In this document: positions 1 to 32,000 of the stretch, in pieces
Numbering within the stretch: position 1 is the stretch's first letter
How the letters are laid out: the number at the start of each line of letters is the position of its first letter
Assembly: GCF_001306055.1 (NCBI RefSeq)
Contig: NZ_LGHJ01000018.1
Span: forward strand, 97,943-129,942
Direction of reading: 5' to 3'
Length of the DNA stretch: 32,000 bases
From: Bellilinea caldifistulae
GTDB lineage: Bacteria > Chloroflexota > Anaerolineae > Anaerolineales > Anaerolineaceae
Made by a program: the position numbers and the translations under genes
Notes under the pieces: model-generated
Databases searched by the model: none
Seen by the model: only the letters and a program-made list of their open reading frames with translations
Told to the model about the DNA's origin: nothing

Positions 1-779
1 TTTCAACAATCCTCGAAATCAGTGATCTGACCAAATTTTTTGGCGGTTTGGGGGCAGTGCGGAATTTTGACCTGACCCTCAAAAAAGGTGATTTGAATGG
101 ATTAATTGGCCCCAATGGGGCAGGAAAAACCACCGTTTTCAATTTGATCACCGGTATTTACGAACCGACCGCTGGGGATATTGTCTTCAACAATACTTCC
201 ATCGTCGGGTTAGAGCCGTTCGAAATTACCCGTTTAGGAATTGCGCGAACCTTTCAGAATATCCGCCTGTTTTCCAACCTGACCGTTCTGGATAATGTCC
301 GTATCGCCTATCATCCGCATACCAAATACGGTATGGCGGATGGTATCCTGCATAACCGTAAGTTTGATGTTCATGAAAAAGAATTAACTGAAAAAGCACA
401 GGACTTTCTGGCGATTTTTGGGTTGGAAAACCTGCAAAACGAAATTGCGAAAAATCTGCCGTACGGCCAACAACGACGGGTTGAAATTGCCCGTGCGCTG
501 GCTTGTGAACCGCGTTTGTTGCTGCTGGATGAACCAGCAGCCGGGATGAATCCGCGTGAGATTCTGGAGTTAATGGATCTAATCCATTTCATCCATGATC
601 GCTTTGACCTGACCATTTTGCTGATTGAACATCAAATGCGGGTGGTGATGGGAATTTGCAAATATATCACCGTGATGGACTTTGGTCAGGTGATCGCGCG
701 TGGAACGCCGAAGGAAATTCAGGAAAACGAACGGGTGATTGAGGCTTATCTGGGAAAAGGAGCCGGTCATGCTGCTTGA
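1..779 (+). CDS. livG: Branched-chain amino acid ABC transporter ATP-binding protein (LivG type), 5' end cut by window edge
   Basis: The reading frame is open from the window edge (frame 3 reads STILEISDLTKFFGGLGAV...), so the TTG at 48 is not the true start. Motifs: Walker A GPNGAGKTT, signature-like YGQQRR, Walker B LLLLDEPAAGM. livF follows with an overlap. Confidence 0.9.
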   Translation, partial: STILEISDLTKFFGGLGAVRNFDLTLKKGDLNGLIGPNGAGKTTVFNLITGIYEPTAGDIVFNNTSIVGLEPFEITRLGIARTFQNIRLFSNLTVLDNVRIAYHPHTKYGMADGILHNRKFDVHEKELTEKAQDFLAIFGLENLQNEIAKNLPYGQQRRVEIARALACEPRLLLLDEPAAGMNPREILELMDLIHFIHDRFDLTILLIEHQMRVVMGICKYITVMDFGQVIARGTPKEIQENERVIEAYLGKGAGHAA

Positions 780-1476
780 GGTTGAAAATCTGAATGTTTA
801 TTACGGGGCAATTCATGCCTTACAAGGTGTTTCTTTTCACGTTGAGGAGGGCGAAATTGTTACCCTGATCGGCGCCAATGGCGCTGGTAAATCCACAACC
901 CTGCGCACCATCTCTGGTTTGCTGCGTTCGCGTACCGGACATATCAAATTCAAAGGTCAGGATATTTCGATGATGCCAGCCGATCAAATTGTCAGGCTGG
1001 GCATCAGTCATGTGCCGGAGGGGCGCAAGATTTTTGCTCCTTTGACCGTGAAAGAGAACCTGTTGATGGGAGCCTACACCCGTAAAGATCCCAATGAAAT
1101 TGAACGATCCATGCAACGCGTGTTCGCCAGCTTCCCACGATTAAAGGAGCGTTTGAATCAACTGGGAGGGACTCTTTCAGGTGGAGAGCAGCAGATGCTG
1201 GCAACCGGCCGGGGATTAATGAGCCGCCCGACTTTGCTGATGATGGATGAACCTTCGATGGGGTTAAGTCCCATCCTGGTTGAAGAAATCTTCAACATCA
1301 TCAAGGACATCAACTCGCAAGGGACCAGCATTCTTTTGGTGGAACAAAACGCTCAGATGGCGCTTTCAATTTCACACCGGGCGTATGTGCTGGAAACGGG
1401 ACGGATCGTTCTTTCTGGTAGCGCAAAAGAGATTGCTGAAAATCCACGGGTAAAAGAAGCCTATTTAGGCGTATAG
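769..1476 (+). CDS. livF: Branched-chain amino acid ABC transporter ATP-binding protein (LivF type)
   Basis: The ATG at 769 gives MLLEVENLNVYYG, a typical LivF N-terminus. Motifs: Walker A GANGAGKST, signature LSGGEQQML, Walker B LLMMDEPSMGL. It overlaps the livG stop by 11 nt. The track start at 739 is probably too far upstream. Confidence 0.9.
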   Translation: MLLEVENLNVYYGAIHALQGVSFHVEEGEIVTLIGANGAGKSTTLRTISGLLRSRTGHIKFKGQDISMMPADQIVRLGISHVPEGRKIFAPLTVKENLLMGAYTRKDPNEIERSMQRVFASFPRLKERLNQLGGTLSGGEQQMLATGRGLMSRPTLLMMDEPSMGLSPILVEEIFNIIKDINSQGTSILLVEQNAQMALSISHRAYVLETGRIVLSGSAKEIAENPRVKEAYLGV

Positions 1477-1480
1477 GGTA

Positions 1481-1863
1481 CCGGGCTGGCCTGTAAGCCG
1501 CATTCTGTCCACCCGCAGGGTATCCCGATTGGGACGGCTGCGGGTGGGGTGATCATCTCTCTTGACCGGCTGTTACCAGACGGTTCTATGCAGCCTACCC
1601 GGAACTCAAACGGGACGAGCAGCCCCTCGTTCCTGCTTGGCTTTGCTCCCGGCGGGGGTTGCCTGGCAGCCGCATTACTGCGGACTCCGGTGGTCTCTTA
1701 CACCACCTTTTCACCCTTGCTGCCTGAAACAGGCAGCGGTTTGTTTCTGTGGCCCGATCCAGCAGGTTACCCCGCTCCGGGTGTTACCCGGCGCCGTGCT
1801 CTGTGGAGTGCGGACTTTCCTCAGCAGCCGAAAATGACTGCCGCGATCACCCGGCCAGCCCGG
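1481..1863 (-). ncRNA. rnpB: RNase P RNA, bacterial type A
   Basis: The reverse complement carries the universally conserved GAGGAAAGTCCG (plus-strand 1811-1822). It also has AAGGGTGAAAAGGTGGTGTAAGAGACCACC (P10-P12 region), GGGAGCAAAGCCAAGCAGG, CCGGGTAGGCTGC and the 3' ACAGAATGCGGCTTA. A terminal P1 helix is formed by CCGGGCTGGCC (RNA 5' end, plus-strand 1853-1863) pairing with GGCCAGCCCGG (RNA 3' end, plus-strand 1481-1491). Ends are approximate to within a few nt. Confidence 0.9.
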
Positions 1864-1940
1864 TTAATATAGAATATACCCTAAGAAATCCCAAACGTAA
1901 AGTATAATCTACTCAAGCCATTTTTTTCTCGGAGGGAACA

Positions 1941-2699
1941 ATGCGTACACCTTTGATTGCTGGAAATTGGAAGATGAACAAAACTGTGGAACAGGCACGC
2001 GCGCTGGTAGCCGAAATGTTACCCGGTTTGCAAGCGGTTCCGTCGGTCGAGCGGGTGCTTTGTCCGCCGTTTACGGCGCTGATGCCCATTTCAGCCATGC
2101 TGGTAGGGACAGAGATTGGACTGGGGGCGCAAAACATGCACTGGGAAGCCCAGGGAGCCTTTACGGGTGAGATTTCACCAGGGATGGTTAAGGAATTTTG
2201 TCAGTACGTCATTTTAGGGCACTCTGAACGACGCACCTATTTTGGTGAAACCGATCAGACGGTTAACAAAAAAGTTCATGCCGCACTGGCAAACCAGTTA
2301 ATTCCGATTGTGTGTGTGGGAGAAACTCTGGAAGAAAACGAAGCTGGTCGAACTGCGGAAGTGGTTGCCCGTCAGGTTTGTGATGGATTGAAGGATGTAT
2401 CCAAAGATCAGGCCGCCAAGCTGGTGATTGCCTACGAACCGGTTTGGGCAATTGGCACCGGCAGGGCAGCCAGCGGTGAAGTGGCCAATCGGGTGCTGGC
2501 CGAAATTATTCGCCCGGCGTTGGCAGGTCTGTTTGATACGCCAACAGCCCAAAAAATTAGAATTCTATATGGCGGTTCGGTCACGGCCGCGAACGCCCAA
2601 GAGTTTTTTGGTCAACCTGAAATTGATGGCGCATTAGTGGGCGGCGCCAGCCTCAAACCGGCTGAGTTTGTCAATATCGCCATTGCTGCTGCAAAGTGA
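1941..2699 (+). CDS. tpiA: Triosephosphate isomerase
   Basis: Motifs IAGNWKMN, GHSERR, AYEPVWAIGTG and YGGSV. SD GGAGGG lies 4 nt upstream of the ATG. Confidence 0.95.
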   Translation: MRTPLIAGNWKMNKTVEQARALVAEMLPGLQAVPSVERVLCPPFTALMPISAMLVGTEIGLGAQNMHWEAQGAFTGEISPGMVKEFCQYVILGHSERRTYFGETDQTVNKKVHAALANQLIPIVCVGETLEENEAGRTAEVVARQVCDGLKDVSKDQAAKLVIAYEPVWAIGTGRAASGEVANRVLAEIIRPALAGLFDTPTAQKIRILYGGSVTAANAQEFFGQPEIDGALVGGASLKPAEFVNIAIAAAK

Positions 2700-3448
2700 G
2701 TTGGTTTCAACCCTATAGCGGGCTGATATTTTTTGTTCTAAGTCTGCTGATGTATCTGGTGGTGCAGCGCAGGCTGCACCGCGAGATACAGGGGGTTTTT
2801 CTTCTGTTGACGCGCAGCCCGGCGCTGGCTTTAGGGCTGTTTGCCTTGTTGTTCTTTCCCGGTGTTTTGATCCATGAAGCCAGTCACTGGATTATTGCCA
2901 AACTGGTGGGTGTACGCACCGGAAAATTTTCACTCATTCCGCAATTGCAGCCGGATGGCACTTTGCGATTGGGATATGTTGAAGCAGCGCCGGCGGATGT
3001 CTTCCGTGAGACTTTAATTGGAGCAGCTCCTTTTATGAGCGGTGTGCTGACCGTTGGCTGGATTGCTCTTTTCCCTTTGAAGATCATGTCCTTTGGGCAA
3101 ATCCAATCTGTCGCAAGTTTTTGGAGCGCTCTGGCCGAAATGGTCAGCCTGCCGGATTTTTGGTTGTGGTTTTATCTGGCATTTACAATCAGTTCCACCA
3201 TGCTGCCTTCGGCATCGGATCGGCGTGCATGGCTGCCAGCCCTGTTGATCATCAGTATGATTTTGTTGATTTTTCTGTTGGCCGGTGCGGGCGATTGGTT
3301 GTTAGCCATGGTGGAGCCAATCAATCGAATTCTGAGCGCGTTAGCTCTTGTCTTTGTATTTTCCTTGCTGCTGCATGTATGTTTGATTCTGCCTTTCTGG
3401 CTCTTGCGCAGGTTCCTGAGCCGGATCACTGGCTTGGAGGTAATTTGA
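2696..3448 (+). CDS. Polytopic membrane protein with HExxH motif (M50/M50B-like putative intramembrane zinc metalloprotease)
   Basis: Several hydrophobic segments. HEASH (LIHEASHWIIAKLVG) is embedded at the end of a TM segment, as in site-2-protease-like families. The GTG start overlaps the tpiA stop (GTGA). The start is uncertain; an alternative ATG is at 2750. Confidence 0.55.
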   Translation: MSWFQPYSGLIFFVLSLLMYLVVQRRLHREIQGVFLLLTRSPALALGLFALLFFPGVLIHEASHWIIAKLVGVRTGKFSLIPQLQPDGTLRLGYVEAAPADVFRETLIGAAPFMSGVLTVGWIALFPLKIMSFGQIQSVASFWSALAEMVSLPDFWLWFYLAFTISSTMLPSASDRRAWLPALLIISMILLIFLLAGAGDWLLAMVEPINRILSALALVFVFSLLLHVCLILPFWLLRRFLSRITGLEVI

Positions 3449-3536
3449 CAATCATCATCCAATTTTAGGACTAAGGTTAGGTGAAAAATTTGTCCATTTT
3501 CATTAGAATGGTGGATAAAACAGGGAGAATGACCAC

Positions 3537-4526
3537 TTGTTAACCGACCCGTTTGGCAGGCAAATTACCTATTTGCGTATCTCGGTCACCGACCGGTGTA
3601 ACTTCCGGTGTGTTTACTGCATGCCGCCACAGGGTGTGCCGCATGTTCCCCACGAACGGATTATGCGTTACGAGGAAATTGCGGCATTTGTTCAGGTGGC
3701 AGCCCGGCAGGGTATTCGTAAAGTACGCCTTACCGGCGGTGAACCTCTGGTACGGGCTGATATACCCCGGCTGGTGGAGATGATTTCGGCCATCGAAGGA
3801 ATAGAGGACATCAGCCTGACAACCAATGGCATTTTGCTTGAAAAATATGCCGGAGCCCTTGCTCAAGCAGGTCTAAAACGCGTGAATGTCAGTCTGGACA
3901 CGCTGAACGCTGAAAAATTTGCCTGTATCACCCGCGGAGGTGAACTGGAAAAAGTTCTGAGGGGCATTGCTGCGGCAGAAGCGTATGGGTTAACCCCGAT
4001 CAAAATCAATACCGTCATCATGCGCGGAATCAACGATGACGAATTGGTTGATCTGGCAAAATTGACGCTGAGTCATCCGTGGAATCTGCGCTTTATTGAG
4101 CTCATGCCGATTGAAAATCAGCGGCCGTGGGGGGAAGGTTTTCCTCCCCCGGAAGACATCTTCATGCCGGTCAGTGAAGTGATGGACATTTTGCAGCCTT
4201 TGGGTTTGCATCCGGTGGAATTGTCCGGTGATAGCGGCCCGGCGATCCCCTATCGGCTGGTTGGCGGGGTTGGGACGGTGGGTTTTATTTCGCCGTTGAC
4301 CGAACAGCATTTTTGTCAGCGCTGCAACCGTATCCGCCTGACGGCAGATGGTCATTTACGACCCTGCCTGATGAGTGATGCGGAAATTCCAATCTTGCCG
4401 GCCCTGCGAGCCGGTGAACCGGTTTTGCCTTTGTTACAAGAGGCAGTCAACAAGAAGCCTGTTTCTCATCAGCTGGCTTACCACATTTCGCCCAACGGCC
4501 GCTGCATGATTCAGATTGGGGGGTAA
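3537..4526 (+). CDS. moaA: GTP 3',8-cyclase (molybdenum cofactor biosynthesis protein A), radical SAM
   Basis: CNFRCVYC radical-SAM cluster motif, GGEPL, and C-terminal Cys motif CQRCNRIRLTADGHLRPC. TTG start with GGGAG SD about 9 nt upstream. Confidence 0.9.
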   Translation: MLTDPFGRQITYLRISVTDRCNFRCVYCMPPQGVPHVPHERIMRYEEIAAFVQVAARQGIRKVRLTGGEPLVRADIPRLVEMISAIEGIEDISLTTNGILLEKYAGALAQAGLKRVNVSLDTLNAEKFACITRGGELEKVLRGIAAAEAYGLTPIKINTVIMRGINDDELVDLAKLTLSHPWNLRFIELMPIENQRPWGEGFPPPEDIFMPVSEVMDILQPLGLHPVELSGDSGPAIPYRLVGGVGTVGFISPLTEQHFCQRCNRIRLTADGHLRPCLMSDAEIPILPALRAGEPVLPLLQEAVNKKPVSHQLAYHISPNGRCMIQIGG

Positions 4527-4532
4527 GGATCA

Positions 4533-5159
4533 TCACCCCGTGCCAAACTGGCGGTCGCCGGCGTCTCCCAGTCCGGGTACGATATAGCCAATCTCGTTCA
4601 GGTGGTCATCCACGGCTGCCAGATGGATGGGAACATCCGGGTGGTGTTGCTGCATGTTATGGATGCCCTCCGGTGCGCCGATTAATCCAACAAACTTGAT
4701 TCGTCTGACGCCCCATTGTTTGAGAATGTCAACAGTGGCGACTGCTGAACCACCCGTAGCAAGCATCGGGTCGAGAATCAGGCAGACGGAAACACGCGGT
4801 TCGGTGGGTAGTTTGTTGTAATATTGTACCGGTTTGAGAGTCTTTTCGTCGCGATAGATGCCGATGTGCCAGACTTCGGCGGAAGGCATCATTTCCCAGA
4901 TCCCCTCGACCATTCCCAGACCAGCACGGAGGATGGGCACCAATCCAATTTTTTCTAATAACTCAGCCCCCGGTGCAGTACCTAATGGGGTTTGTACCTC
5001 GACGGGCTGGATTTGCAAATCGGCGGTGGCTTCGTAAGCGAGCAAGATGGTGATTTCCCTAACCAGTTCCCGAAATTTTTTCGGTTCGGTTTGGGTTGAG
5101 CGAAGTTTAGCCAGTTTGTGAGCAACCAGCGGGTGTTGGGAGATGAAGACCTGGGACAT
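4533..5159 (-). CDS. upp: Uracil phosphoribosyltransferase
   Basis: PRPP-binding motif [12 protein letters not shown]-terminus [16 protein letters not shown], starting from the ATG at 5159 and preceded by an AAGGAG SD. The track start at 5207 is probably an upstream extension. Confidence 0.9.
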
Positions 5160-5218
5160 ATCTGCTCCTTGGAGAAGATTTTTCCCATTATAAACCCATT
5201 CAGGCAAACGAAAGAGGG

Positions 5219-5224
5219 TATAAT
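5219..5224 (+). promoter_or_regulatory. Candidate -10 element (TATAAT) for ruvB, placed for a leaderless transcript
   Basis: Perfect TATAAT at 5219-5224. The ruvB ATG at 5232 is 7 nt downstream of the hexamer. There is no SD and the -35 is weak. Confidence 0.4.
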
Positions 5225-5231
5225 CGTTGCC

Positions 5232-6278
5232 ATGAGCGATTCATCAAGCCGATTGGTACAACCCGAAGCCCGTCCGGATGACCGTCTGGATCAGGCGTTA
5301 CGTCCCCGCCATTTGAATGAGGTGATCGGGCAGGATCAGGTCAAAGAAAACCTGTCCATTTTGATCAGTGCTGCCCGAAAACGCAACGAACCCCTTGATC
5401 ACGTGCTTTTTTACGGTCCGCCGGGATTGGGCAAAACCACATTCGCCCATGTACTGGCCAATGAGATGGGAGTCAACATCAAAATCACAGCCGGTCCGGC
5501 AGTTGAGCGTGCTGGCGATCTGGCGGCCATCCTTACCAATCTACATGCCGGTGATATTTTGTTTATTGATGAGATTCACCGGTTAGGAAAAACCGTTGAA
5601 GAAGTGCTTTACCCGGCAATGGAAGATTTTGCCCTGGATATCGTCATTGGCAAGGGGCCATCGGCGCGTTCGATTCGTTTGAAATTACCCCGTTTTTCGG
5701 TGATTGGAGCCACAACACGGCTGGCGCTGGTCAGCGCACCGCTGCGCGCCCGCTTTGGGGCGGTGTATCGGTTGGATTATTACGAACTGCAGCCGATGTG
5801 CATCATCGTTCAGCGGGCAGCCCAAATTCTAAAGGTGCCAGCCGACCAGGGCGGCATTGAGGAAATTGCCAGACGAGCGAGAGGAACGCCGCGGGTGGCT
5901 TTGCGTTTATTGCGGCGAGTGCGGGATTTTGCCCAGGTTCGGGCCGATGGAATAATCAACCGTGAGGTAGCCCGCGAAGCCTTGAATTTGCTCAACGTTG
6001 ATCCATTGGGTTTGGATGATGTGGACCGCCGGGTTTTAAATACGGTAATTGAAAAATATGGCGGCGGCCCGGTCGGATTGAACACAATTGCCGCTTCCAT
6101 CGGAGAGGAAGCAGATACGATTATGGATGTGGTCGAACCTTACCTGCTGCAATTGGGCTTTTTGGATCGCACTCCTCAGGGAAGGGTTGCTACTCGGCTG
6201 GCCTATGAGCACTTGGGAATCGCCTTTCCGGGTGATCACCGTCAACCTACATTATTTGATGCTTCAAACTCGGAGTAA
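5232..6278 (+). CDS. ruvB: Holliday junction branch migration DNA helicase RuvB
   Basis: Walker [10 protein letters not shown], Walker [10 protein letters not shown], sensor regions and a C-terminal winged helix. The ATG at 5232 gives [12 protein letters not shown]; the track start at 5118 overlaps upp on the opposite strand. Confidence 0.95.
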
Positions 6279-6303
6279 CTTGACCGAAAACCATTTCCGC
6301 TCC

Positions 6304-7323
6304 ATGCGTACCAGTGATTTTGATTATTACCTTCCACCGGAACGAATCGCTCAACACCCGATCGAACCGCGTCACAATGCCCGTTTGCTTGTGTACGACC
6401 GAAAAACGGGCAAAATGGATCACCGCATCTTTTACGACCTGCCGGAGTATTTGAATGCCGGAGATGTGCTGGTCATTAATCAGACGCGGGTGATACCGGC
6501 ACGAATCTTCGGTTTCAAACCCAGTGGCGGAAAGGTGGAAATTCTTTTGCTCAAGCGGGAAAGTGATCTGGTGTGGGAAGCCCTGGTGGGGGGCAAGAAA
6601 ATCCGGGAAGGAACCATCCTTCAACTGGTAGAAGGGCCGCTCGCTGTCGTTGAGCAGGTACTCGATGGCGCACGCCGTCTGATTCGGTTCGAGACGGAAA
6701 TTGAACCCTACCTTGAAAAACAAGGCCAGATGCCGCTTCCACCATACATTCACGAAAAACTGGAAGATCCGGAACGCTATCAAACCGTGTTTGCTCGGCA
6801 GCCCGGTTCGGCAGCGGCACCTACTGCCGGCCTGCACTTCACACCGGAATTGATCCAACTTCTGGAACAAAAAGGCATCCTTTTTGGGCGGGTTACCCTG
6901 CATGTGGGGCTGGATACCTTTGCGCCGGTTACAGAAGAAGATCCCCGCCAACACGCCATTCACAGCGAATGGTGCGAGTTGGACGAGGAAACCGCCAGCC
7001 TGATCAATTCGGCTCGGGCGAAAGGCGGGCGAATCATTGCGGTGGGAACCACCTCCGTGCGAACGCTGGAAAGTGCGGGGGTGAATGCCCAAAGCGGGCA
7101 GGTAGTTGCACCATTCCACGGCAGTACCCGTTTGTACATCTTACCGGGTTTTACTTTCAAAGCAGTGGATGCAATGATCACCAACTTTCATTTACCACGC
7201 TCGACCTTGCTCATGCTGGTATCGGCTTTTGCGGGAAGAGAACAGATTTTGAGAGTGTACGAGGAAGCCATTCGCCGGGAGTATCGGTTTTACTCGTTCG
7301 GTGATGCGATGTTGATTTTATAA
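6304..7323 (+). CDS. queA: S-adenosylmethionine:tRNA ribosyltransferase-isomerase
   Basis: The N-terminus [19 protein letters not shown] matches the canonical QueA start. Also present: PLPPYI, TAGLHFT and VGTTS motifs. The track start at 6088 lies inside ruvB. Confidence 0.95.
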
Positions 7324-7339
7324 CCCTAAAGGAGAGATC

Positions 7340-7861
7340 ATGACTAAAAAGAGTTTACAATGGGCGCAACCACCTGCGATGCAGATTGACCCCAAAAAAC
7401 ACTACACGGCAACCTTTGTGACTGAAAAGGGGGATATTATTGTCCGCTTACACGCGGACAAGGTTCCCAAAACTGTGAACAATTTTGTCTTTCTTGCTCG
7501 CCAGGGTTTTTATGATGATACGATTTTTCATCGGGTAATTGATGATTTCATGGCCCAAGGCGGAGATCCAACCGGAACGGGCAGGGGCGGGCCGGGCTAT
7601 CGCTTTGAGGATGAATTCCATCCCGACCTGAAGCATGATAAACCCGGCATTCTCTCGATGGCGAACGCTGGCCCGAATACCAACGGTTCTCAGTTTTTCA
7701 TTACCCACGTGCCAACACCATGGCTGGATAACCGTCATGCCGTATTTGGTGAGGTCATTGCGGGAATGGACGTGCTCCTGTCCATCCCTGCCCGTGATCC
7801 AATGAAAGTCAACAGCCCGGCTGTACGTTTGAAAACCGTGACGATCAACGAAGAGGATTGA
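7340..7861 (+). CDS. ppiB: Peptidyl-prolyl cis-trans isomerase, cyclophilin type (cytoplasmic)
   Basis: Motifs [15 protein letters not shown] and [26 protein letters not shown] upstream. No signal peptide. Confidence 0.9.
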
Positions 7862-7868
7862 GCCTTTC

Positions 7869-8549
7869 TTGACTGTGCAACGAGATTTATGGGAGCAGTT
7901 GAATCGGGAAATTATTGGCTGCCGGCGCTGCCCGCGGTTGGTGGAATGGCGCGAGCAGGTGGCGCGGGAGCGCCGACGTGCTTTTGCAGATTGGGAATAT
8001 TGGGGAAAACCGGTTCCGGGATTTGGGGATACTCAAGCGCGGGTGTTGATTGTCGGGCTGGCACCCGGTGCTCACGGTTCAAACCGTACCGGCAGAATGT
8101 TCACTGGTGATTCTTCCGGTGATTTTCTTTACAGGGCTTTGTATGAAGCCGGTTTTGCCAGCCAACCCACCGCAAATCATCAGGGAGACGGATTGAAGCT
8201 ACAGGATGTTTTCATTACGGCGGTATGTCGCTGCGCTCCACCGGATAACCGTCCCCTCACAGAGGAAATTCTCAATTGCCAGCCGTATCTGGTACAAGAA
8301 TTGCGTCTGCTCAGCCAGCTGGAGGGAATTGTTGCATTGGGGCGAATCGCTTTTGAGCGGGTTCAAAAAATCCTGCGGCCCGAAAATCCACTGCTACCAT
8401 TTCGGCATGGGGCATTTTATAAACCGGTAGATCATTTACCCTGGTTGCTGGCTTCGTACCATCCCAGCCGGCAGAACACTCAAACCGGGAGGCTCACGCC
8501 AGCAATGTTTGCGGGTATCTGGCAGCGGGTGAGGGAAGAACTCGGTTAA
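7869..8549 (+). CDS. Uracil-DNA glycosylase superfamily protein, family 5 (UdgB)-like with Fe-S cysteines
   Basis: CRRCPRL near the N-terminus, motif A GLAPGAHGSNRTGRMFTGD, further Cys in CRCAPP and NC, motif B SYHPSRQN. TTG start; a GTG at 7875 is an alternative. Confidence 0.8.
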   Translation: MTVQRDLWEQLNREIIGCRRCPRLVEWREQVARERRRAFADWEYWGKPVPGFGDTQARVLIVGLAPGAHGSNRTGRMFTGDSSGDFLYRALYEAGFASQPTANHQGDGLKLQDVFITAVCRCAPPDNRPLTEEILNCQPYLVQELRLLSQLEGIVALGRIAFERVQKILRPENPLLPFRHGAFYKPVDHLPWLLASYHPSRQNTQTGRLTPAMFAGIWQRVREELG

Positions 8550-9313
8550 GCGGGTTTTTGGGCGAAAAACCACACCCGTCCGGAGTCAGGTTGTGCCGGA
8601 CTTTGGTCGCTCAGGTTACCAAGCCGATCCAGAACGCGAAAGCCAACCTTTTCCAATAGCGCTTGAATGGTGTCCATCGGATAGGCTCTTTGGGTGTGTA
8701 TCTCTTCCCAGCGTTCCCATTGTTGGGTTTGATGATTGCGAATAAACAGGATTATGCGCAGCGATGCTTCGCTCTTCTCGTAATTACATGAAGGGATGTG
8801 AATTTCTAACAGGTCTTCATTGTCTTGAGGAATGTAAACGGGTTGTTGCTGCCAGCGTACAAAAAGTCCGTAAAGGGTGTTCATATCAAACAGAAACCCT
8901 CCTTTGGCTTTCAGGGCGCGGAATACACGCCTGAAAACATTTTCTAAGTCGCTCACTTCCAGCAGATAATTCATGCTATCGAACCAGCAAGTAACCAGAT
9001 CAAACTCATTGTCGAAATCTAAATTGCGCATATCGTCCTGAATCAGATGAAAAGGCTGGCCGGTTTGTCTTAAGCGCATTTCCGCCAGGCGAAGCATCTC
9101 TGCAGATTGATCCAGTCCAGTTACCTGCCAGTTGTTCAACAGCATCCCTTCCAGGAAGGTGCCTTCGCCGCAAGCAAGGTCAAGTAGCTTGCCGGATTTC
9201 GGCAAGGAAAATTTTTCCAAAAGGGATGGCAACAAGCTGAGCACCCATTTTGAAAATTCCGGGTAAGAACCGCGGCTATATACTTCCGCAAATCGTTGGT
9301 AAATTTGGTTCAT
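8546..9313 (-). CDS. Class I SAM-dependent methyltransferase
   Basis: Motif I LLDLACGEGTF, plus post-I GLDQS and motif II-like FDLVTCWFDSMNY. The substrate is not inferable. Confidence 0.75.
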   Translation of the reverse strand: MNQIYQRFAEVYSRGSYPEFSKWVLSLLPSLLEKFSLPKSGKLLDLACGEGTFLEGMLLNNWQVTGLDQSAEMLRLAEMRLRQTGQPFHLIQDDMRNLDFDNEFDLVTCWFDSMNYLLEVSDLENVFRRVFRALKAKGGFLFDMNTLYGLFVRWQQQPVYIPQDNEDLLEIHIPSCNYEKSEASLRIILFIRNHQTQQWERWEEIHTQRAYPMDTIQALLEKVGFRVLDRLGNLSDQSPAQPDSGRVWFFAQKPA

Positions 9314-9361
9314 ATTGGGATTCCTGATGAATAGTTTGTAAAACCTTTGTACAATTATATC

Positions 9362-9390
9362 TTGTTCCTGCTGACGGGGTGGTTTAGAAT
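9362..9390 (+). promoter_or_regulatory. Candidate sigma70-type promoter TTGTTC-17 nt-TAGAAT for the hydrolase/Prx operon (leaderless)
   Basis: -35 TTGTTC at 9362-9367, a 17-nt spacer, and -10 TAGAAT at 9385-9390. The predicted +1 (7 nt after the hexamer) is 9397, the A of the ATG. Confidence 0.5.
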
Positions 9391-9396
9391 GAAGGT

Positions 9397-10155
9397 ATGA
9401 AAAACCGAAAACTACTCTTTCTCATTCCAGTTGTTCTAATCCTGATCATTTTTAGCGGGTTTTCGATATGGGCTTACACTCCCTTAGGCCCAATGCCAGA
9501 GGCTCGCGCAGCGTTGATTAGCGATGATCAGGTTCAGATTCAACCGCAAGATGATTGGTGGATATTTACTCCCGTTGGGGATCAGGTTTCTAGAGGTTTG
9601 ATCATTTACCCGGGTGGAAGAGTGGACTGGCGCTCTTACGCGCCCCTTGCCAGAGCCATCGCTCAACGCGGCAACCTGGTTGCGTTGGTGCCGATGCCAT
9701 TCAATCTAGCGGTTTTTTCACCTCAAAAAGGTTTGGAAATCATCCAGGCAAATCCCCAGATTGCTTACTGGGCAATTGGGGGGCATTCCCTGGGGGGTGC
9801 TATGGCGGCCAATTTTGTTTTTCAAAACTCCGGATTGGTACAGGGCTTAGTCTTGTGGGCTTCATACCCGGCAGAGAATAATTCTCTGAGCAATGTGCCG
9901 GTCAAGGTGATTTCAATATATGGGAGTGAGGATGGACTGGCGACGGTAGATGTCGTGGAAGCCTCTCGCGCCCTCCTGCCGCCGGATACCCATTGGGTTC
10001 AAATTGCTGGAGGGAATCACGCTCAATTTGGCTGGTATGGAGATCAGCCCGGTGATGGGGAAGCGCTGATCAGCCGTGAAGACCAGCAACTGATCGTTGT
10101 GGAGGAAACAGCACGCTTTCTGGAAAAAATTTCTTTCCATGGGGTGGACAAATGA
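9397..10155 (+). CDS. Membrane-anchored alpha/beta hydrolase
   Basis: N-terminal TM anchor LLFLIPVVLILIIFSGFSIW. Nucleophile elbow GHSLGG, a conserved Asp (SEDG) and a late His (GGNHAQF). Confidence 0.75.
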   Translation: MKNRKLLFLIPVVLILIIFSGFSIWAYTPLGPMPEARAALISDDQVQIQPQDDWWIFTPVGDQVSRGLIIYPGGRVDWRSYAPLARAIAQRGNLVALVPMPFNLAVFSPQKGLEIIQANPQIAYWAIGGHSLGGAMAANFVFQNSGLVQGLVLWASYPAENNSLSNVPVKVISIYGSEDGLATVDVVEASRALLPPDTHWVQIAGGNHAQFGWYGDQPGDGEALISREDQQLIVVEETARFLEKISFHGVDK

Positions 10156-11120
10156 AACCGTTGCGACTGATTGGATTGTTTCTGCTGGTTGCTTTGCTGG
10201 TTGTCATCATTGGGCCGCTGATCATACCTGTACCACCTTTACCCGATGCCGTTCCCGTGACAGCACTGATGGACGATGACAGCCGTTTTGTCGAGGTCAA
10301 AGGGATTGATGTGCATTACAAACAATATGGCAGCGGTGAACCAGTGATGATTTTATTGCACGGTTTTGGGGCAAGCACCTTCTCATGGCGCGAGGTGATG
10401 CAGCCACTCGCCCAGTATGGGACGGTGATTGCTTTCGACCGGCCGGCTTTTGGTCTGACGGAGCGCCCGATGCCCGGCGAGTGGTCAGGAGAATCACCCT
10501 ATACCCTTAATTCCCAAATCCAATTGTTGATGGGTTTGATGGATCAGTTAGGCATCGAACGTGCGGTGTTGATCGGAAATTCGGCGGGCGGTACCGTGGC
10601 TGCTGCGGCGGCGTTGGCCTATCCTGAGCGGGTAAGCGCTCTGGTATTGGTGGATGCGGCGATTTATGCTGGCGGGGGTGCCCCGGCCTGGATTCGTCCA
10701 CTTCTGCGAACGCCTCAATTTGACCGTCTGGGTCCATGGTTTGCGCGTTCAATTGCCGGTGAGCAGGGGGATGCCTTCCTTCGGGCTGCCTGGCATGACC
10801 CTTCCAAAATCACCGAGGATATCATTCAGGGTTACCGCAAGCCTTTACAACTGGCTAATTGGGATCGGGCTTTATGGGAGTTAACCAAAGCCAGCGGCGA
10901 ATCCCAACTTGCGGGTCGGTTGAAGGAATTATCCATGCCGGTGCTGGTCGTAACCGGCGACGATGACAGGATTGTGCCAACTGCCGAGAGTTTGCGGCTG
11001 GCAAATGATATTCCCGGCGCAAAACTGGCTGTTTTTCCAGATTGTGGTCACGTCCCTCAGGAAGAGTGTCCGCAGTCGTTTTTGGAGGCAGTCGTTGGTT
11101 TTTTATCAGAAATTAAGTAA
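10152..11120 (+). CDS. Membrane-anchored alpha/beta hydrolase (fold-1 family)
   Basis: N-terminal TM anchor. Oxyanion motif HGFGAS, nucleophile GNSAGG, GDDDRIVP and CGHVPQEE (catalytic triad S-D-H). ATGA overlap with the upstream hydrolase. Confidence 0.8.
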   Translation: MKPLRLIGLFLLVALLVVIIGPLIIPVPPLPDAVPVTALMDDDSRFVEVKGIDVHYKQYGSGEPVMILLHGFGASTFSWREVMQPLAQYGTVIAFDRPAFGLTERPMPGEWSGESPYTLNSQIQLLMGLMDQLGIERAVLIGNSAGGTVAAAAALAYPERVSALVLVDAAIYAGGGAPAWIRPLLRTPQFDRLGPWFARSIAGEQGDAFLRAAWHDPSKITEDIIQGYRKPLQLANWDRALWELTKASGESQLAGRLKELSMPVLVVTGDDDRIVPTAESLRLANDIPGAKLAVFPDCGHVPQEECPQSFLEAVVGFLSEIK

Positions 11121-11136
11121 CAAGGAGAATGGACAT

Positions 11137-11619
11137 ATGACAAAGCAATTAAAAACAAACATTCCAGCCCCCGATTTTGAAGGAGTAGATACCCGCGGAA
11201 ATACTGTGCAATTGTCCGACTTTCGCGGTAGAAAAATTATTGTTTTGGTTTTCAACCGCGGGTTTATGTGACCATATTGCGTGAAGCATTTGGCGCAGTT
11301 GCGTCAGGATTACGATGAGTTCACCCGTCGAGGTGCTGAAATTATTGCGTTAGGGCCGGATGGCCCACGTGCCTATCAGAGATTTTGGGAGTTGGAGAAT
11401 ATGCCGTTCATCGGAATGCCCGATATCCGTTCGAAAATTGCGGATAGCTATTATCAGGAAGTCAATTTGCTCAAACTGGGCAGGATGCCGGCGGTGTTCG
11501 TGATTGATAAAAACGGGATCATACGATACAAGCATTATGCTTCCTCGATGTCGGATATTCCACAGAATGAAGAAGTCTTAAGGGTTATTGATCAAATCAA
11601 TGAGGAGCGGTATGAGTAA
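11137..11619 (+). CDS. Peroxiredoxin-like (AhpC/TSA, PRX_like2-type) thiol:disulfide oxidoreductase with in-frame TGA; candidate selenoprotein (UxxC)
   Basis: AAGGAG SD at 11122-11127 and ATG at 11137. Track ORFs 10963..11271 and 11281..11619 are in the same frame and separated only by the TGA at 11269-11271. The joined protein reads ...KIIVLVFNRGFM-U-PYCVKHLAQLRQDYDEF..., so the TGA occupies the first Cys of the family's CxxC motif. The 3' end overlaps the SDR start. Confidence 0.75.
11281..11324 (+). promoter_or_regulatory. Candidate bacterial SECIS element
   Basis: Hand-folded structure. Lower stem: GUGAA (11281-11285) pairs with UUCAC (11320-11324). Upper 8-bp stem: 11289-11296 pairs with 11301-11308 (UUUGGCGC / GCGUCAGG, including 3 G-U pairs). 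The apical loop AGUU (11297-11300) begins 26 nt after the UGA and has G at loop position 2. Confidence 0.45.
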
Positions 11620-12244
11620 GACGGCATTAATCTGGGGAGTAACAGGCGGAATTGGCTCTGCGCTGGCAAAATTATTAGCGAAGGAGGGCTGGCAGGTTGC
11701 AGGTACGGCGAGAGATGAAATACAGGCTCGCCGAATTGTCCCCTTAGCCTTTGAGGTGGATGTTGCTAATCCATTTTCTGTGCGGGAAGGTGTGGCTGCC
11801 ATTGCGCAGGAAATTATCAGCGTGGATTGGTGGGTTTTCGCAATCGGTGATATACTTTCAAAATCGGTCAGCGAGATGAGTGATGTGGAATGGCAGAAAA
11901 TCTTAAACGCCAATTTGAACGGCGTTTTTTATGCAATCCACGAAAGTCAGGCACTCTTGAGTGACGGAGCGCCGGTTTACATCCTGGGGGCAGTCAGTGA
12001 ACGAATGCGCCTTCCCGGTTTAGCGGCGTATGCTGCTGCAAAAGCCGGGGTGGAAGCCTTTGCTGAAGTACTGCGCAAGGAAATGAAAAGAACCGTTGTG
12101 GTTGTAAGGCCGGGAGCGGTCAACACCGATCTATGGAAAAAGGTACCCTTTCGGCTACCCGCTAATGCACTCAACGCAGAAGATTTGGCTCGAAAGATGT
12201 ATTCGGCATATCAAAATAACTATAAAGAATTGTTTTTGGATTAA
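11612..12244 (+). CDS. Short-chain dehydrogenase/reductase (SDR)
   Basis: Cofactor motif GVTGGIGSALA and catalytic YAAAKAG (YxxxK). The ATG at 11612 overlaps the upstream stop by 8 nt (ATGAGTAA). Confidence 0.85.
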   Translation: MSKTALIWGVTGGIGSALAKLLAKEGWQVAGTARDEIQARRIVPLAFEVDVANPFSVREGVAAIAQEIISVDWWVFAIGDILSKSVSEMSDVEWQKILNANLNGVFYAIHESQALLSDGAPVYILGAVSERMRLPGLAAYAAAKAGVEAFAEVLRKEMKRTVVVVRPGAVNTDLWKKVPFRLPANALNAEDLARKMYSAYQNNYKELFLD

Positions 12245-12245
12245 C

Positions 12246-13499
12246 ATGGTTTGGGATTATCAGCATCTGATTTCCAGACGGCTGCTGTTGTGGAGTTCAA
12301 TCAGCATCGTCGTGTCGGGATTGGTCTTTGGTCGGGGGGATTTTTGGCGCGGCTTTGCCATTCAGGCATTGGTGTGGGCAGCGGTGGACGCAATAATTGC
12401 CGTGTTTGGCTTGCGTTCTTCCTTGCCGCGCCTTTATCTGCCGGTGGATTTGGCAATCGCAGAGAGAGAAACGAAAAAACTGCGTAAAATTTTATGGATT
12501 AACGCCGGTCTGGATGTCCTTTATATTACCGGAGGCAGTTTGCTTTATATCGCCAACACTGCTTCCGACCCATTTCTGGCCGGTACAGGTGCAGGCATCA
12601 TTCTGCAAGGTGGTTTCTTGCTCCTCTTTGATCTGTGGCATGCGCTTCATACCCCACTGGAAACACGCTTGCCAGATCTGGGCATTTTCAAAGAACCCCA
12701 GCATGATACCACCGACTTAATGGGTGAGCATGGCGGAGCAGTACTGGTGGTACATGGCTTTCCAGGCAGTCCGGCTGAGATGGCTGCGCTGGGAGAGGCT
12801 CTGAACAAAGCCGGCTGGCATGTGCGCCTGTTGCGTTTACCCGGACACGGAACGGCTTTTTCTCAGCTGTTTCAAACCCGCGTCACAGAATGGGTGAGTG
12901 AGGTGGAAAAGAACTTGATGGAGTTGCGCCAGAATTTCTCGCCGGTCTTGCTGATGGGCTATTCTCTTGGCGGGGGGATTTCGATGGCGGTGGCCAGTCG
13001 CAGCAAACCGGATGGTCTGATCCTGCTTTCTCCGTTCTGGAAAGCCGAACCCTGGTGGGTCAAATGGGTGGCGTTACCGGTCAGAACGCTCCTGCCAGTG
13101 TCCATCTATCCTTTTCGGACGCGTTGGCTGAAGCCGGAGCAATTCCGGGCTGCTTCAACCGAACTGCTGCCGGGATTTGATTTGGATGATCCGCAGGTGC
13201 GGCAATCTTTGATGGACATCCGCTTACCCATGGTGTTTTTGGAACAGTTTAGACGGTTGAGCCAGCTGATCATCAGGGGTTTAGCGCATATTCAGGTTCC
13301 AACTCTGGTGGTGCAAGGAAAATACGATCCGGTAGTATCCCCCCAGGGTACGCGGGCTTTGATCCAGCAGATTCATGCACCCCTCCAGTATGTCGAAACG
13401 GAAGGGGATCACAACATAAATCAACGTTCCAACCGCGGCTATGCTGAAACGGAAACCGCTGTACTAAAATTTGCGGCACAGTTTCAAAAATCCGGTTAA
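12246..13499 (+). CDS. Fusion of an N-terminal ~4-TM domain with a C-terminal alpha/beta hydrolase (esterase/lipase-like)
   Basis: The ATG at 12246 is 1 nt after the SDR stop. The first ~165 aa contain about four hydrophobic helices. These are followed by VLVVHGFPGSP, LPGHG, the nucleophile GYSLGG and a late GDHN. Confidence 0.75.
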   Translation: MVWDYQHLISRRLLLWSSISIVVSGLVFGRGDFWRGFAIQALVWAAVDAIIAVFGLRSSLPRLYLPVDLAIAERETKKLRKILWINAGLDVLYITGGSLLYIANTASDPFLAGTGAGIILQGGFLLLFDLWHALHTPLETRLPDLGIFKEPQHDTTDLMGEHGGAVLVVHGFPGSPAEMAALGEALNKAGWHVRLLRLPGHGTAFSQLFQTRVTEWVSEVEKNLMELRQNFSPVLLMGYSLGGGISMAVASRSKPDGLILLSPFWKAEPWWVKWVALPVRTLLPVSIYPFRTRWLKPEQFRAASTELLPGFDLDDPQVRQSLMDIRLPMVFLEQFRRLSQLIIRGLAHIQVPTLVVQGKYDPVVSPQGTRALIQQIHAPLQYVETEGDHNINQRSNRGYAETETAVLKFAAQFQKSG

Positions 13500-13502
13500 A
13501 AG

Positions 13503-13538
13503 AATCGGCGGACAGGTGTGATTGCCTGCCCGCCGAAT
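13503..13538. terminator. Hairpin between convergent genes (hydrolase operon and eno), likely bidirectional intrinsic terminator
   Basis: The arm at 13503-13516 pairs with 13525-13538, giving about 12 bp with 2 mismatches and an 8-nt loop. On the minus strand the stem is followed by TTCTTTT. The plus-strand tail is only weakly T-rich. Confidence 0.6.
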
Positions 13539-13553
13539 AGTTTAGAGGAACAA

Positions 13554-16653
<3,100 letters not shown>

Positions 16654-16783
16654 TCAGAAGTGTGGTTCAAAATCTTGATCCGAAAGCACCATGAAAATAT
16701 CGAATAACCGGTTGTGTGATTCAACAAACCGTCAGGGAAATTGGGTTTCATTGCAAAGTTTATCATAGATTTTTTGGAATAGG

Positions 16784-16818
16784 GAAAAAAACAACTCTGC
16801 TTTGGCAGAGCAGAGTTG
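16784..16818 (-). terminator. Rho-independent terminator downstream of the S1-domain gene
   Basis: On the minus strand CAACTCTGCT pairs with AGCAGAGTTG (10 bp). The stem is followed by a run of 8 T (plus-strand A-run 16784-16791). Confidence 0.7.
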
Positions 16819-16900
16819 AAAGGCTAACCTTAAAAGGACCCGGGAGAAATTCGAATCCTGCAAGAATTCAAATGTCAGTCAAATCCCTGAAAGCCTGCCA

Positions 16901-17752
16901 TTACTGGGTGGTGCTTTTATGTTCTAAAGTACGGGCCAGAATTTCCTCTTGTTCGTTGGAAAGGCTTTTTGCCTTTTCTTTTTTGGCTTTTTCTGCTTTT
17001 TTGCGGTCTTTGGCACGTTCCATGGCTTCGCGGAGGGCGATTTCCATGGCAGTGGGTTCACTTTCAGAGGAAGATTCCTCGCCGGCTTGTTGTATTTCGG
17101 CGCTTAAATCTCCGAATTCATGATGACGTTCCTGGCGGGAAGTGTTTTTCTTACCGCGGCGGGGTCTTTCTTTTCCGGATTCTTTTCTGGGCTCTTTGAC
17201 GGGTTCGGCAACTTCTTCTTGAACTGGTTCTGGCAAAAGGGCTTTAACGCTGAGCTTGATTTGTTTTTTCTTTTTGTTGACATCAATGACTTTGGCTTCC
17301 AATTCGTCGCCTTCTTTGACTACATCGGATGGGGTTCGTACGTAACCGTGCGCCAGTTCGCTGATGTGAATCAATCCGGGGCGTTCGGCGCCAATATCCA
17401 GAAATACGCCGAAATTTTCAATGCGGACAACTTTGCCTTTGACCACCATATCGGGCTTGATTTCGCGCCATTCCAGATCAAGTGGTTTGATCATAGTTAA
17501 CTCGATGCGGTTGTCTTTGATGCGGCGCACCCATACGTCAATGATTTGACCAACCTGTAGAACATCTTTAACGCTTTTAATCGGTTGATCGGTAAAGGTG
17601 GAAATTTGCGAGATGTGAAGGACGGCTTTTTGGCCTTCCGCAATTTCAACTACTGCACCGGCAAGGGTGGTCTTGATGACTTTTCCGGCAAACTTCATCT
17701 TGGGTTTGATTTCAAGATTTGAGCTGCTTTCCGCAACTGCGGTATTTTCCAT
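16901..17752 (-). CDS. S1 RNA-binding domain protein (two S1 domains plus a charged K/E-rich C-terminal tail)
   Basis: Two S1/OB repeats (GKVIKTTLAGAVVEI... and GKVVRIENFGVFLDIG...GLIHISEL). The C-terminal ~100 aa are Lys/Glu/Arg-rich low complexity. GGGAG SD lies 9 nt upstream. Confidence 0.8.
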   Translation of the reverse strand: MENTAVAESSSNLEIKPKMKFAGKVIKTTLAGAVVEIAEGQKAVLHISQISTFTDQPIKSVKDVLQVGQIIDVWVRRIKDNRIELTMIKPLDLEWREIKPDMVVKGKVVRIENFGVFLDIGAERPGLIHISELAHGYVRTPSDVVKEGDELEAKVIDVNKKKKQIKLSVKALLPEPVQEEVAEPVKEPRKESGKERPRRGKKNTSRQERHHEFGDLSAEIQQAGEESSSESEPTAMEIALREAMERAKDRKKAEKAKKEKAKSLSNEQEEILARTLEHKSTTQ

Positions 17753-17792
17753 AATACTTTTCTCCCAAAGGTCTTAATTACTGCGAGGGTTG

Positions 17793-17821
17793 ATTATACC
17801 CCTAGCCGGTGGAACTGTCAA
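17793..17821 (-). promoter_or_regulatory. Consensus sigma70 promoter TTGACA-17 nt-TATAAT for the S1-domain gene
   Basis: On the minus strand, TTGACA is at 17821-17816, the spacer is exactly 17 nt, and TATAAT is at 17798-17793. This is about 40 nt upstream of the ATG at 17752. Confidence 0.7.
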
Positions 17822-17871
17822 TTAAAGGAATGAAAGTTTGGCAAATTCGGCTTTAAATCAAATGGAAAACC

Positions 17872-18957
17872 TCAGGAATGAAGACTTCGAAAAGAAATCA
17901 TTCCAAATAAAAATGGCAGCCAGAAGGTATAACCCCTAAATGCGAGGGTAATTACCGCAGCGGCTTCAATTGGAACAGACAAGGAGCTGAGAGCGAAGGT
18001 CAACAACCCCTCAACGATACCAATTCCGGCCGGTGTGGGCGAAATAATCACAAACAAATAAGCAATCGAAAATCCCGCAATCAATTGGCCGGGAGTTACG
18101 GGAGTGCCAAATGCGAGGAACATCATTCCGAGAATGCTTACCAGAAGCACTTTATTTAAAAGCGTTAATCCGGCTGGACGTACCCACCCATTGCGAAGAT
18201 TTTGAATGGCTTTGACCCCTTCGCTGATTTCAGCGGCGAAACGAATAACTCTTTCTTCACTGATCAGGGTCTTTTTAAGGATGCAGGCAGTCTGGCGGTT
18301 TAAGAAGCGAGCCATTTTCAATAACAGGCGGGTCAGGCGTTCTTCCGAACGGGATGCCAGATAAACCACCGAAATAATGGCAGATACAAACAATAAGAAC
18401 AGTATAAAAGCAAAGATTTCAAATGCCCACAAGACCTGATAAAAAGCAAGAATAATCAAACCAAAAAAAATAATGGTCAGCAGACCGCAGTAATCGAAAA
18501 TTAGAAATAAGGCGCTTCCGACCATCATTCTCGCAGTGGAATGCCCATTTTTCTGCGCATCTGAGTAAAACACAACCATGCCGCTCATACCAGCACTTGG
18601 TGCAACCAGATTTATGAAATTAACTGCCATGAACAAGCGGAGTACCTGTAAGAGAGGTTTGTTGATTCCAACCATCGAAAAAAGCGATTGAAAAGTAGCA
18701 GCTGTGACTAAAATCCATCCCAATAAGAGAAGAAGAGCCGCTCCGAGCCAGAGCCAGTTACCTTTTTGTAAAACCTGCAGGACCTCCTGGACCTCGGTGA
18801 ATCGGCTGATGATAAAAAGGATGCCCAACAATACGACGAGGGCGATAATCAATTTTTTCACGGGTTGATTATAAATGAGAATAACCCGAACGAGGAAAAA
18901 ATACTGGAAAAAAACAAAAAAAGAACTCCCGGCGTTTCCCACCGGGAGTATAACCAT
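17872..18957 (-). CDS. Polytopic membrane protein, UPF0104/lysylphosphatidylglycerol-synthase-TM-region-like (flippase-like)
   Basis: About 8 hydrophobic helices, with overall resemblance to the UPF0104 family. The start is uncertain; a GTG at 18861 (VKKLIIALVV...) is an alternative. Confidence 0.55.
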   Translation of the reverse strand: MVILPVGNAGSSFFVFFQYFFLVRVILIYNQPVKKLIIALVVLLGILFIISRFTEVQEVLQVLQKGNWLWLGAALLLLLGWILVTAATFQSLFSMVGINKPLLQVLRLFMAVNFINLVAPSAGMSGMVVFYSDAQKNGHSTARMMVGSALFLIFDYCGLLTIIFFGLIILAFYQVLWAFEIFAFILFLLFVSAIISVVYLASRSEERLTRLLLKMARFLNRQTACILKKTLISEERVIRFAAEISEGVKAIQNLRNGWVRPAGLTLLNKVLLVSILGMMFLAFGTPVTPGQLIAGFSIAYLFVIISPTPAGIGIVEGLLTFALSSLSVPIEAAAVITLAFRGYTFWLPFLFGMISFRSLHS

Positions 18958-18981
18958 GAAAATTTCATTTTACATGCAGGA

Positions 18982-20253
18982 TTACTTGCTGGTTCGGCTG
19001 GGAGCTTGCTGGTTTAGCAGCAATTCAATTGCTTTTTCCAGCTGAGGATCACGATTGGCTTTTTGATCTTCTTCGGTCAGTTCTACAACAACATCCGGCG
19101 TTAGGCCCTGACCGTTTATTTGACGCTCGTTGGGGGTAAGCCAGCGGGCAATGGTGATCTTCACCGCACCGGCATTATCTTTTAATTGCCGCCAGGTTTG
19201 AACCGTGCCTTTACCGAATGTTTTCGTGCCCACCAGCAATCCGCGCCCGCGATCCTGAATGGCACCTGCGGTGATTTCGGATGCAGAAGCAGAGCCTTCG
19301 TTGACCAGGACGACCAGCGGGATATTGGTCGCCAAACCACCCGGCCGGGCTTGATAGGGAACTTTTTCGCCGTTTCCGTATTGCTCAACCATGACAATCC
19401 CATCACCGATAAATTGCGAGGTGATATTGATGGCCGAATTCAGAAAGCCGCCGGGGTTATTGCGGAGATCGAGAACGATCCCCCTGGGATTGTTTTTTAG
19501 CAGTTCCCGCAATTTGGTGCGCAGGTCGCGATCGGTTCTTTCTCCAAATTGAGTGATCTTGATGTAGGCGATATTGTTGTCCAGCATTTTCGCACTGACG
19601 GTTTCGAGCGTGATCTTCTGACGAACGATGCTGACCTCGAAGGGATTTTCTTCTCCTTCTCGCAAGATGGTTAACCGAACGGTGGTACCGGCCGGGCCGA
19701 GGACGCGGCGTAAAACCAGTTGAGGGTCTAGTGAGGTGACGTCTTCGCCATCAACGGCAATGACTTGATCACCGGCTTTCAATCCCGCCTTTTCAGCGGG
19801 AGAGCCTTCCATTGGGCTGATGATTGTGAGGTATTTACCGCTGGTATCTACCCAGGCGCCAATGCCATCGTATTCACCCCTTAGGGGAGCGTTTGCCTGC
19901 TGATATTCGTCAACGGTCAGGTAGCCGGTGTATGGATCGCCCAAGGCCTCTAACATTCCCCGGATGGCACCTTGCATCAACAACTGGTCATCCACAGGCT
20001 GGTCTACGTAATTTTCATGAACCAGATCCCAGGCTTGCCAGAAAGGACTGAACAGCGCTTCGCGGTCAATGGCTTGTTGGGTGGCAGAAGGGGTTCCAAC
20101 TGGGGAATTATTCGATAGGAGGGGAAAGCTGGGCAGGCTTACGGTTGAAGGCAGGCTGATCCCGGCAGCCAAACCGATGCTGAAACTGATTCCCATTAAG
20201 AGACCCAGAACCAGTAAAACCAGAATGGTTCGGATTATTTTTGAATTCATCAT
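18982..20253 (-). CDS. ctpA: Carboxyl-terminal processing protease (peptidase S41) with PDZ domain
   Basis: N-terminal TM/signal anchor, PDZ motif (GSPAEKAGLKAGDQVIAVDG), and S41 catalytic motifs GSASASEI and TFGKGTVQ. The ATG at 20253 has GGAG 5 nt upstream; the track start at 20280 is a GTG extension. Confidence 0.85.
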   Translation of the reverse strand: MMNSKIIRTILVLLVLGLLMGISFSIGLAAGISLPSTVSLPSFPLLSNNSPVGTPSATQQAIDREALFSPFWQAWDLVHENYVDQPVDDQLLMQGAIRGMLEALGDPYTGYLTVDEYQQANAPLRGEYDGIGAWVDTSGKYLTIISPMEGSPAEKAGLKAGDQVIAVDGEDVTSLDPQLVLRRVLGPAGTTVRLTILREGEENPFEVSIVRQKITLETVSAKMLDNNIAYIKITQFGERTDRDLRTKLRELLKNNPRGIVLDLRNNPGGFLNSAINITSQFIGDGIVMVEQYGNGEKVPYQARPGGLATNIPLVVLVNEGSASASEITAGAIQDRGRGLLVGTKTFGKGTVQTWRQLKDNAGAVKITIARWLTPNERQINGQGLTPDVVVELTEEDQKANRDPQLEKAIELLLNQQAPSRTSK

Positions 20254-20322
20254 CTTTACTCCATTAAGTGGTGTTGACACAGTTCAATAAATATCACGGG
20301 ATGGTTAAGTGAAAATGAAAAA

Positions 20323-20577
20323 TTACTGATTTGTCGTGTCTTTTTCCTGAGTGAAATCCTTGAGCCGTGCCACCTGTTCTGAAAGTTCCCTAAGGGGCTG
20401 ATCTTCCTTTTCCCACGGGTTTTTGAGGGCATTCATCGTATCCGAAAGGATGGATGTGCTGGATTGGTCAGAATTATTTTTATTGCGGAGAAGTGAAAGC
20501 AGGCTCAGGTTCGTAACCAGGAGCAAGACGGCAATGATACCCATTGCAACCCAACCGGTTAAGGGGATATCGTTCAT
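20323..20577 (-). CDS. Small single-pass membrane protein, unknown function
   Basis: MNDIPLTGWVAMGIIAVLLLVTNLSLLSLL is a TM helix, followed by a polar, possibly helical tail. The ATG overlaps the stop of the upstream HAD gene (ATGA). No recognisable family. Confidence 0.45.
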   Translation of the reverse strand: MNDIPLTGWVAMGIIAVLLLVTNLSLLSLLRNKNNSDQSSTSILSDTMNALKNPWEKEDQPLRELSEQVARLKDFTQEKDTTNQ

Positions 20578-21242
20578 TCCTCGCTCCTGTCCAGAATGCA
20601 AAAGCTGGGGGTAAAAATAGATGCCACTTGATGGATATCTGGAATGTGAAGGTGGGCGGCTGAAAGAGCGCCATTTTTGCCCACCTGAACGGTGAACATC
20701 CCCAGAGAACGAGCCGTTAAAAGGTTGCGGTGAGAATCTTCAAACAGGACACAACGGGAAATATCCCGAATCCCGGCCTTTTCAACGGCCAATTGAAAGG
20801 ATTGGGGCATCGGTTTGCAGTATGGATCTATGTCCACGATGTCAATAATGTCATCAAAGCAGCCGTCTAGTTGCAGCGCTTTTAAAACCCGGTTGGCATG
20901 AGGGCGATCGCCATTGGTGAAGATGATTTTCCGCAAGGGAAGTGAAATGAGAATATTTCGCAATTGAGGATCGGGTTTGAGGTAAACATTCAGCGGAACA
21001 TCATGGACAAAGGCAAGATATTCCTGGACGGGAATGCCATAATGGATCTGTAACCCTCTCAGGGTAGTACCGTATTGATGGTACATTTGATCACGGAGAG
21101 CCATGGCTTCTGAAAGGGTCAACCCAAGCCTTTGTTGAATGTAAAGATTGATGCGCTCACCGATGGCGTGCCACAGTCCCGATTCGGGAGGGTAGAGGGT
21201 ATCATCCAGATCAAATATCAGTAATTCGGGTTTCATCTTCAA
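20574..21242 (-). CDS. HAD-superfamily hydrolase (pyrimidine 5'-nucleotidase-like)
   Basis: Motif I FDLDDTLY, motif II IFTNG, and motif III/IV region KP...LFEDS. Confidence 0.8.
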   Translation of the reverse strand: MKMKPELLIFDLDDTLYPPESGLWHAIGERINLYIQQRLGLTLSEAMALRDQMYHQYGTTLRGLQIHYGIPVQEYLAFVHDVPLNVYLKPDPQLRNILISLPLRKIIFTNGDRPHANRVLKALQLDGCFDDIIDIVDIDPYCKPMPQSFQLAVEKAGIRDISRCVLFEDSHRNLLTARSLGMFTVQVGKNGALSAAHLHIPDIHQVASIFTPSFCILDRSEE

Positions 21243-21299
21243 TTTTGAGTATAATCCATAAAACAGGTATCTGAAAAGATCATGTAAAGGGAGAGCGGT

Positions 21300-23036
21300 T
21301 TGCCGATACGGATTTTAGCGGAAGAAGTTGCTTCTCAAATTGCGGCCGGTGAGGTGGTCGAGAGGCCGGCTTCGGTTGTAAAAGAATTGATGGAAAATTC
21401 GCTGGATGCCGGAGCCCGGCGCATTGAAATTCGCATAGCCAACGCAGGAAAAGCTTTAATCGAGGTCACCGATGATGGCTGTGGAATTCCGGCTGGAGAG
21501 CTGACGCTGGCGGTTGCCCGGCATGCCACCAGTAAATTAAGTGCGGCTGAAGACCTTTTTCGGATTGCAACGCTCGGCTTCCGAGGGGAGGCACTGGCTT
21601 CGATTGCCTCTGTATCGCGTTTGACCCTCATTTCCCGCGAGCAAAATGCCGAGATGGGAAGAAAAATTGTTGTTGAGGGGGGGAAGTTGATTGCCAACGA
21701 TGCTGCCGGTTTGCCGGTTGGGACACTGGTACGGGTTGAAAACCTGTTTTTTAATGTACCAGCCCGCCTGAAATTCCTGAAAAGCGATTTGACCGAAAAA
21801 AATCAGATTACCCAACTGGTTTCCCGATATGCACTGGCCTATCCGCAGATTCGTTTCCGGTTGATGCAGGACGAGCGGGAAGTCTTGCTCAGCCATGGCA
21901 AAAATAATCGGCGCGAAGTCCTCGCACAGATTTATGGGAATGATCTTGCCAGACAAATGCTTGAGGTGGAATTGGAGGATGAGGACATTCGGGTACGGGG
22001 GTTCATCAGTCCTGTTGGAATAAGCCGTTCCAATCGCCGGGAAATTGTCTTTTTTGTCAACGGGCGATGGGTACAGGATGCCGGCCTCTCAACCGCTCTC
22101 ATTCAGGCTTATCACACTCTGCTGATGGTGGGTCGTTATCCGATTGCTTCTATCTTCGTTGAAATGTCCCCCGAAATGGTAGATGTGAATGTTCATCCCG
22201 CAAAAGCGGAAGTTCGGTTCCGCGATGCAGACCGGGTTTTCCGGGCTGTGCAAAGGGCGGTTAAGCGGGCGTTGCTGGCATATTCACCTGCCCCACAATT
22301 GAGTTCTTCCACCTGGCTGAGTCGTTCAGGCGAGGCAGGTGTGGATCCGGCGTGGGAGATGGCATACGAAGCCAATCTGGCTCAAATGGAGGTTGCACCG
22401 GAACCGGCTGGCAAGGAAACCGTACCGCAGCCCGTCCAACTTCCGGTTGACTCATTGCCGCTCTTGCGGGTGATTGGTCAGGTCGGAGCGGCTTATCTGG
22501 TCGCTGAGGGGCCGGATGGTCTGTATCTGATTGACCAGCACGCTGCACATGAACGGGTTCTTTTTGAAAAGTTCATGCGCGAGGCGGGTAAAGAAATTCC
22601 TTCACAAGCCTTGTTACACCCGCAAACCATCGAACTACCCCCGCAAGCAGCTGAATTGCTACAAACTCAATTAGCGGTACTCAATCGCTGGGGGTTTGAG
22701 GTGGAACATTTTGGTGGAAATACTTTCCGGGTACGACGCGTCCCGGCGATATTGAGCGGTTTGGATCCACTGATCATTGTCCGATCACTGGTTGAGGATT
22801 TTGAAGAGGATGAGACGCCTCTACAGGCTGAAATTGAAGCGCGGGTGATTGCGCGGGTTTGTAAACGCGCGGCAGTCAAAGCCGGACAAATTCTCTCAGC
22901 AGAAGAGCAAAATGCGCTGGTACGCGATTTGGAGCGCTGTCAATCGCCGCGAACCTGCCCACATGGGCGGCCAACCATGATCCATCTCTCGGTGGATTTA
23001 CTGGAGCGTCAGTTTGGGCGGCGCGGCAGCCGTTGA
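21300..23036 (+). CDS. mutL: DNA mismatch repair protein MutL (endonuclease-type)
   Basis: GHKL ATPase N-terminus (VVKELMENSLDAGA, DDGCGI). The C-terminal domain carries the endonuclease motif DQHAAHERVLFE and CPHGRP. TTG start with a GGGAG SD. Confidence 0.95.
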   Translation: MPIRILAEEVASQIAAGEVVERPASVVKELMENSLDAGARRIEIRIANAGKALIEVTDDGCGIPAGELTLAVARHATSKLSAAEDLFRIATLGFRGEALASIASVSRLTLISREQNAEMGRKIVVEGGKLIANDAAGLPVGTLVRVENLFFNVPARLKFLKSDLTEKNQITQLVSRYALAYPQIRFRLMQDEREVLLSHGKNNRREVLAQIYGNDLARQMLEVELEDEDIRVRGFISPVGISRSNRREIVFFVNGRWVQDAGLSTALIQAYHTLLMVGRYPIASIFVEMSPEMVDVNVHPAKAEVRFRDADRVFRAVQRAVKRALLAYSPAPQLSSSTWLSRSGEAGVDPAWEMAYEANLAQMEVAPEPAGKETVPQPVQLPVDSLPLLRVIGQVGAAYLVAEGPDGLYLIDQHAAHERVLFEKFMREAGKEIPSQALLHPQTIELPPQAAELLQTQLAVLNRWGFEVEHFGGNTFRVRRVPAILSGLDPLIIVRSLVEDFEEDETPLQAEIEARVIARVCKRAAVKAGQILSAEEQNALVRDLERCQSPRTCPHGRPTMIHLSVDLLERQFGRRGSR

Positions 23037-23042
23037 GTGGTG

Positions 23043-23807
23043 TCAGTTCAAATAGTTAAGGATCGCTGGCCAGATTTGGGCTACATCAAACGGCAATAAT
23101 AAATCAGCCTGAGAATCGAGGTAGGTGGGTGAGAAGGTGTTGATGATCAAACGCGCACCCTGGTCGAGTGCGTACAGGGGTAAATGTGCAGCTGGGGTTA
23201 CTTCCAATGCACTCCCTACCACCACATACAAATCGGCTTTAGCCGATTGCTGCTCGGCTTTCTGCCAGACTTCTACGGGAAGAAGTTCCTCAAACAATAC
23301 GATGCCGGGTTTCAAAATGGCGCGGCAGTTGGGACAGCGCGGGATTTCTTCCTGGGAGAGAAATGGTTCGATAAAATCGTCAAGCGGGTAATTCTGGTGG
23401 CAGGAAAGGCAGTTCAGGGTTTGCATGGATCCGTGCACTTCATAAACTTTCCTGGAACCGGCTTTCTGGTGGAGGCCGTCAATGTTTTGAGTTATAACGG
23501 CTTTGAGAATGTCTTTGTGTTCTAACTGTGCCAGTGCCAGATGAGCCGGATTAGGTCGAGCTTTGAGCATTTCTCGGGCTAAAGGGCGCAGCCAATTGAA
23601 AAATTTTTCGGGACGGTAGCGGAAAGCGGTTAGAGAAGCAACATCCATGGGGTCGTTGCGTGACCATAAGCCACTGTTGGGCGAACGAAAATCGGGAATG
23701 CCGGAAGGGGTTGAAATTCCTGCCCCGGTCAACACAACCATCCAATGTGATTCGGAAATCAGATCAGCCGCTTTCTGAGCGGCTTCTTGCAACGTGAGGT
23801 TTGTCAT
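23043..23807 (-). CDS. cobB: NAD-dependent protein deacylase (Sir2/CobB family sirtuin)
   Basis: Motifs GAGISTPSGIPDFR, TQNIDGLH and the catalytic His (EVHGS), plus Zn-ribbon Cys pairs CLSC...CPNC. The ATG overlaps the upstream stop (ATGA). Confidence 0.9.
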   Translation of the reverse strand: MTNLTLQEAAQKAADLISESHWMVVLTGAGISTPSGIPDFRSPNSGLWSRNDPMDVASLTAFRYRPEKFFNWLRPLAREMLKARPNPAHLALAQLEHKDILKAVITQNIDGLHQKAGSRKVYEVHGSMQTLNCLSCHQNYPLDDFIEPFLSQEEIPRCPNCRAILKPGIVLFEELLPVEVWQKAEQQSAKADLYVVVGSALEVTPAAHLPLYALDQGARLIINTFSPTYLDSQADLLLPFDVAQIWPAILNYLN

Positions 23808-24955
23808 TTATTCAAGCGGTCTGCATAAAGGGACGCCAGACGGTTGATCTGTTGGCTCAGAATGCCATCGGGCTGTAATTGGATCAGGGGAACATTGCGC
23901 AGGGCAGCGTGATAGGATTGTTCGGGGGCGGGCGGAATGACCAGGGTGATCGGCTTGCCCAGCATTTCCTGTATTTGAAGCGCGGAGAGCTGCAAATCAG
24001 CCCGAACGCGGTTTACAATGACCACATTGAGAATTTTTGATTTTCCAAATCCGTACTCAGCAAGTTCATCCATTAATTGATTGCTGCGCTTGAGCGAGAA
24101 AGGTTGAGGTTCAGCAATCAAAATCATCTCATCACAGAAAGTAATGACTTTTTCAAAGCCGGGTAAAAAGGGATTGCCAATGTCTACAAATACCACGTCC
24201 CCCAGGGTGGAGAGGTGATGAAGAATGGCTTCTAATTGCGGGACAGCACTTTGGAGCAGAACGAAATCCTTAATGCGATGATTTGCCAGCAGGAGACGGA
24301 TACCAAAGGTTGTCCTCACCAATTCTTTTTCCACCGCAGCGCGGGTAACCTCACCGCTGCGCATGTTCAGCAGGTTGTTCAGCCCTTCGGCATTGGGAAA
24401 GTTCAATTCTCCCGCCCAGGTACCCTGACCAGCACGAATCTCTGCGGCAATGACTTCTTTACGGGTGCGTTGGAAATATGCCAGCGCCAGATTGAGGGTG
24501 AGTGTAGAAGTTCCCATGCCGCCTTTGGCTGCCAGTAACCCAATCATTGTGGCGCTTTTTTGTACCTGCTGACCGGTTCTAGCGCGGGTACGGCTGAGCA
24601 GGGCTTTGATGTGAGCGATCAATTCAGCCGGGTGTACGGGTTTGGTCAAGTAGTCATCTGCTCCGGCTTCATAACCCGAAACCTTATCATCCACTTGCGA
24701 TTTGGCAGTAAACATCAGGATGGGGATATCAGCCGTTTCGGGGTTGGCGCGAATATCTCTTGCTACCTGATACCCGTCCACGTCTGGCATCATAATGTCC
24801 AGTACAATCAGGTCGGGATGCTCTTTAACCGCCAGCACCATTCCTTCTTTTCCGTTCTTTGCGGAGATAATTTGATATCCCTGCCGTTGAAGCATCAATC
24901 CCACCAGACGCAAAGTTTCAAGATCGTCATCAACAATCAAAATTTTTTCTGCCAT
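23804..24955 (-). CDS. Response-regulator receiver domain fused to a CpaE/TadZ-like MinD/ParA-family ATPase
   Basis: The receiver domain looks intact: DDD near the N-terminus, phospho-acceptor context LDIMMPDVDG, FTAK and TKP. The C-terminal domain has the deviant Walker A AAKGGMGTSTLT, which lacks the P-loop GK(S/T) lysine as in the CpaE/TadZ subgroup, plus a hydrophobic Walker B VVFVD. Confidence 0.8.
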   Translation of the reverse strand: MAEKILIVDDDLETLRLVGLMLQRQGYQIISAKNGKEGMVLAVKEHPDLIVLDIMMPDVDGYQVARDIRANPETADIPILMFTAKSQVDDKVSGYEAGADDYLTKPVHPAELIAHIKALLSRTRARTGQQVQKSATMIGLLAAKGGMGTSTLTLNLALAYFQRTRKEVIAAEIRAGQGTWAGELNFPNAEGLNNLLNMRSGEVTRAAVEKELVRTTFGIRLLLANHRIKDFVLLQSAVPQLEAILHHLSTLGDVVFVDIGNPFLPGFEKVITFCDEMILIAEPQPFSLKRSNQLMDELAEYGFGKSKILNVVIVNRVRADLQLSALQIQEMLGKPITLVIPPAPEQSYHAALRNVPLIQLQPDGILSQQINRLASLYADRLNK

Positions 24956-24985
24956 CCCTGCCTCACTGAAAAAAACGCTTAAAAC

Positions 24986-25014
24986 AGTCTAGCACAATCT
25001 CAAATCTCGTACAA
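24986..25014 (-). promoter_or_regulatory. Candidate promoter TTGTAC-17 nt-TAGACT for the receiver-ATPase/sirtuin pair
   Basis: On the minus strand, -35 TTGTAC is at 25014-25009, the spacer is 17 nt, and -10 TAGACT is at 24991-24986. This is about 30 nt upstream of the ATG at 24955. Confidence 0.4.
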
Positions 25015-25078
25015 GACGATTTATTGTTTTAATTTGGTTGCGTTTTTGGTTTTGGAAGATTTTAAGTGAATTTTGACA

Positions 25079-25087
25079 TGCTATAAT
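25079..25087 (+). promoter_or_regulatory. Extended -10 promoter element TGcTATAAT upstream of tilS
   Basis: TGCTATAAT lies at 25079-25087 with a poor -35. The predicted +1 is 25094, the G of the candidate GTG start. Confidence 0.5.
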
Positions 25088-25093
25088 GGAGGC

Positions 25094-26518
25094 GTGCTTG
25101 AAAAATTCAAACAAACTTTGCAAATGCATTGCGGAATCAAGGGGGATAAGCCAGTTGTGGTGGGAGTATCGGGAGGCGCAGACAGCCTGACCTTGTTTCA
25201 TCTCTTCATTCGTTTAAAAATCCCTGTTTGGGTGGTTTATTTTGATCATCAATTGCGCCCCGAGTCAAAGAAAGAAAGTCTAATAGTTCAACAACTGGCA
25301 GAGGCATGGAAGGCAGAAGGGTTTATTGCCGGACAGGAAGATGTGCGCCGCCTGGCGGAACAGACACGCTGCTCCGTAGAAGCAGCTGCCCGTCAGGCGC
25401 GCTACCGATTTTTGTTCAAAACGGCTGAAGAGTTTAACGCCGCGGCGGTTGCAGTGGGTCATACGGCCGATGATCAGGTTGAAACTGTCCTGATGCACCT
25501 GATTCGCGGAAGCGGATTGGATGGGCTGAGCGGAATGGATTATCGGACCATCATACGAGACTTTTCTCCTACCGTTCCTCTGATTCGTCCATTGTTGGGC
25601 TTTTGGAGAACGGAAATTGAACAATATTGCCGGCAGAATGGACTACAACCACTTCAGGATGTAACCAATCAAAGCCTGAAATTTACCCGAAATCGAATCC
25701 GACATGAACTGATTCCCCAATTGCAGGTCTATAACCCACGGATCAAAAACAGATTATGGACGATGAGCCGGGTGGTGAAGGATCATTTGCAGGTGATCAA
25801 ACCGATTGCCAAAAAGACTCTTCATGAGGTTTGTGTAGAAAGCCGAGAAGGCGAATGGCTGGCTTTTTCCGCAAGTCGGTTGAAAGAATTGCCGGGAGAA
25901 ATGCTCAGTATTGTGCTGAGAGAGGCTATCCATGTCCTAAAACCCGCCAGTGAAGACATTAGCTGGCAGAGTACAAATCTGGCAATTGCAGAGATTCAAT
26001 CCGACCGTCGAACGGGAGTTATCCAATTGGGGGATGGGGTTGAATTACTGTTTTCTCAGGAAAGGATTTATCTCAGAAACGAAACGAGTGTAATTTTTGA
26101 CGCTCGCTTTCCAAATATCCCCTTGGGGGAGGAATACACACTCTCGAGCACCGGAGAGGTGAAACTTGGCAAGGACTGGTTTTTACAGGCAGAAGTCGTC
26201 AATGTCGAACAAATTCCGCCAACCTGGAAGGAAGATCGCTTTGAAGCCTGGCTGGATGCGCAAAAAGTTAAATTTCCATTGAAAATCCGGGCGTGGAAAC
26301 CAGGGGAGCGCTTCCGCCCTTTGGGGATGAGCGGCAGGAGCGTGAAGATTGCTGATTTCCTGACCGAAAAGAAAGTTCCACGTCCCCTGCGCTCCGGTTA
26401 TCCGCTTGTTTTCAGCGGTGAGGAGGCGATCTGGTTGCCCGGCTTACAAATTGCCGATCCGGTGCGTATTGCACAGAACACCCAATGGGTATTGCACCTG
26501 AAACTTATCCGGGTTTAA
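25094..26518 (+). CDS. tilS: tRNA(Ile)-lysidine synthetase
   Basis: PP-loop VVGVSGGADSLTL and GHTADDQVETVLM. The GTG at 25094 gives about 20 aa before the PP-loop, similar to known TilS proteins. Alternative starts are TTG 25073 and ATG 25124. Confidence 0.9.
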   Translation: MLEKFKQTLQMHCGIKGDKPVVVGVSGGADSLTLFHLFIRLKIPVWVVYFDHQLRPESKKESLIVQQLAEAWKAEGFIAGQEDVRRLAEQTRCSVEAAARQARYRFLFKTAEEFNAAAVAVGHTADDQVETVLMHLIRGSGLDGLSGMDYRTIIRDFSPTVPLIRPLLGFWRTEIEQYCRQNGLQPLQDVTNQSLKFTRNRIRHELIPQLQVYNPRIKNRLWTMSRVVKDHLQVIKPIAKKTLHEVCVESREGEWLAFSASRLKELPGEMLSIVLREAIHVLKPASEDISWQSTNLAIAEIQSDRRTGVIQLGDGVELLFSQERIYLRNETSVIFDARFPNIPLGEEYTLSSTGEVKLGKDWFLQAEVVNVEQIPPTWKEDRFEAWLDAQKVKFPLKIRAWKPGERFRPLGMSGRSVKIADFLTEKKVPRPLRSGYPLVFSGEEAIWLPGLQIADPVRIAQNTQWVLHLKLIRV

Positions 26519-27432
26519 TTGTCCTTCTCATCCTTCTGGCTGAGTTGTTTCAGCTTTAGACTGATTTCGCGCCATTGGATTTTAGAAATACCCAGTTTCT
26601 GGCGCAGGTGTTCGCGGTTCATGTCTGCGTTCCAATCCCTTAAGGCACATGTCCAGCGGCACATGTCAAAGGAAAGATGTTTATGCAATCCGGCTTCTTC
26701 TCCAATATCTTCCAGCAAGTATTCCAACCGTCTTGGAGACCACGGGAAGATGACATCTTTGGGTTGATATTGAGCCAGATATTCCCGGTAACTGGCAACC
26801 CATTCTTCGGGTAGAGGAATTTTGCGTTCTTTATAACGGTTGCGTGGACTGGCGTAGCGCACAAACAAAATGGGGCCGCCCGGGGCTTCCAAATCAATAT
26901 GATTGGTATGAATCGCCAAACATTCCCCCTTCTTGATGCCGGTTGATAGCAGAAGAAGCAAGAGGGTATAGGGACGGGCATCCGGCTTTTTTGCTGAGCG
27001 GTAAGCATTTGCGGTTTCAAGTGCTTTTTCAACTTCTTCATCGGTCAACACGGTGGGAAGAGGACTGATTACGGATTGCTGCACCACTTTTTCAGCCGGA
27101 TCAACCAGGATGCGCCCGGATTGGTGTAGCCATCGGAAGAAGGATTTGATGGAAGTAATTCGTCTTGAAAGACTTTTCGGGCTACACGGCACACCTCGCC
27201 CCTGTTGCAGCCAGTTGAGAAAGTTGTTGATATCACGGGTGCTGATGGCTCCTACCGGGCGATCCGGTGGCAGGTAACCTGCCAGCAATTGCAGGTCATT
27301 CTGGAAGGCTCTGACCGTGTAGGGCGATTTCCCCTGATCGAGCAGATAAATTTCCCAAGAGCGGATGGCCGGCAGTAAGGGAGTTTGAGAGGTAATATGT
27401 ATAGAAGGTGATGTTTCGGAAGACATAGTCAA
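26515..27432 (-). CDS. XerC/XerD-like tyrosine-recombinase homolog with a degenerate active site
   Basis: Typical N-terminal SAM-like core-binding domain (IRSWEIYLLDQGKSPYTVRAFQNDLQLL..., SIKSFFRWL). The C-terminal domain aligns without gaps to XerD boxes, but R->K (STGIKKGE), H->D (LSFDMCRW), H->I (KLGIS) and the nucleophile Y->S (WREISL). Confidence 0.75.
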   Translation of the reverse strand: MTMSSETSPSIHITSQTPLLPAIRSWEIYLLDQGKSPYTVRAFQNDLQLLAGYLPPDRPVGAISTRDINNFLNWLQQGRGVPCSPKSLSRRITSIKSFFRWLHQSGRILVDPAEKVVQQSVISPLPTVLTDEEVEKALETANAYRSAKKPDARPYTLLLLLLSTGIKKGECLAIHTNHIDLEAPGGPILFVRYASPRNRYKERKIPLPEEWVASYREYLAQYQPKDVIFPWSPRRLEYLLEDIGEEAGLHKHLSFDMCRWTCALRDWNADMNREHLRQKLGISKIQWREISLKLKQLSQKDEKDN

Positions 27433-27483
27433 CGATCCCTTTTGATTTTCGTATAGCCTATCATGAAAAGAATATACAACAGA

Positions 27484-27516
27484 AATCAGGGAAAGTCAAA
27501 TCCATTTTCCCTGATT
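27484..27516 (-). terminator. Rho-independent terminator ending the kinase-LysM-LCP operon
   Basis: Perfect 11-bp stem, AATCAGGGAAA (27484-27494) pairing with TTTCCCTGATT (27506-27516). On the minus strand the stem is followed by TTCTGTTGTATATTCTTTT. Confidence 0.65.
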
Positions 27517-27524
27517 ATCGGGGA

Positions 27525-28550
27525 TCACTTAACCTGATACGCTTCCTGTAAAATTGCCTGAACGCGTTCCTGAATGGGGATCAAAACCTGCGCACCCGTA
27601 TCTGTCGTGTAATGCCAAACATCTGAGGGGCCGATAGCAAAGCGATTAATCCGTTCGGGGTTAGAAACAAGCCCCGGCGCAAAACTGGCCAGTTTGAGAG
27701 CCTGATCCAGCGGTATGTCGGTTTCGACATTGTTGCGGAATTCCTGATACAACTGCGGAACTTTGGAGATGGCGTCCAGACTCATCAGTTTTTTGAACAC
27801 CGCCAGGATAACTTCTTGAGCGCGTCGGGTTCGGTCAAAATCGCTGCTGCTGTATCGCGAGCGTACATACCATAAGGCGGTTTCGCCGTTCATGTAAACC
27901 CGGCCAGGCCCCACTGAACAGTAGCCATTGACCGCCTGTGGCAATTTGCAGGTATCCGTAAGGTTACGGGCGGTTTCGACTTCAATGCCGCCAAGCCGAT
28001 CAATGATGTTGATGAAACCCTGAAAGTTTGTCATTACATAATAATCGGGCTTAATCCCAAAATTATTCTGGAAAGTCGCCTGCGTGAGAGAAAAACCACC
28101 AAATTGTTGAGATGTGTTGATTCTCTGTTGACCAACCCCGGGTATTTCCACATACAAGTCACGCGGAAAGGAAACCAGGCTGACCGCACCAGTGCGCGTG
28201 TTGATGATTGTGAGAATGATCACATCGGTGCGAAAACCGGAATTGGGGCGCCAATCTGAACCGAGAACGAGGATGCTAAGGGTATCATCCGGTTGAACGA
28301 GCGGGGGAGGTGTGCCTTGTTGATCGGGAGGGGGAGTGACAGCAGGCGGTGTGGGCAGTTCCCCTGCAGGGGTGGGAGTGGATGCCACCGGCATAAACGG
28401 AGTTGGCGTTGGGGGAGCATTCGGATCCAGGGTGACAATCCGTTGTGCGACTGCACGGGGACTCGGCTCGCCAGTAAATTCGGATATCGGCAGGTTACAT
28501 GCTGCTGAGATCAAAAAAATTAAAACCAGTATCCAGACAATTTTACGCAT
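27525..28550 (-). CDS. LytR-CpsA-Psr (LCP) family cell-envelope polymer transferase
   Basis: N-terminal anchor, a Pro/Thr-rich linker, then LCP-core motifs ILVLGSD...RTDVIIL and VSFPRDLYVEIPG...INT. GAGGA SD lies 8 nt upstream. Confidence 0.85.
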   Translation of the reverse strand: MRKIVWILVLIFLISAACNLPISEFTGEPSPRAVAQRIVTLDPNAPPTPTPFMPVASTPTPAGELPTPPAVTPPPDQQGTPPPLVQPDDTLSILVLGSDWRPNSGFRTDVIILTIINTRTGAVSLVSFPRDLYVEIPGVGQQRINTSQQFGGFSLTQATFQNNFGIKPDYYVMTNFQGFINIIDRLGGIEVETARNLTDTCKLPQAVNGYCSVGPGRVYMNGETALWYVRSRYSSSDFDRTRRAQEVILAVFKKLMSLDAISKVPQLYQEFRNNVETDIPLDQALKLASFAPGLVSNPERINRFAIGPSDVWHYTTDTGAQVLIPIQERVQAILQEAYQVK

Positions 28551-28560
28551 ACAAAGTTCC

Positions 28561-29424
28561 TCAAGGTGTGACGGTGGTTTCCGTCGGGGTTGGTTCGGGT
28601 GTGTCTGTCAAGGTAGGCACGGGAGTATCTGTTACCGTAGGTGTTGACGTTGAAGTGGAAGTAAAAGTTCCAGTGGGGGTTGTGGTAGGAGAGATGGTCG
28701 GTGGAATGGGAGTATTGGTATTGGACGGTACGGGAGTAAGAGTAACGGAAGGTAGAACAGGTTGAGTTGGCTCAGGCTTTTCGGGCGCATCGGTAAAGGT
28801 ACTGGTCGCCACATTTGGCACGTATAAGCGCTGGCCGGCTCGAATGAAATCACTCCAAAAACAGTTCGCCTGTTTCAATTCCCAAACAGAAACCCGATAG
28901 AGACCGCTCAAGCGGGTCAGGGTATCTCCCGGTTGAACGGTATAGCGAATCCAACCGCGCGGAGGAACGCACCTCGTTGGAGTTGGAGAAATCGTCAAGG
29001 AACGTGTTGGAAACAGGGTGGATGTAAAAGTGATCAACGGTGGCAGGAATATTTGAGTTCCCGGAATGCTGATTGCTGAGGACAGACAGTTGGCGGTGAG
29101 TAATTCCGCCAGTGAGATACCGTTTTGTTCAGCTAATTCTTCCAAATGATCACCGGATTGCACCAGGTAAGCCTGCCAACCCGGAGGCGGTGGACAGGTG
29201 GTTTGGGTGGCCGGCAGAGGCGTGTTGGATGCAAAGATTTCCGTTGGAGATGGGATTTGGCCAATGGGTGTGAGATTGGGCGGAGGCAAGGTGGGATAGG
29301 GTGTGGGGGTTGGGGGTGTTATTACCTGACCTTCTGATAGACTGGCAAGCAAAGCTCCAAGCACAATCAACCCAAGGGCTGCCGAGATGAGAATGGGAAG
29401 AAAACCGCGCCAGATTTGAGTCAT
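28561..29424 (-). CDS. Membrane-anchored protein with two LysM domains and Pro/Thr-rich linkers
   Basis: N-terminal TM helix. Two LysM repeats: YLVQSGDHLEELAEQNGISLAELLTANC and YTVQPGDTLTRLSGLYRVSVWELKQANC. The start codon directly abuts the kinase stop (TAAATG). Confidence 0.8.
   Translation of the reverse strand: MTQIWRGFLPILISAALGLIVLGALLASLSEGQVITPPTPTPYPTLPPPNLTPIGQIPSPTEIFASNTPLPATQTTCPPPPGWQAYLVQSGDHLEELAEQNGISLAELLTANCLSSAISIPGTQIFLPPLITFTSTLFPTRSLTISPTPTRCVPPRGWIRYTVQPGDTLTRLSGLYRVSVWELKQANCFWSDFIRAGQRLYVPNVATSTFTDAPEKPEPTQPVLPSVTLTPVPSNTNTPIPPTISPTTTPTGTFTSTSTSTPTVTDTPVPTLTDTPEPTPTETTVTP
28564..28743 (-). repeat. Low-complexity Pro/Thr-rich coding tract (C-terminal tail of the LysM protein)
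   Basis: The translation is TLTPVPSNTNTPIPPTISPTTTPTGTFTSTSTSTPTVTDTPVPTLTDTPEPTPTETTVTP. It also generates the Gly/Val-rich shadow ORF on the plus strand. Confidence 0.6.
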
Positions 29425-31782
29425 TTAAGGAACCAGGGTTTTTGTAGTGAAAGCCGGGGTCTTAACCGGTAACAGGATGCTGAAGGTGGAGGTTTTTTCT
29501 CCATCGCTTTCAACCCAAATTCTTCCACCGTGTGCTTCCACCAAAGTTTTCGCAATGGAAAGCCCTACACCGGAATCACCAACCCCGCGAATTGAGGGTG
29601 TACCATTTTTGATACGGCGGGAAAACACACGGGATAACTCATCAGCGGGAATTCCGCCACCCTCGTCCGTTATTTGAAACAGAACAAAGAGGGTGTTTCT
29701 TTCACCCTGTTCGACTTTTACTTTGAGGGTAATACTGCCTTCGGGGGGGGTTGCACTGCCGGCATTTTGGAGCAAATGGATGAGAACTTGATGGAGCGCA
29801 TCACGGTCGGCATAGAATGTGGGTAAATCCTGGGGAATGTCCATCAACAAGTTGATTTCTTTTTCACGTAGCAAATCGGACATGTCCGTGATGGCCTGAT
29901 CCAACAGTGTTTCAACATCAAGCGGCTGAGGCGCAAGTTCAATGGGACTGATATTAAAAACGGAGGTTTGCAGCAAATCATCCAGCAGGGACTGCATTCG
30001 ATCGGAAGAGGTGCGGATTCTTTCGAGGAATTTTCGTTGCTGGTTACTGAGGTTCCCCATTGATTCATTAATGAGCAAATCTGTATAACCAATTACGGAA
30101 GAGACCGGCTGTCGTAATTCTTGAATAATTGAAAGCACTGCTTCGGTATCTTTGATGTTGAGATTTGCATTTTGGCCGGGGGAAGATTGCATTTCAACAA
30201 TGCGCATATTGGCATTGGCGAGGGCGTTTTGCAGGCGGGCCACTTCTTCGAGGGCCTGTCTGAGTTCTTTTTCCAGATGTTCAACTTCAGATGACTGGTT
30301 GTTTTTCCCTTTCAGGTCTCTCAAAGCCTCCCGCAAGGTGCGGTTTTCGTTTTCGAGACGCTGAATCGTTTCTTGCGCTTCGCGCTGGATGGCCAGTAAA
30401 CCGGCAATCTCCAAAGCGGGATCGCTTGTGAGCGAGCCGTTGGCTTCTGGTGCGGGCGGCGGGTTCTCGATCCGTTCTGGTTTTAAGGTTTTGAGCTGCT
30501 CCTGAGTCATTTGCAACTGTTCCTGCAAGGATTGAACGGTTGTTGCAAGCTTTTCTTTTTGAGCAAATTGGAAAAACATTTCAGGAAGTTGCTCGCAAAT
30601 GGAATTCAGGAGAACCTGCTCTTCAACCGTCCATTCATGCTTTGAGTAAGGGGTAAACAGAAGGATTGCCCGCTTCCCCTCAGGATTATCAGGCATGGGC
30701 GACATTAACACATGGCCCGGTACAGCCAGCCCTACGGCTTTGGTGAGAGAAAGTAAATCCTGTAAGGGGGACTCGCTTTCGGCAATCAGTTTCAGGGATT
30801 TGCCTTTTTGCAAAGAGTTGGTCAGAAGCGGGCAGGTTTCTGCCTCGACCTGCAGAGGGGGGAGCGCCTCGTCACGGATGAGATCGTAACCCGATTCCAA
30901 ACGAATGGGACGGTATGGGTTTTCCTGACGGATGAGGAAAGTCAGATCCGACGAAAATGTCTTACCGATCGCAGCCGTAAGCAAAGCGGTGGCTTCGCGG
31001 GCTGAGCCGGCGGTTGTTAAACGTATCCACGGTAAGAAAAGTCGGCTTTCAGATGGCATGCTTCGGGAAGACTTCGTTTCCGCCCTGAGTTCCTGCTGTT
31101 GCTGCACAGCCGCAGAAAGCGGCAGTAAGGTTTTAACCAGAGATGGCAACAGGGGAAAGGCACATAGCATCGCCAGCCGCATGGTGGCAGAAAAATCAGC
31201 GGCTTCATTTGCCAGGTTAAACAGGCTGGCTAAGGCGCCGGCGAAGACGATCAAGAAAAAGGACGCGCCAATTTCCCAAGCCTTTTCTTTGCGGACAATC
31301 AAAAACAACAGAGAAAGACCGGTGATGAGGAGATTTACCAGCGACCAAATCCATTGAAATGGAAACGAAATTTGTGGATTGATCTGAAGGGAAATATCTA
31401 AAAACAAGAGAATGATAGCCAATAAACCAAAAGAAATCAAAACAACATCTGCCCTTCGATGGGACTTTGAAAAATTCCACATCCATGCAGTGATGGCTAA
31501 GGAAAAAAAGGTTATCGCCCGATCGAAAGGAAAGAGGATCACCGGGTTGGGGATGATTTTTTGCCAGACCAATGCGCTTATCAAGAAGAGCACAATTTGC
31601 CCCAACAAAAGAATGAGAAAGCCGGTGATTAACCGCCGGGCAATTGCTCGATTTTCAATGGGGTGAATCAAGGCAGTAGTTTGAAGGCCGGTGAGAATCG
31701 AAAATACCAGAATGAGATGAAAAATCAGGTTTCCCGGTGGTTGGGTTAGCAGGTTGAAAATTTGTGAGATCAGGGTATTCAT
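29425..31782 (-). CDS. Multi-TM sensor histidine-kinase homolog (HisKA-like + HATPase_c) with Gln in place of the phospho-acceptor His
   Basis: About 7-8 N-terminal TM helices, a central GAF-like region and a long coiled coil. H-box IIQELRQPVSSVIGYTDLL, where the consensus is SHELRTPL. Intact N box (LLQNAG), G1 (DEGGGIP), F box, and G2 (GDSGVGLSIAK...HGGRIWVES). Confidence 0.85.
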   Translation of the reverse strand: MNTLISQIFNLLTQPPGNLIFHLILVFSILTGLQTTALIHPIENRAIARRLITGFLILLLGQIVLFLISALVWQKIIPNPVILFPFDRAITFFSLAITAWMWNFSKSHRRADVVLISFGLLAIILLFLDISLQINPQISFPFQWIWSLVNLLITGLSLLFLIVRKEKAWEIGASFFLIVFAGALASLFNLANEAADFSATMRLAMLCAFPLLPSLVKTLLPLSAAVQQQQELRAETKSSRSMPSESRLFLPWIRLTTAGSAREATALLTAAIGKTFSSDLTFLIRQENPYRPIRLESGYDLIRDEALPPLQVEAETCPLLTNSLQKGKSLKLIAESESPLQDLLSLTKAVGLAVPGHVLMSPMPDNPEGKRAILLFTPYSKHEWTVEEQVLLNSICEQLPEMFFQFAQKEKLATTVQSLQEQLQMTQEQLKTLKPERIENPPPAPEANGSLTSDPALEIAGLLAIQREAQETIQRLENENRTLREALRDLKGKNNQSSEVEHLEKELRQALEEVARLQNALANANMRIVEMQSSPGQNANLNIKDTEAVLSIIQELRQPVSSVIGYTDLLINESMGNLSNQQRKFLERIRTSSDRMQSLLDDLLQTSVFNISPIELAPQPLDVETLLDQAITDMSDLLREKEINLLMDIPQDLPTFYADRDALHQVLIHLLQNAGSATPPEGSITLKVKVEQGERNTLFVLFQITDEGGGIPADELSRVFSRRIKNGTPSIRGVGDSGVGLSIAKTLVEAHGGRIWVESDGEKTSTFSILLPVKTPAFTTKTLVP

Positions 31783-31803
31783 GGGAGGGATTATTCAGAA
31801 GAG

Positions 31804-31832
31804 ATTATAGCATGGTCGGTTTTTTGAGACAA
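31804..31832 (-). promoter_or_regulatory. Candidate promoter TTGTCT-17 nt-(TGc)TATAAT for the kinase operon
   Basis: On the minus strand, -35 TTGTCT is at 31832-31827, the spacer is 17 nt, and the extended -10 TGCTATAAT is at 31812-31804. The ATG at 31782 is 21 nt downstream of the hexamer, and no SD is evident. Confidence 0.55.
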
Positions 31833-32000
31833 TTTGGCTTTGGATGCAATTGTTTTCCTGACCTGAGGGGTATGAGAGAGTTGAAAAATCAAGCGTAATA
31901 CGCCGAGCAGACTGTTTGAGGGGTGGAAAAGCCGCACTCGATGGGGTATCCACCCTAAAACAAAGGGGCTGTGTATCTTGATTTGACCTCTTCACCTCCA

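Follow-up and report, generated by a model that had tools for sequence, protein, structure and literature searches.

A UGA-interrupted gene of Bellilinea caldifistulae very probably encodes a peroxiredoxin-fold UxxC selenoprotein that the databases list as two fragments

Organization of the locus

In the window (the whole stretch of 32,000 nucleotides of Bellilinea caldifistulae DNA that was analysed) two open reading frames, 10963-11271 and 11281-11619, lie in the same frame, separated by a TGA, as the initial annotation had stated, and the read-through product that it had derived, ...VLVFNRGFM-U-PYCVKHLAQLRQDYDEFTRRGAEIIALGPD..., is reproduced exactly from the sequence. The start at 10963 is not borne out: this position lies inside the upstream hydrolase gene, whose stop is the TAA at 11118-11120, and the true start is the ATG at 11137, which has its own Shine-Dalgarno sequence (Table 1). 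From this ATG the frame gives 160 amino acids, the size previously estimated, with the active-site motif R-G-F-M-U45-P-Y-C48. Inspection of the sequence before GTG 11281 found no Shine-Dalgarno for the 3' half, and the gene is part of a tight operon, its 3' end being overlapped by the ATG of the next gene; both points agree with what had been claimed. The α/β-hydrolase genes are conserved neighbours: where an upstream flank was available (64 loci), they precede the gene in 28-36 cases, and the same synteny surrounds the forms of the gene that carry Cys in place of the TGA. The short-chain dehydrogenase neighbour occurs in the Bellilinea group only (6 loci).

Table 1. Coordinates in the window of the genes and elements discussed in the text.
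Feature	Position	Strand	Remarks
Two α/β-hydrolase genes	9397-10155, 10152-11120	+	upstream, same strand; Pfam labels
Shine-Dalgarno AAGGAG	11122-11127	+	9 nt 5' of the start codon; read from the sequence
Predicted selenoprotein gene, complete	11137-11619	+	160 codons + TAA (11617-11619); AhpC/TSA-fold, peroxiredoxin-like
NCBI gene calls	11137-11271 (44 aa), 11281-11619 (112 aa)	+	split at the TGA
In-frame UGA, residue 45 in the Sec reading	11269-11271	+	ortholog TGA column; Cys in full-length homologs
Cys48 codon, second residue of UxxC	11278-11280	+	aligns with the peroxidatic Cys of Bcp/PrxQ (3drn, 2ywn)
Small upstream hairpin UGC-GUGAA-GCA	11278-11288	+	nt 10-20 after the U of UGA
Candidate bacterial SECIS hairpin	11289-11308	+	arms 11290-11296/11301-11307; apical loop AGUU 11297-11300
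3' arm of the lower tier	11320-11324	+	pairs with 11281-11285 in the fold; probably outside the conserved element
Short-chain dehydrogenase gene	11612-12244	+	downstream; ATG falls within the 3' end of the selenoprotein gene

In record DF967971.1 (B. caldifistulae, 100% identical to the window) both GenBank and RefSeq split the gene at the TGA into proteins of 44 and 112 residues, although GAP10456.1/WP_169787313.1 and GAP10457.1/WP_157235476.1 form one protein. Fragments of the same two sizes recur among B. caldifistulae records and JGI metagenome contigs, and C-terminal fragments with a common start position make up about 100 of the 120 top protein matches. The full-length database matches carry at the interrupted position either Cys or a 'W'; the DNA underlying this 'W' reads TGA, the residue being an artefact of the gene callers. 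A literature search on Bellilinea or Anaerolineae together with selenoproteins returned nothing specific, and the family in Anaerolineae goes unmentioned in the papers found.

Conservation of the UGA codon and of its two flanks

At least 587 related loci were found. In 80 orthologous loci, each from a different Chloroflexota species, the codon aligned to the TGA of the window is TGA in 79 cases and TGT in one, and the protein motifs on both sides of it are kept. Full-length homologs with Cys in this column (n = 7, with TGT or TGC seen in the DNA of 4 of them) are rarer than TGA forms. The alignment that the initial annotation had suggested therefore yields a column of Cys or TGA, and the TGA stands, as proposed, at the first Cys of a CxxC-type motif. 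Cys48 is invariant in the 80 sequences, with TGC as its codon in 96%. As TGA is also the stop of 12 of the 29 long ORFs in the window, its reassignment to Trp or Gly can be ruled out.

In the comparison with the closest relative (locus L001) dN/dS is 0.07 both upstream and downstream of the TGA; purifying selection thus acts on both halves, in agreement with the earlier view that this is not a dead pseudogene. Across the family, pS drops to 0.43 in the 12 codons that follow the TGA, from values of 0.75 and 0.78 in the flanks. Codons +2 to +10 are frozen (TTC 98%, TGC 96%, CGG 92%, GCG 95%, CAG 100%, TTG 95%), whereas most other four-fold sites have a third-base entropy of 1.4-2.0 bits, and synonymous variation is normal from codon +13 onward. 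The C at +4, which makes the context UGA-C, is likewise invariant in the orthologs.

A candidate SECIS hairpin downstream of the UGA

The frozen codons coincide with an RNA hairpin. The segment 11289-11308 folds into a 7-bp stem at −8.9 kcal/mol (z = −4.7), and none of 200 shuffled sequences folded as well. Counted from the A of the UGA, its AGUU loop begins 26 nt downstream (25 nt between), with G at loop position 2, exactly as first described. Of the two tiers that were initially proposed for this hairpin, the upper one stands; the lower one does form in the window but is unconserved, because codons from +13 onward vary freely at synonymous sites, and thus it probably lies outside the SECIS element.

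The published limits for bacterial SECIS elements are a loop of 3-9 nt, a stem of 4-16 bp, a minimum free energy (MFE) of at most −7.5 kcal/mol, G in the first two loop positions, and a spacing of 16-37 nt (PMC13188914). The hairpin of the window lies within all of them, with a loop of 4 nt, a stem of 7 bp, G at position 2, a spacing of 25 nt and −8.9 kcal/mol, so that the spacing and loop-G rules invoked in the initial annotation do apply. It also resembles the bacterial consensus behind the bSECISearch model (PMC13188914) in being a hairpin within the ORF, closely 3' of the UGA, with a small loop and G-U at loop positions 2-3. A strict application of these limits is passed by 62 of 82 TGA forms, as against 6.5% of control anchors. 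The remaining 20 fail on energy or stem, most of them by 0.2 kcal/mol; a common variant with a G·U pair, for example, reaches −7.3 kcal/mol and misses the cut-off, and about 6 species have clearly atypical hairpins. Across species the stem is G+C-rich and 6-8 bp long, the version in the window, with 8 possible pairs, being among the more stable ones.

The hairpin is nearly invariant in the 80 species: Ala is always encoded by GCG, Gln by CAG and Leu by UUG. In-register pairing amounts to 84.7%, versus at most 51% when the register is slid. Compensatory changes are found at four loci (L025, L047, L039 and L088): G24:C37 becomes C:G in 4 distinct sequences, the G:C pair 25:36 becomes A:U, and in L088 two stem pairs change at once, together with the amino acids. 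The covariation score was reached by shuffles in 115 of 500 trials, because the stem is almost invariant, and RNAalifold recovered only 4 pairs from the 80 sequences. With consensus folding and covariation weak in this sense, support for the element comes from the freezing of synonymous sites, the register, the compensatory cases and the relocated hairpin described below. Among the Cys forms the hairpin is absent in 4 of 5, while the fifth keeps the stem but has its loop altered to AGCU.

A scan of 1.26 Mb of sequence on both strands for a TGA followed by an AGUU-loop hairpin, with an open frame on both sides, gave 73 matches, all of them to this same gene. Rfam at the gathering threshold identified only RNase P in the window, and a permissive scan of 11200-11400 gave chance-level matches only and no SECIS family. 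The fold of 11269-11335, a calculation that had been recommended at the outset, did not return the hairpin: the MFE structure of this longer stretch is a different one, in which the UGA itself pairs with downstream sequence, and it folds no better than shuffled sequences (z = −1.4). We reject it as a functional structure, since it lacks significance and the orthologs cannot form it; presumably the ribosome would also cover it while the UGA occupies the A site.

Spacing of the hairpin and a second small stem

In the classic SECIS of E. coli fdhF the essential mini-helix, which contains a bulged U, begins some 11 nt downstream of the UGA. The stem of the present hairpin, by contrast, begins some 18 nt downstream and is free of bulges, and the gap is occupied by a second small hairpin (Table 1). 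Of 77 distinct sequences, 76-77 retain the pairs 10:20 and 11:19 of this small hairpin and 69 retain 12:18; the synonymous sites of codons +2 to +5, in the same region, are frozen, and the structure forms in the folds of the window and of loci L088 and L089. In a sub-clade of 7 species the AGUU(G)-loop hairpin has moved 9 nt upstream, where it is built from other codons with a spacing of 16 nt and stands 10 nt after the UGA. One protein may thus be served by an AGUU-loop hairpin working at two spacings, 25 and 16 nt, either because the SelB of Chloroflexota is tolerant or because the small hairpin shortens the distance, a proposal that we put forward only tentatively.

Fold and active site

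The read-through protein, with Cys written for Sec, matches the Pfam families AhpC-TSA (PF00578, E = 9.4e-26, 90.6 bits against a cut-off of 26) and Redoxin (7e-21), in accordance with the original assignment to the AhpC/TSA family, and contains the UxxC motif U45-P-Y-C48. As a structural model we used a 59%-identical Cys ortholog (P0002) standing in for the Sec protein. The model (pLDDT 94.3) is one compact domain with residue 45 directly before helix 46-57, and its best PDB matches are Bcp4, Bcp1 and AhpE (3hjp, 3drn, 4x0x; TM 0.85-0.88).

Bcp/PrxQ and AhpE proteins (3hjp, 3drn, 2ywn, 1xvw) are also the best sequence matches, with E-values of 1e-14 to 1e-12. The peroxidatic Cys of Bcp/PrxQ aligns with Cys48, but the site P-x-x-x-T-x-x-C of these enzymes reads R-G-F-x-U-P-x-C here, Thr being replaced by Sec45 and Pro by the invariant R41, and the catalytic Arg of 2ywn aligns with the invariant P118. 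The protein therefore has the fold of a canonical peroxiredoxin, while its P-x-x-x-T/S-x-x-C motif and catalytic Arg are missing. Known selenoperoxiredoxins, for their part, are of the TxxU type, with Sec at the peroxidatic position, rather than UxxC (PMC13188914). ResA/TlpA proteins (1st9, 3c71) share a CxxC-type motif at the N-terminus of a helix and a related fold (TM 0.74, E = 3e-8); nevertheless the score for NCBIfam ResA (NF002854) is 51.1 bits against a cut-off of 170, and the overall fold is nearer to the peroxiredoxins. The best NCBIfam match is NF040769, 'SelL-related redox protein', which covers the N-terminal half with the redox motif; at 66.6 bits, below the curated cut-off of 120, the protein is not a member of it.

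The gene very probably belongs to the known peroxiredoxin-like (Prx-like) UxxC selenoproteins and is systematically mis-annotated. The UxxC/UxxU proteins of this kind (PF00578; reference WP_010940744.1) likewise have an AhpC/TSA domain with Sec first in UxxC, Cys homologs, and a SECIS within the coding sequence directly 3' of the UGA; the likeness is one of domain and motif. Selenoproteins described as Prx-like thiol:disulfide oxidoreductases are 'predicted with high confidence' (PMC13188914), and 8 and 32 members of the Prx-like family are given in PMC1794560 and PMC5029168, respectively. The present family differs in that RefSeq annotates it as truncated fragments, and in that Sec forms dominate (79 of 80 loci, across a whole Chloroflexota class), whereas in thiol oxidoreductase families of this sort conversions from Cys to Sec are described as mostly sporadic (PMC1794560).

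Sec machinery and alternative explanations

No Sec machinery is encoded in the window, as had been noted: it contains no tRNA gene, and a Pfam scan of its 20 larger ORFs brought up no sel gene. In about 50 kb of DF967971.1 (1,730,260-1,780,101, the window plus 10 kb on each side) selA, selB, selD and tRNA-Sec were all looked for and none was found. In two relatives such genes do occur near the ortholog: selB at a distance of 2.5 kb in L051, and a tRNA-Sec (anticodon UCA, typed SeC) at 6.6 kb in L046. A tblastn search with E. coli SelA, SelB and SelD of the 1.26 Mb of sequence detected only the selB of L051, which NCBI labels, like its homologs in other Anaerolineae, as a selenocysteine-specific elongation factor. 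A search with this SelB returned thousands of Chloroflexota SelB proteins, none labelled B. caldifistulae among the 120 matches listed. For Anaerolinea thermophila the supplements of PMC5029168 give 4 selenoproteins and three '+' marks, which we read as SelD, SelA and SelB.

The empty surroundings of the gene bear on the possibility that it is a selenoprotein gene in relatives only, and dead in this strain: B. caldifistulae would have lost Sec decoding, the UGA would terminate, and the 3' part would be left untranslated or be made from GTG 11281. Such a scenario would also fit the two ORFs called by annotators, but we regard it as improbable. Both halves and the hairpin are intact, the hairpin is even one of the more stable, the selection on each side of the UGA is as strong as reported above, and GTG 11281 is not preceded by a Shine-Dalgarno; furthermore, the lineages that gave up Sec in this gene switched the codon to TGT or TGC, and the Anaerolineaceae contain a documented Sec user.

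A different objection is that conservation reveals recoding and an RNA signal, and not the identity of the residue. SECIS-dependent insertion of Cys is described in a few Actinobacteria, and UGA-C, the context kept here, is leaky in E. coli, so that the hairpin could aid the insertion of Cys through a SelB/tRNA(Sec)-like pair or a near-cognate read-through with Trp. This we consider more improbable still: the UGA has been kept in hundreds of species with TGC one step away, a retention that is understandable only if the residue is not Cys, while a Trp at the nucleophile position of the CxxC would be inactive. The elongation factor beside the L051 ortholog and the SeC tRNA near that of L046 also speak for Sec. 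That the TGA stems from faulty sequencing or assembly, or that the listed proteins of 44 and 112 residues point to two genuinely distinct small genes, is hardly credible. These fragments turn up repeatedly, in B. caldifistulae records and on JGI metagenome contigs, and the TGA is shared by 79 other species; moreover, a 44-residue piece that makes up only the N-terminal half of a thioredoxin fold is unable to fold by itself, and the Cys-ortholog model is a single compact domain.

Discussion

Taken together, the sequence data make it very probable that the gene at 11137-11619 encodes one selenoprotein of 160 residues with a peroxiredoxin (AhpC/TSA) fold, whose UGA is recoded by means of the downstream hairpin. 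The UGA, the reading frame and the RNA hairpin are conserved across the family, and the codon at 11269-11271 almost certainly stands for selenocysteine, as in 79 of the 80 related species; the databases thus wrongly list one UxxC selenoprotein as two fragments.

The insertion of Sec, the contact with SelB and the redox mechanism are what we infer from sequence and homology, as follows. With the ribosome at the UGA, the hairpin with the AGUU loop would act as a bacterial SECIS and bind SelB carrying Sec-tRNA(Sec), so that Sec would be inserted in place of termination, and translation would continue to the TAA and then into the overlapping next gene. In the folded protein Sec45 would cap the N-terminus of the active-site helix, forming the U-P-Y-C motif with Cys48: it would stand where a thioredoxin/ResA-type CxxC has its first Cys and true peroxiredoxins their conserved Thr, and Cys48, judging from homology, where the peroxidatic Cys is located. 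The protein most likely works as a thiol:disulfide (selenylsulfide) oxidoreductase: an oxidised substrate would be attacked by the selenolate, Cys48 would resolve the intermediate, leaving an Se-S bond within the molecule, and regeneration of the enzyme would fall to a thioredoxin-type reductant. As B. caldifistulae is a cultured strain, both Sec insertion and enzyme activity are directly testable.

These results leave the current understanding of selenoproteins unchanged. If the two spacings of the hairpin are indeed both functional, the SelB of Chloroflexota would accept a change of 9 nt, or else the small upstream hairpin would be an undescribed part of the element; conserved, relocated and decayed versions of the hairpin provide a clean comparative set for the study of SECIS recognition outside Proteobacteria and Firmicutes. 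The splitting or truncation affects the gene in hundreds of genomes and metagenome bins of Anaerolineae and other Chloroflexota. The recurrence of this gene, usually placed after α/β-hydrolase genes, points to the use of Sec as a standard trait of a large and poorly studied class of bacteria, the Anaerolineae.

The gene and its annotation

The in-frame TGA and the two open reading frames in one common frame, from which the initial annotation had started, can be seen directly in the sequence. A better start than the first position of the upstream frame is the ATG at 11137, which is preceded at a distance of 9 nt by an AAGGAG Shine-Dalgarno sequence and lies 16 nt past the TAA that ends the preceding hydrolase gene; with read-through from there, the product would have 160 residues (MTKQ...VLVFNRGFM-U-PYCVKHLAQLRQDY...EERYE). 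When the stop is replaced by Cys, this protein is matched over its whole length by the Pfam families AhpC-TSA (9e-26) and Redoxin (7e-21), and in the NCBIfam scan no model reached its curated cut-off, the top one being 'SelL-related redox protein' (66.6 bits vs a cut-off of 120). In GenBank and RefSeq the gene is split in two: the first part (GAP10456.1/WP_169787313.1, 44 aa) is named 'peroxiredoxin' and the second (GAP10457.1/WP_157235476.1, 112 aa) 'peroxiredoxin family protein', and a 106-aa version is present in another database record. Positions 3554-24843 of the window are identical in all 21,290 bases to contig DF967971.1 (1,741,873-1,763,162) of GCA_001050215.2; B. caldifistulae belongs to the family Anaerolineaceae, Chloroflexota.

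Features of the window (nt n is counted from the U of UGA)
Feature	Position	Strand	Remarks
Bacterial RNase P RNA, class A	1478-1862	-	272.7 bits; flanked by the genes for an ABC-transporter ATPase and triosephosphate isomerase
ORF of 250 aa	2696-3448	+	Overlaps the end of the triosephosphate isomerase gene; also an NCBI gene call; no match in a Pfam scan
alpha/beta-hydrolase	9397-10155	+	Tight cluster
alpha/beta-hydrolase	10152-11120	+	Tight cluster
Upstream reading frame	10963-11271	+	
Putative selenoprotein gene	11137-11619	+	
In-frame TGA	11269-11271	+	Probably read as Sec45
Small hairpin	11278-11288	+	nt 10-20
Proposed lower tier	11281-11285/11320-11324	+	
Downstream reading frame	11281-11619	+	
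Main hairpin, candidate SECIS	11289-11308	+	
Short-chain dehydrogenase	ATG 11612	+	Tight cluster; overlaps the end of the putative selenoprotein gene
DUF6992-hydrolase	12246-13499	+	Last gene of the cluster; DUF6992 N-terminal part fused to an alpha/beta-hydrolase domain

Three hydrolase genes, two upstream and the DUF6992 fusion, thus flank the gene. Among relatives, the conserved upstream neighbours are a uracil-DNA glycosylase and hydrolases (28-36 of the 64 loci with an upstream flank) and the conserved downstream neighbour is an enolase on the other strand; the short-chain dehydrogenase is a neighbour in the Bellilinea group only.

Conservation of the UGA codon

The protein search yielded 243 close homologs; among the top 120, about 100 are fragments, 100-117 aa long, with a common start (MAQLRQDY...), the signature of gene callers halting at one TGA common to the homologs. 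In the few full-length homologs the motif reads C-P-x-C or W-P-x-C. Trp is shown at the Sec position in some public proteins of the family (P0018, P0019, P0022, P0028, P0064), and in the two 'W' proteins checked in DNA (loci L088 and L089) the codon is TGA. The 'W' is evidently a pipeline translation with genetic code 4, apparently by gene callers on short contigs, an artefact that disguises selenoproteins as 'full-length' Trp proteins.

Scanning a single genome for each GTDB species gave at least 587 related loci, and the best 80, among them those of Ornatilinea apprima and Leptolinea tardivitalis, both cultured, were retained for codon comparison. The expectation that homologs would have Cys or Sec at the aligned column was borne out, the codon being TGA in 79 of these 80 loci and TGT in the other; in the same best 80 the protein is kept on either side of the codon (APDF...LSDFRGKK.VVLVFNRGF.-U-P[FY]C). 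Relative to the closest species, dN/dS is 0.07 upstream of the TGA (42 codons) and again 0.07 downstream of the hairpin (92 codons). Since 12 of the 29 long ORFs in the window end with TGA, this is an ordinary stop codon in the genome. Taken together, the conservation of the TGA, the dN/dS on both sides and the use of TGA as a stop exclude that the gene is a pseudogene, that the TGA is a sequencing error or that the code is reassigned.

The same TGA and hairpin are also found on contigs binned as Ignavibacteriae (L011, 67% identity to the window protein) and Proteobacteria (L029, 54%); either these contigs come from Anaerolineae and were mis-binned, or the gene was transferred horizontally.

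The candidate SECIS element

In the rest of the gene codon choice is free (third-base entropy of ~1.4-2.0 bits at most four-fold sites in 80 sequences), and the pairwise synonymous difference is 0.75-0.78, vs 0.43 in the 12 codons after the UGA. Within these 12 codons, single codons dominate for Phe (TTC, 98%), Cys (TGC, 96%), Arg (CGG, 92%), Ala (GCG, 95%), Gln (CAG, 100%) and Leu (TTG, 95%). The near-frozen bases spell UGGCGC-AGUU-GCG(C/U)CA, a hairpin of 6-8 bp with its loop starting at nt 29, which in the window has an energy of -8.9 kcal/mol (z = -4.7 vs dinucleotide shuffles). The published bacterial model calls for a loop of 3-9 nt, a stem of 4-16 bp, a UGA-loop distance of 16-37 nt, an MFE <= -7.5 kcal/mol and a G at loop position 1 or 2, as a rule with G or U after it (PMC13188914, a 2026 review); the initial annotation had judged the spacing and the loop G to fit such rules, and the window hairpin satisfies every point of the model. 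Under a strict version of these rules, with a contiguous stem, 62 of 82 TGA forms pass vs 6.5% of control anchor positions in the same genes, most failures being a G.U variant at -7.3 kcal/mol.

Stem pairing is found in 84.7% of cells in register vs at most 51% with the partner moved 1-3 columns out of register. Since the stem scarcely varies, its covariation score does not exceed that of column shuffles. The RNAalifold consensus keeps only four pairs. More informative are single cases of double changes that preserve the stem: four distinct sequences have C:G in place of G24:C37, one has A:U at 25:36, and in L088 (UGAUGC-AGUU-GCAUCA) two pairs are altered on both sides with hairpin and loop kept, although the encoded Ala and Arg are changed to Met and His. 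A both-strand search of 1.26 Mb of fetched DNA for a TGA with an AGUU-loop hairpin after it and an open frame on either side gave 73 sites, all belonging to this gene.

The two-tier hairpin proposed initially holds for its upper tier, which folds and is conserved; the lower tier forms here but is not conserved, synonymous variation in its region being normal. The minimum-energy fold of the full 67-nt stretch is a different, non-significant structure in which the UGA itself is paired. A further small conserved feature, absent from the initial annotation, precedes the main hairpin: the codons that separate it from the UGA (nt 7-20, 11275-11288) are likewise frozen at their synonymous sites (TTC, TGC, CGC, CGG), and the small UGC...GCA hairpin is possible there in nearly all species. 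In a sub-clade of seven species with the motif UPYCRAQLARLR (L040, L046, L059, L066, L069, L070, L071) a GCGCGC-AGUUG-GCGCGC hairpin occupies nt 14-30, 9 nt nearer to the UGA than in other species (spacing 16 nt), forming the same loop from other codons in a gap-free protein alignment.

A few TGA species have atypical hairpins (L017, which is Ornatilinea apprima, L020, L031 and L036/L038), such as a 6-bp stem and an 8-nt loop, CAGGUUGA or CCGCCUGC; L020 carries the compensatory change G24:C37 to C:G.

Among the Cys forms read in DNA, which have the same synteny as the Sec forms and are thus orthologs, the hairpin is lost in four of five. The fifth (L086, 1001-1495, TGC) retains the stem (UGGCGC...GCGCCG) with AGCU in place of AGUU, as if left over from a recent change of Sec to Cys; vestiges of SECIS-like structures are already known from Cys forms that descend from Sec forms (PMC1794560).

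Selenocysteine machinery

As initially noted, the window holds no sel or tRNA-Sec gene: it has no tRNA gene, and no sel gene occurs among its larger ORFs. Such genes are also absent from the 10 kb past each window end, in a genome of 3.7 Mb. In relatives, L051, from a Chloroflexota bin, carries a SelB homolog (7677-9617; tblastn with E. coli SelB 9e-65; NCBI name 'selenocysteine-specific translation elongation factor') at 2.5 kb downstream of the ortholog, and L046, from an Anaerolineales bin, carries a tRNA-SeC with anticodon UCA (3-97, - strand), adjoining tRNA-Pro and ruvB, at a distance of 6.6 kb from the ortholog there. The protein database contains thousands of SelB homologs, with source names, where shown, of Anaerolineae, Anaerolineales, Dehalococcoidia or Chloroflexi. 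For Anaerolinea thermophila UNI-1, three '+' marks, which we read as SelD, SelA and SelB, and four selenoproteins are listed (PMC5029168 supplements).

Fold and predicted function

The model of a Cys ortholog (P0002, 59% identical; pLDDT 94.3) has a peroxiredoxin fold, with residue 45 directly before helix 46-57. Its top structure matches are Sulfolobus Bcp4, Bcp1 and M. tuberculosis AhpE (TM 0.85-0.88), ResA being a weaker match (TM 0.74). In residue-level alignments with Bcp1 and a Sulfolobus Prx, the peroxidatic Cys of these proteins aligns with Cys48; the Thr and Pro positions of the P-x-x-x-T-x-x-C motif correspond here to Sec45 and an invariant Arg, and the catalytic Arg to an invariant Pro. 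From the fold matches and residue alignments, this is therefore a peroxiredoxin fold without the peroxiredoxin catalytic residues. The motif belongs to the CxxC type of thioredoxin and ResA, Sec being its N-terminal and predicted attacking residue, and homologies to Prx/ResA-type proteins suggest that Sec45 could go through a selenylsulfide redox cycle. Known selenoperoxiredoxins have TxxU, as opposed to UxxC here. Proteins of the present type go by the name 'Prx-like thiol:disulfide oxidoreductase' (PF00578, UxxC); as a family of predicted selenoproteins they have been in the literature since the mid-2000s (PMC1794560, PMC5029168, PMC13188914).

These results confirm the original observation, and its interpretation as a selenoprotein is supported by codon conservation, the hairpin and the Cys forms: judged from sequence, the TGA is very probably a functional Sec codon served by a coding-region SECIS. 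The gene is new and systematically mis-annotated, while the kind of selenoprotein is already known and no new kind of system is involved. The most interesting by-product is the candidate SECIS itself, with its extreme conservation, two UGA distances within one family and decay in Cys forms; the atypical hairpins would be of use for defining the needs of the local SelB.
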